44,186 bases of DNA from contig JAJDCE010000123.1 in assembly GCA_029260985.1 (NCBI GenBank), positions 1-44,186 of the forward strand. Direction: 5' to 3'. The first letter of the stretch is position 1. Every line of letters begins with the position of its first letter. Shown here one piece after another: positions 1-44,186 of the stretch. The notes below the pieces were generated by a model. That model ran no database searches and was not told where the DNA came from. It saw only the letters and a program-made list of their open reading frames with translations. The stretch comes from Patescibacteria group bacterium. GTDB lineage: Bacteria; Patescibacteriota; Gracilibacteria; UM-FILTER-43-11. A program made the position numbers and the translations under genes.

Positions 1-59
1 GCAAGACTTAAAATCTTGTTCCTTCGGGAGTGTGGGTTCGATTCCCACCCGCGGCACCA
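1..59 (+). tRNA. tRNA-Leu(UAA), 3' portion; the 5' end lies upstream of the window
   Basis: Anticodon arm CAAGA-CTTAAAA-TCTTG (2-18, anticodon TAA at 9-11). Long variable arm. T-arm GTGGG-TTCGATT-CCCAC (32-48). Acceptor 3' strand plus encoded CCA ending at 59. Confidence 0.85.
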
Positions 60-67
60 GCTCACCA

Positions 68-192
68 AGTGTGGGTTCGCATGAGCAAAGGAGCGACTGC
101 CGACAGGCAGAAAAGCGACTATTGCGAAGCTCGACCTCGGATCCTGATGAAATCGGGAGAGAATGCGAGAATTGACCACCCGCGGCACCAGC
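68..192 (+). repeat. Partial duplicate of the tRNA-Leu T-arm and 3' end, split by a ~96-nt insert
   Basis: AGTGTGGGTTCG (29-40) recurs at 68-79. CCACCCGCGGCACCAGC (45-61) recurs at 176-192. The insert sits exactly at the T-loop position and contains hairpins CTGCC-GACA-GGCAG (97-110) and TCCTGAT-GAA-ATCGGGA (142-158). Confidence 0.7.
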
Positions 193-253
193 CTTCGCCA
201 AGGCTACGGCTGGCTTCGTCGGTGAAAATCTCACCTTTAACATAACGATTATT

Positions 254-733
254 ATGGAAAATACTCTCAAAAAGAAAGCTAAGGACTTCATGACCACGAA
301 TGTGATTGCGGTCAAAGAAAATGAGTCCATAAAACATCTCTTTAAAATTATGGACGAAGGTGCTATCCTGGGCGTCCCCGTTGTGGATGATAAGAATCAT
401 GTGATCGGGATGGTGACAGAATCAGATCTGATTGAACATTTCACTACTCTTAAAGCCCCACGCTCAATCAACTTGCTAGGGGGGATCGTTTACCTCGACA
501 ATATTGCTGAGTTTAACGAGAAGCTGAAAGATCACTGCGCAGAAACCGTAAAAGATATTATGTTCGAATCTGCACTTACTGTGACGGAAAACGCAACACT
601 GCTAGAGGTAATCAACCTGATGTCAGAAAAGAAGGTGTCTCGTCTCCCAGTAGTCAGCAAAAAGGATGAATTGGTGGGCATCATCACCCGCTCAGACATC
701 GTTCATCAGCTCGCCAAAGTCAAACAAGTTTAA
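254..733 (+). CDS. CBS domain-pair protein
   Basis: 159-aa ORF with an ATG start. Two CBS-like repeats (MTTNVIAVKENESI...GVPVVDDKNHVIGMVTESDL and IMFESALTVTENATLLEV...SRLPVVSKKDELVGIITRSDI). Confidence 0.8.
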   Translation: MENTLKKKAKDFMTTNVIAVKENESIKHLFKIMDEGAILGVPVVDDKNHVIGMVTESDLIEHFTTLKAPRSINLLGGIVYLDNIAEFNEKLKDHCAETVKDIMFESALTVTENATLLEVINLMSEKKVSRLPVVSKKDELVGIITRSDIVHQLAKVKQV

Positions 734-754
734 CTAATAATTTTCTTAAAGATC

Positions 755-1444
755 ATGGATAAAATTACACTAGATGTTACCGAAGGAGTTTACTCCACTG
801 CCAAAGAAGCCAGGCAAGCCGGTCGTATTCCTATGGCGTACTACGGTAAAGGTCAGGAAAACCGAGGTTTTTCGGTTGATTATCAAGATTTCCGACGCGC
901 TTACGAAAAAGGAGGTCGAAGCACAATTATGTATTTCAAAAGCGAAAAAGGAGGTGAATTCCCTGTTTTGGTACAGGATATTCAATACGCTCCAGTCACT
1001 GATGAAATGGCACATGTGGACGTGATGGCAGTTGATCTAAAGAATACAATCAAGACTCAAATTCCTCTAGTGCTTGTTGGAGTAATTCCTGCAGTTAAAG
1101 ATCTAGGTGGTAATTTGATTCAGAATAAAGACACTATCGAAGTTGAATGTCTTCCAAACGACCTAGTCACTAACATTGAGGTGGACGCCACTGGCTTAGT
1201 CGACTTCAACGCTTCCATCACAGTGGGAGATATTAAAGTGCCTGACACCATTAAGATTCTGGACGCTGAAGATATCAACGTAGCCACCGTTTCTGCTCCA
1301 CGCGCTGTGGTTGAGGAAGAAGAAGGTGCTGCTGAAGGTGAAGAAGGTGCTGAAGGTGAAGAAGGTGCTGAAGGTGCTGAAGGTGAAGAGGGTGAAAAGA
1401 AGAATGAAGGTGGCGAGAAGAAAGAAGAAGGGGGTGAAAAGTAA
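755..1444 (+). CDS. rplY: Ribosomal protein L25/Ctc with an acidic Glu/Gly-rich C-terminal tail
   Basis: 229 aa. N-terminal L25/general-stress-protein Ctc pattern (R..GRIPMAYYGKG, two beta-barrel domains). The tail EEEEGAAEGEEGAEGEEG... is encoded by an 18-nt tandem repeat (1331-1366). Confidence 0.8.
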   Translation: MDKITLDVTEGVYSTAKEARQAGRIPMAYYGKGQENRGFSVDYQDFRRAYEKGGRSTIMYFKSEKGGEFPVLVQDIQYAPVTDEMAHVDVMAVDLKNTIKTQIPLVLVGVIPAVKDLGGNLIQNKDTIEVECLPNDLVTNIEVDATGLVDFNASITVGDIKVPDTIKILDAEDINVATVSAPRAVVEEEEGAAEGEEGAEGEEGAEGAEGEEGEKKNEGGEKKEEGGEK

Positions 1445-1497
1445 TCACCTGACCACCAAATAATGCCTGATAAACAGGCGCGAGCCTTTGTCACACT

Positions 1498-2655
1498 ATG
1501 CCAAAACAAGACTTTATTCACCATCTTCGAGCGAGGATATCGCGCTTGCTGAATAAAAAGGTTCGCTTTGAGCTATGGTTCATCGTCGCTCTGATCTTCA
1601 CGGTTATTGTGGTATTTGTTTTAATTGAATGGATTTTTCTGTCGCTGACCACCTCAGTCCAGAAGCAACAGTACAATGTCGATCTATTAGATGAACGTTC
1701 AATCTACAACAGCTTTGAGCACAAGCTCAAGGATGATTTTAAACTGTTGTTCCGAGCCCAGCCCTCACTTCTGAATGGAGCCTCCATTGAGCAGAATGTT
1801 GCCAAAGGACAAGCCATGGCAGTGATAGTCGAAAACTACACACCTATTCGCCATATGCAGAAAGGTTTAGAGGGGGCAGCCATTGTTTACGAAGCTCCCG
1901 CAGAAGGGGGAATTACCCGATTTTTAGCCGTATACGATGGTGCACCCGTTGGAACCATTGGTCCAGTTCGTAGTGCCCGACCCTACTTCATCTCGTGGGC
2001 ATCAGAACTCAGAGCTGGCTACGTTCACATCGGTGGCAGTCCTGCGGCGCTTGAAAACCTAAAGAGTAATTTTCGAGTGTTTAATATCGACGAATTCTCG
2101 GACAGTAAAACCATCTGGAGGAATTACGATTATCTCGCCCCACACAATGCCTTCACATCCACCAACAACATCTTAAAGCGTTTGAATAAAGAAAAATATC
2201 GTCACCCCATTTCCGGCAAACGATTCCCTTTTAAGGAGGCTGACCCAGTGTCTGGTGATATCGAAAACATTTCTATCGATTTCTCTATCAATCCATATAA
2301 GGTCAAATACGTTTACGACTCAAAAACCAAAACTTATGATCGCTATAATGGGGGCAAACGTCATTTCGAAATCAGCCCAGCCAACATCATAGTACAATTT
2401 GTCGAAACCAAAGTGCTAGACGCTGTCGGACGCCTCTACGTTCAAACTCACGGAACTGGGAAGGCACTGGTTTTTCGCGACGGAAAAGTGATTGAGGGCA
2501 CTTGGGAAAAAGATGCCTCAATCAATAGCGATGATCAGGATATGAGCCAAAGCTGGACGAAGTATTTTGATAAAGAAGGAAAAGAAATTGAGCTTAATAA
2601 GGGGCAAATATGGATAGAGGTCGTACCAGAAGATAGGCCGGTGAATTATTTCTAA
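1498..2655 (+). CDS. DUF3048 (YerB-like) domain protein with an N-terminal membrane anchor
   Basis: 385 aa with a TM helix at residues ~25-50. Core segment AVIVENYTPIRHMQKGLEGAAIVYEAPAEGGITRFLAVYDG is typical of DUF3048. Confidence 0.7.
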   Translation: MPKQDFIHHLRARISRLLNKKVRFELWFIVALIFTVIVVFVLIEWIFLSLTTSVQKQQYNVDLLDERSIYNSFEHKLKDDFKLLFRAQPSLLNGASIEQNVAKGQAMAVIVENYTPIRHMQKGLEGAAIVYEAPAEGGITRFLAVYDGAPVGTIGPVRSARPYFISWASELRAGYVHIGGSPAALENLKSNFRVFNIDEFSDSKTIWRNYDYLAPHNAFTSTNNILKRLNKEKYRHPISGKRFPFKEADPVSGDIENISIDFSINPYKVKYVYDSKTKTYDRYNGGKRHFEISPANIIVQFVETKVLDAVGRLYVQTHGTGKALVFRDGKVIEGTWEKDASINSDDQDMSQSWTKYFDKEGKEIELNKGQIWIEVVPEDRPVNYF

Positions 2656-2660
2656 AGCTT

Positions 2661-3746
2661 ATGAACCTATCTGAATTCGACTACCATTTACCAAAAGAGC
2701 TGATCGCTCAGACCCCACTTGAGGAGCGTGATCACTCTAAATTAATGGTGTTGAATCGAAATAACGAAACCATCAAGCACCACTCATTTTTCGACTTACC
2801 AGACCTCCTAGACCCTGACTCTGTATTGGTTTTTAACGAATCCCGGGTAATTCCTGCGCGCATTAAATTTAAATTGGGGAACGGTAATGCTGAAGTTTTA
2901 CTGATCAAACCAATCCATGATGATGTTTGGGAGTGTATGGTTCGTCCAGGGCAAAAATTTCAACCCAAAGCTGATATGCAGATCGATCCTAATTGTTCTC
3001 TGCACATCAAAAATATTACGCCACATGGGCTTCGGACGATCCAGTTTAAGTGCAATAATTTCAACGAATGGCTGAAGGTAAATGGCAAAACTCCAACCCC
3101 ACCCTATATAAAAGATTATGAAGGCGATCCCGAACGTTACCAAACGGTTTACGCCAAAACAGAAGGATCTGTCGCAGCACCCACAGCAGGTTTCCATTTC
3201 ACCGATCAGGTCTTTGAGCGCTTAAAGGCAAAAGGGATTCAAACTGAATTTGCCACCTTACACGTAGGCCTTGGCACCTTTCAATCGGTCAAAACAGACA
3301 ACATCAAAGATCACCAGATGCATAGCGAATGGTTTAGCCTGTCCGATGAGGTCGCCAATCGTCTAAACAAAGCCAAGCAGGAAGGTAAAAAAATTGTAGC
3401 TGTGGGTACTACAGCCGTCCGTGTGCTCGAATCCTGCAGCGCTGAAGATGGCGCACTAAAGCCTCAATCGGGTGAAACCAATATCTTTATTTACCCAGGA
3501 TACAAATGGAAGTTTGTCGATCAATTGATCACCAATTTTCATGTGCCAAAAAGCACACTTCTCATGTTGGTAAGTTCGCTTGCATCCCCTGTGTCATCTT
3601 CGGGTTCAACCCGGAGATCTATAGATTCCCGATCGGGGTCGGGAATGACAATGGAGGGAAGGGACTTCATCCTGAAGGCTTATGAGGAAGCCAAAAAAGA
3701 AGGCTATCGCTTCTTTAGTTTCGGTGATTCCATGCTCATCCAATAA
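2661..3746 (+). CDS. queA: S-adenosylmethionine:tRNA ribosyltransferase-isomerase (QueA), with a ~23-aa in-frame insert near the C-terminus
   Basis: 361 aa. N-terminal FDYHLPKELIAQTPLEERDHSKLMVL, mid AAPTAGFHFT, C-terminal NFHVPKSTLLMLVS...YRFFSFGDSMLI. An extra segment SPVSSSGSTRRSIDSRSGSGMTM lies between LVSSLA and the final helix. Confidence 0.9.
   Translation: MNLSEFDYHLPKELIAQTPLEERDHSKLMVLNRNNETIKHHSFFDLPDLLDPDSVLVFNESRVIPARIKFKLGNGNAEVLLIKPIHDDVWECMVRPGQKFQPKADMQIDPNCSLHIKNITPHGLRTIQFKCNNFNEWLKVNGKTPTPPYIKDYEGDPERYQTVYAKTEGSVAAPTAGFHFTDQVFERLKAKGIQTEFATLHVGLGTFQSVKTDNIKDHQMHSEWFSLSDEVANRLNKAKQEGKKIVAVGTTAVRVLESCSAEDGALKPQSGETNIFIYPGYKWKFVDQLITNFHVPKSTLLMLVSSLASPVSSSGSTRRSIDSRSGSGMTMEGRDFILKAYEEAKKEGYRFFSFGDSMLIQ
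3598..3645. repeat. Palindromic/hairpin-rich element embedded in frame in queA
   Basis: Hairpin CTTCGGG-TTCAA-CCCGGAG (3598-3616), 10-bp palindrome ATCTATAGAT (3617-3626), hairpin TTCCCGA-TCGGGG-TCGGGAA (3626-3645). Locally GC-rich relative to the rest of the gene. Confidence 0.7.
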
Positions 3747-3932
3747 TTACCGAGCTGATTCAGGACTTCCTTGGCAAAAGTTCGCTTCATCCATCATTGT
3801 TAAAAGAGCGCTTAATTGGTCTCTATCATCTGCAGCCACTTCATTTATTGAAAGACCGAGAGACCGAACACCTGCAGGGTTGTTATGGTCAAGATCAGCA
3901 AGGGGATCTAAATCTCTTTCTGGATTATTCAT
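3747..3932 (-). CDS. Small hypothetical protein (61 aa)
   Basis: ATG-initiated ORF convergent with queA. A TTGACA-17-TTTAAT promoter-like signal lies upstream on the minus strand. No recognisable family. Confidence 0.3.
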   Translation of the reverse strand: MNNPERDLDPLADLDHNNPAGVRSLGLSINEVAADDRDQLSALLTMMDEANFCQGSPESAR

Positions 3933-3970
3933 ATTAGTGGGGGCTAATTTATAAAGGGCTTCTTGCCTGC

Positions 3971-3999
3971 ATTAAATCAACCTATTGAATGATTGTCAA
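3971..3999 (-). promoter_or_regulatory. Putative sigma70-type promoter (TTGACA-17 nt-TTTAAT) for the 61-aa ORF
   Basis: On the minus strand, TTGACA is at 3999-3994 and TTTAAT at 3976-3971. Confidence 0.3.
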
Positions 4000-4083
4000 A
4001 TTAAAATATAATCTTAAAAAAGTATACTCTGAATTGAGGGGTGATAGTTACACTTAAGCTTCTGAGCTCAAGCCCAATATTGG

Positions 4084-4749
4084 TTAAACAATCCTGATCT
4101 TTTTTTCCAACATGCTTATAAATCTTGCAGTCGATTCTTCAATATGCGTAACCAGCGCATTCTCCCCTCTATCTTTGAGTAAGTTGATGATCTGATCAAT
4201 CAAGACATATATCCTATTGGCCTGATCAGGCCTGAAAGCGCTTGGAGGCGGCAAAAGTTCTTTATTGAATATCCCTCTAAGTGCGCCTTCTACAGAGTCG
4301 CGGAAATACGTGGTATCAGCTCCTCCTTTCAGCTCCTCTAATTGTATTAACATCGCTTCACACATTACCGTAAAAGAATGAGGTTGAAGTACTTTATTGC
4401 ATTCTCCCCGTACCTCCTGACTTATTTCTTCTGATGAAACTGGTGTATCTATAAATTCCTGTAAGTCCAGTATGGTGTCTGGTGGACAATTTTTCATATT
4501 GCCCAACAGAGCTATCGTCGTGCGTATTATAGGCTTCAGTCTTTGAGTCAATTCAGGGTTCATATTCTGAAGCCTATGTCTAAAAAGCATAAAATTAGAA
4601 ATTTCACTCCTGATTTCTCCAGACAATAAGTTATAGTCATCAACTTCCTTTAGGTCGGGATTAATATTTTCTTCAAAACAAAACAGCCATTGAATGCCTG
4701 AATATTCAGCCGATGATATACTTCTTTGCGATGCGTCTGGGTTGGGCAT
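4084..4749 (-). CDS. Hypothetical helical protein (221 aa), orphan
   Basis: ATG start, 8 nt after the stop of the upstream ORF. No family motif recognised. Segment KPIIRTTIALLGNM resembles RPIVQRTIVMLGNN in the 42529-43626 product. Confidence 0.65.
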   Translation of the reverse strand: MPNPDASQRSISSAEYSGIQWLFCFEENINPDLKEVDDYNLLSGEIRSEISNFMLFRHRLQNMNPELTQRLKPIIRTTIALLGNMKNCPPDTILDLQEFIDTPVSSEEISQEVRGECNKVLQPHSFTVMCEAMLIQLEELKGGADTTYFRDSVEGALRGIFNKELLPPPSAFRPDQANRIYVLIDQIINLLKDRGENALVTHIEESTARFISMLEKKIRIV

Positions 4750-4757
4750 ATATAGTA

Positions 4758-5132
4758 TTAAATTCGATCTCTGGTTTCTACAGCGAGTTGACTAAGGGTT
4801 TTGGGAGATGTCACCTTCCTCACCATCTCCTTTAATGAAGGGTATTCTACTTCATTATCAGGTCCAGGCAGATCATAATCTAAAGTTTCATCAATCATTT
4901 CAAGAGCGGTACAAACATCCATGAGTAGTTTGTGGTCAAGCCTTGTAACTTCTTCAGGCCTAGAGCTGATCAGTTCAAATAAAAATTGAGTAAAGTCCAG
5001 CAAAACCATATCTGCTCTTTTGGGTATACTTTCAGCTGAATCGGTTTGTAACAATATGGGCATTATTTCAACCAGCTTATTGCTCCAGGCCACAAATTCC
5101 ATAGCTTCTGGTGGGGTTTCATTCAGGCTCAT
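4758..5132 (-). CDS. Hypothetical acidic helical protein (124 aa), orphan
   Basis: ATG start, 1 nt after the stop of the upstream ORF, which suggests translational coupling. No recognised motifs. Confidence 0.65.
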   Translation of the reverse strand: MSLNETPPEAMEFVAWSNKLVEIMPILLQTDSAESIPKRADMVLLDFTQFLFELISSRPEEVTRLDHKLLMDVCTALEMIDETLDYDLPGPDNEVEYPSLKEMVRKVTSPKTLSQLAVETRDRI

Positions 5133-5133
5133 G

Positions 5134-5502
5134 CTAGTCGATTATATCTTTTAAAACATGCTTAATTTCTATCCCTAGATCAGGATCAAACCTTTCAAGC
5201 CTTTTTAGCACCTCCTGAACCAGCTGGATAGCCTCCTCTTGATGCTTAGGTCCAGAGAGTTCAAAAATACGCACAAAAGGGTAACTGATAAAAAGGTCTA
5301 CAAGCCCATCTCTTAAGCCACGTCGGTTATGAATCGAAGTTTCACATCGTTCCAACTCTTCACACAGTTGTTCCAATGAAGTAATAAATTGAGGCCTTCT
5401 TATTCGGTCAGCACATAACCTTCTCACTCTTTCTGAGACTTTTGCTTCAGGGGTGGGGGAAAACTTTGGGTTATCGGATGGTGTATTCATGGCGTTTGAC
5501 AT
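5134..5502 (-). CDS. Hypothetical helical protein (122 aa), orphan
   Basis: ATG start. First of three tightly packed ORFs downstream of the ATP-grasp fusion gene. Confidence 0.65.
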   Translation of the reverse strand: MSNAMNTPSDNPKFSPTPEAKVSERVRRLCADRIRRPQFITSLEQLCEELERCETSIHNRRGLRDGLVDLFISYPFVRIFELSGPKHQEEAIQLVQEVLKRLERFDPDLGIEIKHVLKDIID

Positions 5503-5600
5503 TACACTAATTATTTAGTATTTGTCAATATAATCGAACACATTTAAAATAACAAGGAAGTTCTTCTGAAAGCATTCCAATCCACATAACTAAGCCAAGA

Positions 5601-7973
5601 TTATGCCGCCTCATCTTGCCGCCTCAGATAAGATGGCAGAAACAAAGGTGCCTTAAGACCTTTAACTTTCTTTGCAATATCCAGATCAGCCAGGTTGATT
5701 TTACCGATGTATAGATCTCGAAGGTCGCCGCCTTTTTGAATAAAATCCAGTATCTCCCGATAGCCTTTAAAGTAAACAAAATCTTTCGTGAAGGCTCCAG
5801 GCTTTGAAGTGTCCGAAAGTCCACGTTTAGCTTTTAAAGCGACTTTCCAGGCCCGATCGACACTGAACCCATGCTTAATAATCTCCGCGTAAACATCCGC
5901 AAAGGAGCCGTGCAATGCAGTGTAAATCCCCACAACCGAAGACGCAGGCCAGTATTTCTTTTCAGTCTCACTCGATTCAGTCCGCTCTTGGTTATAAACC
6001 GCGAGCCCCTCTTCAGTCATCAAATAGTCCGCCAAGCCCCGTTGAAAAATCTTATAGGGCTGCTGGCTACCGTTCATAGCCGTAAATACGTGGGTTTCAA
6101 TTTCATGTGCGATGGTTCCCTTAATCCTGTCCTCAGAAAACGTAGCCCCCTCCCGGAGCATTACCGAATTTTCCTTACCGGCAATCGCATCAGAAACCAT
6201 ATCCGCTTTAATTTTTACGCTCCAGCCTTTTAGTCCGTTGTCCTCAATCGCTTGTTCAAATAACTTCTTAGCCTCTTTGGTGCTTAGAATTTTTGAAGTG
6301 CTGGGGAAGCTCTCGGGCATAGATACGATTTCCTTCACTGCCTCCCGTAAAATATGCTGATCAGGCGCTCCATATAAATGAATTGATTTTGCTGTAAAAG
6401 AATCCGAACCTCTCACTTCTAATAATTCAATTTTTCGCTTAATTTCATCAACTTTTTTACGCCACAAAATTCCAATAGGAGAATCGGGATATTCGATACG
6501 CTTGAGACGTGCATAAAGATTATTGGGGTCAAATTTCAACGCATTGTATTCAAATTGAGGATTGTAGGTCGGATCGACTAGAAACTTATTGTGCTCATCC
6601 TTTAAATTGGTTGGCTTTAAGTGATTGAGCAGTCTGATTTCACCATCAATTGCCACGATTTCATCATCAATCTTCTGTAAATCATCGGCTGAAAAATGAC
6701 GCACAATATGAGCCACGCTGGAAGAGTCTTTGCCCGCTTTTTCAGCCGCCATATGTCTGGTGGGATCAATGAGAAAATTTCTAAGATCCCGCTGGCCGAT
6801 AAGCATTTTATATTTTTTACCCCTAAAGTTTTCCGTATCAACAACAGTCTGAATACGGCTCCCCGACAGGCTGAATTTACAATAGCCATCATCTAACTTA
6901 ATTTCTTCCGCTACCGATTGATCCAAAACCGATTTTTCAATAGTAGGATCCATCTGAGCGATGATTTTCTTATTCCCTTTTTTACCAATTACCTCAATCC
7001 GTTCCAGATTTCCGATCACGGGCTTTTGAGGAGTTTTTTCCTCATCTTTATCTTCGATCTTATGACCAAAAATATCCTGCGCAATCCGAACTCCCTTTTC
7101 AGGTGTCGCCACTTTTATTCCTTCAATTCTTTCCAGTCGTTTTCGTAAGGGGGCCATATTGGCAATTTGCACCGCAAGCCCGGCACGGGCATTGATTTCC
7201 AAGAGAATTGGACCGCTTTTATCCAGAGCAATATCAATAGCCGCAAAACCCAGGTTGGTGATTTGCTGCACTCTTGAGGTGATGAGAAGAATGTCATCCC
7301 AATGAGGAATTTTCGTACCTCGTACAGGGCCATAGCCCGGAACACTATCAATTTCTTTATTGTATTGAGTCACATGGGTCATTTCCCCTTTGGCAATATC
7401 AATTCCAACCGCAACCCCTCCTAAATGCACATTGGCCTTACCTTGTGACTCCTCGGTAGGTAGACGGATCATCGCCATCACCGGAATGAGATTGTGAGCT
7501 ACAATTCGTAAATCCGGTAACCCCTTATAAGACATCTTATTAAAAGGTTCAGGCGCTTCCAGTCGCTGTTCAAAAAAAGCAAAATCAGAAATATTAGCCA
7601 GTGAATAACGGCCATCTAGAATATCCTGAACATGCCGCTGCATTGCTTCAAGGCTTACAATATCACCATTTGGGCTCACAAAATTGCGCCCTTTCCGATC
7701 AGAAATCACCAAAATCCCTTCACCTCCATAACCGGAGTTTGGCTTAACAACAAATGAGTTGGGGAGTGTGTTCCAGTCAAAACTTTTTAACTCCTTTTTG
7801 TCCTGGATAGAACCAAAGAGTTTAGCCACAGGAATTCCTCGGGCCGATAGAAAATTTTTGGTTTTCATCTTACTATCCGCCATCATAATGGCTTTTTTTG
7901 GGTTATACGCTCTGATGTATTTCAGGCTCCGGGCGTTGATCCCGAGCAGACCTGGATTATGTAAAAACCACAT
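5601..7973 (-). CDS. Fusion protein: RimK-related (alpha-L-glutamate-ligase-like) ATP-grasp domain plus a DUF1704/QEGLA-motif (MATCAP-like) metallopeptidase domain
   Basis: 790 aa. N-terminal motifs: GINARSLKYIRAYNP, FVVKPNSGYGGEGILV, MIRLPTEESQGKANVHLGG, ILLEINARAGL. C-terminal motifs: HEIETH (plus-strand 6090-6107) followed by TEEGLAVYNQ. Confidence 0.75.
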   Translation of the reverse strand: MWFLHNPGLLGINARSLKYIRAYNPKKAIMMADSKMKTKNFLSARGIPVAKLFGSIQDKKELKSFDWNTLPNSFVVKPNSGYGGEGILVISDRKGRNFVSPNGDIVSLEAMQRHVQDILDGRYSLANISDFAFFEQRLEAPEPFNKMSYKGLPDLRIVAHNLIPVMAMIRLPTEESQGKANVHLGGVAVGIDIAKGEMTHVTQYNKEIDSVPGYGPVRGTKIPHWDDILLITSRVQQITNLGFAAIDIALDKSGPILLEINARAGLAVQIANMAPLRKRLERIEGIKVATPEKGVRIAQDIFGHKIEDKDEEKTPQKPVIGNLERIEVIGKKGNKKIIAQMDPTIEKSVLDQSVAEEIKLDDGYCKFSLSGSRIQTVVDTENFRGKKYKMLIGQRDLRNFLIDPTRHMAAEKAGKDSSSVAHIVRHFSADDLQKIDDEIVAIDGEIRLLNHLKPTNLKDEHNKFLVDPTYNPQFEYNALKFDPNNLYARLKRIEYPDSPIGILWRKKVDEIKRKIELLEVRGSDSFTAKSIHLYGAPDQHILREAVKEIVSMPESFPSTSKILSTKEAKKLFEQAIEDNGLKGWSVKIKADMVSDAIAGKENSVMLREGATFSEDRIKGTIAHEIETHVFTAMNGSQQPYKIFQRGLADYLMTEEGLAVYNQERTESSETEKKYWPASSVVGIYTALHGSFADVYAEIIKHGFSVDRAWKVALKAKRGLSDTSKPGAFTKDFVYFKGYREILDFIQKGGDLRDLYIGKINLADLDIAKKVKGLKAPLFLPSYLRRQDEAA

Positions 7974-7980
7974 ATTAATT

Positions 7981-8008
7981 TCAGATTTCAGATTTCAGAT
8001 TTCAGATT
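7981..8008. repeat. Heptamer tandem repeat (TCAGATT)x4, directly upstream of the ATP-grasp gene start
   Basis: Four perfect 7-nt units at 7981-8008. The gene's ATG is at 7973. Confidence 0.9.
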
Positions 8009-8046
8009 TTGTATTCAATTTAGCATTTATACATTTGACATTTGAT

Positions 8047-8074
8047 TCAGAAATCAGAAATGCGAAATGCGAAT
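8047..8074. repeat. Heptamer tandem repeat (TCAGAAA)x2 (TGCGAAA)(TGCGAAT)
   Basis: Four 7-nt units, partly complementary (GAAATC vs GATTTC) to the 7981-8008 array. The spacer between the arrays also shows ACATTTG x2. Confidence 0.85.
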
Positions 8075-8075
8075 T

Positions 8076-8110
8076 CTGAAGAATAATTTTCTCTGAAAAT
8101 TATTCTTCAG
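8076..8110 (-). terminator. Perfect 15-bp inverted repeat overlapping the stop codon of the 7TM gene; putative terminator or attenuator
   Basis: CTGAAGAATAATTTT (8076-8090), loop CTCTG, AAAATTATTCTTCAG (8096-8110). On the minus strand the stem is followed by an A/T-rich tract. Confidence 0.5.
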
Positions 8111-9605
8111 CGTGTTTCATCACCTCCCTAAACCGAATGTATTCAAATACCCGAAGGCCAGTCCATCGGCCCAGACCGAGATTCACTACAATAAGTAATA
8201 AAATGATCTCAGGATAACTCAAAATCAGATTCTGTAGGAATTGCCACTCAACCACCCAGTAACAAATCAGCGATACAATGGTGGTTTCAAGCATTAGTAG
8301 TACGGCGGCAAAGACCCCTTTTCCGCTTTGGGCGCTCACAAATTTTTCAGCCAGCGTCGTCATAATAAGCATCGGGAATACCGCGATAGTCGCCAGTTCA
8401 CTAACTCCCAAATAAGTAGCCAAAGCCAACATCAAAAGGAGGATCAAAGTCGAAATGGTAAAAACAATGGCAATACGCGGTATATGAAGCAGCCGTACAT
8501 GCATCAAGGCCTTCCGAAGTACTGCTCCGGTAAGAATGATAATAACCAAAATCAAAAGACCGAATTTAAGACCAAGGGCTAAAAACGACAAGGTGATAAT
8601 TGCTGGAGTATAAAGTCCAAAAGTTGTGATCCCAACCACCTGCTTTAAAAAAGAAATGATAGTAGCGATCACAGGTAGCATCAGAAGAAGTACAATCGTA
8701 TTACTTGGAATTCCCTGAGCCAACATGAAATTAACCAGGTATGAAATGGAATTCCACACACTGACACTCCGAGTGTCTTTATCAATAATCAGATATTCCG
8801 ACACCCCTACTTTCAGGTCATTAACAAATGCATCAGTGTCTTTAGCTTTCACTAAATCCTCTAATTTATGTTTTCGGGTCAGTACAATTTGCTTGGGCTG
8901 AACAATGTCAAAATTACTCTGCATAATACGCCCCACCGTTTTGAGATTTTCATTTGAGGTTACCACAATGGTTTTACCCTGAATATATTCCTGAATAGTA
9001 GGTCGCTCCCTCACTAAACGAGTAAGAGCATTGATCCCACTCCCACGATTCGTCCAGACCGCAATCGTATCCGCATTGCTGATCACATCCACTTGATCGG
9101 CCAGTTTTTTAGTCAGATTCTCTTCCGACAAGAAGGCGGTAGTGCTCTCATAGCTTTCAATAACCCGTATAAAGGTTCCTTCGTCTCTGGCTTTTTTTGT
9201 AAGATTATCAATGCTCTGCTTTTGCTCAGTAATATCTGTAAGAAGCAGAATCAGCTTTTCATAGACAAAAATATCCCGGGCAATCGATGAGGACTCAGTG
9301 CCCTGATCCACTTTTAAAGTGACAAGATACTCACCAGGTTCAGAAAACGAATGAACCACTTCAACTCCCGTCTTTGTTTCAGCCCCATCTCCAAAATCCC
9401 ATGTGTAGGTAGCCTCAATATCTTCTGCAGGCAGAAATGATTGGGAGGCATCCAGAATAATACTCTTATCAACTTGCACAATGCTGTCCGCATTGATCAC
9501 CGCCCGAATATCATTGAGATCAAACGTTACCGCCGCCGAAGCAAACTGTGGCAGAAGAAGTAAGGCCGTGAGAAAGGAAAGGAAAAACTTTTTCATAATA
9601 GTCAT
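8100..9605 (-). CDS. Secreted PKD-domain protein with a C-terminal 7-TM module (7TM_transglut-like)
   Basis: 501 aa. Signal peptide LLLPQFASA. PKD motif ATYTWDFGDGAETKTGVEVVHSFSEPGEYLVTLKV. About seven hydrophobic helices from residue ~300 (VVGITTFGLYTPAIITLSFLALG...). Ends ...KHAEE. Confidence 0.7.
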   Translation of the reverse strand: MTIMKKFFLSFLTALLLLPQFASAAVTFDLNDIRAVINADSIVQVDKSIILDASQSFLPAEDIEATYTWDFGDGAETKTGVEVVHSFSEPGEYLVTLKVDQGTESSSIARDIFVYEKLILLLTDITEQKQSIDNLTKKARDEGTFIRVIESYESTTAFLSEENLTKKLADQVDVISNADTIAVWTNRGSGINALTRLVRERPTIQEYIQGKTIVVTSNENLKTVGRIMQSNFDIVQPKQIVLTRKHKLEDLVKAKDTDAFVNDLKVGVSEYLIIDKDTRSVSVWNSISYLVNFMLAQGIPSNTIVLLLMLPVIATIISFLKQVVGITTFGLYTPAIITLSFLALGLKFGLLILVIIILTGAVLRKALMHVRLLHIPRIAIVFTISTLILLLMLALATYLGVSELATIAVFPMLIMTTLAEKFVSAQSGKGVFAAVLLMLETTIVSLICYWVVEWQFLQNLILSYPEIILLLIVVNLGLGRWTGLRVFEYIRFREVMKHAEE

Positions 9606-9640
9606 TAATTTGTGTAGGCATTCTATCAGAAATTACGAAC

Positions 9641-9661
9641 TTAGTCCCTAGTCCTTAGTCC
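9641..9661. repeat. Heptamer tandem repeat TTAGTCC/CTAGTCC/TTAGTCC
   Basis: Three 7-nt units in the 59-nt spacer between the VirD4-like gene stop (9665) and the 7TM gene start (9605). Confidence 0.85.
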
Positions 9662-9664
9662 TAA

Positions 9665-12211
9665 TTAGATAATTCCAAGTCGAGCTTCAATTTCCTGATC
9701 CACAAACATCTTTTTTCGTCCGTATTTCATTCGTGAATATTTCTTTAAAATCTCCGCCATTTTATCGCTTCCTTGAGGGTCCCAAATTGTCTTGAGAGAA
9801 AAGGGCCTTGAAGTGGTATTGTTTATATTCAATTTGATATAAGCGCTATAGTTGGCAATTCCCAAAATATCCTGTTGCGATAGTAAGGGGGCATATTCTT
9901 TTGCAAGATATTCCGCGTCATCCGCACCCACCTTAAAACTAAGCATGGTACCCACGTTACCAAACACCGCGTCGCGCACTCTTGTATCATCTTTACCACT
10001 CGGTGTTTTAGTCAGTTGCGCAATATACTGATGCGCCATGATGAGCGAAAGGCGGTACTTACGGGCTTCCGATAAAATTGAGGCGAAGGTATCAGTGGCA
10101 AAATTCTGAAATTCATCCACATACATATAAAAGTCTTTTCGTTCTTCTTTAGGTATCTCTTGCCGGCCCATAGCGGCCATATTCACCTTATTAACAAAAA
10201 TCAGTCCTAAAAGCTGAGCATTTACATCGCCAATTTTACCTTTCGAAAGATTCACCAGAAGAATCTTCTGATTATCCATAATGTCTCGTATATTAAAGGC
10301 GCTTTTGGGCTGACCAATAATGTTACGAATCGTGGTATTGGTGATAAACGGACCAAATTTAGAACTGAAATACGGGATCATTTCTTGTTTTTCACGCTCA
10401 CCGGTGTTGGCATATTCATGATCCCAGAACGACTTAACCACCGCGTTGCTCACTTTCTCGAGCTTATATTTGCGGAATTCATCGTCCACAAAGATTCGGG
10501 GAACATCAATGAGTGTCGCCCCTTCATCTTCATCTTCCATCAGGGTCAAACAGGCATTCCGAAAGTAATGCTGGATACGAGGCCCGAAGATTTCATCTCC
10601 AAACAATTTGATAAAGATTTCCATCGCATCTAACGAGGCCCGATCTCTCTCCTCCGGCGTATGAGCTTCCAATAAATTAAGCCCCATGGGCCGGTCAGCA
10701 TCTGACGGATCAAATACCACAATGTCTTTGGCACGCTCTTTTTGTACAATTTTAAGAGTATCTTCCACCAGGTCGCCATGCGGATCAATCAGACAGATAC
10801 CATCTCCATTCCAAATATCCTGACGAGCCATGTAACTGAGAAGAACTGACTTACCGGAACCGGATTTCCCGATAATATACTGATGCCTCGTCCGGTCATC
10901 GGCCATAATACGCACTTCCCGCTCTTCACCCCGGTAAACATTCTTCCCAATCACAACCCCTTCCTGCGGAAGGTCAGTCGGTGGCGCAAGTACTTTGTAC
11001 GCAAGCCATTTAATAATCGGCACATTGTTATACCGCGAATCCGGGAAGTGGATGACGGAGGCAAGTTCGGTTTGAGTGAACAAGTTCTGCTTATGAAGAA
11101 TTCCAGGTATTCGTTTACGGAACAGATACTTCATCAAAGGATTATTGACTCGATCCATTGGGAAAATTCGTCGCCCCTGAAAAGCGTTTAAATAAGCATC
11201 GTGATAAATGCTAAACGCTACATTCAAATTATTTGTAATTTCAACCGCCCGCTGAGTCGTGTCAGCAACCCCAAATACCCGAATAGACGTATCAAAACCT
11301 ACTTCACCGGCTTTTTCACCAATTTTTTTATAGGCCTCTTCCTTAGCCGCCAGCATACGAATATAGGCATCACCGGAGCTCGCGCCAGGCGCACTGGTTG
11401 CCCCTTTGCCGATAGGCGCCATGAATCGGATTGCATTGATCAGTAAGCCCAGGATCGGACCTATCAATGGAATAGGTATTTTAATCGGCAATCTTTCTTT
11501 TTTAAAGAGCGCTGTACCCATCCGTTCGGTTTTGCGTCTCCACTTATTATTCGCCACTGGGTTAATAATCATCTGCATACAGGCTTTCTCACCCGTTTTA
11601 AGCTTAGAAAGCACATTGGCCATGTCATTCAGCGGATCCTGCTCCATCACTTTATAAGTATGAATCGGGAACCAGAAGTCCTTTTTGGTATACATAAAAT
11701 AGCCTCGCACCTTCTTGCCCTTTTCAAACAATTCATAAGATTTATCCAGAATTTTTATATCCGCATCTTTGTAAAACGAAGTAACCTGTTTTTCCAGTAT
11801 GTTTTGATAAAATTTATCAGCGACTACATAAAAACCGAGTTCATGATTTTCCAAAAATAACTCAAATGAGATGTTATCGGCCTGCCAGATCTTGGTTTTG
11901 ATCGTATTCCACAAATTTAGCTCCCGAATTTCATATAAAGCCCTGTAAAGCTGGGCCATAATAGCCACCTTTTCCTTAAAATCCTTCTCCGTCCGCTGTT
12001 CCTGATCCATCTTGGAGTCACTCCGAGGCAGCGTCACTTTCATATAAATCAGGTTTTTAGCCGATTTATGAGAATAGATAAGCCTTGCGAGCTTAAATAA
12101 ATACTTCAAACCATACCAAGACACAAAAACGATAATAAGCGTCGTGAGTCCATGGTTTTTCAACCAATCAAGTACTAGAGGGACGTATTGTAAGTATTTT
12201 TCAAAATCCAC
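9665..12211 (-). CDS. VirD4/TraG/TraD-like (FtsK-HerA superfamily) ATPase with an N-terminal membrane anchor
   Basis: 848 aa, with a GTG start at 12211. TM helix LTTLIIVFVSWYGL. Walker A GKSGSGKS. Walker B and TraG-D_C-like segment FYMYVDEFQNFATDTFASILSEARKYRLSLIMAHQYIAQL. Confidence 0.75.
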   Translation of the reverse strand: MDFEKYLQYVPLVLDWLKNHGLTTLIIVFVSWYGLKYLFKLARLIYSHKSAKNLIYMKVTLPRSDSKMDQEQRTEKDFKEKVAIMAQLYRALYEIRELNLWNTIKTKIWQADNISFELFLENHELGFYVVADKFYQNILEKQVTSFYKDADIKILDKSYELFEKGKKVRGYFMYTKKDFWFPIHTYKVMEQDPLNDMANVLSKLKTGEKACMQMIINPVANNKWRRKTERMGTALFKKERLPIKIPIPLIGPILGLLINAIRFMAPIGKGATSAPGASSGDAYIRMLAAKEEAYKKIGEKAGEVGFDTSIRVFGVADTTQRAVEITNNLNVAFSIYHDAYLNAFQGRRIFPMDRVNNPLMKYLFRKRIPGILHKQNLFTQTELASVIHFPDSRYNNVPIIKWLAYKVLAPPTDLPQEGVVIGKNVYRGEEREVRIMADDRTRHQYIIGKSGSGKSVLLSYMARQDIWNGDGICLIDPHGDLVEDTLKIVQKERAKDIVVFDPSDADRPMGLNLLEAHTPEERDRASLDAMEIFIKLFGDEIFGPRIQHYFRNACLTLMEDEDEGATLIDVPRIFVDDEFRKYKLEKVSNAVVKSFWDHEYANTGEREKQEMIPYFSSKFGPFITNTTIRNIIGQPKSAFNIRDIMDNQKILLVNLSKGKIGDVNAQLLGLIFVNKVNMAAMGRQEIPKEERKDFYMYVDEFQNFATDTFASILSEARKYRLSLIMAHQYIAQLTKTPSGKDDTRVRDAVFGNVGTMLSFKVGADDAEYLAKEYAPLLSQQDILGIANYSAYIKLNINNTTSRPFSLKTIWDPQGSDKMAEILKKYSRMKYGRKKMFVDQEIEARLGII

Positions 12212-12308
12212 TTAGTTTTAGTTTGGAGTCGGGAGTTTGGAGTCGGGAGTTTCGGTTGTAAGTTGTGTATTTACAACTCCGAACTCCCTTCTCCGAACTC
12301 CTAACTAA
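12212..12308. repeat. ~97-nt imperfect long hairpin built from 14-nt tandem duplications
   Basis: GGAGTCGGGAGTTT x2 (12225-12252), central hairpin TTGTAA-GTTGTGTAT-TTACAA (12256-12276), complementary CTCCGAACTCCCTT/CTCCGAACTCCTAA (12277-12304), outer TTAGTT/AACTAA. It abuts the GTG start of the VirD4-like gene. Confidence 0.8.
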
Positions 12309-12444
12309 ATTAATCTATATATTATAGCATTTTTTCTCTCTGAAAACAAGGGTTATTATCTCCGAAACCTCCATTCGACCTGTCGGAACTTGCCAAAACA
12401 ATGGTTCCTCAGTTATTATCCCTTACTGACTGACACTAAAAACC

Positions 12445-14118
12445 ATGAGTTTATTGGGTAAAAAATGGGTGATTTTAAACCAAGAGAATGATTTAACGAT
12501 TATTGCGAAATTATTGAAAAATCGAGGTATTGATTCCCCCGAAAAGGCAGATTGGTTTTTTAATGCATCTCTAGACCGCCTGCATGAGCCCAGATTGCTC
12601 AAGGAAATGGATAAAGCGGTTGAACGAATCAAAAAAGCCATTAATCAGCAGGAAAAGGTCATGGTTTTTGGAGATTACGACGTCGATGGCATTACAGCCA
12701 CCGCAATAGTGGTCGATTTTCTGAAAAAAGTTGGCGTGGAGGCCCATCACAAACTCCCCAATCGGGAAAAAGATGGCTACGGCCTCAAAGATTACTTCAT
12801 CCGAGAGTTCAAAGAGATGGGAATCGATCTGATTGTCACGGTCGATTGCGGTACGTCAAACCTTAAAGAAGTGAATTTAGCCCGTGAATTAGGGATCGAC
12901 GTTGTGATCACCGACCATCACAGTATGCCATCCGAACTCCCAAAAGCTTGTGCTATCGTTAACCCTAAACAGCCTGATTGTGAGTATCCGAATAAGAATA
13001 TTTGCGGTTCCAGCATTGCCTACAAACTAGTTTCCGCACTGGCGCGCGATTTATGGCCACAGGAAGAAGCAGAAAAATACTTAGATTTTCAGCTTGGCGT
13101 CGTTGCCTTGGGGGTGGTGGGGGATTGTATGGCCTTAAAAGGGGAAAACCGAATATTAGTCCGTGAAGGAGTTAAGCGACTTTCCAATGGGGTAAATGCA
13201 GGAGTCAAAGCGCTCATGGAGGCATGCAACTTGCCACTTCATAAAATGAGTAGCTCCATGATTGGCTTCCAGATTGGACCCCGTATCAATGCAGCAGGGC
13301 GAATCGATGATCCTGATCACGCCTTTCAATTAATTATGGGTAATTTAGATAAGGCAACAGTGCTGAATGAATTGAATGAAAAACGACGATCAATCACACG
13401 CGAATTAATTGAGGAGGCAGTTGAAATGATTGAGCGGAAGGAGACAGTGCCCAACATCATTGTTGTGAGCAGTCCTGATTGGCCATCCGGCCTGTTAGGA
13501 TTAATCGCTAATGGCATTTCAGACCAATTCTGCCGGCCTACGATTGCTATGCAGGAAAGGGAAAATGAGTGCGTAGGGTCAATGCGCAGTGTCAATGATT
13601 TTGATATTACTGAAAACATCCGTGAGGTGGCTGGTGAATTATTTTCTGCTTTTGGTGGCCATGCCATGGCAGGTGGTTTTTCTTTACCCAAAGAAAATTT
13701 AGCTAAATTTTTGAAGCGGGTCGAAGTACTGGGGGGTGAAAAAATTAAGCCCGATGAATTTATCAGTACACTTAAAATCGATTGCGAAATTAATGCCGAT
13801 GAGCTCAATTACGAAACATGTTACAAGATGAGTCGCCTGGAACCCTTTGGATCCGACAATCCAGAACCAACTCTTTTACTTAGAAATGTACGCATTCAGG
13901 ATATTCGTTCGGTTGGAAAAACTGAAGAACATCTACAGTTTCCAGTGCGATTGGGCGATAAAGCTGTATCTGCAATTGCCTTCCGTTTTGGAAAACATCT
14001 TGATAAAATTGATCCAGCTAAAACGCATGACATCGTCTGCAACTTAGAAATCAACGAATGGAATGGGCGAAAAAAGTTGCAGTTGAGAGTCGTGGATTTA
14101 AAAACCACCGATAGCTAA
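12445..14118 (+). CDS. recJ: Single-stranded-DNA-specific exonuclease RecJ
   Basis: 557 aa. DHH-family motifs GDYDVDGITA, VDCGTSN, ITDHH and DHHA1 GGHAMAGG. Confidence 0.9.
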   Translation: MSLLGKKWVILNQENDLTIIAKLLKNRGIDSPEKADWFFNASLDRLHEPRLLKEMDKAVERIKKAINQQEKVMVFGDYDVDGITATAIVVDFLKKVGVEAHHKLPNREKDGYGLKDYFIREFKEMGIDLIVTVDCGTSNLKEVNLARELGIDVVITDHHSMPSELPKACAIVNPKQPDCEYPNKNICGSSIAYKLVSALARDLWPQEEAEKYLDFQLGVVALGVVGDCMALKGENRILVREGVKRLSNGVNAGVKALMEACNLPLHKMSSSMIGFQIGPRINAAGRIDDPDHAFQLIMGNLDKATVLNELNEKRRSITRELIEEAVEMIERKETVPNIIVVSSPDWPSGLLGLIANGISDQFCRPTIAMQERENECVGSMRSVNDFDITENIREVAGELFSAFGGHAMAGGFSLPKENLAKFLKRVEVLGGEKIKPDEFISTLKIDCEINADELNYETCYKMSRLEPFGSDNPEPTLLLRNVRIQDIRSVGKTEEHLQFPVRLGDKAVSAIAFRFGKHLDKIDPAKTHDIVCNLEINEWNGRKKLQLRVVDLKTTDS

Positions 14119-14173
14119 CCAATTGCTTTCCGATAGCTAACCAATTGCTTTCCGATTGCCTACCAATAGCAAC
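14108..14173. repeat. 22-nt tandem repeat: two perfect copies plus one degenerate copy
   Basis: CCGATAGCTAACCAATTGCTTT at 14108-14129 and 14130-14151, and a 15/22 copy at 14152-14173. The first copy contains the recJ stop codon (14116-14118). A further 15-nt direct repeat ATAGCAACGGACAGC lies at 14166-14180 and 14197-14211. Confidence 0.9.
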
Positions 14174-14232
14174 GGACAGCGCGACGTCAGGAGCAGATAG
14201 CAACGGACAGCAACGGGATAACAATAGGAATT

Positions 14233-15336
14233 ATGAAAATAAAGTTAATATTAAAAGATGGCTCCGAAGTAATAGGTGAGTCATTTGGTTTTTTACCCAA
14301 ATCTAAAAATTGGGAAGTGGATGGGGAGGTCGTTTTTAATACGGGTATGGTGGGATATCCAGAAACATTTACAGATCCCTCATATCGAGGGCAAATCCTA
14401 GTTTTAACCTACCCTCTTATCGGTAATTACGGAGTACCCACCGACCAAGCCCTCAAGCACGTCAGTCAATTAATGGAAAGTGAGCAAATCCATTTGCGCG
14501 GTCTGATCGTGAGCGAATATTCAGAAGAATTTTCCCATTGGCAGGGCAAAAAATCTTTATCTGATTTTCTCAAAAAACACAAAATCCCTGCCATTCAAGG
14601 GGTAGACACACGGGCTCTTACTCAAAAACTCCGTGAACACGGGGTTATGTTGGGCAAGATGCTTCCATCAGACAAATCTTTTTCAACCTCAATGGAATTT
14701 TCCGATCCCAATGAGTGGAATCTAGTGGCTGAAGTGTCTCCAGATAAGAAAGAAGTCCTATTACCTAAAGGAAAAGCCAAATGCACAGTCGCCCTTTTAG
14801 ATTGCGGAATCAAACACAACATCATCCGTAATTTCCTAGACCGGGGCTGTAAGGTGATCCGATTACCATGGAATTATGACATCAGTAAGCTAAACGGAAA
14901 ATATGATGGGCTATTCATTTCTAACGGGCCGGGAGATCCAAAATTAGCCATAGAAGCTGCCGATTCAATCAAGCTGGCTATGAAGGAAAACAAGCCTATA
15001 TTCGGCATTTGTTTAGGCACTCAGCTATTAGCCCTTTCTGTTGGCGCCGATACCTACAAACTGAAATATGGTCACCGAAGCGCCAACCAGCCTTGCATCG
15101 ATTTAGACACCGGTCGTTGCTACATCACCTCCCAAAATCACGGATTCGCCGTCAATGACAAAACGATCCCAAAAGGCTGGAAACCCTGGTTCGAAAATGC
15201 GAATGACGGAACCATAGAAGGAATAAAACACAAAACCAAGCCCTGGTTCGCAGTTCAGTTTCATCCGGAAGCCAGCCCAGGACCAGAGGACGCTGCATAT
15301 CTTTTTGATGAATTTGTCACAAAGCTGACACGTTGA
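14233..15336 (+). CDS. carA: Carbamoyl-phosphate synthase small (glutaminase) subunit
   Basis: 367 aa. N-terminal CPSase small-chain pattern (VFNTGMVGYPETFTDPSYRGQILVLTYPLIGNYG). GATase triad context GICLGTQLL and FHPE. Confidence 0.9.
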   Translation: MKIKLILKDGSEVIGESFGFLPKSKNWEVDGEVVFNTGMVGYPETFTDPSYRGQILVLTYPLIGNYGVPTDQALKHVSQLMESEQIHLRGLIVSEYSEEFSHWQGKKSLSDFLKKHKIPAIQGVDTRALTQKLREHGVMLGKMLPSDKSFSTSMEFSDPNEWNLVAEVSPDKKEVLLPKGKAKCTVALLDCGIKHNIIRNFLDRGCKVIRLPWNYDISKLNGKYDGLFISNGPGDPKLAIEAADSIKLAMKENKPIFGICLGTQLLALSVGADTYKLKYGHRSANQPCIDLDTGRCYITSQNHGFAVNDKTIPKGWKPWFENANDGTIEGIKHKTKPWFAVQFHPEASPGPEDAAYLFDEFVTKLTR

Positions 15337-15349
15337 CAGTAAAAAGTTC

Positions 15350-15378
15350 AAGAGCCGCCCTTGCGAGCGGCTCTTTTG
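15350..15378. terminator. Rho-independent terminator-like hairpin after carA, possibly bidirectional
   Basis: AAGAGCCGC-CCTTGCGA-GCGGCTCTT followed by TTGCC. It lies between the convergent carA and the small minus-strand ORF. Confidence 0.65.
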
Positions 15379-15384
15379 CCAGTG

Positions 15385-15501
15385 TCATCGCAGCCTTATT
15401 GGAATAAAGAACATGTGGCCGATAGCTAGCACAGCCAGTATCAGTATCCAAAGGGGAAAACGAATAGCACACCATAGCGCCAGCTTCGTGTTGTCCGTCA
15501 T
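15385..15501 (-). CDS. Possible 38-aa hydrophobic peptide
   Basis: ATG-initiated MTDNTKLALWCAIRFPLWILILAVLAIGHMFFIPIRLR, with one predicted TM helix. Not in the supplied track because it is under 60 aa. Confidence 0.25.
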   Translation of the reverse strand: MTDNTKLALWCAIRFPLWILILAVLAIGHMFFIPIRLR

Positions 15502-15754
15502 GATATTATCCTTTTTCGTAAAGGGTTTTGTAACATTGGCTTTCAGTCAATGCTGATCCAGACAAATGTCGAATAAGCATAATCCTCATTATCTTAGCCA
15601 TGCTCGTTTGTATGTCAATTTTTATCCACTTGGATTTAGGTATTTGGCTTGTTTGAAATGTTTGTTCCATTTCAGAATATTCAACATTTTTAGTTATATA
15701 CAATATTTCCCCTGTTCGTCATCATGAATGTCGACAGTTTTTGACCATAATAGT

Positions 15755-15783
15755 TTGACCAACTTGTCTACCATATTTATACT
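15755..15783 (+). promoter_or_regulatory. Putative promoter TTGACC-17 nt-TATACT upstream of the HTH gene
   Basis: -35 element at 15755-15760 and -10 element at 15778-15783, about 75 nt upstream of the ATG at 15859. Confidence 0.35.
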
Positions 15784-15858
15784 TAATCTGTTATCTGTCA
15801 GTATTCATTTACGAGATAAACTTCGACAAACATTTTACAAAATAAACATATTAAAATC

Positions 15859-16503
15859 ATGGCCAAAACCCTATACGTAGACCGAATTGAAGCGAGCAAA
15901 ATCCTTAAAGTCTCCACTCGAACAGTTGATCGCTATATGCGAAAACATCGTTTCAAAACCAGAAAAGACGGACGACGTGTCCTTATTAAAAAAGTCGATG
16001 TAGATAAAATTATCAAAGAGCACATCGGACGTTTAGTAGACATTAAAGAAGATAATCTGAATGAAATTCTAAACAACAAGGAGCAGAAAGGGGTAGAGAA
16101 AACCACCAAACTTGCCGTAAAAGATATCAAAGTAAAAAAAATCAAAGAAAAGGACTCAGAAAAAATGAATGTAGAGCAGGAAATTTACAAAGAACTTTAC
16201 GGCGAAGTTAAGAAGGATTTAGGCAAAAAGCAAGAACGCCTAGAGGCAGCTACTTACCGAGTTGGTCAGTTAGAATCACAAGTGAAGAGTATGGTGCCAA
16301 TGCTCGATTACAATAAAAAAGACCGAGCGCTCCAGGAAGCTTACAGTGCGATGGACGCCCGCTCAAAGCAGAACGAAGAGACCATTCAGAAAATGGAAGT
16401 TAAGCTTCGAAGTGAGCGAGTGGCTAAATGGGTTTATCTCTCATTAGTAGGAACTCTATTGGTGGCTGAGCCAATTCTTTTCTTGTTGTGGGCTTTTGCT
16501 TAA
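15859..16503 (+). CDS. Excisionase/MerR-type HTH protein with a coiled-coil and a C-terminal TM anchor
   Basis: 214 aa. N-terminal IEASKILKVSTRTVDRYMRKHRFKTRKDGRRVLIKKVDVDKII (HTH_17-like). Charged heptad-rich middle region. C-terminal WVYLSLVGTLLVAEPILFLLWAF. Confidence 0.65.
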   Translation: MAKTLYVDRIEASKILKVSTRTVDRYMRKHRFKTRKDGRRVLIKKVDVDKIIKEHIGRLVDIKEDNLNEILNNKEQKGVEKTTKLAVKDIKVKKIKEKDSEKMNVEQEIYKELYGEVKKDLGKKQERLEAATYRVGQLESQVKSMVPMLDYNKKDRALQEAYSAMDARSKQNEETIQKMEVKLRSERVAKWVYLSLVGTLLVAEPILFLLWAFA

Positions 16504-16527
16504 GCAAGGGAATCTAGTATTAACATT

Positions 16528-16569
16528 GAATTGACTTCGAATTGACTTTAGCTCGGTTCGGAGTCAATT
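16528..16569. repeat. 11-nt direct repeat plus an inverted copy, allowing alternative hairpins, upstream of tpiA
   Basis: GAATTGACTTC (16528-16538), GAATTGACTTT (16539-16549) and AGTCAATT (16562-16569), which is complementary to AATTGACT in either copy. Confidence 0.7.
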
Positions 16570-16593
16570 TGTATATAACTAATTTTCGTCAAT

Positions 16594-17244
16594 ATGATCG
16601 TTACTAATTTTAAAACTTACGAATCCGCCACAGGTGAAAAAGCGCTTGAGCTCGCTAAAATACATGAGGCTGTCGCAAAAGAAACAGGTGCAGATATCCA
16701 AGTCTCGGTACAGGCCGTCGACTTAGCCTCTATCGCTAACAATGTCTCAATTCCTGTGCTATCTCAGCACATCGATCCGGTAGGATTCGGGAGTGCTACA
16801 GGTCATATTCTGCCAGAAGCGGTAAAGATGGCTGGAGCTCAAGGCACGATATTAAATCACTCAGAACAGCGATTGGAGCGCGAAATTCTCGCCAAGTCCA
16901 TCACCCGTGCTAAAGAAGCAGGCTTGAAAGTCATCGTTTGTGCGGAGAGTCCGGAAGAAGGAGCCACGTTTTTAGAATTTGATCCGGATTTTATTGCCGT
17001 TGAACCACCAGAATTGATCGGCGGCGATACTTCCGTATCTAGCGCACAGCCCGAAATCATCGAAAACGCTGCCAAGCTGATCGGTTCCGAAAAATTATTA
17101 GTCGGTGCTGGCGTAAAAAACGGTGAAGATGTAAGAACCTGCATCAAATTAGGCGCAAAAGGCGTCCTTTTGGCTAGCGGCGTAACCAAAGCTGAAGATC
17201 CAAAGGCAGTCCTCATGGACTTGGCTAACGGACTAAGCCAATAA
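16594..17244 (+). CDS. tpiA: Triose-phosphate isomerase, short archaeal type
   Basis: 216 aa, against ~250 aa for bacterial TIM. Motifs NFKTYE, LNHSEQRL, AVEPPELIGG, LVGAGV and LLASGV. Confidence 0.8.
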   Translation: MIVTNFKTYESATGEKALELAKIHEAVAKETGADIQVSVQAVDLASIANNVSIPVLSQHIDPVGFGSATGHILPEAVKMAGAQGTILNHSEQRLEREILAKSITRAKEAGLKVIVCAESPEEGATFLEFDPDFIAVEPPELIGGDTSVSSAQPEIIENAAKLIGSEKLLVGAGVKNGEDVRTCIKLGAKGVLLASGVTKAEDPKAVLMDLANGLSQ

Positions 17245-17440
17245 GTTTTTGCCATAAATTTCCTAAAACTGCAGCAAGCTTAGAGCGATGGTCTTTTATC
17301 TCCTGAATACTGGATAGTGAAGGTCTAAGGATATCGGTTCGGCGATTTCGCGAGCCCTTATTCAAGGCTTTGTTAGCCTCTACCAAAGCTCTCTCGATGT
17401 TATTATTGGGCATGGGGCAACTAAAATAAGCGGCCTCCAT
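17225..17440 (-). CDS. Small hypothetical protein (71 aa); doubtful
   Basis: ATG ORF whose 3' end overlaps the tpiA 3' end by 20 nt. No motifs recognised. Confidence 0.25.
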   Translation of the reverse strand: MEAAYFSCPMPNNNIERALVEANKALNKGSRNRRTDILRPSLSSIQEIKDHRSKLAAVLGNLWQKLIGLVR

Positions 17441-17475
17441 ATTGCGCTATACTTACCCAATAAGTCAAACTTAAA

Positions 17476-17658
17476 CTAACTAAAATGTCCAAAAAGCCTA
17501 GATAATACTCCCCTATTATCACGCACAAGCTTATCTCTTTCGAGCCTTTTCCTTTCGGCATCTAGATCATGCTTATTTTCACCCGTTAATAATCCCAGGG
17601 GATTTTTATCAGGATCCATTGGACTAGGAAGATATGAGTTTTCTTGATTTTTGGGCAT
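17476..17658 (-). CDS. Small hydrophilic hypothetical protein (60 aa); doubtful
   Basis: ATG ORF downstream of truB. A TATAAT-like element lies ~30 nt upstream on the minus strand. Confidence 0.3.
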   Translation of the reverse strand: MPKNQENSYLPSPMDPDKNPLGLLTGENKHDLDAERKRLERDKLVRDNRGVLSRLFGHFS

Positions 17659-17709
17659 ATGCAGAATATGTTTATTTGAAACTCATTATAACATATTTAC
17701 TAAAACAAA

Positions 17710-18411
17710 TCAAGTTATGTGAGCCGCAGATAAGGGAAGCACTGTTTTTACGTCAGCCTCCTCAATGCCAATTGCATTTTCAATCGTAAAGTGTCCTACT
17801 TTAGTCCGTTTCAAGGCTGATAGGTAGCCACCAACCTCAAGTTTTTCACCAATATCGCGAGCAAGAGAGCGTACATAAAACCCTTTTCCACAATGAACTT
17901 TTAATTTCAGTATAGGCCATTTGTAGTCGAGGAGTTCGATGGTGTGGACGATGATTTCTGCCGGTTTAAGCTCGGCTTTTTTGCCCTTACGAGCAAGCTC
18001 ATACGCCTTTTTACCTCCTATTTTTTTCGCGGAAAACTGAGGGGGCATTTGTTCAAAAGTACCTGTAAATTCTTTCAGAATATTCTCAATATCAGTAATC
18101 GGAACTTCATTGGCTCCTTCAACGGGTTTCAATTCACCCTCTTGATCATCCGTATTGCTGGTAGCACCAAGTGTTATTTCACATTGATATTCCTTATCTA
18201 GCCCCGTTAAATCCTGAACTAGCTTAGTTCCTTTGCCAATACAAAGCACTAATACACCAGTCGCTTTTGGATCCAGTGTGCCTGTATGTCCCACTTTTTT
18301 AACATTGAGTATATTGCGAACCTTAGCCACCACATCAAAAGACGTCCAGTCCATAGGCTTATTAATCACCATCAAACCATTGATTTGATTGTAAACTCTG
18401 AATTTTTTCAT
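17710..18411 (-). CDS. truB: tRNA pseudouridine(55) synthase TruB
   Basis: 233 aa with motif GHTGTLDPKATGVLVLCIG. The start overlaps the stop of the upstream Mur ligase gene by 4 nt. Confidence 0.9.
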   Translation of the reverse strand: MKKFRVYNQINGLMVINKPMDWTSFDVVAKVRNILNVKKVGHTGTLDPKATGVLVLCIGKGTKLVQDLTGLDKEYQCEITLGATSNTDDQEGELKPVEGANEVPITDIENILKEFTGTFEQMPPQFSAKKIGGKKAYELARKGKKAELKPAEIIVHTIELLDYKWPILKLKVHCGKGFYVRSLARDIGEKLEVGGYLSALKRTKVGHFTIENAIGIEEADVKTVLPLSAAHIT

Positions 18412-19733
18412 GAAGTATATTTTTCAATAATTTCTTTCACTACCTCCCGCTCATCCCATTCAATCGTTCCATCATTCATCGTTCGGGTCGGCAAACTCCC
18501 CATACCCGTCACCACAATCACATCACCTTCTTCCGCATTTCTAACCGCAAATTCAATCGCTTCATAACGGTCTTCGATCAAATGTAAATCTTCCTCCAGC
18601 TTTTTCACTTGTTTCGCCCCTTCCAAAATCGCCTCCATAATATCCATTGGGTTTTCAGAATACGGCTCTTCATCCGTTATGATAGTAATATCGGTATGCT
18701 TTGCCACAATTTTCCCCATCACTGGCCGTTTTGCCTGATCACGATCCCCACAGCTGCCGATAATCCCAATTAAGCGATTAGGTTTTGCCTCCCGAAGAGA
18801 CTGATAAAGTTTTTCCAGTGAGTCCGGCGTAAGCGCAAAATCAACCAATACCTCAAAACCTTTCGGACTTTTAATCGATTCCATTCTGCCGGAAACACCC
18901 TCAAAGGTTTTTAGGGCATGTCGGATAATCTTTAAATCTATTACTTCACAGGCTAAGGCCGCACCCGTGGCCGCCATCGCGTTCTCCACATTAAAAGAAC
19001 CCGGCACCATCAGTTCCATCCCCATTTCCTCACCTCCGTAATGCAAAGAAAATTTAGAACCGTATTTTGAGCAGGTCATATGATGAGCCTTGATGTCTCC
19101 TTCATCAAAACCATAAGTGATTTTAGTGGGACAGCTGATGCCATTAAATTCTTCAAAAAACTGATCGGTGGTATTGAGCACCATCGCCTGCCTATGTGGA
19201 ATCGCCTCCAAAGCTTTTGGTAAATGCCGATGGCACGTTCGGCTCACGACTTTAAATAAACCCTTTTTAGCCTCCTTATACTTTTCCATTGTCTTGTGAT
19301 AGTCCAGATGTTCATGAGTAATATTCGTCAAAACCGAAATACTAAACGGAATACCCCACAGTCGGTGCTGATGGATCGCGTGAGAGGAAGATTCGATCAC
19401 CACGTATTCAATTTTTTCTCTCAAGCACCGCTTAAGGAACTTTTGCGTTTTAAAGGGTGACATCGTGGTCTTTTTTGACTTATTTGGGGTAATTTTCCCA
19501 TCAATTCTGAATTCAACCGTCGACATCATGGCCACTTTTTCCCCAGCCGTCCTCAAAATATGCTCGATCATATGAACGGTTGTTGTCTTTCCATTGGTTC
19601 CCGTTACGCCAATGCAAACCATTTTCTTACCAGGAGTACCGGCTTTCAACGCTGCCGTTAATCCTTTGAGGCGATGCCAAAATAAGCGAATAGGATTATC
19701 GGGGCTGATGATTTTTCGGAGTCGGTTGAGCAT
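18408..19733 (-). CDS. murE: Mur ligase family protein, MurE-like (UDP-MurNAc-tripeptide synthetase)
   Basis: 441 aa. P-loop GVTGTNGKTTT, VIESSSHAIHQHR, TNITHEHLDYH, GSCGDRDQAKRP. The DNPR position reads DEEPY, so the third-residue specificity is unclear. Confidence 0.7.
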   Translation of the reverse strand: MLNRLRKIISPDNPIRLFWHRLKGLTAALKAGTPGKKMVCIGVTGTNGKTTTVHMIEHILRTAGEKVAMMSTVEFRIDGKITPNKSKKTTMSPFKTQKFLKRCLREKIEYVVIESSSHAIHQHRLWGIPFSISVLTNITHEHLDYHKTMEKYKEAKKGLFKVVSRTCHRHLPKALEAIPHRQAMVLNTTDQFFEEFNGISCPTKITYGFDEGDIKAHHMTCSKYGSKFSLHYGGEEMGMELMVPGSFNVENAMAATGAALACEVIDLKIIRHALKTFEGVSGRMESIKSPKGFEVLVDFALTPDSLEKLYQSLREAKPNRLIGIIGSCGDRDQAKRPVMGKIVAKHTDITIITDEEPYSENPMDIMEAILEGAKQVKKLEEDLHLIEDRYEAIEFAVRNAEEGDVIVVTGMGSLPTRTMNDGTIEWDEREVVKEIIEKYTS

Positions 19734-19778
19734 ACGGCCATTATAGTAGGGTAGAGGAGAAAATGAGTCCAGTTTTTA

Positions 19779-19806
19779 TTGACAAGAAGAATTTATATCA
19801 TAAAAT
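19779..19806 (+). promoter_or_regulatory. Putative promoter TTGACA-16 nt-TAAAAT
   Basis: -35 element at 19779-19784 and -10 element at 19801-19806, 29 nt upstream of the ATG at 19835. Confidence 0.45.
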
Positions 19807-19834
19807 GATACACTAATAATTAATAATAATAAAT

Positions 19835-20713
19835 ATGACAGAAGTCCTCCACGACCCCGCATCAGAAGTAGAAAATATAACCCCAAATAAAGAAGAAGGC
19901 TTTGTCGTCGCAAGAGACAGTGTCGAAACAATACTGGTAAGTAACGACCAGGAAAGGCCAGATCATCAGATAAGTGCAGCTGAACAATTATTAAATGAAG
20001 CCCGAAAATCATTCACGGATACCGGTAAAGAACAAATAGCTGAACTAAAGAAAGATTGGGAGGGGTTATCAATGCGGGAAAGGACTGGTAGGATAGATAA
20101 AATTATTCAAAACAAAGTCCAGTCTGTAAACGGCAATATTGCCTTAACACATCTTGCTGCAATTACTGGGAAAAACCGCAAAGAACTGCATATATACAGG
20201 CGCCTTTTTCGAGCCCCCGATAATATTTGGAAGCTAGAAGAAGTAGGCTTACTAAAGCCAGATGATTTGGGGTTAATTGATGTGCTTTTAAAGGTGATCA
20301 AAGCTGAGAAAAAGCCACATAAGCTTATTTTTGAGCTTGCAAAGCTTCACGCCCCATTAACGGAAGGTGCGATACAAGATGTTGTTTTGTCTACTGCCCG
20401 AAGCCATATCGACATTCATAGGCAAGAGGTAGATCAAAGGCTAAATTCAAATGACGTATACATGGTCGACTTCGCATCTGAATATGCCAAGGGTTGTGAT
20501 GGATTAAAAGATGTACCACTCAAATTTATCCCCCTTGATACTCCTGGCTATGGCAAATTTAAACAGAGATTTAATAAAGATGACGATTTTGTATTATTTT
20601 GCGAAGCCGGTAATTCTAGAAGGATTTGTTGTATTCATCATAAAGCAGTAATCGCTTACAAAGTGCATCAAGCTGGTTTTAAGTGGGATGAAGATGAGAA
20701 AATTAATGATTAA
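19835..20713 (+). CDS. Hypothetical protein (292 aa), possible internal HTH
   Basis: ATG ORF. Segment NIALTHLAAITGKNRKELHIYRRL looks HTH-like. No family recognised. Confidence 0.6.
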   Translation: MTEVLHDPASEVENITPNKEEGFVVARDSVETILVSNDQERPDHQISAAEQLLNEARKSFTDTGKEQIAELKKDWEGLSMRERTGRIDKIIQNKVQSVNGNIALTHLAAITGKNRKELHIYRRLFRAPDNIWKLEEVGLLKPDDLGLIDVLLKVIKAEKKPHKLIFELAKLHAPLTEGAIQDVVLSTARSHIDIHRQEVDQRLNSNDVYMVDFASEYAKGCDGLKDVPLKFIPLDTPGYGKFKQRFNKDDDFVLFCEAGNSRRICCIHHKAVIAYKVHQAGFKWDEDEKIND

Positions 20714-21048
20714 ATAATTATATCCTTTTCAATCTGCTTTTTCAGCTTTTCTAAATCCGTAAATGCTTTTGGTTTTCGGATTTTTTTCAGTACGCGAAAG
20801 CTCACAAATTCTCCATAAATCCTCTTATTAAACCCAATCACATAAACCTCCAAAACTTTTCCACGCTGGGTAAGTCTTGGGCCAAAATACAAGGAGCCTT
20901 TGTAGACACTCTTCCCTATTTTTACCTCTGAATCATAGACACCTTCGTCAAATTGTTCGCCAAAACGCCCAACATTGAAATTGAGGGTCGGGAATCCTAT
21001 TTTACGACCGGTTCCAGTTCCTTTTTGTACTTTGCGACGGATATACAT
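20710..21048 (-). CDS. Monofunctional riboflavin kinase (RibF C-terminal-domain type)
   Basis: GTGRKIGFPTLNF...GVY...LYFGPR...LEVYVIGFNKRIYGE. The track ORF begins at a TTG (21063). The first ATG at 21048 gives 112 aa. Confidence 0.75.
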   Translation of the reverse strand: MYIRRKVQKGTGTGRKIGFPTLNFNVGRFGEQFDEGVYDSEVKIGKSVYKGSLYFGPRLTQRGKVLEVYVIGFNKRIYGEFVSFRVLKKIRKPKAFTDLEKLKKQIEKDIII

Positions 21049-21068
21049 ATAAATATATTTCAAATTAT

Positions 21069-21122
21069 CTGAAGGCGCGGAATCGTTTCCGCGCTGGCGC
21101 GATTGTAAAATCGCACCTTCAG
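21069..21122 (-). other. Compact structured element: outer stem enclosing two hairpins
   Basis: On the plus strand: CTGAAGG...CCTTCAG as the outer stem, with inner hairpins CGCGGAA-TCGT-TTCCGCG and GCGATT-GTAA-AATCGC. It lies between the TauE-like stop (21139) and the riboflavin kinase ATG (21048). Confidence 0.6.
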
Positions 21123-21138
21123 GATTTGGGGTTTGAAT

Positions 21139-21882
21139 TTATAACAATAAGCTTTTTAGGGCCAGCAATATAATAACAATGCTGAACACGATTCTCAAAT
21201 AATGGGAGCGGGTTTTTAAAACCAAATTAGCCCCGATAAAAGCCCCAAAAGCCCTTCCAGCAAAAAGCGGGATGGCAAGTATAGGGTCAATAAAGCCATT
21301 GATCCAAAGTAAAAGAACTGCTGGCAACACTCCAATTAGCACAATCGGCTGTCGGTTTTCAATAGCTCGCTTAAACTTTAATCCAAATAAGTACATCAAT
21401 ACAAAAGTAAGCATCGTGCCGGTTGATGCCGTGATCACCATGGTATAAATCCCCAACAGAAAAGCCAGAAATAATCCCAACACCTTCTTTCCATTTCGAA
21501 CCTTATCTAATGGGAGCTTTTCCGGATTTTTGAATAAAGTCAAAAATGCAAAGAAGATGATCATGGCTGATACTGCTTTTTTGATCAATTCACCATCAAT
21601 TTGAATGAGAACAAAAACCCCGATCAGCGTTCCCACTAAAAAAGCGGGGGCAACCCAGGTAACAATATCCCGATAGACTTTTTTATTCTTCAAAAAAATC
21701 CAACTCCCAGTCATTGTTTGTCCAATAGCTCCCAACTGATTGGTGGCAATGGCTACCTTTGGATCAACGCCTAAAAGAAAAAGAGTTGGAAGTGTCAAAA
21801 AACTTCCCCCTCCAAAGATTAACCCATACATGCCTGCAAAGGAAGTGACCAGGAAAACTAAAATGTATTCTTGCAATACCAT
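21139..21882 (-). CDS. TauE/SafE (DUF81) family anion exporter
   Basis: 247 aa, about 8 TM helices, with GGGSFLTLPTLFLLG near the N-terminus. Confidence 0.7.
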   Translation of the reverse strand: MVLQEYILVFLVTSFAGMYGLIFGGGSFLTLPTLFLLGVDPKVAIATNQLGAIGQTMTGSWIFLKNKKVYRDIVTWVAPAFLVGTLIGVFVLIQIDGELIKKAVSAMIIFFAFLTLFKNPEKLPLDKVRNGKKVLGLFLAFLLGIYTMVITASTGTMLTFVLMYLFGLKFKRAIENRQPIVLIGVLPAVLLLWINGFIDPILAIPLFAGRAFGAFIGANLVLKTRSHYLRIVFSIVIILLALKSLLL

Positions 21883-21958
21883 TTTTATACTTTTTACTGA
21901 AAATGATTGTACCTTAAAAAAGGTTGATCTAAAATAGAGACGCCCTAATTAAATCAAT

Positions 21959-23464
21959 ATGCGAAAAATTCCTGCGACCATGGCCACTCAGCATCCAGAT
22001 AATGCGAGTGCATGTTATTGGAACCAGAAAAAATTCATCAATTCACTCGATGAAGTTGAAGAGTGTTACCGAATGTTCCATGAACTCAAGTGCACTGAAT
22101 ATATGTGGGATTGGGAGGGTAAATTTGTCGATGAGGCGGTGGTCGAAAAGCTATATCAGCGGTACCACGACTTCTTCAGGAAAAATAAATTAGGGAAAGA
22201 TGTATTTCTTACTTTCCGTATTCCTAATGTCGATGAAGAAAGTGGATTCAGATTGGCTCGTGCCTATATGGCCATTTTGACAGCCGACGATTTGGCGCAT
22301 GAGGTTGGCATGAATACTCCTCCGATTTTTGAAGCAATCCTGCCCATGACCAAAAATGCTAAGCAGCTCATCAACGTTAAAAAGACCTTCCATCAAGTCG
22401 AGGAATTTAAAAAGAAAGCCTTTAACACCAAACGAAAAACCCCTCATGAATTCAACGTCATTCCGCTAATTGAAGGTGTTGAATATTTAACCAGCGCCGA
22501 TAAAATCCTGAATGAGTACGTTGATGGCTGTAAAGCTGAATTTGGTAAAAAACCGGAATATTTGAGGCCATTCATCGCACGTTCAGACCCAGCCATGAAC
22601 GCCGGTCTGATACCAGCAGTGCTTTCATGCAAAATCGCTCTACAACAATTTTACGAAGTGGGTAAGAAGCACAACATCGGCATTTATCCGATTATCGGCC
22701 CTGGCTGTCTTCCGTTCCGAGGAGGCGTCAATCCCGAAACCATCAAAAAAACCATTCAGGAGTACAGCGGGATTCGGACCATCACTATTCAATCCGGCTT
22801 TCGTTACGACTACCCTCTTCCAACGGTCAAAAAAGCGATTAAATATATCGAAGAAACACTGCCGAAACTCAGCTTTTCACCACTGACAAAAAAAGAGATT
22901 AATGACATCCATCAGGTCAACAAAGTTTTTGGAGGATATTACAAATCCACTGTTGAACGGGCGGCAAAACTCATCAATCAAATTGCCAGCCAGGTACCCG
23001 GCCGTCGAGAGCGAATGTTACACATCGGTTTGTTTGGGTATTCGCGTGGTATCGGCAAAGTCAGCCTTCCTCGGGCGATCAAATTCACAGGCTCACTCTA
23101 CTCAATCGGCGTACCTCCCGAATTCATTGGAATGGGACGAGGGCTAAGAGACGCGATGAAAGACGGTACGCTAAAAACAATTGAAAAACATTATCTTAAC
23201 CTCAGAGCTGACTTCATTCATGCAGGTAAATACCTTAACAAAGAAAACTTAAACGAACTCGCCAAAAAATATCCAGTTTTTCAGGAGATTAAGGAGGATG
23301 TTCAGGAAGTTGAAAACTATTTGCGCCTCGAACTAGGTCCTATCAAAACAAAGCATTTTATTTATCGTAATCTTGCTTCGTCAATTTATTTACGCCTCAA
23401 GGAGAAGGAGGATTTTTCTAGTGAGCTAGAGGAGGCAGCTTCGATTCGGAAAAGTTTAGGGTAA
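21959..23464 (+). CDS. ppcA: Archaeal-type phosphoenolpyruvate carboxylase (PEPcase type 2)
   Basis: 501 aa, against ~900 aa for the bacterial enzyme. N-terminal IPATMATQHPDNA is the hallmark of the atPEPC family. Confidence 0.8.
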   Translation: MRKIPATMATQHPDNASACYWNQKKFINSLDEVEECYRMFHELKCTEYMWDWEGKFVDEAVVEKLYQRYHDFFRKNKLGKDVFLTFRIPNVDEESGFRLARAYMAILTADDLAHEVGMNTPPIFEAILPMTKNAKQLINVKKTFHQVEEFKKKAFNTKRKTPHEFNVIPLIEGVEYLTSADKILNEYVDGCKAEFGKKPEYLRPFIARSDPAMNAGLIPAVLSCKIALQQFYEVGKKHNIGIYPIIGPGCLPFRGGVNPETIKKTIQEYSGIRTITIQSGFRYDYPLPTVKKAIKYIEETLPKLSFSPLTKKEINDIHQVNKVFGGYYKSTVERAAKLINQIASQVPGRRERMLHIGLFGYSRGIGKVSLPRAIKFTGSLYSIGVPPEFIGMGRGLRDAMKDGTLKTIEKHYLNLRADFIHAGKYLNKENLNELAKKYPVFQEIKEDVQEVENYLRLELGPIKTKHFIYRNLASSIYLRLKEKEDFSSELEEAASIRKSLG

Positions 23465-23481
23465 TCTTTTTAACCTAGCCT

Positions 23482-23509
23482 GTAAGTGAAGATAGTTATC
23501 TTCACTTAC
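23482..23509. repeat. Perfect 13-bp inverted repeat between ppcA and the aminotransferase gene
   Basis: GTAAGTGAAGATA-GT-TATCTTCACTTAC. No U-tract follows it. Confidence 0.8.
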
Positions 23510-23519
23510 GAAACACTAC

Positions 23520-24686
23520 ATGCTCTCACAACGAATTCAAAATCTTAAGCCCAGCGCTACAATCGCGATTAACACTAAAGCGATCGAACTCCAGAAACAA
23601 GGAGTCGACATCTTGAAGTTCGGAATTGGCGAACCCGACTTCGACACACCTGAAAACATTAAGCAGGCTGCCAAACGAGCCATAGATGAAGGCTTTACCA
23701 AATACACAGTGGGAACTGGTATTTTAGAATTAAAGGAGGCGGTTTGCACAAAGCTGATCAGAGATAATAAGGTTGAATGTGATACTTCAAATGTGCTGAT
23801 CACCAATGGCGGTAAGCAGGCCCTCTATAATTGCTTTATGGCGCTCCTCAATCCGGGCGATGAAGTAATTATCCCATCTCCTTACTGGGTCAGCTATACC
23901 GATATGATCGCCGTGTGCGAGGGGCAGTCAGTATTTGTCGACACCACTTCAAACCAATTCAAACTCACGGCAGAAATGGTGAAGACGGCAATAAGCCCGA
24001 AAACCAAATGTATAATCCTCAACAGTCCCAGCAACCCCACCGGAATGACAATCGAGAAAGAGGAAGTGGAAAAAATAGCGGAACTGGCCCTTGAGCATCA
24101 ATTTTATATCATTTCTGACGAAGTCTATGAGTACTTTATATACGATGGAAAGGAAATGTTCTCAGTCGCCAGTCTGCCCGGAATGAAAGACAGGGTATTT
24201 ACCGTAAACGCCGTTTCAAAAACCTATGCCATGACAGGGTGGAGAATAGGCTATATTACCGGTCCGGAAAAAGTGATTAAAGCGATGGGAAATCTTCAAA
24301 GCCATTCAACTTCTAACCCTTGTTCCATTGCTCAAAAAGCGGCCCTGGAGGCCATAAACGGACCGCAGGATTCAGTTAAAATGATGGCAGAGGAATACTT
24401 GAAGCGACGCAATTTTGTTTATGAGGCCATGAGTGAAATTCCAGGCTTCAAACTGACAAAACCTGAAGGCGCCTTTTACGCTTTTCCAGACGTGAGCGGA
24501 GCATTTACAGATCAGATAAATGACAGCTTTAAATTCACAGAATTCTTACTGGAAAAGGCTCATGTGGCTGTCGTCCCCGGTGGTGCATTTGGAGCAGCGG
24601 GTAACAATTGCATCCGATTTTCTTATGCCTCTTCAATGGATCAGATAAAAGAGGGAATTCGACGAATAACGGAGGCTTTAGCCTGA
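23520..24686 (+). CDS. aspC: Aspartate/class-I pyridoxal-phosphate aminotransferase
   Basis: 388 aa. Motifs GEPDFDTP, NSPSNPTG and SKTYAMTGWRIGY (PLP lysine). Confidence 0.85.
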   Translation: MLSQRIQNLKPSATIAINTKAIELQKQGVDILKFGIGEPDFDTPENIKQAAKRAIDEGFTKYTVGTGILELKEAVCTKLIRDNKVECDTSNVLITNGGKQALYNCFMALLNPGDEVIIPSPYWVSYTDMIAVCEGQSVFVDTTSNQFKLTAEMVKTAISPKTKCIILNSPSNPTGMTIEKEEVEKIAELALEHQFYIISDEVYEYFIYDGKEMFSVASLPGMKDRVFTVNAVSKTYAMTGWRIGYITGPEKVIKAMGNLQSHSTSNPCSIAQKAALEAINGPQDSVKMMAEEYLKRRNFVYEAMSEIPGFKLTKPEGAFYAFPDVSGAFTDQINDSFKFTEFLLEKAHVAVVPGGAFGAAGNNCIRFSYASSMDQIKEGIRRITEALA

Positions 24687-24689
24687 CAT

Positions 24690-24718
24690 TTGACACCAAA
24701 GCATACTACACTTAACAT
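24690..24718 (+). promoter_or_regulatory. Putative promoter TTGACA-17 nt-TAACAT
   Basis: -35 element at 24690-24695 and -10 element at 24713-24718. A strong SD-like AAAGGGGGG lies just before the ATG at 24825. Confidence 0.35.
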
Positions 24719-24824
24719 GAACTCCCGTATTCCAGTCCACCTAGTGGTGCTGGATGCGTTGATATACTCATAGTGTTCTTTAACAAGTGTCCGTTTTTTA
24801 ACAACCAACCCAAAGGGGGGTGTC

Positions 24825-25724
24825 ATGTCACAGTCTGCTGGAATGAATCTGGCCGCTCTGTTCGTTATTGGACTGGTGGCACTCTTTATTGCGTCACTGT
24901 TCCTGCGCCAGTGTTTCAAGTTTTACCAGCCCATTCTGAAGCGTCTTGGGCAAATCACAATCGGAGAAAGTTTTCGTCCATTTTCCCCTAACTGGATCAC
25001 GATCCAGGGCTTGTTTATCACCATCGGTGGCTTTGCCATCTTTGTTTGGTGGGACGCATGGTGGGGGATAGCGATCAGTGCGTTTGGTGCCGCCCTGGAC
25101 CGTCTCGACGGCAAAATGGCTTATGCTATGGGCCAGCAGCTAACACCTCCCAGTGAGTGGAAAACGGATGCGGAGCGCAATGCTCTGGCCACGGTAAAAC
25201 GTGCGTCCGGAGACGAAGTGATCATCATCCCGGACTCTACCAATCGGCTCTGGCTCTTCTGGTTCGAATTCAACTTTTCCGGAACCACAGACCTCGGCAA
25301 AGTATTGGATCCGTTCGCGGACAAACTTAAGTCGACGGCCATGCTGGCCTACTTCGGCTGGTGGACGGACGTTTTGAATCCATGGCTCGTCGCCCTGATG
25401 ATTGCCCCGGAAGTTTTCGGGACACTGATGCGACGCCCCTTCACGTTTCTGCGTGACTGGATCTACGACAGCAAAGCCAGCATAGTAGGCAAGCTCAAAG
25501 CCCTGACCCAATGGGTCGTTATTGCGCTTTGCCTCCCCTTTCATATGGGGTATTGCGCCGCTGGCGGCTGGTGCGAACTTTTTATGATCGTACCCAATGC
25601 CATATTGGCGTTGTCGGTTTTGTTTGCTGTCCTGAGCGTCTTGTCGCGAATGATTTTCGTTCAACGGTACACATGGCTCAAAAGGATCATTACCATGTTC
25701 CAGAGAGCCGCTAGCCACGACTAA
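24825..25724 (+). CDS. Polytopic membrane protein, divergent CDP-alcohol phosphatidyltransferase-like, in a GC-rich segment
   Basis: 299 aa. DRLDGKMA (D-x2-D-G-x2-A), then 58 residues later GKVLDPFAD (G-x3-D-x3-D). Multiple TM helices. Sampled lines run ~55-62% GC, against ~35-42% elsewhere. Confidence 0.5.
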   Translation: MSQSAGMNLAALFVIGLVALFIASLFLRQCFKFYQPILKRLGQITIGESFRPFSPNWITIQGLFITIGGFAIFVWWDAWWGIAISAFGAALDRLDGKMAYAMGQQLTPPSEWKTDAERNALATVKRASGDEVIIIPDSTNRLWLFWFEFNFSGTTDLGKVLDPFADKLKSTAMLAYFGWWTDVLNPWLVALMIAPEVFGTLMRRPFTFLRDWIYDSKASIVGKLKALTQWVVIALCLPFHMGYCAAGGWCELFMIVPNAILALSVLFAVLSVLSRMIFVQRYTWLKRIITMFQRAASHD

Positions 25725-25740
25725 GAAGGATACTATGAGG

Positions 25741-25773
25741 AGGCGGTCTCGCGCAATGCGGGGCCGTCTTTTC
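25741..25773 (+). terminator. Terminator-like hairpin after the GC-rich gene
   Basis: AGGCGGTC ... GGCCGTCT (8 bp including 2 G-U pairs) followed by TTTCC. Confidence 0.35.
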
Positions 25774-25816
25774 CTATACTTAAATTCCTGCGTTGCGACA
25801 CCAACTCGCGTTGCTC

Positions 25817-25834
25817 ACGACTCCTGCTTTGCGA
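25817..25834. repeat. Left arm of the 18-bp inverted repeat flanking the four-helix-bundle gene
   Basis: ACGACTCCTGCTTTGCGA is the perfect reverse complement of 26308-26325. Confidence 0.9.
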
Positions 25835-25922
25835 TATCAATCCCACTTCCACATTGAAAGGTTTAAATGTAATGTGCTATATTAACAACCTTTTTTGAAT
25901 ATAATTGATAATTTTGATTAAA

Positions 25923-26297
25923 ATGAATTTTAATGATCTAGCTATTTATAAAATTGGGCTGAATTTAACCAAAGAGGTTCAAACGCTAATTAATTCGAAA
26001 TCTGCACTGAGCTATTTTAGTGTATCTAAACAGTTAGTAAGATCCAGTTGTTCAGTACCTGCAAATATTGCTGAGGGCTTTGCTAAAAAAGTATATCCAA
26101 AAGAATTTATCAGATATTTGAATATCGCATTAGGATCAAGCGATGAATCTCAAAGTCACATAGCAGTTTTATTTGTAAACAACTATATTGCCCAAAAGGA
26201 GTTTGATTATTTTTCAGCTAAATATAAGGGCTTATCTATAAAAATACTGAAATTAATCAAAACAATTAGAAAAGATAAAAATATCCCAATAAAATAA
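25923..26297 (+). CDS. Four-helix-bundle protein (23S rRNA intervening-sequence protein / Avd-like family)
   Basis: MNFNDLAIYK...QLVRSSCSVPANIAEGFAKK...EFIRYLNIALGSSDESQSH matches the family pattern QL.RS..SI..NIAEG ... GS..E. The track ORF starts at a TTG (25905). ATG at 25923. Confidence 0.8.
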   Translation: MNFNDLAIYKIGLNLTKEVQTLINSKSALSYFSVSKQLVRSSCSVPANIAEGFAKKVYPKEFIRYLNIALGSSDESQSHIAVLFVNNYIAQKEFDYFSAKYKGLSIKILKLIKTIRKDKNIPIK

Positions 26298-26307
26298 TCA
26301 ACCTAAG

Positions 26308-26325
26308 TCGCAAAGCAGGAGTCGT
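26308..26325. repeat. Right arm of the 18-bp inverted repeat flanking the four-helix-bundle gene
   Basis: TCGCAAAGCAGGAGTCGT, followed by a small hairpin GTTGCC-ACA-GGCAAC (26324-26338). Confidence 0.9.
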
Positions 26326-26365
26326 TGCCACAGGCAACAGGTATCGCGAGCAAAGCGAGCAGAAC

Positions 26366-26914
26366 TTATTTCCACTTAATCGAACACCCCATTGATGGCT
26401 TCTGTTCTTCCGTCACGGGCTGACCAGAAAGCATGGCATCCAAAGCTTCTCTGAGGTCTTTTTGAGTTACTGCCGATTCATCTTTCCAGCTATCGTCCAA
26501 GCGTCCGTGATAGGTCAATTTTTTATCCGCATTAAATACATAAATATCGGGCGTGCATTGAGCTTGGTATGCTTTTGCAGCCTCTTGTGATTCATCCCTT
26601 AAATAGACAAAATTGATTCCAGCTTCCTCTACCCATTTTTGCATATTTTCAAACGAATCTTCCGGATAATTATCAGCCTCATTCGCATTGATCCCAATCA
26701 CCTGAACCCCTTTTTCAGCATAATCGGATTGAAGTTTGATTAGTCGATCAATAATAGCTATTACATAGGGGCAATGATTGCACATAAAGATAACAACCAA
26801 TGCCTTTTTGTCAGCAAAATCAGCCGGAGAATAATTTTTCCCATCCGTTCCGGGCAAATTAAAATCGATAAGCTCTGAGCCCATCGGCAATTGAAGTGAC
26901 TCTAATAAGGCCAT
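26366..26914 (-). CDS. Thioredoxin-fold thiol-disulfide oxidoreductase (redoxin/AhpC-TSA-like)
   Basis: 182 aa with CxxC motif CNHCPY in the context VVIFMCNHCPYV. Confidence 0.75.
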   Translation of the reverse strand: MALLESLQLPMGSELIDFNLPGTDGKNYSPADFADKKALVVIFMCNHCPYVIAIIDRLIKLQSDYAEKGVQVIGINANEADNYPEDSFENMQKWVEEAGINFVYLRDESQEAAKAYQAQCTPDIYVFNADKKLTYHGRLDDSWKDESAVTQKDLREALDAMLSGQPVTEEQKPSMGCSIKWK

Positions 26915-27010
26915 AATAATCTAATTAGCTATTTATCTAATGCTCTATTTTGAATATATCAAGATCCTCAAATAGAATAATAGCTCAATAGAAAATAGCG
27001 AAATAATATG

Positions 27011-27087
27011 TGGTGGAGATGAGGGGACTTGAACCCCTGACCCCTTGCATGCCATGCAAGTGCTCTAGCCAACTGAGCTACATCCCC
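27011..27087 (-). tRNA. tRNA-Ala(GGC) with encoded CCA
   Basis: The reverse complement folds as GGGGATG/TA/GCTC-AGTTGGCTA-GAGC/A/CTTGC-ATGGCAT-GCAAG/GGGTC/AGGGG-TTCAAGT-CCCCT/CATCTCC/ACCA. The G3:U70 identity pair is present. Confidence 0.93.
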
Positions 27088-27138
27088 ACAGTTAGCGGGA
27101 TCATTTTAATTAATTATGTCCAAGTTGTCGACGTTTTT

Positions 27139-27708
27139 TCAAGCCTGATACAGATATACCCGATCCTCTTTTTTAACAGGCTTCACTTCATGAATTTCAA
27201 AAGCGTTCGAAACCACTCGGGTTCCTGGCTTTAAGTGAGGCCACACTTCTTTATAAAAGGTCTTCATCGCTTTCGGTAAAAGGTAGCAAAAAATGACATC
27301 AGCGTCTTTGTAGTCTTGCTTCCATATGTTTCCAAAACGAATATGGGCATTATTTCGGCTAAACAAAGCTCTCAGCTTTCCAAAAAGAACAAGTGGAATT
27401 GAGAGCTCATACCCTATCGCTTTTTTGGTATATCGCGCTGCTTCAAAAATCAACCGCCCGTCCCCGCAACCCAAATCATACACAACGTCATCTGCACCCA
27501 AATCAGCCAGTTTCAGCATCGTCCGATGTCGTTTTCGGCTCGATGGCACGAAAGGACCACTTGAAATGGCTGCATAAAACCCAGGGATCAGCAAAAGAAA
27601 CAGAATTGAGATGATAATCCGAGGATCAATATTCGTAATGCCAAATGCATAAAAAACAACAATAGTAATCAGCCCTGCCAATAATACAAAAATTGCGCCT
27701 TCTGCCAT
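27139..27708 (-). CDS. Membrane-anchored class I SAM-dependent methyltransferase
   Basis: 189 aa. Two N-terminal TM helices, then motif I VYDLGCGDGRLIFEAA. Confidence 0.75.
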   Translation of the reverse strand: MAEGAIFVLLAGLITIVVFYAFGITNIDPRIIISILFLLLIPGFYAAISSGPFVPSSRKRHRTMLKLADLGADDVVYDLGCGDGRLIFEAARYTKKAIGYELSIPLVLFGKLRALFSRNNAHIRFGNIWKQDYKDADVIFCYLLPKAMKTFYKEVWPHLKPGTRVVSNAFEIHEVKPVKKEDRVYLYQA

Positions 27709-27778
27709 TTAAAACCACATAACGAAATAATATTTCGACAAGCTCACTAACCTTGTCGATGTAACGATACAATAAATA

Positions 27779-27807
27779 TTGATCGTTTGTCATGATATCT
27801 TTATAAT
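27779..27807 (+). promoter_or_regulatory. Putative promoter TTGATC-17 nt-TATAAT for tRNA-Val
   Basis: -35 element at 27779-27784 and -10 element at 27802-27807, ~50 nt upstream of the tRNA. Confidence 0.45.
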
Positions 27808-27858
27808 TTGGCTACTTTCGGGCGATTCGCTATGGCTCACGCGGTTGCTCAACAATTA

Positions 27859-27935
27859 GGGCGGTTAGCTCAGTTGGCTAGAGCGCGTCATTGACGTTGA
27901 TGAGGTCAGAGGTTCGACTCCTCTACCGCCCACCA
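27859..27935 (+). tRNA. tRNA-Val(GAC) with encoded CCA
   Basis: GGGCGGT/TA/GCTC-AGTTGGCTA-GAGC/G/CGTCA-TTGACGT-TGATG/AGGTC/AGAGG-TTCGACT-CCTCT/ACCGCCC/ACCA. Confidence 0.93.
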
Positions 27936-27975
27936 TTAGTATTTTTGAACATTTATCTTTTAATCATTTCGTCAT

Positions 27976-28281
27976 ATGAAAGAATGTATTGCTTGTGGGA
28001 TGCCCCTTATAAAACCAGAAGATTGTGCAGGGGGTGATTTGAATGCGGTCAGTTGTATACATTGTACGAATAGTGACGGCAAGCTGAAGTCATGTAATGA
28101 AATCTTTGAGGGGGGAGTTCATTTTTTTATTGAAGCAACAGGATCGTCGAAAGGGGATGCAGAAAAGCTTGTACGAAAAAATATGTGTTTTTTGGATCAT
28201 TGGAAGGAAAACCCATGTGAATGTTTAGGCGGAGAGCAGGCCACCGATGAGGAATACCAGGCTGCCCTTGAAAAGCTATAA
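27976..28281 (+). CDS. Zinc-ribbon domain protein
   Basis: 101 aa. CIACGMP...CIHC cysteine pairs at the N-terminus, consistent with the putative zinc ribbon family. Confidence 0.6.
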   Translation: MKECIACGMPLIKPEDCAGGDLNAVSCIHCTNSDGKLKSCNEIFEGGVHFFIEATGSSKGDAEKLVRKNMCFLDHWKENPCECLGGEQATDEEYQAALEKL

Positions 28282-28418
28282 AAGCGAGGATCAATATTAC
28301 AAATCACATTCATAAATCTAAAAAGGTTATAATTTGTGATATATGCATTACCGCTTATATTCGTTTGATTTAATCAGGCTTTTTTCCTAGACTGTTAACG
28401 AAAACTAACACGGAAAAT

Positions 28419-29474
28419 ATGTTTGATTACAACAAAATTTTGGCAACCAGCCTATGGAACAACACGATTCAGGATTATCTAGTGGCGCTAGGTATATTAG
28501 TCGGTTTCCTGGTTGTTTTTAAACTATTTAAATCCATTGTTTTAGTTCGCATAAAAAAGTGGTCAAAAAAAACCAAAACCGATATTGATGACGAGCTCGT
28601 AGCAATGATCGAAAAAATACCTGGATTTGCTTATTTATATGTCGCTTTTTACATTTCCCTATATTCTCTAAACATCCATTCAACTTTTGAAAATGTTGCC
28701 GCAGCCTTACTCATTATTCTGATCTTCTACTGGGCCACTCAGGCCGCCAGTAACCTGATAGAATTCATCCTGTATAAGCACGCAAAGGGCGAAAAGGGAG
28801 CACACAAAACAAACGCCTATTTTGCCATCAATTTAGTCGCCAAGATCGTACTCTGGAGCACTGGTCTGCTTTTAGTTCTATCTAACTTAGGGGTGAATAT
28901 TTCAGCCCTAGTCGCTAGCTTAGGAATTGGGGGTATCGCCATCGCTTTGGCTGTCCAAAATATCCTCGGTGATCTCTTCAGCTCCTTTTCCATCTACTTC
29001 GATAAACCGTTCGAAATCGGTGATTTTATCATTGTCGGTGACCACATGGGCACCGTAAAAAAAATCGGCCTCAAAACCACTCGAATCGCAGCCCTTGAAG
29101 GAGAAGAAATCGTCATATCAAATAGCGAGCTCACCAGCACACGTGTCAGGAATTTCAAGAAGATGAAAAAACGACGTATTTTATTTGAAATCCATGCCAC
29201 TTACGACACTACCAATGAGCAAATGAAAGCTATGCCTAAAATGATCGAAAAAACCATTAAGAAAGTAAAACTCTGTGATTACGACAGAGCTCATTTTAAA
29301 GAATTTGGAGATTCCGGACTTATTATCGAAGTGGTTTACTTTCTAGAATCTGGTGATTACAAGGTGTACATGGATACTCGTCAGGAAATCAATATGGGCA
29401 TTAAAGAAGCCTTCGAAAAAGAAGGAATCAAAATGGCCTTCCCAACGCGAACCATCTACATGGAAAAACAATAA
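28419..29474 (+). CDS. mscS: Small-conductance mechanosensitive channel (MscS family)
   Basis: 351 aa with N-terminal TM helices. Pore/beta-domain motif NILGDLFSSFSIYFDKPFEIGDFIIVGDHMGTVKKIGLKTTRI. Confidence 0.85.
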   Translation: MFDYNKILATSLWNNTIQDYLVALGILVGFLVVFKLFKSIVLVRIKKWSKKTKTDIDDELVAMIEKIPGFAYLYVAFYISLYSLNIHSTFENVAAALLIILIFYWATQAASNLIEFILYKHAKGEKGAHKTNAYFAINLVAKIVLWSTGLLLVLSNLGVNISALVASLGIGGIAIALAVQNILGDLFSSFSIYFDKPFEIGDFIIVGDHMGTVKKIGLKTTRIAALEGEEIVISNSELTSTRVRNFKKMKKRRILFEIHATYDTTNEQMKAMPKMIEKTIKKVKLCDYDRAHFKEFGDSGLIIEVVYFLESGDYKVYMDTRQEINMGIKEAFEKEGIKMAFPTRTIYMEKQ

Positions 29475-29498
29475 TTAAAATAGGAGATTGGGCTTTAA

Positions 29499-29526
29499 GG
29501 CTTATCACTTACAGCTTATTACTTAC
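29499..29526. repeat. 14-nt tandem duplication (heptad pattern NNCTTAY x4)
   Basis: GGCTTATCACTTAC / AGCTTATTACTTAC (12/14 identical), between the convergent mscS and cutA stops. Confidence 0.8.
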
Positions 29527-29534
29527 CATAGGGC

Positions 29535-29846
29535 TTAACAGCTTTTATCCACCCATTTCAAAAACTCCGGATTCCCATGATCAAGCGAGGTAAACACGAC
29601 ACAAGGGCATTCATAGGAGTGGTATTTTCGGATGATCTTGATGATTTTATCTTCGTTTTTTGCCCGTGTTTTAAAAATTACCACCACTTCATTGGCCTTT
29701 TGAATCTCATCATCCCACGCAAAATAAGACTCAACACTTGGCAGAATATTAGCACAGGCAATCAGCCCATCTTCCAAAAGTCCTAGCACCATATTCTTGG
29801 CTTCAGCCTTTGTGGGAAAAGTCATATAACCTAAACTCAATTTCAT
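29535..29846 (-). CDS. cutA: Divalent-cation tolerance protein CutA
   Basis: 103 aa. CutA1 pattern GLIACANILPSVESYFAWDDEIQKANEVVVIFKT. Confidence 0.8.
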   Translation of the reverse strand: MKLSLGYMTFPTKAEAKNMVLGLLEDGLIACANILPSVESYFAWDDEIQKANEVVVIFKTRAKNEDKIIKIIRKYHSYECPCVVFTSLDHGNPEFLKWVDKSC

Positions 29847-29918
29847 TTTTCTTGTGATTAATTTCTTCGTTGAGTATTATACACCCTACGCAAAATAGTT
29901 AAGAGTTAATTTAAAGCT

Positions 29919-30914
29919 ATGAAACCCTCCCCTAAAATTACCATTGAGCAAATATGTCCTGCTATTAGGGATCAGCTTGAAGATTTGTCCAGAAGATGGC
30001 GCACTCTAAAATATGTTGAGCTAGTAAGGGAGCTTGGAAGCATTTTTTCTGAATATGGGGGTACGAAGGAGTCTTTTTGCGAATTAGCTGCCCAAATCAT
30101 TTATCCTTACAAAGATCCAGTTCAGGCGGTAACTAATCTTAGAATGATGGTTGATACATCAGAATTCAGAAGGGAGGAGATTGAGGCAGGCACTTTGGGA
30201 CAAGGTGAGACAATGATTGCTGTACAAAGTCGGCAAGCAATTCAAAGAACCGTTACACCAAAAACAGTCAGAAAACCTGCAACCCGAAGATCAGTGTCCA
30301 GACCTAAAAAAAATCCGGAAATACAAGCAGGCCAGGGCCGGGAAGAAATTAGAAGAACCATTGCCGACCGTTTTGAAGCCCCTCCAAAAAGGAAGCCAAA
30401 AGTGCACCATTCTTCCCCAGATAAAATTGGCAGGAGTTATGATGAAGCTAATCCAGTCAAAAAAAAGTCAAAAACAAAAAGAATCAATAAGTCAGGGTTA
30501 GCACATCTTTCCACAGAAGAGGCGGATGAGCTCATGAAATCACTTAGTGAAAAGTGGAGTGGGGCAACATTTGGGCAAAAAATTATCGACATGAAACGCA
30601 TTACTAATTATGCCAAAAAATCTCCTACAATGAATCAGGATGCCATTGCAGAAATGGTCCATTTTTTTTCAAAACTACCACTTGCCAGCATTTTACCCTT
30701 TGTTCAAATCGCTATTCGACTAGATGCAAAACAATGTAAACTTTTTAATTTTAAATTAGCTGAAGATCTTTCTTTAGAAGAGTTTGTTGAGTGTTTTAAT
30801 GAAGTTAATTACGATTTTGATATATTTATTAAGCGCATTTCAAATAGTGCAAAAAAAACCGGTCGTTTGCTAACACGAAAAGGGCTCATGGCAGCTTATC
30901 ATGCTGTAGTATAG
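29919..30914 (+). CDS. Hypothetical protein (331 aa) with a central Lys/Arg/Pro-rich linker
   Basis: ATG ORF with two helical regions separated by a basic low-complexity stretch (VRKPATRRSVSRPKKNPE...KRKPKVHH...KKKSKTKR). No family recognised. Confidence 0.6.
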   Translation: MKPSPKITIEQICPAIRDQLEDLSRRWRTLKYVELVRELGSIFSEYGGTKESFCELAAQIIYPYKDPVQAVTNLRMMVDTSEFRREEIEAGTLGQGETMIAVQSRQAIQRTVTPKTVRKPATRRSVSRPKKNPEIQAGQGREEIRRTIADRFEAPPKRKPKVHHSSPDKIGRSYDEANPVKKKSKTKRINKSGLAHLSTEEADELMKSLSEKWSGATFGQKIIDMKRITNYAKKSPTMNQDAIAEMVHFFSKLPLASILPFVQIAIRLDAKQCKLFNFKLAEDLSLEEFVECFNEVNYDFDIFIKRISNSAKKTGRLLTRKGLMAAYHAVV

Positions 30915-30923
30915 TTTTTCAGC

Positions 30924-31508
30924 CTATAATATTAATGAATACTGAAGCTCCTCGGGCTCATGCTCTTTCATCATTTTATCCAGAACCGATTTTAAAACCT
31001 CAACATCATAAAGCGCTCGATGCAGGTTACCCTGCTTCAGATCAACCTTGTAATGTTCAGCCAGTGCCGAAAGTTTGCCCGGCATACTTTGCTCCCGTGC
31101 GTAAGCAAGCGAGCAAGCTACCTGAGCATTCTGATAAGGAGTCATTCCATTTTTAACCAAATTTGAATTTAAGATTTCGTAGTCAAAGCGAATGTTATGA
31201 GCTACGAGAGGACGGTTACCACAGAAGGCAATAAAATCCGTAAGCACTTCATTGGCCTGTCGGGCTTTTTCAATCGCCTCCCTTGGAATCTTATGAACTT
31301 TCCAAGCTCCTTCCGACATCTTATTCATATTGACTGAAATAAGCTCCTGAAACTCAACCGGCTCCTTGCCTTTTTCCCAAATCACACCAGCCACCTCTAC
31401 AACATCATCATGAAACGTATTGAGACCAGTCGTCTCCGTATCAAATAAAACAAAACTTTCTCCTGAATGATAACGCCGAACAAGATCTTGGAAAGGAATT
31501 AATTGCAT
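30924..31508 (-). CDS. DEDDh 3'-5' exonuclease (DnaQ/epsilon-like)
   Basis: 194 aa. Exo I FDTETTGL, Exo II AHNIRFDYEIL, Exo III HRALYD. Confidence 0.8.
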   Translation of the reverse strand: MQLIPFQDLVRRYHSGESFVLFDTETTGLNTFHDDVVEVAGVIWEKGKEPVEFQELISVNMNKMSEGAWKVHKIPREAIEKARQANEVLTDFIAFCGNRPLVAHNIRFDYEILNSNLVKNGMTPYQNAQVACSLAYAREQSMPGKLSALAEHYKVDLKQGNLHRALYDVEVLKSVLDKMMKEHEPEELQYSLIL

Positions 31509-31553
31509 GACTATTTATTATTTGCTAATTACTATTTAGGAGCACGGGGGCTA

Positions 31554-31976
31554 TTATAAATCACCTGTAACTTTTTGGCGAGACTGTTTTTTTTGACTCT
31601 GAATTTTTTTATTTTGAAGACGTTTTTCTTTAGATTTTCTTGAAATTTTCGACTTTTTTCGCTCAGGCTGGACATAAAAATAGCGACGAAGTTTATCAGT
31701 CAATTGAGAAAAGGCCTGAGTGATATTTTGATCCCGTTTGCGTTGTCCAATCGACCGAGTCACCAATTCACGAGTCTTCTGGGAATAGCGGCGGTGCACA
31801 TCTGGAATCCTATAAATAAGCCTCACTCCATTTTGATTCTTATTCACATTCTGCCCCCCTGGTCCACCAGAGAAAAATGATATTTCCACATCATCTTTTT
31901 TAATCCGTAATTTACCTTCCGGTAGCTGAACCGTAATGGTCAGATTATCCCGATCAAATTGTACAAAATCATTCAT
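31554..31976 (-). CDS. arfB: Ribosome-rescue peptidyl-tRNA hydrolase ArfB (RF-1 domain, GGQ)
   Basis: 140 aa with GPGGQNVNK and a basic C-terminal tail (KKSKISRKSKEKRLQNKKIQSQKK). Confidence 0.85.
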   Translation of the reverse strand: MNDFVQFDRDNLTITVQLPEGKLRIKKDDVEISFFSGGPGGQNVNKNQNGVRLIYRIPDVHRRYSQKTRELVTRSIGQRKRDQNITQAFSQLTDKLRRYFYVQPERKKSKISRKSKEKRLQNKKIQSQKKQSRQKVTGDL

Positions 31977-32101
31977 ATCATAAGCATACCAAATTATTAT
32001 TCAGCTGTCGTGTTCGATCAAAGTTAGTCGTGGCCTTCGTCGCAATTATGATAGGCTATACTTGGTCGATAAAACATTATGTTACAGTTAGGAATGTAAC
32101 T

Positions 32102-34723
32102 ATGCCAAAAACCAAAAAAACCAAAGGATTATCAAATAAAGAAGCGGCTAAGGCTTTGGAGCGTTTTGGTTTTAATGAACTCAAAAAGAAGCGACAGCTG
32201 AGAGGCCTCACCATCTTTTTAAGGCAATTCACCAATTTTATCGTTTGGATTCTGGTGATCGCCGCCGCCATTTCGTATGGAATAGGTGAGCAGATAAACT
32301 TTTGGGTGATTGATTTCATCATTGTGTTTATTATCCTCATGGGTTTTTTACAAGAATATAAAGCCGAGAAATCTATAGAGGCATTAAAGGCTATTGTTGA
32401 GCCAACCACTAAAGTGATCAGAGAGGGCCGGCTGCTTAAAATTGCCTCCAAGTTCGTTGTTCCAGGCGATCTTCTCTCTCTCGAAATGGGAGATAAAGTA
32501 CCGGCTGATGCCAAAGTAATAGAAGAAACCGCTCTCAAATTAGATGAATCAACTTTAACAGGCGAAAGTGACCCAGTGGGCAAAGAAAAGAAGAATGAAA
32601 TATATGCAGGAACTCAAATTGTTTATGGGCGATGCATGGCCTTGGTTCAGGAAACAGGCATGAAAACAAAGCTGGGAAATATTGCCAAGATGATTCAGGA
32701 AAAAGAAAGCCTGACACCGCTCCAGATCCGCTTCAATAAGCTCGGCAAAATGCTGGCAATGATAGCTCTCGGTGCTTCAGTCATCGTTTTAGTCGGAGGA
32801 ATTGCTAGGGGCGCCACCGCCACAGAAATGCTCATTGTTGCCTTAGCATTAGCCGTCGCCGCTGTACCGGAAGGCTTGCCGCTCACCGTCACCCTTGCCC
32901 TCTCATTTGGCATGCACCGTATGTCTCAAAAAAAATCACTCGTCAGGCGTATGATGGCCGTTGAAACCCTGGGGAGCACCACCATTATTTGCTCCGACAA
33001 AACCGGTACGCTCACCAAAAATGAAATGACGGTTCAAAAACTCTATCTCAATGGCACAGGATTAAAGGTAACCGGTGCAGGGTATAAACCTCAGGGAGAA
33101 TTTATGCTAAAGGATAAAATTTATCCAAAATCAGATCATTTGCACGATTTGCTCAGAGCAGCAGTGCTTTGCAATAACGCCGAACTCACTCTTCGCGGAA
33201 GACGATGGGATCCAGTGGGAGATCCCACTGAACTGGCGTTGCTAACCGTGGGGGCCAAGGCAGGGTTTTTTAAGGATAAGCTCGAGAGACAATATAAAAG
33301 AGAGGAGGAAGTTCTATTTTCCAGCACACGAAAAATGATGACCACTGTGCACAAGCATCGAGATGGTCATTTTGCATTCAGCAAAGGAGCCCCGGAAGAA
33401 ATATTAGAACGCTGTAAGTACTGGATAGTAAAAGGAAAAAAAGTGAAAATGACCGCCAAAGACAAGAGGGAGGTTTTAAAAACAAATCATCATTATGCAA
33501 GACAGGCGCTGCGGGTTTTGGCGCTCGCTCAAAAAACCTCTAAGAAAAAAGGATTCCTCTCAGAAGAAATTGAAAAGGAGCTGACATTCCTCGGTTTAAC
33601 GGCCATGAAAGATCCTGCACGACCCGAAGTAAAAGAAGCCATCGCAACCTGCAAGAAAGCTGGAATTGAAGTGTGCATGATCACAGGCGACCATGAGCAA
33701 ACTGCCGTATCCATTGCCCATCAAATAGGCATGGTCAGCGATCTGGAAGTTCAAGCCGTTACCGGTAAAGTCATCGATGGCCTGTCCGATAAAGAACTCG
33801 CCGCACTCCTCAAAACCGTCCGCGTATTTGCCCGCACTCAACCCGAGCATAAACTACGTATCGTCAAACTCCTCAAAAAACACGGCCACATCGTCGCCAT
33901 GACAGGCGATGGAATCAATGACGCCCCCGCTCTCAAAAAAGCTGACATCGGCATTGCCATGGGCATTAAAGGAACTGACGTCACCAAAGAAGCAGCTGAG
34001 ATGATCTTGGAAGATGATAACTTTGCCACCATCGTCGAAGCCGTGAAAGAGGGAAGGCGAATCTACGCGAATATCGAAAAATTCACAGCCTATTTAATCT
34101 CCAGGAATTTCACAGAAGTGATTCTGATATTCCTTGGAATTCTCTTTTTTGACTTTAAATTCCTTCCGCTACTCGCTATCCAAATCCTCTTTATCAACGC
34201 CTTCGATGAAGAGATGCCTGCCATTGCGCTTGGCTTAGATCAGGCTCATGGAGACATTATGACTGACGCTCCCCGAAACCCTAAAGAATCCATTCTGAAT
34301 AAATTTAATACCTTTATTGTCTTCAGTGTCGCCACCGTAATGGCGCTGGTTGCTTTCATCATTTTCTTATCCCAAGATCCAGTCAACAACATCGAAAAAG
34401 CTCGAACCATGGTTTTTACCACCATCGTGGTGATGGTTATTTTTGATACTTTCAACTTCCGATCCTTAAAACTTTCCACTTTTACCGTGGGCTTTTTCAA
34501 CAACCGCCTCCTCAATATTGCCATCCTGCTTATTATGGCGGTGACAGGATTTGTAATGTACTTCCCACCCACCCAAAAAGCCTTCCAGCTTGTCCCACTA
34601 GGAATAGGCGATTGGCTCATATGTACACTGGCCGCAGCCACCACTTTTGTGTATATGGAAAGTATAAAGTGGTTCAGGCGTAGAATGGATGGAACAGTAA
34701 ATAATCCAGTTATCACTAAATAA
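32102..34723 (+). CDS. P-type cation-transporting ATPase, P2 (Ca2+-ATPase-like) subtype
   Basis: Motifs TGES, PEGLP, DKTGTLT, TGD, MTGDGINDAPALKKADIGIAMG. The track ORF begins at a GTG (32030). The ATG at 32102 (MPKTKKTKGLS...) is preferred. Confidence 0.88.
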   Translation: MPKTKKTKGLSNKEAAKALERFGFNELKKKRQLRGLTIFLRQFTNFIVWILVIAAAISYGIGEQINFWVIDFIIVFIILMGFLQEYKAEKSIEALKAIVEPTTKVIREGRLLKIASKFVVPGDLLSLEMGDKVPADAKVIEETALKLDESTLTGESDPVGKEKKNEIYAGTQIVYGRCMALVQETGMKTKLGNIAKMIQEKESLTPLQIRFNKLGKMLAMIALGASVIVLVGGIARGATATEMLIVALALAVAAVPEGLPLTVTLALSFGMHRMSQKKSLVRRMMAVETLGSTTIICSDKTGTLTKNEMTVQKLYLNGTGLKVTGAGYKPQGEFMLKDKIYPKSDHLHDLLRAAVLCNNAELTLRGRRWDPVGDPTELALLTVGAKAGFFKDKLERQYKREEEVLFSSTRKMMTTVHKHRDGHFAFSKGAPEEILERCKYWIVKGKKVKMTAKDKREVLKTNHHYARQALRVLALAQKTSKKKGFLSEEIEKELTFLGLTAMKDPARPEVKEAIATCKKAGIEVCMITGDHEQTAVSIAHQIGMVSDLEVQAVTGKVIDGLSDKELAALLKTVRVFARTQPEHKLRIVKLLKKHGHIVAMTGDGINDAPALKKADIGIAMGIKGTDVTKEAAEMILEDDNFATIVEAVKEGRRIYANIEKFTAYLISRNFTEVILIFLGILFFDFKFLPLLAIQILFINAFDEEMPAIALGLDQAHGDIMTDAPRNPKESILNKFNTFIVFSVATVMALVAFIIFLSQDPVNNIEKARTMVFTTIVVMVIFDTFNFRSLKLSTFTVGFFNNRLLNIAILLIMAVTGFVMYFPPTQKAFQLVPLGIGDWLICTLAAATTFVYMESIKWFRRRMDGTVNNPVITK

Positions 34724-34725
34724 TA

Positions 34726-36096
34726 ATGCCCGAACAATTTAAAGTTGAATTAATATTCCCTGTTGAAAGAAAAGTTGAACATCATATAGAAGCCAGTCAG
34801 CCAAGTATTATCAGGCAGGTGTTACTACCTCAGCATGCAAAAAAAAGAAGCATGTCCACACCTCCTTTAGGCTTATTACGACTGGCCACATTTACACCTG
34901 AGGAGGTCGAAGGCAGGAAAATAGTTCTTTCAATACGGGACGATGTTGTAAATCAGATACATCCTCAGGAATGGGATAAGGGTACAAAGCCTGATCTTGT
35001 TGGGATATCCTGTACAACTGCAGCAAGCGAAAGGGCTGCTTACTTAACCGCTGAAGCATTAAGAAGGGATATCCAGGTCGTAATGGGCGGACCGCATACA
35101 AGTGTCGACACCGATAGTGCATTAGAAACAGGAGCTGCCGTAGTCAAAGGTCCCGGAGAATTAATTTGGCCGGAGATACTGCATTCTGCTGTAAATGGCG
35201 GTTTGAAAAATCAGGTATATGAAAAAAAGGAATCAAATCATTTAGGCGGCACCACATTACCTCCAAGGTCTTTTTTTAATGCAGAAGATTATTTCAGCAC
35301 CAATATCTTAAGCGCCGGAGAAGGCTGTCCTTATCAATGTCCTTTTTGCTCCACAAAATTGGTAAAGGGGGCTTATCAGGGTAGGGATGTGAAAGATGTA
35401 TCAGCAGAAATCGATCAATTCCAGCATGATGATGGAATGGTTATTGTTACTGACGATAATTTTTTTATGCATCCAAACGTTGGCGATATAATGGAACATT
35501 TAGGAAAAAAAGGTCATACCTGGTATGCCTCCGCGTCCTCTAAATTAGCTGATAAAAAACCGGATTTAATCAGATTAGCAGGTAAAAATGGATGCAGATC
35601 TTTGTTCCTTGGTATAGATAATCTGGAAGGATTACCAAAAAATAATAATGTTGATTATGGAAGGCTGATTGAGAGAATCAGGCAGTGCGGAATGACTCCT
35701 GCAATAGGCTTTGTTTTAGGGCTTGGCGATCCTACAAAAGAAGGTCTGCAAGAAGAGGCTGACAGCATTAAGAGATTTATAACAAAGTTCAGAATCGCCA
35801 TGGTTCACTTAAGCAGCTCCGTGCCATATCCCGGCACGCAGGAATATCAATTAAAAAAAGATAGAATTAACAAGCCGCCATCTCAATATGACACTCAGGG
35901 CCAGGTTGTGTACCGTCCCAAGCATTTAAGCGCTGAAGAATTTAACGAAATTTATTTTAGGCTTTGCAAAGATTTATACGCAATCCCGAATATTCTCTGG
36001 AGGTTATCTTCCATACCGGGTATGAGGGAAAAAATGGAATTATTTTTTTATAACCTGAGCAGGTGGAGGCATGTTAAAAACAATTTCCAAAAGTAA
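34726..36096 (+). CDS. B12-binding-domain radical SAM protein
   Basis: 456 aa. N-terminal Rossmann-like B12-binding region. CxxxCxxC cluster motif GCPYQCPFC. Starts 2 nt after the ATPase stop. Confidence 0.8.
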   Translation: MPEQFKVELIFPVERKVEHHIEASQPSIIRQVLLPQHAKKRSMSTPPLGLLRLATFTPEEVEGRKIVLSIRDDVVNQIHPQEWDKGTKPDLVGISCTTAASERAAYLTAEALRRDIQVVMGGPHTSVDTDSALETGAAVVKGPGELIWPEILHSAVNGGLKNQVYEKKESNHLGGTTLPPRSFFNAEDYFSTNILSAGEGCPYQCPFCSTKLVKGAYQGRDVKDVSAEIDQFQHDDGMVIVTDDNFFMHPNVGDIMEHLGKKGHTWYASASSKLADKKPDLIRLAGKNGCRSLFLGIDNLEGLPKNNNVDYGRLIERIRQCGMTPAIGFVLGLGDPTKEGLQEEADSIKRFITKFRIAMVHLSSSVPYPGTQEYQLKKDRINKPPSQYDTQGQVVYRPKHLSAEEFNEIYFRLCKDLYAIPNILWRLSSIPGMREKMELFFYNLSRWRHVKNNFQK

Positions 36097-36155
36097 ATTC
36101 ATTTGTAAAACAAATAGAGTGCCAAAGCAACCTCAGATCATACAAATTCCTTACC

Positions 36156-36611
36156 CTATTTCCTAAATCTGATCACAGCAGTCTCTTCAGTGCGCGTATC
36201 ATTCTCAGCCTCATCTTCTTCTTCATCGTCTTCAAAGAGGTTTTCAGGAAAGCTAAGTGTTAAACACTGGTCAGCAGCAGCTTTCAAGGTAGCTTGTACA
36301 TCTGATCTTATAGCTCTGAGCTGAATGGGATTTAGCCCTCCTCTTTCTTCCGCTAATTCAGTTTTCCAGGTAGAACCTTGTCGATTGGCTTGCTCCATTT
36401 TAGCCGTTCCTTTTACTAAAAATTTATTATCAGGATTAACCAAGCTCCACATATGGGCAGTGCCATCAGTGTCATCAGATCGCTGTAAAAGAAGAGCAAG
36501 CTTAGCACGACCTTCTTTTGTTGGCTGCTCAAATACAGCAAAATTAGTTCTGACAGCCTCAGAAGTCACATTAAATGGAACATTATCTTTATCTATAGAA
36601 ACAGCTCTCAT
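36156..36611 (-). CDS. Hypothetical protein (151 aa) with an acidic C-terminal tail
   Basis: ATG ORF, divergent from the Fur-family gene and sharing its Fur-box-containing spacer. Tail EDDEEEDEAEND. Confidence 0.6.
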   Translation of the reverse strand: MRAVSIDKDNVPFNVTSEAVRTNFAVFEQPTKEGRAKLALLLQRSDDTDGTAHMWSLVNPDNKFLVKGTAKMEQANRQGSTWKTELAEERGGLNPIQLRAIRSDVQATLKAAADQCLTLSFPENLFEDDEEEDEAENDTRTEETAVIRFRK

Positions 36612-36775
36612 ATTTGGGGGGCAAAATTGATATACACGAAAAGGAATATAGATGAGTGAAAATCAGATGTCAAAAGATTTTTCACATGAAATTCTTAGGC
36701 TATAAAATATCCAGTGATTCAGGCTACTGAAATAATATATTTAAACTTGTATTATTTCTTTGCAAAGCTTATATT

Positions 36776-36794
36776 AATAATGAGAATCATTATC
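36776..36794. promoter_or_regulatory. Fur box
   Basis: AATAATGAGAATCATTATC matches 17/19 positions of the consensus GATAATGATAATCATTATC. It lies 17 nt upstream of the Fur-family ATG. Confidence 0.8.
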
Positions 36795-36810
36795 GTTAAT
36801 TAAATTTATA

Positions 36811-37203
36811 ATGATCGTAACCGACAAAAAATGCAGGAAGTCTCAGCAACGGAAAGTTATTTTGGATGAACTGCAAAAATCAACCGCTCATCCCACTGCT
36901 AAGCAACTCTATCAATTAGTCAAAAAGCGATTACCTGACGTCGGTATGGCAACAATTTACAGAAATCTGGATCATTTAGAAAAAAATAACCAAGTCATCA
37001 AGATAGGGTCAAAACAAAATGAGACTCGATATGATGGGAAGATTAGCAAGCATTGTCACCTGATTTGCAGAGACTGTAACCATATCATCGATTTAATGGA
37101 TGTGGATAAAATCATCATTAAATCAAAAGAATTGAAACAGTCCAAATTTAAAATCGATCCGAACTACGCTGAAATTTTCGGCACCTGCAATGCCTGCTGT
37201 TAA
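36811..37203 (+). CDS. fur: Fur-family metalloregulator (Fur/PerR-like)
   Basis: 130 aa. Winged-helix N-terminus (QRKVILDELQK...HPTAKQLY...ATIYRNLDHLEK). HCHLICRDCNHIID and C-terminal GTCNAC Cys pairs. Confidence 0.85.
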   Translation: MIVTDKKCRKSQQRKVILDELQKSTAHPTAKQLYQLVKKRLPDVGMATIYRNLDHLEKNNQVIKIGSKQNETRYDGKISKHCHLICRDCNHIIDLMDVDKIIIKSKELKQSKFKIDPNYAEIFGTCNACC

Positions 37204-37336
37204 TACTCTTTTTCATCCCGACCTTGCCGGAAGGATCCCTCGATATATATAAAGCGATTTCTCCGCTTCGGTCGAAATGAAAAAAGTAACATATTGCTGA
37301 ACAATGCAAAAATCATAATCCTTAATCCTAAATATT

Positions 37337-37900
37337 ATGTGTGAAGAAACAAAGAACTGCTGCGGCTCAAATTGCTGCAAATCATTACAAATAGGCAAGT
37401 CCGCTCCGGAATTTACAATGGAGGGCTACTTCAAAGGAGAGAAGAAAAAGTATTCTCTGGAAGACAATAAAGGCAAATGGACTTTACTCTTCTTTTACCC
37501 ACTCGATTTCACATTCGTTTGCCCAACCGAATTAATCGAATTGAGTAAAAAAGTAGATGAATTCGAAACAAACAATACCCAGGTTTTCGGAATAAGCGTC
37601 GATAGTGTTTACTCACACGAAGCCTGGCTAAAGGAAATGGGTGATCTCAACTACCCACTCCTCAGCGACCTCACCAAACAGGTCAGCAAAAGTTACAACG
37701 TTCTCTTGAAAGAAGAGGGAATCAGCCTTCGTGGAGCGTTCATCATTGATCCAAATGGAGTCCTGAAATGTTACATGGTCAACGATCTCTCCATCGGCCG
37801 AAATGTCGATGAGCTCATCCGTTTAATCCAGGCCTTCCAAACCGGCGATCTTTGCCCCGTTGGCTGGCACAAAGGCGAAAAAACTCTCGGAAAAGCCTAA
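37337..37900 (+). CDS. ahpC: Typical 2-Cys peroxiredoxin (AhpC/Prx1) with a Cys-rich N-terminal extension
   Basis: 187 aa. Peroxidatic FTFVCPTE, resolving LCPVGW. Extra N-terminal [16 protein letters not shown]. Confidence 0.88.
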
Positions 37901-37988
37901 AAAAGTCTCAAGAGCGAGTGCGAGTCTCAAGAATATGAAACCCTTGAGATTTGAGACCCGCACTAAATTATTTCATAATTTTAATAAT

Positions 37989-38591
37989 ATGTTCGAACTG
38001 CCACCACTACCCTACGACTACAACGCCCTTGAGCCTCATGTAGATGAGGCAACCATGATCGTTCATCACGATAAGCATCATCAGGGTTACACCGATAAAC
38101 TCAATAAGGCCTTAGAAGGCCACGACGATCTCCAGTCCAAATCAATCGAAGAGCTATTAACAGGTCTCGACTCATTGCCGGACGAGGTTAAAGGAGGTGT
38201 CCGCAACAATGGTGGGGGCTACTTTAATCATCTCATTTTCTGGAATTCTATGTCACCCGATGGAGGTGGAGAGCTTGAAGGCGCCTTGTCTGAAGCTATC
38301 AATGAAGCTTTTGGTGACTTTAATTCATTCAAAGAGCAATTCTCTGCGGCAGCTGGAACTTTATTCGGCAGCGGTTGGACGTGGCTAGTTAAAGATTCCT
38401 CCGGAAAGCTCAGCATCATGACCACTCCAAACCAGGATTGTCCGCTTAGTAAGGGCTTAAAGCCCCTCTTAGCACTCGATGTGTGGGAACATGCCTACTA
38501 TCTCAAATATCAAAACCGCCGACCGGAATTTATTGAAGCATGGTGGAATGTGGTAAATTGGAAAGAGGCGGAAAAACGGTATAGCTCATAA
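37989..38591 (+). CDS. sodA: Fe/Mn-family superoxide dismutase
   Basis: [17 protein letters not shown] start as in canonical SODs, then [28 protein letters not shown]. The track ORF start (37860) overlaps ahpC and is unlikely. Confidence 0.88.
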
Positions 38592-38600
38592 ACTATCTTT

Positions 38601-39164
38601 ATGATTAATAGCAAAAAAGCTGAATCGGATTATCCGATATCCAACATCATTGCAAACCGATGGAGCCCTGTCTCTTTTAGTGCTCAGGCAGTCGAGCAGG
38701 AAAAAATCAATTCGCTAATCGAAGCAGCTCGTTGGGCGCCAAGCGCCTTCAATGAACAGCCATGGCAATACATTGTCGGCATAAAAGGGGATGAAACCCA
38801 TCAAAAGCTTGTCGATACGTTAGCCGAAGGCAATGATTGGGCAAAAGACGCTCCAGTGCTCATGTGTTCAGTCGCAAAATCCTTTTTCGACCACAAGCAC
38901 AAACCCAACCGTCACTACATGCACGACACAGGGATGGCCACCATGAATCTCGTCCTCCAGGCCACTGAGCTGGATCTCATCACTCACCAAATGGCTGGCT
39001 TTGACTTGGAAATGATCAAGAAAACGTTTAATCTGGATGAGGGATTTGAACCCGCTTCCATGATTGCGATTGGCTACGCTGGTGATCCGAAAAGCGATGA
39101 TATGAAGACAAGAGATGAAGCGCCGCGACAACGAAAAAACCACTCCGATTTAATTTGGAAATAG
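38601..39164 (+). CDS. Nitroreductase family protein
   Basis: 187 aa. RWSPVSFS...LIEAARWAPSAFNEQPW. Confidence 0.8.
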   Translation: MINSKKAESDYPISNIIANRWSPVSFSAQAVEQEKINSLIEAARWAPSAFNEQPWQYIVGIKGDETHQKLVDTLAEGNDWAKDAPVLMCSVAKSFFDHKHKPNRHYMHDTGMATMNLVLQATELDLITHQMAGFDLEMIKKTFNLDEGFEPASMIAIGYAGDPKSDDMKTRDEAPRQRKNHSDLIWK

Positions 39165-39182
39165 AACTTAACCTTTTATGAT

Positions 39183-39689
39183 ATGAAGCCCACTATCCAA
39201 AAAGCCATTAACGAGCAAATTAATGCCGAGATTTATTCTGCCTATCTCTATCTGGCAATGGCAGCTTATCTGGAGTCAGAAAATCTACCTGGTTTTGCCA
39301 GTTGGATGAAAATTCAGGCTCAGGAAGAAATGACACATGCCATGAAGTTTTATAGCTTTGCTTACGACCGAGATGGATCAGTTGAACTGGAAGCCATCAA
39401 AAAACCTCAAACTAAATTCAATTCAGCTTTGCATATTGCCGAAGAAACTCTGAAGCATGAACAGGAGGTGACAAAGCTAATACACAATTTACACGAGCTA
39501 GCGGTTAAAGAAAAAGACTATGCTTTTGAATCTTTGCTTAAGTGGTTTATAGATGAGCAGGTAGAAGAAGAAAATAACTCAAAAAATCTGATCGACCAGT
39601 TAAAACTGGCAGGCGACACAGGCCCTGGTTTATTTATGTTTGATAAAGAACTTGGAGCCAGAAAGTTCGTTGATGAAACTGCCGAATAA
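39183..39689 (+). CDS. ftnA: Non-haem ferritin
   Basis: 168 aa. LNEQINAEIYSAYLYLAMA, QEEMTHAMKF and FIDEQVEEE ferroxidase-centre ligand contexts. Confidence 0.85.
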   Translation: MKPTIQKAINEQINAEIYSAYLYLAMAAYLESENLPGFASWMKIQAQEEMTHAMKFYSFAYDRDGSVELEAIKKPQTKFNSALHIAEETLKHEQEVTKLIHNLHELAVKEKDYAFESLLKWFIDEQVEEENNSKNLIDQLKLAGDTGPGLFMFDKELGARKFVDETAE

Positions 39690-39699
39690 GTTCGATTAT

Positions 39700-40161
39700 T
39701 TATTGTTGAACATCCTTTTCTGGTGCATCTTGAGCACTTTCTCCCCCAGAACTTTCTCTAGTCTTTTTGGGGCGCTTATCTTCTTCAGGAGATTCTAATA
39801 TTCCAATGAGCCTATCACGATCTGAATTTACACCTCTTTCCAAAGCCATTTTATAGGGAAATTGTTTTAATGTTTCACCTTTTGCCCGATTTTCATCAGC
39901 CTCAAAAATACGATAAAGTTCCCCATCAAAGCTTCTCACAAAGTATAGTAAGTCAAATAAGTCTTCCCTGTAGGTATCAGAATTTAGAATCGACGCATCT
40001 TTTGATGCAATGATTGAATCTAGGTTTTTTTCTCTCGTGTATTGAGATCCTACATACGCCTGAAGCCGATTGATCTCTTCATCAGTGAACTTTCCCAGTT
40101 TTTGGGCTATTACTTCAATTTCTTCACCACTATCTTTTTTTGGGTAGATAATTTTTTCCAT
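39700..40161 (-). CDS. Hypothetical protein (153 aa), orphan
   Basis: ATG ORF, helical, with a charged C-terminal tail. No family recognised. Confidence 0.6.
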   Translation of the reverse strand: MEKIIYPKKDSGEEIEVIAQKLGKFTDEEINRLQAYVGSQYTREKNLDSIIASKDASILNSDTYREDLFDLLYFVRSFDGELYRIFEADENRAKGETLKQFPYKMALERGVNSDRDRLIGILESPEEDKRPKKTRESSGGESAQDAPEKDVQQ

Positions 40162-40195
40162 ATTTTTTCTGATTAATTAGTACATTATTAAGTAG

Positions 40196-41266
40196 CTAAG
40201 CCGAGCTGCTCTGGGTTTGTTTCTCTAGTTCATTAAAAAGCTCCTTACTGGCACGAGCAGTGATATGCAGTCCATCCTTTTTACTCACTCTCCGTTTAGT
40301 TATTTTGTCAGTATTAACCACCATGTCTGCCCCGGATTCCTTCACTAGCCATTCATTAATCTCCTCACAGGCATTATTAATACGTCTGATTCGCTGAGTT
40401 TCTTTCGATTTTGGTAAAAAGGTCGAATTAAGACTATAAATAGCCACTTTTTTCCTTTTTTTATGGGCAGTATCAATAATCTTTTTGTAGGTTTTTTTAA
40501 TTCGCTCAATAACTGTTTTTGAACCCCCGAATGTGTAAATATCATTAACACCTCCATTGAGCACCAGTAATTTACAATTTGGATTTTCAAGGTACTTCAA
40601 TGCTTCATCTTCGATGCAGATAAACCTCTTTTTATAGGCCAGGCTTGAAGTTTTGTAATGAACTAAGCGAGACCCGTCCAGTGCACGTCGGTTCGATTTT
40701 TTTACCCCTTTTCTGGCTAAAATCCCAACCATAATTGAATCACCTGTATAAAAGACTGCATTCGGGTCAAACCGCTCATTTGACTTTAGTCGGCTGGCAA
40801 TTGCGTCCGTACTGGGCTTTAAGGGTTCAACTGATTTTTTAATACCCGTTTTACTGATTTTTTCGATGTAACTTTTTAGTTTTCCAAGAGTAAACGGACC
40901 TAATTTTCCATCAATCGAGTCGCGCTGATTCAACTTTTCCGTAAATCCACCAATTTCCTTATTCAGAAAAATTTGAAGAGCAGTTACTCTCACGGCTTGA
41001 TCCGATGATGTAGCACTCTCTAGACCTAATACAGCATTACAAAAGTCTCCATTCCATTTTCGATACGATAAATAGCTATCGATTGGGTGATTTTGGACAA
41101 ATTGAAGAAGATTTTTAGGTGACAGCTTCTCCTTTAAATCTATTTTTACCAAAAGCCGTTCGGCACGTGCGCGAATTCCCTGATCAACCTGCTTTTTAAC
41201 CGCTTTTCGAAGCTTTGGAGCAGTGGGTTTTTTGCCAGGCTGATTTTTTGGATTCTCTAAGGGCAT
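40196..41266 (-). CDS. SGNH/GDSL hydrolase with a putative peptidoglycan-binding-like N-terminal region
   Basis: 356 aa. Block I FYTGDSIMVG, block III LNGGVNDI, block V DGLHIT. Upstream segment VTALQIFLNKEIG...DGKLGPFTLGKLKSYI resembles PG_binding_1. Confidence 0.7.
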   Translation of the reverse strand: MPLENPKNQPGKKPTAPKLRKAVKKQVDQGIRARAERLLVKIDLKEKLSPKNLLQFVQNHPIDSYLSYRKWNGDFCNAVLGLESATSSDQAVRVTALQIFLNKEIGGFTEKLNQRDSIDGKLGPFTLGKLKSYIEKISKTGIKKSVEPLKPSTDAIASRLKSNERFDPNAVFYTGDSIMVGILARKGVKKSNRRALDGSRLVHYKTSSLAYKKRFICIEDEALKYLENPNCKLLVLNGGVNDIYTFGGSKTVIERIKKTYKKIIDTAHKKRKKVAIYSLNSTFLPKSKETQRIRRINNACEEINEWLVKESGADMVVNTDKITKRRVSKKDGLHITARASKELFNELEKQTQSSSA

Positions 41267-41341
41267 AATAACAAATAACTATCTTATTATTATACCATAA
41301 ATAAGCCTCAGAAACAATTTAGACTCCTCAATTTGTCAATG

Positions 41342-41998
41342 CTATTCAGCCTTAAGAAGACGGGAAAGGAGACCCCTTCTGGTAGCAATTGATTTCGCTT
41401 TAGGTCGAACCTCAACAGCTTCAGCAGGGATGCTTTCAATTTCTCTTCTGGCTCTTCGCAAGCTCTTTTCGTCAAACATCTCACCATATAAGTCCTCAAC
41501 CATTCCTGCCATTCGGCCTATCATCTCCCTTCGTCTAACGGCTTCAGGATGTGTAAATAGCTCATCCGCAATCTTTTTCTCTCGCTCAAGCGCCCCCCAA
41601 AGCTCCCCAATAGTCATCGTTCTATATTCGGGAGGAAGTAGTTCATATCCTTCAAAGACCTCTGATACAAGCATATCATCATCAATCCGACTTTTAGGGT
41701 CAAGAAAATCAGCCATCGCATGATCTGCAGATTCTTCTGACACTTCCCTGCTACCAGAAGAAGAGAGATTGCCTCCCATAATTTGAGTATAATCTAGCTC
41801 TCCATCTTTTTTGTCTCTACTCATCCATTCCAAGTAAGAAGCCATATCAGTAACCCCCTCCGCCTGAAGCTTATGCAATGCCTCATCGGGAAAGTCCCAA
41901 ATCTCCAGGAAGCGCTTAAAACTTGCTCCCGGAGCGGATTTTTTGGAATCAGTCTTCATTACGGCAGCTTCTTCTGAGGATTTTAAACGACTGCTCAT
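41342..41998 (-). CDS. Hypothetical protein (218 aa), paralogous at its C-terminus to the upstream ORF
   Basis: ATG ORF starting 3 nt after the previous stop. C-terminal VEDLYGEMFDEKSLRRARREIESIPAEA. Confidence 0.6.
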   Translation of the reverse strand: MSSRLKSSEEAAVMKTDSKKSAPGASFKRFLEIWDFPDEALHKLQAEGVTDMASYLEWMSRDKKDGELDYTQIMGGNLSSSGSREVSEESADHAMADFLDPKSRIDDDMLVSEVFEGYELLPPEYRTMTIGELWGALEREKKIADELFTHPEAVRRREMIGRMAGMVEDLYGEMFDEKSLRRARREIESIPAEAVEVRPKAKSIATRRGLLSRLLKAE

Positions 41999-42001
41999 AG
42001 C

Positions 42002-42406
42002 TTATTTTATATCAGACCCGTCAGACCCATCAGCATCAACAGGGATGCTATGCACCTCTCTCTTTGATCTTGCAAGTGCATCAGGATTAAAAATGTTTTC
42101 ATACACACCCTCTACAACACGATCAACTTGAAGCCTTCGTTGGTCAACATCATCATGTTGGGAAAGGGCTAGTTGTCCCCTTCGTTCATGTCGTTTTGTA
42201 CTGGGGGAAATCAACGCTCTGACCACAGCAACTCTTAGCTCTTGAACAGCCTCGGAACCACGATCTCGAGCATATTCTTGCACGAGCTCTAAGGCCGCTG
42301 ATAATCGATGTTCATCGTCAACATGTTCGGTTGAACGCAAAATATAATCGACAGAAGCTTCCATAGAATCACTATTTCCCATTGGTGAGTCGAGTCTTTT
42401 AATCAT
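42002..42406 (-). CDS. Hypothetical protein (134 aa)
   Basis: ATG ORF. C-terminal VEGVYENIFNPDALARSKREVHSIPVDA aligns with the C-terminal region of the downstream ORF's product. Confidence 0.6.
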   Translation of the reverse strand: MIKRLDSPMGNSDSMEASVDYILRSTEHVDDEHRLSAALELVQEYARDRGSEAVQELRVAVVRALISPSTKRHERRGQLALSQHDDVDQRRLQVDRVVEGVYENIFNPDALARSKREVHSIPVDADGSDGSDIK

Positions 42407-42528
42407 GTTATTATTGCTATTTCGAGTGTGTTTTATTATAATGCATATCCTGAATTTTGTAAATAGCTAATGAACCTCTTATGTTCATAGTGTTGCACAT
42501 TAGGATTTTGCCCCTAAATTAAGTAAAT

Positions 42529-43626
42529 ATGTCCTCTAAAAAATGGCCAGAAGATGGCTATTCAGAAGGCCCTGTAGTCCTGTTCGAAGACAAGGAAAGA
42601 TTATCTACAGATGAGAAGCTTCAAGTTGCGTTTCAGCAAGAAGCTGATCGTATTGGACGTTTTGATAAATATCGTAGGGTTGCCGGGCAGTATTTAGATT
42701 TAGCCAGAGAGGCTAAAATTGATGCTGATCAGGCCTTAACCATTCTTATGAAGATCCTACAAGATCTTCCTTTTCCTAAATTGGTTTTACAAGTTGAGAG
42801 CGTAATTAATACTGCTAGGCCCATTGTTCAGAGAACTATCGTTATGCTCGGAAACAACATTCAATTAGACGCTGATGCAAATCCAGAATATATCGAGCAA
42901 AATTTATCGACGACCCATATCGCAAGTCGATTGGCTTATGATGATTTATCCAAGGCAATGAGGGGCACTGATCTGGAATCTAGGAGTACAGATGAAAAAC
43001 AAATGGAACTACCGGCCATTACCGATCGCCAAAAACGTATTGGTACCGAAAGAAATATTCCGCCAAACGTAAGAGAGAGGGAAATAACTCGTTTAACAGA
43101 AGATTTACAAAAAAACCTACTGGCATTTGCAGCTGGCAATGCATTTCTAACACTTCATGATATAGACGGACTGATGAGAACCTTAGATATCTCAAAAACT
43201 TTTTTCGAACAGGAGCTTAAAGATTGGAGGAAGGTACTTAAAGATATTGAAGTTATGAAGTTATTTGAAATGCCGGATTCAGAAATAAAGAGAGCTTTAG
43301 AAGCCTATGACATCAATAGTCGGACACAGGTATTTCACGAAATGTATATTAGATTAGACTCTTCCCTTAAAATTGCGGAGGCACGAATGGAATTTGTTAA
43401 CCAAAAAGACAACGGAATACTTGCCCAGGAATATGACAAGCCTACATTAATTAGATTGCTTCGCGAGGTTATTTCGGGGACACTTGAAAATGTAAGAGAA
43501 GAGAGTTTCCTCGGAAAATTGCTCAGTAGAGTACGTCGGAAAGCTCCAAAGCCAATAGCCGACTCAAAAGGTCAGAAGAATTATGAAAGAGTACTTCGGC
43601 AAGCCCTAAAAAATAGGGAGGGCTAA
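42529..43626 (+). CDS. Hypothetical helical protein (365 aa), orphan
   Basis: ATG ORF divergent from the 42406 gene. No family motif recognised. Confidence 0.6.
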   Translation: MSSKKWPEDGYSEGPVVLFEDKERLSTDEKLQVAFQQEADRIGRFDKYRRVAGQYLDLAREAKIDADQALTILMKILQDLPFPKLVLQVESVINTARPIVQRTIVMLGNNIQLDADANPEYIEQNLSTTHIASRLAYDDLSKAMRGTDLESRSTDEKQMELPAITDRQKRIGTERNIPPNVREREITRLTEDLQKNLLAFAAGNAFLTLHDIDGLMRTLDISKTFFEQELKDWRKVLKDIEVMKLFEMPDSEIKRALEAYDINSRTQVFHEMYIRLDSSLKIAEARMEFVNQKDNGILAQEYDKPTLIRLLREVISGTLENVREESFLGKLLSRVRRKAPKPIADSKGQKNYERVLRQALKNREG

Positions 43627-43797
43627 ATGCTAGCGCTCAAGCGCAAAGAGGTGACGGGCATCATACATCGAATGTTCATATTAGGATTAATTACCCAGTC
43701 AAAACACAGAGTTTTATTAAAAAGTAAATAATTTTGTTTACAAAGCTAGACCCATTGTCTAAAATAACCTCGCCTTGAATGAGGTTAATTGTTATGT

Positions 43798-43866
43798 GGA
43801 GCGGTAGTTCATCCCGATGTAATCGGGAGCCTGCCTATCATCTCCGACAAGTCGGGACGGGTTCGA
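43798..43866 (+). pseudogene. Decayed tRNA-Asp-like fragment
   Basis: GGAGCGGTAGTTCA (43798-43811) is identical to the first 14 nt of the downstream tRNA-Asp. GCCTGCCTATCA matches GCCTGCCTGTCA, and there is a T-arm-like CGGGTTCGAG. The D-loop region is replaced by hairpin TCCCGAT-GTA-ATCGGGA (43812-43828), and there is no acceptor 3' strand. Confidence 0.7.
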
Positions 43867-43885
43867 GAGTAGAGAATTAGAGAAT

Positions 43886-44144
43886 ATGAAGTATTATGTG
43901 TATATCCTAGAGAGTGAAAAGGACGAAAGTTATTACATTGGCTATACCCAGGGGTTAACTGTAAGATTACATGATCACAATGAGGGGGGGGAGATATTCA
44001 TCAAAAAAAAGACCTTGGAAATTAGTATACAATGAGGAATATCAGACAAAAAAAGAAGCAATCATTCGTGAAAGGCAGATGAAAAAATGGAAAAGTAAAA
44101 AGATTATTAAAAAATTGATCAGTCAAAAAATCATGGAGCGGTAG
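43886..44144 (+). pseudogene. GIY-YIG nuclease family gene (COG2827-like), frameshifted at a G8 run
   Basis: Frame A: MKYYVYILESEKDESYYIGYTQGLTVRLHDHNEGG..., stop at 44033. Frame B from ~43995: YSSKKRPWKLVYNEEYQTKKEAIIRERQMKKWKSKKII..., stop at 44142-44144. The frame switch lies at G8 (43984-43991), close to an A8 run (44003-44010). Confidence 0.75.
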
Positions 44145-44186
44145 TTCAGTTGGTTAGAACGCCTGCCTGTCACGCAGGAGGTCGCG
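44135..44186 (+). tRNA. tRNA-Asp(GUC), 5' portion; the 3' end lies beyond the window
   Basis: GGAGCGG/TA/GTTC-AGTTGGTTA-GAAC/G/CCTGC-CTGTCAC-GCAGG/AGGTC/GCG... The anticodon is GTC. Confidence 0.85.

Follow-up and report, generated by a model that had tools for sequence, protein, structure and literature searches.

The queA gene of a Peregrinibacteria (CPR) bacterium, located in a window of 44,186 nucleotides (the whole stretch of DNA that was analysed), carries an in-frame insert that is best explained as a tagged-hairpin dimer repeat which entered the gene, is tolerated by the protein as a loop, is a miniature of a GIY-YIG cassette and is spread by the nuclease or by the host (probability of roughly 0.85). 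This reading is built on findings documented here: the insert is a member of a repeat family, is missing from sister taxa, keeps the frame and is positioned in a loop, and hairpins of its type form cassettes with a nuclease gene, which co-occurs with the repeats. According to the proposed course of events, a small non-coding palindromic repeat would have entered queA as DNA, and QueA would tolerate its 72 nt, stop-free in the queA frame, as a 24-residue loop joining two helices. The dimers would be gene-less miniatures of a ~400-bp cassette in which hairpins surround an Ssn-type GIY-YIG nuclease gene. Their spread and reshuffling would be due to this nuclease or to host replication and repair acting on hairpins, and the QueA boundary is either favoured for insertion or home to a resident element that undergoes repeated exchange and clean loss.

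The identity of the host gene was established by a phmmer search against PDB (E 2.2e-94 to T. maritima QueA, 1vky), by its precomputed annotation as PF02547 (Queuosine_synth) and by a Foldseek comparison of its model with the solved QueA structures 1vky, 1yy3 and 1wdi (E 1e-29). In the phmmer alignment QueA residues 1-308 correspond to 1vky 13-318 and residues 332-360 to 1vky 318-346, leaving ~23-24 residues without counterpart in 1vky, whose flanking residues are adjacent in the solved structures. A first-pass annotation had proposed a palindromic element inserted in frame and ~23 extra residues, and both were recovered, the element as 72 stop-free nucleotides (Table 1). The insert lies at a codon boundary, after the conserved ...LMLVSS(F/L)A helix and before the GRDFILKAY helix, and encodes a 24-residue peptide rich in Ser, Gly and Arg. 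At the DNA level its limits are defined within +/-1-3 nt, the inverted-repeat arms giving 3585-3657 for the element. An assembly error does not account for the insert, since 3491-3748 is covered with zero differences by a Logan contig of a different run and both junctions by two further Logan contigs. Contigs of three metagenome runs were searched for an empty site, with none found; the reads contained no filled/empty polymorphism, and a search for RNA runs gave no result.

Table 1. Features of the queA insert and its surroundings (positions of the window)
Feature	Position	Strand	Remarks and basis
queA ORF, 361 aa including the insert, S-adenosylmethionine:tRNA ribosyltransferase-isomerase	2661..3746	+	1vky match, PF02547, Foldseek
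72-nt insert (SPVSSSGSTRRSIDSRSGSGMTME), 24 codons, in frame, stop-free	3585..3656	+	filled versus empty relatives; limit of family conservation
Left outer arm TCCCCTGT, C-rich, 8 nt	3585..3592	+	
Left tag GTCAT	3593..3597	+	tag (C/T)GTC, then AT as the first two bases of the stem (nomenclature of PMC3733652)
Left hairpin CTTCGGG-TTCAA-CCCGGAG	3598..3616	+	with tag, fits the published degenerate SRM motif
Central palindrome ATCTATAGAT	3617..3626	.	joins the two hairpin units
Right hairpin TTCCCGA-TCGGGG-TCGGGAA	3626..3645	-	minus strand GTCAT-TCCCGA-CCCCGA-TCGGGA-ATC
Right tag ATGAC	3645..3649	-	minus strand GTCAT
Right outer arm AATGGAGG	3650..3657	-	final G is the first base of Gly codon GGA (3657-3659)
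Candidate host-encoded half-site TTCATCCTGAA (codons F-I-L-K)	3666..3676	+	8-9 nt 3' of the insert; sequence inspection

The insert is a head-to-head dimer of two hairpins, each formed by (C/T)GTCAT, a stem of 6-8 bp, a loop of 4-6 nt and ATC. Both hairpins and the 10-bp palindrome were present as the first-pass annotation had described them; an outer inverted repeat, TGTCAT/ATGACA at 3592-3597 and 3645-3650, was absent from it. The central palindrome is a subfamily mark, identical in the copies on C134 and C106, and the right hairpin is unique in the window (0 expected). Folding of a 101-nt stretch gave -41.5 kcal/mol, against -31.3 +/- 3.5 in shuffles (z = -2.9). A TCCCGA core in common with hairpins in the tRNA-derived fragments at both window edges had also been proposed and turned out to be weak evidence, so that this kinship is not supported: the window has 32 copies of the hexamer where 18 +/- 4.5 are expected, the copy at the window start belongs to an ordinary tRNA variable arm, and ARAGORN detected no tRNA near the insert.

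Further copies were sought in the genome and found, both as three close copies and as a large family of hairpin ends. The close copies are C134:5712-5769 and C106:31919-31976, with 85-86% identity to the queA copy over 59 nt, and C32:17508-17546, with 95% over 40 nt. The family comprises ~77 strict hairpin ends on many contigs, with < 1 expected by chance, and its anatomy is AT followed by a 6-bp stem closed by AT, a loop of 4-6 nt (mostly 5) and the tail C(C/T)(C/T)A. The stems covary (TCTGAA 35, CCTGAA 19, CCCGGA 8, TCCTGC 5, TCCCGA 3 and CTCCGA 2). Head-to-head dimers of 56-126 bp were identified 24 times, the queA copy being the only one within a long ORF. The elements are small, non-coding and multicopy, with terminal inverted repeats (TGTCAT/ATGACA plus 8-nt arms); across 75 ends the base before GTCAT (position -1) is T in 35 and C in 25, and truncated remnants consisting of GTCAT and half a stem adjoin the arms in 7-8. 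Conservation across the family stops at a distance of 8 nt from GTCAT on its outer side, which is precisely where the queA junction lies.

Intergenic boundaries were searched in the concatenated flanks of 25 elements from two same-genus genomes and in six aligned orthologous regions. The elements at C134 and C51:6942 are missing from the orthologous sites of G001, a genome of the same genus, where intergenic divergence is too high for base-exact junctions. No conserved external target motif was found, the family alignment holding no information content beyond -9, and no direct repeat indicative of a target-site duplication was present at the queA junctions of G000, G003, G004, G042, P0005 and P0011. 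Rfam gave no match at the E-value threshold on 3400-3850, nor at the gathering threshold on four loci with other copies, and a literature search by exact hairpin strings gave none.

The closest published anatomy is that of the CGTC-tagged REPs (Di Nocera, De Gregorio & Rocco 2013, PMC3733652), which include R. conorii RPE-4 and RPE-6 and Neisseria dRS3. Their tag is CGTC, often TGTC, and both queA hairpins carry TGTC-AT; their stem is of 8-9 bp with A-T as the first two pairs, compared with AT plus 6 bp here. Their loop measures 4-5 nt and a short tail follows the stem, as here, the queA loops being of 5 nt (left) and 6 nt (right), the latter slightly beyond the published range. Like the repeats of this genome they are mostly head-to-head dimers, often heterodimers, multicopy and dispersed, and their occasional intragenic dimers add 20-30 residues in frame (PMC3733652). 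Judged by its sequence anatomy, the queA insert is of the CGTC-REP kind, also named NTS or SRM repeats. The likeness to Rickettsia palindromic elements drawn in the first-pass annotation can be narrowed to RPE-4 and RPE-6, which PMC3733652 assigns to this superfamily; the anatomy described there supports a probable tie. The dominant stems here (TCTGAA, CCTGAA) are A/T-richer than those of PMC3733652, and the Patescibacteria/Peregrinibacteria, where these repeats were found, are not among its five phyla. RPE-1, in its outline description (Ogata et al. 2000, PMC10969869), is alike as a selfish palindrome that sits within the reading frame of housekeeping genes in a reduced genome and is tolerated as an added surface peptide, but by the same description it measures ~150 bp and has a conserved peptide of its own, whereas the element here has 72-75 nt and two REP-like hairpins.

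The QueA site is empty in G001, in the nearest metagenomic homologue (P0029) and in most of the family; an equivalent loop conserved in relatives, which would speak against an inserted element, is missing from these two. Filled and empty sisters form the pairs P0001/P0029, P0005/P0014, P0011/P0021 and G004/G041. The filled genomes of the family hold inserts of 24-72 nt, in frame and stop-free in 8/8. The same codon boundary is filled in 35/120 of the closest homologues, with <=5 at any other site, and the filled sites hold many different hairpin types. Such recurrent filling of one QueA boundary with different hairpin types across relatives is new, the occupancy of a single protein site across a family not being reported in PMC3733652. 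On the tree the filled/empty state requires at least 17 changes, against 22-34 in label shuffles. Given at least 17 gains or losses, the site is either an insertion hot spot or a place of repeated exchange and clean loss.

Three sequence features of the site were considered. A TTCAT half-site was present in 7/10 filled and 7/22 empty alleles, an enrichment that is only suggestive. A GCC|GGC palindromic target is possible; GCC|GG occurs in 7/8 filled against 3/19 empty alleles, and the element's right arm, with its G-rich end, explains this equally. A host hairpin AAGTTC...GGACTT around the site was identified in only 3/10 filled alleles and was dropped.

A single ancient insertion in the family ancestor, with hairpin diversity generated by gene conversion or nesting and with the empty alleles resulting from seamless excisions or internal deletions that happened repeatedly, is possible although on balance unlikely. 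It would account for the left junction, the same in all recognisable inserts (an arm of 7-8 nt and then GTCAT), and for the short conserved remnants QPKxxDDKFV and SPSSANMT, which resemble decayed, vertically inherited inserts. The half-stem remnants show that nesting into hairpins occurs, and one orthologous intergenic site holds different family members in G000 (C139) and G001 (C29). Many independent clean losses would however be required, the empty alleles of P0014, P0021, G041 and P0029 standing on short branches, and the position of Gly in filled alleles is taken by Asn (AAT) in several empty sisters, unlike the outcome of seamless excision. Moreover, G000 and G004 each hold, elsewhere in the genome, copies 87-97% identical to their insert (87-92% in G004), which points to recent copying.

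Concerning the protein, AlphaFold gives QueA residues 310-330 a pLDDT < 50 between helices 297-307 and 333-346, and in the model the insert forms a loop of low confidence joining these two helices. QueA with the insert is full length and keeps all 107 family-invariant residues of a 60-sequence alignment; its activity is probably retained. That queA has been or is being inactivated by the insert and survives as an intact-looking pseudogene is very unlikely, even if CPR genomes readily lose pathways, since no invariant residue has been lost from the full-length ORF, the insert falls between two helices, and ~30% of related QueA proteins are filled at the same place yet intact, some with conserved short loops.

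The link with a nuclease comes from GIY-YIG ORFs of the same genome. Three complete ones (C42, C51 and C103) have hairpins on both sides and two at contig edges have them on the available side. These ORFs have ~95 residues and a single domain (Pfam GIY-YIG, E 1.7e-16), with UPF0213 BH0048 as the sole match in PDB (E 0.0075). They form cassettes of 390-442 bp, in which the ORF (C51:5389-5673 in one case) is placed between ends identical in type to those of the dimers. From its size, its single GIY-YIG domain and its flanking hairpins, the ORF is a putative Ssn-type nuclease. GIY-YIG loci with hairpins on both sides were 8/30 in the family and 9/29 in a phylum sample. Across Patescibacteria, repeat and nuclease co-occur in 72/105 versus 41/296 genomes (odds ratio 13.6, p = 5e-25, without phylogenetic correction).

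The same layout, a ~95-residue GIY-YIG ORF between tagged hairpins, is that of the NTS/SRM-Ssn system (Nat Commun 2025, PMC11893778), where NTS is CGTCATTCCCGCGMAVGCGGGAATCYRG and the arrangement is NTS-ssnA-NTS; a genome-wide co-occurrence of nuclease and repeat is common to both, with a putative nuclease here. Ssn enzymes are published as ssDNA nucleases modulating transformation, without proof as transposases; on single-stranded DNA they bind hairpins of this kind and cleave a few bases to the 5' side of the tag (PMC11893778). The copy at C23:5726, TGTCATTCCCGCGAAGGCGGGAATCTGG, matches the Neisseria NTS consensus at 27/28 positions. The published SRM motif, HGTCWYN(0-2)YYVSBRHN(0-5)WNVSBRGN(0-2)RNCYNB (PMC11893778), fits the left queA hairpin as well as the NTS-like copies on C23 and C59 and misses the right queA hairpin and the dominant TCTGAA/CCTGAA types. 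It had 9 matches in the genome against 7.2 in shuffles, the lack of enrichment being due to the A/T-richer dominant stems. PMC11893778 stresses the control of transformation in Neisseria; its text contains the word 'intragenic' 0 times and mentions no translated copies.

Mobilisation of the dimers by the RAYT of this genome (C59:13694-14233; NF047646, 90 bits), as in classical REPs and REPINs, instead of by the GIY-YIG nuclease, is highly improbable and was rejected. The doublet architecture is indeed like that of REPIN/BIME doublets with RAYT (PMC3116915; Ton-Hoang 2012), which are inverted doublets of tagged hairpins, non-coding and with tens of copies per genome, but their tag is GTAG and not GTCAT. 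The RAYT has its own, different flanking hairpins (CAGGGT-N4-ACCCTG), present only at C59 and undispersed, and the presence of Y1_Tnp does not follow the repeat (9/12 versus 11/19 genomes). The literature has no RAYT flanked by CGTC REPs (PMC3733652).

Since its 72 nt contain no stop in the frame of queA, the insert is probably translated into a 24-residue loop. Its removal at expression, through intron-like excision, translational bypass or protein splicing that would leave a normal mature QueA, is hardly credible: the RNA is predicted to fold into a stable three-way structure, but it has no Rfam match, the 72 nt lack intein or intron features, and the kept frame and avoided stops in 8/8 filled genomes are expected only under translation. 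An ordinary lineage-specific surface loop with coincidental palindromic DNA has virtually no chance of being correct; many QueA homologues of the family do have some extra residues at this loop, but the near-identical intergenic copies in the same genome refute it, the arms, tags and hairpins fit the family of 77 ends, and the closest relatives have no loop.

A more specific version of the preferred reading, that of a tagged-hairpin dimer inserted in queA, was also considered and is rather doubtful. SRM/CGTC-REP dimers would be actively mobile in Patescibacteria by means of the Ssn-type nuclease, through insertion in ssDNA without target duplication, either at a fixed distance of ~8 nt from a tag resembling that of SRM repeats or within SRM hairpins. 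The conserved QueA codons for D-F-I-L-K (GAC TTC ATC CTG AAR) would then act as a target by mimicking the tag and 5' stem (GTCAT CCTGAA), and this mimicry would turn the Ala/Gly boundary, which lies 8-9 nt upstream, into a recurrent hot spot. The host half-site TTCATCCTGAA agrees in 10/11 bases with the tag and 5' stem (GTCATCCTGAA) of the most frequent type of repeat, and as a possible element-like sequence it is a lead only.

In-frame hairpin insertions in housekeeping genes of CPR/Patescibacteria, previously regarded as a curiosity without a description, are now tied to a named and partly characterised system, the CGTC REPs/NTS/SRM repeats, and probably to Ssn GIY-YIG nucleases. If mobility by the nuclease is true, it would provide a dedicated enzyme and a target rule for the long-orphaned CGTC REPs and for some RPEs. 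The QueA loop, occupied in ~30% of Peregrinibacteria homologues and accompanied by empty sister alleles, constitutes a natural experiment that bears on the choice of target, the clean loss and the absorption of repeats by a protein.

The insert interrupts a QueA, which phmmer matches in the PDB to 1vky, the enzyme of T. maritima, at E 2.2e-94. The alignment comprises two blocks, query 1-308 with chain 13-318 and query 332-360 with chain 318-346, and this clean break between query 308 and 332 leaves 23-24 residues without counterpart in 1vky. The two hairpins and the palindrome described in the first-pass annotation are all present in the insert, as is an outer inverted repeat, TGTCAT/ATGACA. 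The insert region (101 nt) folds at -41.5 kcal/mol, against -31.3 +/- 3.5 in shuffles. Logan contigs of public biofilm metagenomes, independent of this assembly, extend over the insert and its two junctions with zero differences.

Coordinates of the features in the window and in its own genome (G000; C numbers are contigs)
Feature	Location	Strand	Details
Ribosomal protein L25/Ctc	window 755-1444		long Glu/Gly/Ala/Lys-rich C-terminal tail (…EEEEGAAEGEEGAEGEEG…)
QueA ORF	window 2661-3746	+
queA insert	window 3585-3656	+	72 nt; GCA/TCCCCTGT GTCAT CTTCGGG TTCAA CCCGGAG ATCTATAGAT TCCCGA TCGGGG TCGGGA ATGAC AATGGAG/GGA
Decayed tRNA-Asp copy	window 43798-43866		adjoins GIY-YIG ORF; D-loop replaced by hairpin TCATCCCGAT-GTA-ATCGGGAG
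Close copy of queA insert	C134:5712-5769		85-86% over 59 nt (BLAST)
Close copy of queA insert	C106:31919-31976		85-86% over 59 nt (BLAST)
Close copy of queA insert	C32:17508-17546		95% over 40 nt (BLAST); extra DNA mid-copy
Nuclease cassette	C42:6119-6542		GIY-YIG ORF C42:6198-6506
Nuclease cassette	C51:5320-5709		GIY-YIG ORF C51:5389-5673
Nuclease cassette	C103:10674-11115		GIY-YIG ORF C103:10766-11068
RAYT	C59:13694-14233	-	NF047646, 90 bits

The window's family comprises 31 species-level genomes, 28 of them with queA. The site is uninterrupted (...SSFA-(G/N/D/S)R(D/E)F...) in 20 of the 28 and filled in the other 8 at exactly the window's Ala/Gly codon boundary, always in frame and stop-free, with 24 aa in G000, 21 in G018, 19 in G042, 18 in G004, 17 in G016, 16 in G003, 10 in G012 and 8 in G014. 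The nearest relatives carry no equivalent loop: the site is empty in G001, of the window's genus, as well as in the sister of G004 (G041) and in a genome from the genus of G003 (G019). The inserts start with TCCTTTTGTCAT in G003, TCATTTTGTCAT in G042 and TCCAATTTGTCAT in G004, followed by three different hairpins. Copies 87-92% identical to the G004 insert were identified elsewhere in that genome, and the hairpin types of G003 and G042 are repeats in several family genomes.

Of the 120 closest QueA proteins in a large protein collection, 35 are filled at the same boundary with 6-32 aa; any other position is occupied in at most 5. Many of these inserts resemble translated hairpins (SFCHPERSEGS, RHSELGSES, RHSHESGN...DSRLHGND, ILKQVQDD). 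On a QueA tree built with the insert left out, the state changes between filled and empty at least 17 times (22-34 in label shuffles), and several well-supported sister pairs comprise one filled and one empty allele. We conclude that this boundary is a hot spot, be it of insertion, of turnover and clean loss, or of both. Gly directly follows the insert in 34 of 34 filled alleles and stands there in 39 of 84 empty ones, which can be explained by the G-rich end of the element's right arm; a target preference for GCC/GG may also be its source. A second, much weaker variable loop was observed after residue ~260-264 (numbering of the window's QueA), with sporadic inserts in the homologues P0077, P0029, P0087 and P0064; one of these inserts (VPEGARSRIEYGMTKG...) looks hairpin-derived.

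The element belongs to a family dispersed in G000 (1.53 Mb, 43.6% G+C), where BLAST identified further copies on three contigs. The common plan of all copies is an 8-nt C-rich arm, GTCAT, a hairpin, ATC ... GAT, a hairpin, ATGAC and an 8-nt G-rich arm. A strict search for single ends (GTCAT, perfect 6-bp stem, 4-6 nt loop, AT) returned 77, with less than 1 expected, and their stems covary: TCTGAA 35, CCTGAA 19, CCCGGA 8, TCCTGC 5, TCCCGA 3 and CTCCGA 2. Two ends placed head-to-head form a dimer; 24 such pairs of 56-126 bp, most of 68-86 bp, were identified, the queA copy being the only one within a long ORF. Upstream of GTCAT, only positions -8 to -1 show information content (CC at -6/-5), with nothing farther out, and therefore the family-wide edge of the element falls at the queA junction.

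Truncated copies (GTCAT plus half a stem) adjoin 7-8 of 75 ends and a second small palindrome, CCTGCCTGCCGGCAGGCAGG, occupies the loops of some hairpins, so that nesting into hairpins occurs. A palindrome of 20 nt, CCTGCC(T)GCCGGCAGGCAGG, has 12 dispersed copies in G000 (C30:18810, C117:17777, C32:17602 and C66:1193 among them), of which those at C32 and C66 are enclosed in GTCAT hairpin loops; in homologue P0005 the core of this palindrome is nested in the queA insert, within its second hairpin. At one orthologous intergenic site G000 has a TCTGAA/CCTGAA dimer (C139:3024-3109) and G001 a single perfect palindrome, TGTCATTCCTGC-TTTC-GCAGGAATGACA (G001:C29:~1860-1900, L063), that is, different family members at one site, parallel to queA.

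Two described groups of repeats correspond to this family. CGTC-tagged REPs have a CGTC tag (in many cases TGTC), 8-9 bp stems whose first pairs are A-T, loops of 4-5 nt and a short tail; they are mostly head-to-head dimers, encode 20-30 aa when intragenic, include by name R. conorii RPE-4 and RPE-6 and Neisseria dRS3, and are stated to be without dedicated transposase (PMC3733652). The queA repeat equals them in anatomy. Neisseria NTS (CGTCATTCCCGCGMAVGCGGGAATCYRG) and related SRM hairpins border single-domain GIY-YIG genes, ssnA, whose products attach to the hairpin in single-stranded DNA and cleave immediately 5' of it; NTS-ssnA-NTS is likened there to an insertion sequence (2025, PMC11893778). 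The G000 copy at C23:5726 (TGTCATTCCCGCGAAGGCGGGAATCTGG) agrees with 27 of the 28 positions of the NTS consensus. The queA element is thus a member of the CGTC REP/NTS-SRM superfamily, and since this includes some RPEs, the original comparison to Rickettsia palindromic elements was correct in substance.

A search of G000 for inverted ends spaced farther apart revealed three cassettes (390-442 bp), each with a GIY-YIG (Ssn-like) ORF of 95-105 residues (E 1.7e-16 to Pfam GIY-YIG) bracketed by the GTCAT hairpins that also end the dimers. Two more copies at contig edges have the hairpin on the available side. These ~400-bp cassettes are likely the full-length relatives of the queA dimer. Hairpins stand on both sides in 8 of 30 homologous loci of the family (five genomes) and in 9 of 29 loci of a phylum-wide sample, with 7 of 29 bordered on one side. 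The hairpin pattern GTCATYCYGRAN{4,6}TYCRGRATC was identified in 105 of 401 sampled Patescibacteria genomes (reversed control 0 everywhere), the nuclease gene in 113 and both in 72 (odds ratio 13.6, p = 5e-25, a statistic that ignores kinship); 38 of 42 genomes with at least 8 ends have the nuclease. Homologues at 59-67% identity are present in Flavobacteriia, Chloroflexota and others, as expected of a mobile gene.

A 27-nt mini-palindrome rich in G+C, TGCCCGCCCGTGCCGGATCGGACGGGG, lies in frame (as CPPVPDRTG) in the GIY-YIG ORFs of C42 (~6400-6430) and C103 (~10970-11000) and is lacking from that of C51. It represents a further type of palindromic insertion that keeps the frame, smaller than the first. 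The hairpin of the tRNA-Asp copy is similar to a tagged hairpin (TCAT plus stem) and might serve another GIY-YIG subfamily, that of the ORF beside it, as recognition hairpin.

The RAYT (REP-associated tyrosine transposase) of G000 stands alone as a REPtron-like unit and has no relation to the GTCAT family; the three CAGGGT-N4-ACCCTG hairpins bordering it occur nowhere else in the assembly, and RAYT presence does not track the GTCAT repeat across genomes. The dimer probably entered queA as DNA, and its spread would be the work of an Ssn-type nuclease or of replication and repair acting on the hairpins. Neither target duplication at the junctions nor an external target motif was found in filled and empty queA alleles and in the flanks of ends, a result that suits structure-directed events on single strands better than it does classical cut-and-paste. 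The QueA F-I-L-K codons 8-9 nt 3' of the insert (TTCATCCTGAA) share 10 of 11 bases with the most frequent type of repeat (tag and 5' stem), and TTCAT is present in 7 of 10 filled versus 7 of 22 empty alleles; as an explanation of the hot spot this likeness is a lead of low probability.

The insert is presumably translated. In an AlphaFold model (60-sequence alignment, pTM 0.80) that agrees with solved QueA structures, residues 310-330 have pLDDT below 50 and lie between helices 297-307 and 333-346, so the insert is predicted to be a disordered connector of the two. All family-invariant residues are retained, and the enzyme probably still works. Patescibacteria are listed for the superfamily in neither PMC3733652 nor PMC11893778, and the recurrent occupancy of a single QueA loop is the interesting addition to what has been described for it.

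Follow-up and report, generated by a model that had tools for sequence, protein, structure and literature searches.

A two-gene module on the minus strand at positions 5601-9605 is conserved in Gracilibacteria-class CPR bacteria, the Peregrinibacteria and SR1. We identified it in a 44,186-nucleotide stretch (the window) from a Patescibacteria group bacterium (GCA_029260985.1 JAJDCE010000123.1). Judged by profile and structure matches, one gene encodes a 790-aa enzyme that is an ATP-grasp ligase, a pseudo-retropepsin and a MATCAP carboxypeptidase in one chain, with the catalytic motifs of the ligase and MATCAP domains intact. By homology, we class the module among the Rlo/Rim systems of ATP-grasp plus retropepsin, as a derived variant. 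Its features are:

5601..7973, minus: three-domain enzyme gene, a single ATG-to-stop ORF of 790 aa
7062..7973, minus: RloC/RimK-like ATP-grasp domain, predicted amino-acid ligase, aa 1-304 (PF14397, TIGR02291, Foldseek)
6753..7028, minus: pseudo-retropepsin domain, aa 316-407, RimB/RloA (PF05618) fold without the catalytic D-T/S-G-A
6942..6953, minus: M-D-P-T codons, aa 341-344, in the aligned D-T-G-A columns
5604..6686, minus: MATCAP/DUF1704-type gluzincin domain, predicted carboxypeptidase, aa 430-790 (PF08014, TIGR02421, Foldseek)
6090..6107, minus: HEIETH metal-binding/catalytic motif, aa 623-628, by alignment to 7z5g (HEIGTH)
6000..6017, minus: TEEGLA motif with the third metal ligand Glu ("EEG"), aa 653-658, identical to human TEEGLA
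8100..9605, minus: partner gene, 501-aa membrane protein (PF14402, E 9e-33; PKD, E 8e-15)
8103..8171, minus: cytoplasmic C-terminal tail GRWTGLRVFEYIRFREVMKHAEE, candidate acceptor/docking tail, Glu-Glu codons at 8103-8108
7974..8110, minus: intercistronic spacer with a hairpin and heptamer repeat arrays

The earlier note on this DNA had described one unbroken 790-aa ORF, with an ATP-grasp signature in residues ~1-290 and that of the DUF1704/QEGLA family in residues ~450-790, and had proposed that the pair forms a reversible C-terminal tailing module. The single ORF is indeed present, and it carries GINARSLKYIRAYNP at aa 11-25, FVVKPNSGYGGEGILV at aa 74-89, MIRLPTEESQGKANVHLGG at aa 168-186 and ILLEINARAGL at aa 256-266, followed by HEIETH and TEEGLA, which are 30 aa apart from start to start. 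Profile HMMs (Pfam and NCBIfam) matched each half far beyond chance, and Foldseek searches with the predicted structure matched the ligase half to RimK and the peptidase half to MATCAP (7z5g). Both domain identities thus held and the tailing idea fits all of the findings; the two-domain picture had to be given up, as a third domain lies between the halves. The AF2 model of the whole enzyme has a mean pLDDT of 84.7 and consists of three well-folded modules. Because it is without a signal peptide, the enzyme is classed as cytoplasmic.

The chance that this ORF is an artefact, two genes merged in assembly or gene calling, is negligible. The same three-domain ORF is found in hundreds of independent Peregrinibacteria and SR1 assemblies from separate studies, including the complete genomes CP064978.1, OZ246396.1 and CP006913.1, and the stretch between the two halves is a conserved domain in its own right, with a confidently predicted fold. 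More than 500 full-length homologous fusion genes were identified. The unbroken architecture is present in more than 120 protein clusters (49-81% identity) and in 80/80 of the best species genomes (the best 80 of 535 confirmed), and it is still found in representatives with as little as 28% identity. Because it recurs so widely, an assembly artefact is excluded for practical purposes. As a sequence the fusion is not novel, since public annotation already carries it, both as DUF1704 / [quoted passage not shown] and as "alpha-L-glutamate ligase-like protein/TIGR02421 family". In the literature that could be searched we found no paper on the fusion or on bacterial DUF1704/QEGLA/TIGR02421 proteins; the Pfam families reportedly go back to Iyer et al. 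2009, and the MATCAP structure is reported in Landskron et al. 2022. Peregrinibacteria and SR1 carry the module almost universally, on the chromosome and as an envelope-associated system; the predatory Ca. Vampirococcus is among its hosts, and we know of very few characterised regulatory systems in these groups.

The N-terminal domain matches Pfam ATPgrasp_ST (PF14397) at aa 15-284 (E 7e-61; model positions 2-277 of 278 covered) and NCBIfam TIGR02291 at aa 4-304 (E 7e-77; model positions 7-315 of 317). Because the TIGR02291 score of 258.6 bits is under the curated cut-off of 314.2, the domain is classed as a subfamily relative and not as a curated equivalog. It shares 37% identity with Legionella RloC (E 2e-58), and TIGR00768, the model for RimK proper, matches it only locally (E 3e-10). 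A phmmer search of the PDB with this half gave at best E ~1 (RimK), and a fold search was needed for a match: Foldseek returned RimK (5zct, 4iwx, 7qys) and ArgX/LysX (3vpb, 5k2m), with RimK, after MATCAP, the nearest solved ATP-grasp fold in the list. Matches to TTL were weak (E about 1e-3 to 1e-5), those of relatives only. The residues K77, R156, R170, N181, H183, D247, E259 and N261 are invariant among 51 homologs, as are G81, G83, G84, G86 and R263. The ATP/Mg features, namely the Lys of the K-P-x-x-G-x-G-G-x-G loop and the D...E-x-N triad, are intact, and the motifs align with those of RimK 7qys. The predicted function is ATP-dependent amino-acid ligation.

To our knowledge, the function of the MATCAP family has so far been known only from tubulin. 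Its Pfam model (PF08014) matches the C-terminal domain at aa 469-786 (E 5e-57), with 193.9 bits against a cut-off of 27. The NCBIfam QEGLA model TIGR02421 also matches (aa 436-787, E 1.5e-57); because its score of 195.5 bits is under the cut-off of 338.65, the domain is, on this measure, not the proteobacterial QEGLA equivalog. Similarity to human MATCAP (7z5g) is evident in sequence (phmmer, E 1e-17) and in fold (Foldseek, E 1.5e-13, TM(target) 0.69-0.71), and the domain is modelled with a pLDDT above 90 (AF2). H623, E624 and H628 are invariant among homologs, as are E655, G656, L657 and A658 of the second motif. E624 aligns with human MATCAP E281, and the E281Q/A enzyme is catalytically dead (PMC13269789, PMC10499314); the role of the EEG motif has been described (PMC10499314). 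With HExxxH and EEG intact, the domain is a predicted Zn/Mn carboxypeptidase. MATCAP/TMCP enzymes cut after -EE and strictly need a penultimate Glu; they remove Glu and polyE as well (PMC10499314, PMC13269789).

The middle region alone gave no Pfam match at E values up to 10 and nothing in a profile search of the PDB, and a scan of 27 family members yielded only faint gag-asp_proteas and Asp_protease_2 matches there (E ~0.04). Its assignment as a retropepsin was made only via relatives with a recognisable PF05618 domain, together with structure. Aligned by hhalign to these relatives, it gave a probability of 99.6% (E 6e-24), and an HMM built from them matches the window protein (E 2.6e-14). 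The AF2 model of the domain alone has a pLDDT of 92.5, and its best Foldseek matches are DDI1 RVP, RloA2 (9g59), RloA (9g58) and Lpg0085 (2pma), at about E 1e-5. The catalytic Asp column varies (D/E/N/T) across the fusion family. The D[TS]G motif is absent in 166/171 of the MATCAP-fused homologs and kept in 103/112 relatives without MATCAP, so that loss of the site coincides almost exactly with fusion of the metallopeptidase (kept in 5/171 vs 103/112). Because the D-T/S-G-A motif is missing, the domain should not be filed as an active member of PF05618. It is internal to a cytoplasmic protein and without the N-terminal signal peptide of RloA, and no other retropepsin-like ORF was found in the 44-kb window or in the related loci inspected. 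A separate, secreted and active RloA protease thus appears to be absent at the locus; the metallocarboxypeptidase seems to have taken over as the sole active peptidase of the module. Selection has retained the retropepsin fold, probably as a pseudo-enzyme adaptor.

Directly upstream of the fusion gene lies a 7TM gene in 79/79 loci with upstream sequence, often with overlapping stop and start codons. The pair is thus of the rloABC type, an RloB-like 7TM_transglut gene adjacent to an RloC-like ATP-grasp gene. In three SR1/Vampirococcus loci no 7TM gene was found within 9 kb. The partner in the window consists of a signal peptide (aa 1-26), a PKD ectodomain (aa 35-107), an ectodomain stretch without an assigned family (aa 110-296) and RloB-type 7TM_transglut helices (aa 297-478). 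The RloB model NF052267 matches only the 7TM part (model positions 312-507), and the partner is 30% identical to Legionella RloB over 195 aa (E 4e-27). The inactive transglutaminase ectodomain is absent from it, with PKD in its place. Two other neighbours were rejected as components: three small downstream ORFs (4084-5502), which belong to no Pfam, NCBIfam or PHROG family and are without a homolog in ~80 related loci, and an upstream VirD4/TraD-like gene, conserved only in relatives of at least 68% identity.

The spacer between the two genes contains a perfect 16-bp hairpin (8076-8110), which includes the Ala-Glu-Glu-stop codons of the partner, and inverted heptamer repeat arrays, of which (AATCTGA)x4.6 at 7978-8009 ends 5 nt before the ATG. 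Its RNA fold is predicted at -38.9 kcal/mol (z = -4.35). Close relatives have analogous spacer hairpins of other sequences (z -1.9 to -6.9). The hairpin and repeats have at most a putative role in the system.

By hydropathy and the positive-inside rule, the C-terminus of the partner lies in the cytoplasm, where it forms a short, basic tail with Glu-Glu at its end. Among 72 distinct Peregrinibacterial tails all 72 end in EE, while position -3 varies; the background, counted with the 7TM proteins themselves left out, is 3/553 other ORFs (0.5%). SR1 tails end in EEE or longer in 4/4 cases (-DSEEE, -DGEEE, -GTEEEEE, -GEGDEEE), although gene order, genetic code and linker differ in that group. Between 2 and 5 Glu residues form the end of a tail.

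The tail varies together with the peptidase domains. An -EE(E) tail is present in 78/78 lineages with MATCAP and a dead retropepsin, large counts that are not independent because this state may trace to one or two evolutionary events only. Basic tails, none of them -EE, are found throughout in about 70 relatives that have an active retropepsin but lack MATCAP; the only 3 MATCAP fusions within that sample of relatives have EE tails. The simple rule that MATCAP implies an EE tail is ruled out by three loci with basic tails despite MATCAP and an intact DTG, one with a split gene (L156) and two fused (L175 and L176). The rule that fits is an EE tail where MATCAP is present and the retropepsin site is lost. 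At a further locus (L144) a DSG retropepsin occurs together with an -EEE tail. The tails of proteobacterial RloB are not acidic.

Strict adjacency and this co-variation favour the 7TM protein over an unlinked target such as S6 or another acidic-tailed protein, for which the 7TM protein would be only a regulator or membrane anchor of a RimK-like modifier. Such a target has a precedent in RimK and RpsF, and a long acidic tail of low complexity is found on L25/TL5, a ribosomal protein encoded in synteny; however, no frame of at least 50 aa in the 44-kb window other than the partner ends in EE, and we regard this alternative as very improbable. L25/TL5 itself was rejected as an -EE acceptor: its tails are acidic and end in EE in only 2/8 distinct cases, that of the window being ...EEGGEK.

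The 7TM -EE C-terminus is put forward as a candidate substrate, and as such it strengthens the idea of a ligase and trimmer pair. In our preferred reading, to which we give an even chance, the ligase extends the -EE tail of the partner and MATCAP trims it, with the dead retropepsin as a dock that does not cut. Against this reading speak the three basic-tailed loci with MATCAP and an intact DTG, the non-acidic tails of proteobacterial RloB and the three SR1/Vampirococcus loci in which no 7TM gene was found within 9 kb. The ligase would use ATP to activate the free alpha-carboxylate of the terminus and then add one or more amino acids, most likely glutamate by homology with RimK and RloC. MATCAP would strip the added residues singly, down to the encoded -EE, much as its eukaryotic counterparts act behind the -EE of tubulin. 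The dead retropepsin may retain an acidic-peptide groove or dimer interface, with which it would dock the tail, or dimerise the enzyme, beside both active sites. The tail length of a surface-exposed 7TM protein would thereby become a reversible mark that depends on ATP; the output of this mark, the weakest step, is probably cell-envelope or osmotic homeostasis, by analogy with rlo phenotypes.

A protein in Halobacterium has the 7TM domain fused directly to ATP-grasp, which supports both an obligate partnership of the two and a cytoplasmic 7TM C-terminus. Because this fusion leaves no free 7TM C-terminus, the ancestral ligase would have needed no 7TM tail as acceptor, and the basic-tailed relatives likewise show that the ligase can do without a free acidic 7TM terminus. 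These cases suit another reading, in our view possible yet rather unlikely, in which the ligase makes free poly-alpha-glutamate, of which RimK is capable, or a short peptide that the 7TM protein exports or anchors and MATCAP limits or recycles from the C-terminus. The -EE would then not be extended; it would be a product-like docking or auto-inhibitory motif, tethering the enzyme via the dead retropepsin or the MATCAP pocket. The RimK structure 5zct is titled "poly-alpha-L-glutamate peptides synthetase", operons enlarged by 2-3 further ATP-grasps and a second MATCAP resemble peptide-building pathways, and from Rlo genetics it seems that periplasmic RloA has to clear away a product of RloB and RloC (PMC12239564). 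However, 7TM_transglut is without a recognised transporter signature, a cytoplasmic peptidase would make synthesis futile unless regulated, and neither the 2-5 Glu count nor the invariance of the terminus, as opposed to an internal acidic patch, is explained.

The Pfam name of PF14397, "sugar-transfer associated ATP-grasp", points to a role as an amidoligase, in which ATP-grasp would amidate a carboxylate of a small molecule or of a sugar-linked or peptidoglycan-related envelope precursor, to be handled by the 7TM protein and trimmed by MATCAP. SR1 operons with GNAT, YdjC-like deacetylase, Mur-ligase and RimK-like genes between the fusion and 7TM genes would agree with this, as would a relative that fuses ATP-grasp, retropepsin and YdjC; the envelope phenotypes of rlo/RloB mutants, namely hypo-osmotic lysis, sensitivity to ampicillin and changes in cell shape and vesicle production, point the same way. 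We nevertheless consider it improbable: the Peregrinibacterial operon has two genes only and no sugar enzymes, all characterised MATCAP/TMCP and RimB/RloA members act on Glu-rich protein or peptide C-termini, and the co-variation of the -EE tail is left unexplained.

Extended further, modification of the partner's tail may amount to a prokaryotic "C-terminal tail code", written by the ligase, erased by MATCAP and read or held by the dead retropepsin at the -EE of a receptor-like 7TM protein. This is a tentative proposal with somewhat less than an even chance. If true, it would provide the first membrane-protein substrate for RimK/TTL-style tailing, and the eukaryotic MATCAP/TMCP tubulin-tail peptidases would have a plausible forerunner in bacteria. 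The distribution of MATCAP/TMCP in eukaryotes is patchy, and for this reason bacterial acquisition fits; MATCAP in a conserved bacterial writer/eraser setting bears on the origin of the tubulin-tail enzymes. The CPR variant has two genes only and a partner with an invariant -EE terminus like that of RpsF and tubulin. A tail code would also answer what Rlo-type systems act on, their physiological substrates being stated as not known in the 2025 Pseudomonas work (PMC12239564).

Although the earlier note knew of nothing similar characterised in bacteria, the rloABC genes were analysed genetically in 2025 (PMC12239564), and a RimK/RimB pair is known. In Pseudomonas and other Gammaproteobacteria, RloA is a secreted retropepsin, RloB an inactive-transglutaminase 7TM protein and RloC an ATP-grasp (mBio 2025, PMC12239564); RloA and RimB cleave poly-Glu, and deletion of rloB or rloC suppresses the loss of RloA proteases in Pseudomonas (PMC12239564). 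The Legionella operon used for comparison is a canonical rloABC. The module shares with it adjacent, co-directional genes, a homologous ATP-grasp (37% to Legionella RloC), a retropepsin-fold module and a homologous 7TM_transglut partner (30%) that aligns up to the juxtamembrane E-x-x-RF helix. Unlike secreted, active RloA, the retropepsin here is internal, cytoplasmic and apparently dead, and the ligase carries a fused MATCAP metallocarboxypeptidase. As ectodomain, PKD takes the place of the inactive transglutaminase of RloB, and the tail ends in -EE, whereas RloB of Legionella and Aeromonas ends in -KARS and -PGKDK.

RimK and RimB are a characterised bacterial pair for C-terminal glutamylation and de-glutamylation of RpsF, in which RimK extends the -EE of RpsF. 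The module resembles them in its retropepsin family (PF05618, RimB-like), in the Glu-Glu end of its candidate acceptor and in the proposed use of an ATP-grasp writer and a peptidase eraser on a C-terminal Glu tail. It differs in its low sequence similarity to RimK proper, in an inactive RimB-like domain, in an eraser predicted to be an exo-acting metallopeptidase fused to the writer, and in a candidate acceptor that is the neighbouring membrane protein and not RpsF. In the LysW/LysX-ArgX systems, too, a dedicated partner protein receives an amino acid on its C-terminal Glu from a RimK-family ATP-grasp. That partner is LysW, a small soluble Zn-ribbon carrier, and metabolic enzymes go on to process the attached amino acid, whereas the operon here is without biosynthetic enzymes.

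The eukaryotic MATCAP1/TMCP1 and TMCP2 (KIAA0895L, KIAA0895) are homologous in sequence (E 1e-17) and fold (TM 0.7) and share the HExxxH, TEEGLA and AKRG..DTS.PG.F.KD.VY motifs; here, in contrast, the MATCAP domain shares its chain with a ligase and a pseudo-protease, in a host without tubulin or microtubules. TTL adds Tyr to the -EE of tubulin, and in the tubulin cycles (TTL/TTLL vs VASH, MATCAP and CCP) a ligase opposes a carboxypeptidase on an acidic -EE tail to give a reversible mark, as proposed here, the likeness being for the ligase one of analogy only. The eukaryotic writers and erasers are separate proteins, whereas here a single chain holds both and would act on a membrane protein.

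The earlier note had described a single 790-aa ORF that joins an ATP-grasp amino-acid ligase to a MATCAP/DUF1704 carboxypeptidase and proposed it as a reversible C-terminal tailing module. The ORF runs from ATG to stop exactly as described, and every sequence motif quoted from it was located.

5601-7973, minus strand: fusion gene, 790 aa
N-terminal third of the fusion: RloC-type "alpha-L-glutamate ligase-like" ATP-grasp domain (PF14397, TIGR02291)
C-terminal 360 residues of the fusion: MATCAP/DUF1704 domain (PF08014, TIGR02421)

Profile searches recovered both halves. The ligase half matches PF14397 (aa 15-284, E 7e-61) and TIGR02291 (aa 4-304, E 7e-77), and the carboxypeptidase half PF08014 (aa 469-786, E 5e-57) and TIGR02421 "QEGLA" (aa 436-787, E 1.5e-57); both TIGRFAM scores lie under the curated equivalog cut-offs, so by the NCBI criterion the domains do not count as orthologs of the proteobacterial proteins but as relatives at the subfamily level. 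The C-terminal half aligns directly with the human MATCAP crystal structures 7z5g, 7z5h and 7z6s (E 1e-17), with HEIETH falling over HEIGTH and TEEGLA identical. An AlphaFold2 model of the protein is confident (mean pLDDT 84.7), and its best PDB match is human MATCAP (E 1.5e-13, TM 0.7); next, for the N-terminal domain, come RimK, ArgX/LysX, Ddl and cyanophycin synthetase. The ATP/Mg residues of the ATP-grasp domain (K77, D247, E259, N261 and others) and the metallopeptidase residues H623, E624, H628 and E655 are invariant in a 51-homolog alignment.

A survey of the architecture, as suggested in the earlier note, found it full-length in more than 120 protein clusters at 49-81% identity, in 50%-identity representatives at identities down to about 28%, and in 80 of the 80 best species-level genomes (the best 80 of 535 confirmed matches). 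These genomes are nearly all Peregrinibacteria, Peribacteria or Gracilibacteria MAGs, complete chromosomes among them. Absconditabacteria/SR1, including Ca. Vampirococcus lugosii and SR1 RAAC1, hold a sister clade at 28-33% identity. That the fusion ORF is an artefact is barely conceivable against an identical full-length architecture in many assemblies, complete chromosomes included. Public databases already contain this sequence family, under generic names. The window is ordinary chromosome, with genes for L25, DUF3048, QueA, RecJ, CarA, TIM, TruB, a Mur ligase and PEP carboxylase; the last of these and two tRNA genes are located as follows.

21959-23464, plus strand: archaeal-type PEP carboxylase in a CPR genome (PF14010, E 3e-143)
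27011-27087, minus strand: tRNA-Ala(GGC)
27859-27935, plus strand: tRNA-Val(GAC)

Both domains of the original two-domain description are real, but a third, at aa 316-407, had been overlooked. This segment is conserved and confidently folded; it has no Pfam family match and none in a PDB sequence-profile search. The representative search returned relatives of about 430-480 aa that span only query positions 6-407, and in these and some longer relatives the matching region can be recognised as a PF05618 "Zn_protease/RimB-like" domain. When the middle-domain family of the window protein was compared profile to profile with these PF05618 domains, the probability was 99.6% (E 6e-24), and a profile of the PF05618-bearing relatives matches the RloA structures 9G58 and 9G59 (E ~1e-7), Lpg0085 (2pma) and Ddi1. 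A domain-only AF2 model (pLDDT 92.5) has as its best PDB matches DDI1 RVP, RloA2, RloA, Lpg0085 and retroviral proteases. In the active-site region the window reads AQMDPTI against AKIDTGA in relatives; the catalytic D-T/S-G is lost, and the Asp column is variable across the fusion family. At the aligned columns D[TS]G is missing from 166 of 171 MATCAP-fused proteins and retained in 103 of 112 relatives without MATCAP (Fisher p ~1e-59, uncorrected for phylogeny). The C-terminal strand of the retropepsin fold, G-x-R-D-L-x-x-F-L-I-D-P, is almost invariant, so the fold has been retained without the chemistry. The enzyme thus has intact ligase and metallopeptidase sites and a dead aspartic site. 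The assignment of aa 316-407 as a dead retropepsin domain appears to be new.

The fusion gene is accompanied by a gene for a 7TM protein.

8100-9605, minus strand: partner gene, 501 aa; signal peptide, PKD domain and C-terminal 7TM_transglut domain (PF14402, E 9e-33)

A scripted count over the fetched loci shows this genomic pairing to be obligate: the partner immediately precedes the fusion gene in all 79 loci that have upstream sequence, and the stop and start codons of the two genes frequently overlap. The NCBIfam RloB model covers just the 7TM part of the partner. RloB, the ATP-grasp protein RloC and the retropepsin RloA are encoded by the Pseudomonas rloABC operon (PMC12239564). The extracellular stretch from the PKD domain to the first TM helix, about 190 residues long (aa 108-296, window 8718-9284), has no family match, and the RloB model's inactive-transglutaminase section finds no counterpart in it. 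The stretch might be a degenerate transglutaminase or another kind of domain. Physical partnership of 7TM protein and ligase is supported by an archaeal gene fusion. An unannotated 584-aa ORF beside transposase genes on Halobacterium sp. DL1 plasmid CP007061.1 (L087, 4164-5918) joins a 7TM_transglut-like domain to the N-terminus of an RloC-like ATP-grasp with 37% identity to the window ligase, an independent placement of the 7TM domain end beside the ligase.

Hydropathy and the positive-inside rule place the partner's ectodomain outside and its C-terminal tail in the cytoplasm. The protein ends in RFREVMKHAEE (tail peptide ...YIRFREVMKHAEE). All distinct Peregrinibacterial tails (65; 72 with looser extraction) end in EE, EEE or EEEE, with at least 9 different residues at position -3; an EE ending occurs in only 3 of 553 other long ORFs from the same loci. 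SR1 has a different gene order and code 25, and there the four of four loci with a neighbouring 7TM gene end in -DSEEE, -DGEEE, -GTEEEEE and -GEGDEEE, a terminal Glu run being kept behind a linker that differs in both sequence and length.

The tail co-varies with the state of the peptidase. A metagenome scan seeded with two-domain relatives yielded 80 loci. In about 70 of them an ATP-grasp plus DTGA-retropepsin gene comes after a 7TM gene, and the 7TM tails are all basic; the three-domain MATCAP fusion occurs in only 3, with tails -HIEE, -HVEEE and -HLEEE. A rule that MATCAP means EE is contradicted by L156, which has a separate MATCAP gene, a DTGQ retropepsin and the tail RRYLKS, and by the subclade of L175 and L176, whose three-domain fusion retains DTGA with tails VKKS and KKHRA. 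In L144 a DSG coexists with -EEE. The -EE tail is present in 78 of 78 cases that combine MATCAP with a lost retropepsin site, and absent in ~73 of 73 with an intact retropepsin (L144 being additional and ambiguous), counts that are phylogenetically non-independent and may stem from just one or two transitions. The invariant -EE tail and its co-variation with peptidase state also appear to be new.

Each activity has precedents. MATCAP/TMCP enzymes need the penultimate Glu; they cut off whatever comes after -EE and can take away Glu and polyE as well (PMC10499314; PMC13269789). RimK-type ligases extend an acceptor's C-terminal -EE, and RimB/RloA grooves bind polyGlu. On the C-terminal -EE of RpsF, Glu is added and removed by RimK/RimB, and polyglutamate is cleaved by RloA and its cytoplasmic homolog RimB (PMC12239564). 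From these comparisons we give roughly even odds to a scheme in which the ligase domain would add residues, most likely Glu, to the -EE tail of the partner and the MATCAP domain would cut the tail back, while the pseudo-retropepsin would hold the acidic tail, or dimerise the enzyme, without cutting. The 7TM protein would be modulated by the state of its tail, as part of a process connected with homeostasis of the envelope or of osmotic balance. The tail might instead be a dock for an enzyme making free poly-Glu or peptide for export, a possible but somewhat doubtful reading. A substrate unlinked to the locus, such as a ribosomal protein, is quite improbable; L25/TL5 was examined as a candidate acceptor and does not fit. 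Its gene (755-1444, plus strand) encodes a long acidic low-complexity C-terminal extension (EGAEGEEG...) by way of 9/18/27-nt tandem repeats at 1319-1427; the tail is variable among relatives, two of which end in -KKEE.

Pseudomonas that lacks the three secreted RloA proteases dies under hypo-osmotic conditions and has envelope defects, and deletion of rloB or rloC suppresses these effects (PMC12239564). These phenotypes would suit an amidoligase acting on an envelope polymer, as would GNAT, YdjC and Mur-ligase neighbours in SR1; we nevertheless hold that reading to be unlikely. The SR1/Absconditabacteria loci concerned (L168, L170, L171, L173) have one or two variable genes between fusion and 7TM genes: a GNAT acetyltransferase, a YdjC-like protein, or a RimK-like ATP-grasp with a Mur-ligase family protein. 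One representative protein (P0190) combines ATP-grasp, retropepsin and YdjC, and in three SR1/Vampirococcus loci no 7TM gene occurs within 9 kb.

Other loci vary the theme. Expanded operons in a Patescibacteria subclade (L175 5448-12453, L176 1870-10678) carry the PKD-7TM gene, the three-domain fusion with intact DTGA, and two or three added RimK/GSH-S/Ddl-type ATP-grasp genes, which suggests multi-step peptide building; L176 also encodes a second, stand-alone MATCAP-family protein of 575 aa with no obvious HExxxH. Many 7TM partners of two-domain enzymes (L092-L167, metagenome) have only about 215-220 aa, a bare 7TM_transglut domain with no ectodomain, and an extra stand-alone ATP-grasp gene lies downstream in L093, L098, L108, L115 and L165.

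The surroundings of the gene pair include the following features.

4084-4749, 4758-5132 and 5134-5502, minus strand: three tightly packed, co-directional ORFs of 221, 124 and 122 aa between queA and the fusion gene
7974-8110, minus strand: spacer between partner and fusion genes, with a perfect 16-bp hairpin and inverted heptamer-repeat arrays
9665-12211, minus strand: VirD4/TraD-like type IV coupling ATPase, 848 aa (T4SS-DNA_transf, TrwB_AAD_bind, TraG-D_C; DUF8128 in relatives)

The three ORFs match no Pfam, NCBIfam or PHROG family (sole match TnpC_regulator, 0.007) and lack homologs throughout about 80 related loci, in which the fusion gene is usually followed directly by queA; they look like a lineage-specific insertion. 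The VirD4-like gene lies directly upstream of the 7TM gene, a position kept only in relatives of at least 68% identity, and is broken into three ORFs in CP064978.1. The hairpin of the 7974-8110 spacer contains the Ala-Glu-Glu-stop codons, and its heptamer arrays, (AATCTGA)x4.6, finish 5 nt before the ATG. The predicted RNA fold of the spacer has z = -4.35. Close relatives (L004-L015) have hairpins of the same plan and other sequence (z -1.9 to -6.9), two of which also pair with GAAGAATAA, and more distant relatives have overlapping genes in its place. The spacer may be an intercistronic attenuator, a processing site or a translation-control element. Tandem repeats of 7 or 14 nt occur in other spacers of the gene string (12212-12330, 9640-9662). 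In the spacer that precedes the VirD4-like gene, two inverted arrays, AGTTTGGAGTCGGG x2.4 and AACTCCG x4.6, pair into a strong hairpin (-41.7 kcal/mol, z = -6.5); the 9606-9664 spacer carries CTTAGTC x3.3, with a fold that is not significant (z = -0.45). Intergenic hairpins made of heptamer arrays seem to form a class in this genome.

All three building blocks of the enzyme belong to families characterised elsewhere. In the literature searched, apart from Iyer et al. 2009 and Landskron et al. 2022, no paper dealt with the fusion, with what DUF1704 does in bacteria, or with MATCAP and ATP-grasp together. The link of the module to rloABC appears to be new. A canonical rloABC from a Legionella plasmid matches the window ATP-grasp at 37% identity (E 2e-58) and the window 7TM region at 30% identity (E 4e-27), the latter alignment reaching to four residues before the end; these matches mark the window module as a derived Rlo-type system. 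We rate it as a ligase-peptidase system of the Rlo/Rim type whose retropepsin has been displaced by a MATCAP carboxypeptidase. For specialists in RimK/Rlo or the tubulin code the parallel would be striking, and the module bears on the substrate of Rlo-type systems; the proposed mechanism is wholly comparative. Relative to rloABC, the window retropepsin is internal and dead, the ligase has a fused MATCAP carboxypeptidase, PKD stands in place of the inactive transglutaminase, and the partner ends in -EE, unlike proteobacterial RloB, which ends in -KARS and -PGKDK.

Follow-up and report, generated by a model that had tools for sequence, protein, structure and literature searches.

What does a RimK-like ligase modify when its gene lies directly behind that of a membrane protein ending in Glu-Glu? 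The question is raised by positions 8100-9605 of the window (the whole 44,186-nucleotide stretch of DNA analysed here, contig JAJDCE010000123.1 of assembly GCA_029260985.1), which derives from a tiny uncultured bacterium of the Peregrinibacteria. A first-pass annotation had read this open reading frame as a signal peptide, a PKD fold, an unassigned domain and seven transmembrane helices followed by a terminal Glu-Glu, and had suggested that the membrane protein could itself be the substrate of the ligase. Each of the listed elements is indeed present, and the observation as such is confirmed. The features of the gene and its neighbour are as follows.

8100 to 9605, minus strand: whole open reading frame of the PKD / flavodoxin-like / 7TM_transglut membrane protein; likely true start Met4 at 9596
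9534 to 9596, minus strand: signal peptide MKKFFLSFLTALLLLPQFASA (cleavage motif ASA followed by A; hydropathy peak; helix 2-19 in the model)
9285 to 9503, minus strand: extracellular PKD domain, residues 35-107 (Pfam and Foldseek)
8772 to 9260, minus strand: extracellular flavodoxin-like domain, about residues 116-278 of the 501-residue frame (AlphaFold, Foldseek, hhalign)
8121 to 8696, minus strand: 7TM_transglut module of seven helices, residues 304-495 (PF14402, NF052267, hhalign, hydropathy, model)
8103 to 8165, minus strand: cytoplasmic juxtamembrane helix and tail WTGLRVFEYIRFREVMKHAEE (conservation, tail length, Lys+Arg count)
8103 to 8108, minus strand: the two terminal Glu codons, GAA GAA, with the stop codon TAA at 8100-8102
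5601 to 7973, minus strand: partner gene of 790 residues, 127 bp downstream on the same strand, encoding ATP-grasp, retropepsin-like and MATCAP/DUF1704 domains
Residues 15-284 of the partner: ATP-grasp ligase, RloC/TIGR02291-like (family model)
Nucleotides 6666-7058, in the partner: retropepsin-like domain with a degenerate motif (PDB 9g59)
Residues 469-786 of the partner: MATCAP/DUF1704 metallopeptidase (HEIETH and EEGLA intact)

The frame at 8100-9605 on the minus strand specifies 501 residues, while public gene calls place the start of this protein at Met4, for a length of 498. The gene is single-copy, with one PF14402 match in a scan of the whole genome. At the amino terminus, MKKFFLSFLTALLLLPQFASA comprises a basic n-region, a hydrophobic core and the ASA motif, after which the sequence continues with AV; the sequence, its hydropathy and the modelled helix at residues 2-19 agree with the signal peptide originally proposed. 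The PKD fold was recovered by profile search at residues 35-107, where both PF18911 (E 8.2e-15, 55 bits) and PF00801 (E 1.7e-9, 38 bits) exceed their cut-offs, and in Foldseek the model of this domain superposes on the ColG PKD domain 2y72 with a TM of 0.91 (rmsd 1.5 Å, E 5.8e-7). Surface exposure and binding are all that the presence of this PKD domain implies.

The middle domain, previously left unassigned, is real and well modelled. Folded alone by AlphaFold (pLDDT 86, pTM 0.81) it adopts an alpha/beta/alpha, flavodoxin-like arrangement with five parallel strands. It matches no Pfam family, a profile search of the PDB returned no solved relative, and comparison of the model with PDB structures turned up nothing beyond generic matches to flavodoxin-like, SGNH, REC and TIR-class folds (E of 1.9e-3 or more, TM no higher than 0.55), the top match having an E of 1.9e-3 and a TM of at most 0.47. 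A diverged transglutaminase was considered for this domain and rejected, the hhalign probability against the transglutaminase-type (UUP1) ectodomain being 0.1% and the fold flavodoxin-like; nor does the protein have a Pfam match to the N-terminal inactive transglutaminase (PF14400 / PF01841). The claim that the transglutaminase has been replaced thus holds, homology to transglutaminase-type relatives being confined to residues 289-493. The resulting ectodomain is no peculiarity of the window's gene, as the combination of PKD and flavodoxin-like domains is found at 78 of 129 Patescibacteria loci and is the commonest form of the family there.

The membrane-embedded part is, as its first segments had suggested, a 7TM_transglut module. 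PF14402 matches residues 304-495 with an E of 8.6e-33 and 114.3 bits against a cut-off of 25, covering profile positions 56-247 of 248 and taking in the VVGITTFGLYTP segment on which the initial assignment drew, and seven helices are given by both hydropathy and the AlphaFold model (long helices at 298-477). Alignment by hhalign with transglutaminase-type relatives spans residues 289-493 (E 4e-35, 36% identity, 205 columns). NF052267, the exception-level model for RloB, scores 81.2 bits against a cut-off of 900, with residues 302-497 aligned to profile positions 312-507 only; judged by sequence, the protein is a homologue of the 7TM part of RloB and not an RloB orthologue. The predicted topology is N-out, C-in, with 12.4 Lys+Arg per protein on the cytoplasmic side vs 1.0 outside in 59 orthologues, and both hydropathy and this positive-inside count place the C-terminus in the cytoplasm. 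With this predicted topology the protein is type-I-like, its PKD and flavodoxin-like domains facing outward, after cleavage of the signal peptide, from a wall-bound single-membrane cell.

The partner gene encodes a ligase that scores 259 bits with TIGR02291 (rimK_rel_E_lig) and matches TIGR00768 (RimK) weakly (E 3e-10, residues 18-94). Its middle domain is retropepsin-like (PDB 9g59, E 8e-9) with an active-site motif of DPT instead of DTG; the active DTG retropepsin by which a Rlo/Rim-type module may be recognized is accordingly absent from the window's locus, and to go by its motif the domain is catalytically degenerate. The MATCAP domain retains HExxxH and (Q/E)EGLA, the motif described for MATCAP (PMC13522474), and this carboxypeptidase is apparently active.

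The link between the 7TM module and RimK-like ligases, part of the initial reading, proved to be very strong. The PF14402 module occurs in 129 of 401 Patescibacteria genomes, and at 123 of the 125 informative loci (129 analysed) an ATP-grasp ligase gene lies directly downstream of the 7TM gene; in all three diverged contigs the ligase gene is the sole conserved neighbour. The ligase at these loci is an ATP-grasp domain fused to a retropepsin domain; DTG is intact in 101 of the 119 CPR loci, while the clade of the window's gene has a degenerate motif. The data show that the PKD-7TM gene supplies the membrane protein of a Rlo/Rim-type module of two genes, a compact form of Pseudomonas RloB/RloC/RloA. 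Since about one-third of Patescibacteria genomes, which at ~1 Mb are stripped of most non-essential genes, contain the module, an important role is implied. The upstream VirD4-like ATPase was rejected as a functional partner; a homologue is present within 7 kb at just 2 of 129 loci, those of the window and of its nearest relative, and this neighbourhood is therefore local synteny only.

The carboxy terminus, ...RFREVMKHAEE followed by TAA as first reported, comprises a basic amphipathic juxtamembrane helix and an 11-residue tail. As a peptide, the end of this region reads YIRFREVMKHAEE. Up to RFR the helix is better conserved across the family than any other part of the protein, and a clade-specific tail comes after it; the invariant residues of this region are W478, G480, L481, R482, E485, R488, F489 and E498. 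The tail after RF measures 9 or 10 residues in 118 of 118 orthologues, with 5.0 Lys+Arg per tail, and every one of the 118 complete orthologues (44-77% identity) terminates in EE, with zero entropy for the two glutamates and 1.8 bits for position -3. That EE is absolute while position -3 varies argues for selection on the terminus itself, and with only 15 of the genome's 1277 ORFs ending in EE, chance does not account for it. EEE is encoded by 12 of the orthologues, and other EE-type lineages end in EEEE or in a longer acidic run; this encoded variation is of the same kind as post-translational addition of Glu would yield. What a RimK-type substrate has to offer, a free cytoplasmic C-terminal Glu-Glu, is thus found here, given the predicted topology and its presence in 118 of 118 sequences.

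It should be emphasized that EE is not a general trait of PF14402 proteins. It is carried by 60 of 144 close representatives and at 21 of 129 CPR loci, and by none of 120 proteobacterial transglutaminase-type relatives (66-87% identity), in which the last two positions have an entropy of ~3.1 bits. Other CPR families with the same ligase adjoining mostly lack EE, their tails being basic or varied (KLP, YIQ, KSK, KK). As most members with an adjoining ligase are without the motif, the ancestral function of the module cannot hinge on an EE tail. Two ribosomal proteins were considered as targets and rejected. The S6 homologue of this genome ends ...EGEDLKL, which excludes the classical RimK target here, and although the genome's own L31 has a Lys/Glu-rich extension ending in EE, that ending is found in 0 of ~25 relatives, including those from 14 genomes with EE-tailed 7TM proteins.

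According to published work on the Rlo system (PMC11957051), RimK lengthens RpsF at its C-terminus and polyglutamate is cut by both RimB and RloA; the authors conclude that Rlo acts either on a polyE peptide or on a protein that is polyglutamylated after translation. Our main reading of the locus, to which we assign a probability of roughly 0.45, is that the ligase extends the candidate EE tail and that MATCAP trims it. The ligase-peptidase, we infer, would dock on the conserved juxtamembrane helix, and its ATP-grasp domain would lengthen the 7TM protein's own C-terminus, most likely by alpha-linked glutamates, which are what RimK adds to the Glu-Glu end of S6. The MATCAP domain would then cut the added residues back to EE, and the dead retropepsin domain may serve to grip the acidic tail. 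Tail length would in turn set the state of the 7TM part, whether by gating, by signalling from the ectodomain or by partner binding, in a cycle that may be likened to the tyrosination and glutamylation of tubulin tails.

It could be argued that the 7TM part is instead a channel or membrane platform by which something that the ligase makes in free form, poly-alpha-glutamate or a short peptide for instance, reaches the cell surface, in which case EE would not be elongated but would act as a product-like docking or autoinhibitory motif tethering MATCAP or the dead retropepsin to the membrane. RimK also produces free poly-alpha-glutamate, and the 7TM core holds conserved polar or charged intramembrane residues (Q319, R361, E417, E437 and E463) together with prolines. 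The RloA proteases of Pseudomonas act in the periplasm, and a triple protease mutant is suppressed when rloB or rloC is lost; an exported product therefore fits that system better than a cytoplasmic tail does. Export is also consistent with the 47 of 129 CPR loci that encode 7TM-only proteins, which lack an ectodomain and have varied tails while the ligase still adjoins, and with the two or three additional ATP-grasp ligase genes at many of the CPR loci, which suggest synthesis of a free peptide. In sequence searches, however, neither a solved relative of the 7TM module nor a similar solved transporter was found, the Foldseek matches of the whole model are all driven by the ectodomain, and in the window's clade the ligase polypeptide itself carries both peptidase domains, in the cytoplasm. 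Furthermore, it is not obvious why a motif that serves for docking alone should require a free alpha-carboxyl Glu-Glu at one set distance from the helix, and one would not expect such a motif to accept EE, EEE and EEEE alike. We consider export of a free product somewhat unlikely.

Extension and trimming of the tail can also be viewed against the traits that accompany EE in the CPR. All 21 EE-tailed loci, among the 129, have MATCAP in the genome (fused in 17, a separate gene in the locus in 2 and elsewhere in the genome in 2), and EE tails occur at 16 of 18 loci with a degenerate DTG vs 2 of 101 in which DTG is intact. Such co-occurrence would also be seen if the ligase-peptidase had some other protein or a small molecule as its target and EE were a lineage-specific ending, conferring protection from degradation or acting as an assembly signal, that was fixed by chance together with the MATCAP fusion. 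On the tree EE changes 5 times, MATCAP fusion 2 times and DTG loss 5 times, and with so few events most of the co-occurrence is explicable by common descent. As the traits change only 2-5 times, the link between EE, MATCAP and DTG loss is not statistically established: the independent-pair sign tests of EE vs MATCAP and of EE vs DTG loss (p at least 0.125) have just five independent contrasts and are thus powerless, while the raw Fisher p of 5e-7, which ignores kinship, mostly reflects one clade of 17 and provides no support for an EE-MATCAP link. In keeping with an unrelated tail, the proteins of seven MATCAP-fused loci end otherwise (KSS, KSS, KSA, KSA, HRA, KSH and NLD), two EE-tailed genes do not adjoin the ligase gene, and the motif by itself is not unique, since 15 of the 1277 ORFs of this genome, 14 besides the PKD-7TM protein, end in EE. 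Chance fixation is difficult to reconcile, however, with an EE that is absolute over 118 orthologues next to a variable position -3, with the near-universal adjacency of 7TM and ligase genes, or with the EE lineages outside the main clade (L064, L054 and L103), of which all three have MATCAP and two a damaged DTG. The other conceivable targets also fare poorly, S6 ending in DLKL and the EE of L31 not being conserved. An unrelated target with an incidental EE is, in our judgement, improbable.

The first-pass suggestion that the membrane protein is its own ligase's substrate is still an extrapolation, with comparative support in a few clades and a tree-aware test that failed on the small number of independent events. 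Overall, the earlier interpretation is supported in part: the 7TM region does match PF14402, the C-terminus is predicted to be cytoplasmic and the terminal EE is conserved among orthologues, so that none of the three outcomes it had named as telling against it occurred. More tentatively than the extension and trimming of the tail, we can envisage that Peregrinibacteria and a few other CPR lineages reversibly polyglutamylate the cytoplasmic tail of a 7TM receptor-like protein exposed at the surface, in a self-contained cycle whose writer (ATP-grasp), reader (dead retropepsin) and eraser (MATCAP) would reside on one polypeptide; tail length might transmit or adapt a signal passing from the PKD/flavodoxin-like ectodomain to the inside of the cell or back.

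For the Rlo family of bacterial stress-tolerance systems, the EE tail is a candidate target that can be put to the test. In the window's clade the whole system is down to two genes with the candidate acceptor encoded next door, and the invariant EE end is both what RimK requires of S6 as an acceptor and what MATCAP action leaves behind on tubulin. To our knowledge no bacterial MATCAP homologue has a demonstrated activity, and we know of no substrate of the bacterial MATCAP/DUF1704 proteins. If the proposed cycle is true, bacterial MATCAP would have its first substrate and bacteria their first polyglutamylated membrane protein; the cycle would be a counterpart in prokaryotes to the tubulin tail code and would suggest where to seek the target of the clinically relevant Pseudomonas Rlo system.

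Comparison with known systems places the locus as follows. The first ectodomain shares its fold and motifs (WDFGDG...) with the PKD domain of the ColG collagenase; compared with PKD surface proteins, there is here one PKD domain, at the N-terminus of a polytopic membrane protein. The closest parallel for the remainder is rloABC of Pseudomonas aeruginosa (PMC11957051; published as PMC12239564), where RloB (PA14_41710)/UUP1 has a homologous 7TM part and juxtamembrane helix, an RloC/TIGR02291-like ATP-grasp gene adjoins and the module includes a retropepsin-family domain. In contrast, the ectodomain of RloB/UUP1 is an inactive transglutaminase where the protein described here has PKD and flavodoxin-like domains, and the retropepsin of rloABC is secreted and active whereas the one here is ligase-fused, cytoplasmic and DTG-less. 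MATCAP is an addition relative to rloABC, as is the invariant EE tail, which is seen in 0 of the 120 transglutaminase-type relatives.

With RimK/RimB/S6 (RpsF) the module has in common a RimK-related ATP-grasp enzyme and a cytoplasmic retropepsin-family domain. E. coli S6 and the candidate acceptor both end in Glu-Glu, with an encoded number of terminal glutamates that varies among species. The acceptor here, however, is a candidate integral membrane protein, and erasure would fall to a metallo-carboxypeptidase, not to an active aspartic endopeptidase. From the tubulin system of TTL/TTLL and MATCAP the locus differs in having writer and eraser on one polypeptide, a 7TM protein as the candidate substrate and no encoded aromatic residue at the terminus. 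Detyrosinated alpha-tubulin has a free C-terminus ending ...EE, and the two systems share an ATP-grasp writer, an HExxxH gluzincin eraser and a neighbouring protein that ends in ...EE.

The gene for the seven-helix (7TM) protein is a minus-strand open reading frame at 8100-9605 encoding 501 residues; an identical protein in public gene calls starts at Met4 (498 residues). The gene is single copy in the 1.53-Mb genome, and its homologues carry the annotation Candidatus Peregrinibacteria or Patescibacteria. The PKD fold and 7TM_transglut module proposed in the first-pass annotation were both recovered by Pfam profiles, the former at residues 35-107 (PF18911, E 8.2e-15; PF00801, E 1.7e-9) and the latter at residues 304-495 (PF14402, E 8.6e-33; 114 bits, cut-off 25). 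NF052267, the NCBIfam model of RloB, the 7TM protein of the Pseudomonas aeruginosa rloABC system, was matched by the 7TM part alone (81 bits, cut-off 900). An AlphaFold model built from an alignment of 59 orthologues (pLDDT 76) comprises the following elements:

Residues 2-19, signal-peptide helix
Residues 39-112, beta sandwich
Residues 114-275, alpha/beta domain
Residues 280-293, amphipathic helix
Residues 298-477, seven long helices
Residues 483-497, terminal helix

The PKD domain of ColG (2y72) superposes on the modelled beta sandwich with a TM score of 0.91. Modelled alone, the middle domain gives a confident alpha/beta/alpha, flavodoxin-like fold with five strands (pLDDT 86, pTM 0.81). 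It has no close solved relative in Foldseek searches (best match E 1.9e-3, TM at most 0.47 over the domain length), and a profile search of PDB sequences returned zero matches. The suggestion that the transglutaminase had been replaced is upheld, as profile-profile comparison of the middle domain with the transglutaminase ectodomain gave a probability of 0.1%. The 7TM module, for which no solved structure was found, places the protein in the PF14402/UUP1 family; the protein is without a transglutaminase domain and is not an RloB orthologue.

Hydropathy identifies seven hydrophobic segments. If the signal peptide is cleaved and the ectodomain lies outside, this odd helix count places the C-terminus inside the cell, the predicted location on which the earlier proposal of a modifiable tail depended. 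The positive-inside rule agrees strongly with the predicted topology, since 59 orthologues average 12.4 Lys+Arg per protein in the predicted cytoplasmic loops and tail versus 1.0 in outside loops. Under a six-helix alternative, nearly all of these charges would fall outside.

The partner gene (5601-7973, also on the minus strand) starts 127 bp downstream, and its 790-residue product contains, in order:

ATP-grasp domain, PF14397 (E 7e-61) and TIGR02291 'rimK_rel_E_lig' (259 bits)
Segment of ~130 residues between the ATP-grasp and MATCAP domains
MATCAP/DUF1704 domain, PF08014 (E 5e-57)

A profile of the middle segment, built from 19 loci, matches the 'ATP-dependent zinc protease domain' structures 9g59 (E 8e-9), 9g58 (E 7e-8) and 2pma, which therefore assign it to the RimB/RloA retropepsin family; Ddi1 is a weaker match.

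The 7TM-fusion pair is the sole conserved neighbourhood in three diverged contigs. PF14402 was detected in 129 of 401 Patescibacteria (CPR) genomes of ~1 Mb that were scanned (113 of the 338 of high quality), with one copy in nearly every carrier, and such retention in reduced genomes is high for a gene of unknown function. The 129 loci analysed, in which domains were mapped by iterated profile searches, comprise 126 fetched from the PF14402-positive set, the window and two diverged contigs. The linkage to RimK-like ligases noted in the first-pass annotation extends across these CPR loci: the ATP-grasp gene directly follows the 7TM gene, on the same strand, in 123 of 129. Contig ends truncate four of the six exceptions. 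The other two (L043 of genome G314 and L093 of G273, from the same class) have a 7TM gene with a terminal Glu-Glu (EE) and no adjacent ligase, and carry the ATP-grasp-MATCAP fusion on another contig (39-44% identity; one in-frame TAA in the G314 copy). Ectodomains are PKD plus flavodoxin-like in 78 loci, flavodoxin-like alone in 4 and absent from 47, and a search of a 1.84-billion-protein library yielded 92 long representatives, 73 with PKD and only 5 with a transglutaminase core; the form with PKD predominates in the phylum. Thus, linkage and domain map define the core CPR module as an RloB-like 7TM protein plus an RloC-like ligase fused to a RimB/RloA-like retropepsin. In many lineages with a 7TM-only protein of ~220 residues (L104-L128 and others, for example L106), two additional ATP-grasp genes (~326 and ~565 residues; 1.4-2.5 kb downstream of the 7TM gene in L106) come after the ligase-retropepsin gene, and a separate gene for MATCAP is often present as well; this larger cassette suggests that a peptide is synthesised in several steps.

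The terminal EE singled out in the first-pass annotation is invariant: all 118 orthologues with complete C-termini, 44-77% identical to the window protein, end in ...RFRE(V/I)(M/F/I)(K/R)(H/Y)xEE. The last two positions have zero entropy, compared with 1.8 bits at position -3; 12 orthologues end in EEE, and 9 or 10 residues follow the conserved RF in every case. This invariance is not a by-product of close relatedness, because none of 120 transglutaminase-type relatives from proteobacteria ('UUP1 family membrane protein'; 66-87% identity to the query used for them) ends in EE; their last two positions carry ~3.1 bits. Homology between the two groups spans residues 289-493 (profile-profile E 4e-35) and ends exactly at the start of the tails. 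In the own genome, 15 of 1277 open reading frames end in EE (5.9 expected). Conserved ends that are not acidic characterise other CPR families, such as ...(A/S)KLP in five loci (L041, L047, L053, L062, L080) and ...RY(I/V/M)Q in ~8 (L040, L045, L069, L072, L076 and L077 among them), and tail ends may more generally be under family-specific constraint. At the nucleotide level, a perfect 16-bp inverted repeat at 8076-8110 (coding strand CTGAAGAATAATTTTC aga GAAAATTATTCTTCAG) spans the last three codons (Ala-Glu-Glu) and TAA stop. It is AU-rich with no U-run after it, and is not conserved, as the L002 orthologue has no spacer and its genes abut.

Escherichia coli S6 has a Glu-Glu end that is used by RimK. 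Three other candidate acceptors or module components were considered:

Own genome, contig C75:17417-18046, minus strand, S6 homologue (209 residues; charged C-terminal extension of ~100 residues)
Own genome, contig C57:816-1244, plus strand, L31 (Lys/Glu-rich C-terminal extension of ~75 residues ending ...EEKEEESEKTEE)
Window 9665-12211, minus strand, VirD4/TraD-like coupling ATPase, directly upstream of the 7TM gene

The S6 homologue was rejected as acceptor, since it ends in ...EGEDLKL, with no EE, as was L31, whose EE end is absent from relatives with extensions that are also basic. The coupling ATPase was rejected as a module part, occurring within 7 kb in only 2 of 129 loci, the window and its closest relative, L002.

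An EE tail occurs in 21 of the 129 loci, accompanied by MATCAP in a triple fusion (17), as a separate gene in the locus (2) or as a fusion elsewhere in the genome (2); MATCAP is nearby in 34 of 108 non-EE loci. Of 119 loci, 101 have the retropepsin motif D(T/S)G and 18 a degenerate version; 16 of the latter have the EE tail and 17 a fused MATCAP, and EE is found in only 2 of the 101 with an intact motif. By these counts, EE tail, dead retropepsin and MATCAP go together. The MATCAP domains preserve (Q/E)EGLA and HExxxH, the latter a signature of the family (PMC13522474). In a maximum-likelihood tree of ligase and 7TM columns, tail excluded, 16 EE loci fall within one starred clade of 17, with 5 changes in EE, 2 in fused MATCAP and 5 in DTG loss. 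Outside the main clade, EE is seen in three loci:

L064, fused MATCAP, motif DTS
L054, separate MATCAP, motif NTG
L103, separate MATCAP, DTG intact, tail EEEEEEEREEE

Seven MATCAP-fused loci are counter-examples, ending in KSS, KSS, KSA, KSA, HRA, KSH and NLD. The raw Fisher test (p 5e-7) mostly reflects a single clade, and independent-pair sign tests give p at least 0.125, significance being unreachable; the association is consistent in direction, with too few independent events. It could be argued that the EE end is unrelated to the ligase, a third possibility that we regard as unlikely.

RimK lengthens RpsF with glutamates at its C-terminus, and polyglutamate chains of at least 8 residues are cleaved by RimB and by the RloA proteases, which are secreted (PMC11957051). 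The defects of a triple rloA mutant are suppressed by loss of rloB or rloC, and either polyE or a protein that has been polyglutamylated is proposed as the physiological substrate of Rlo (PMC11957051). These Pseudomonas genetics favour the main rival explanation, in which a free product of the ligase is exported or organised by the 7TM protein and EE is only a tether that resembles the product, as do the extra ATP-grasp genes of other CPR lineages and the many relatives that consist of the 7TM part alone and have varied tails; we consider it rather unlikely. From the observed architecture, conservation and gene linkage, and the predicted topology, we infer as the most economical reading of the locus (probability roughly 0.45) a cycle in which the fusion enzyme would dock on the family-wide juxtamembrane helix GRWTGLRxxEYxRFR and extend the EE end of the 7TM protein itself, MATCAP would trim the extended tail back, and the dead retropepsin may act as a binding module for the acidic tail.

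Beyond the Rlo study, the literature searched contained no mention of PF14402 or of the present architecture. The locus provides a specific candidate, inexpensive to test, for the target of this ligase-peptidase enzyme family. In comparison with the Rlo and Rim systems, the module described here is a fused, cytoplasmic variant to which MATCAP has been added.
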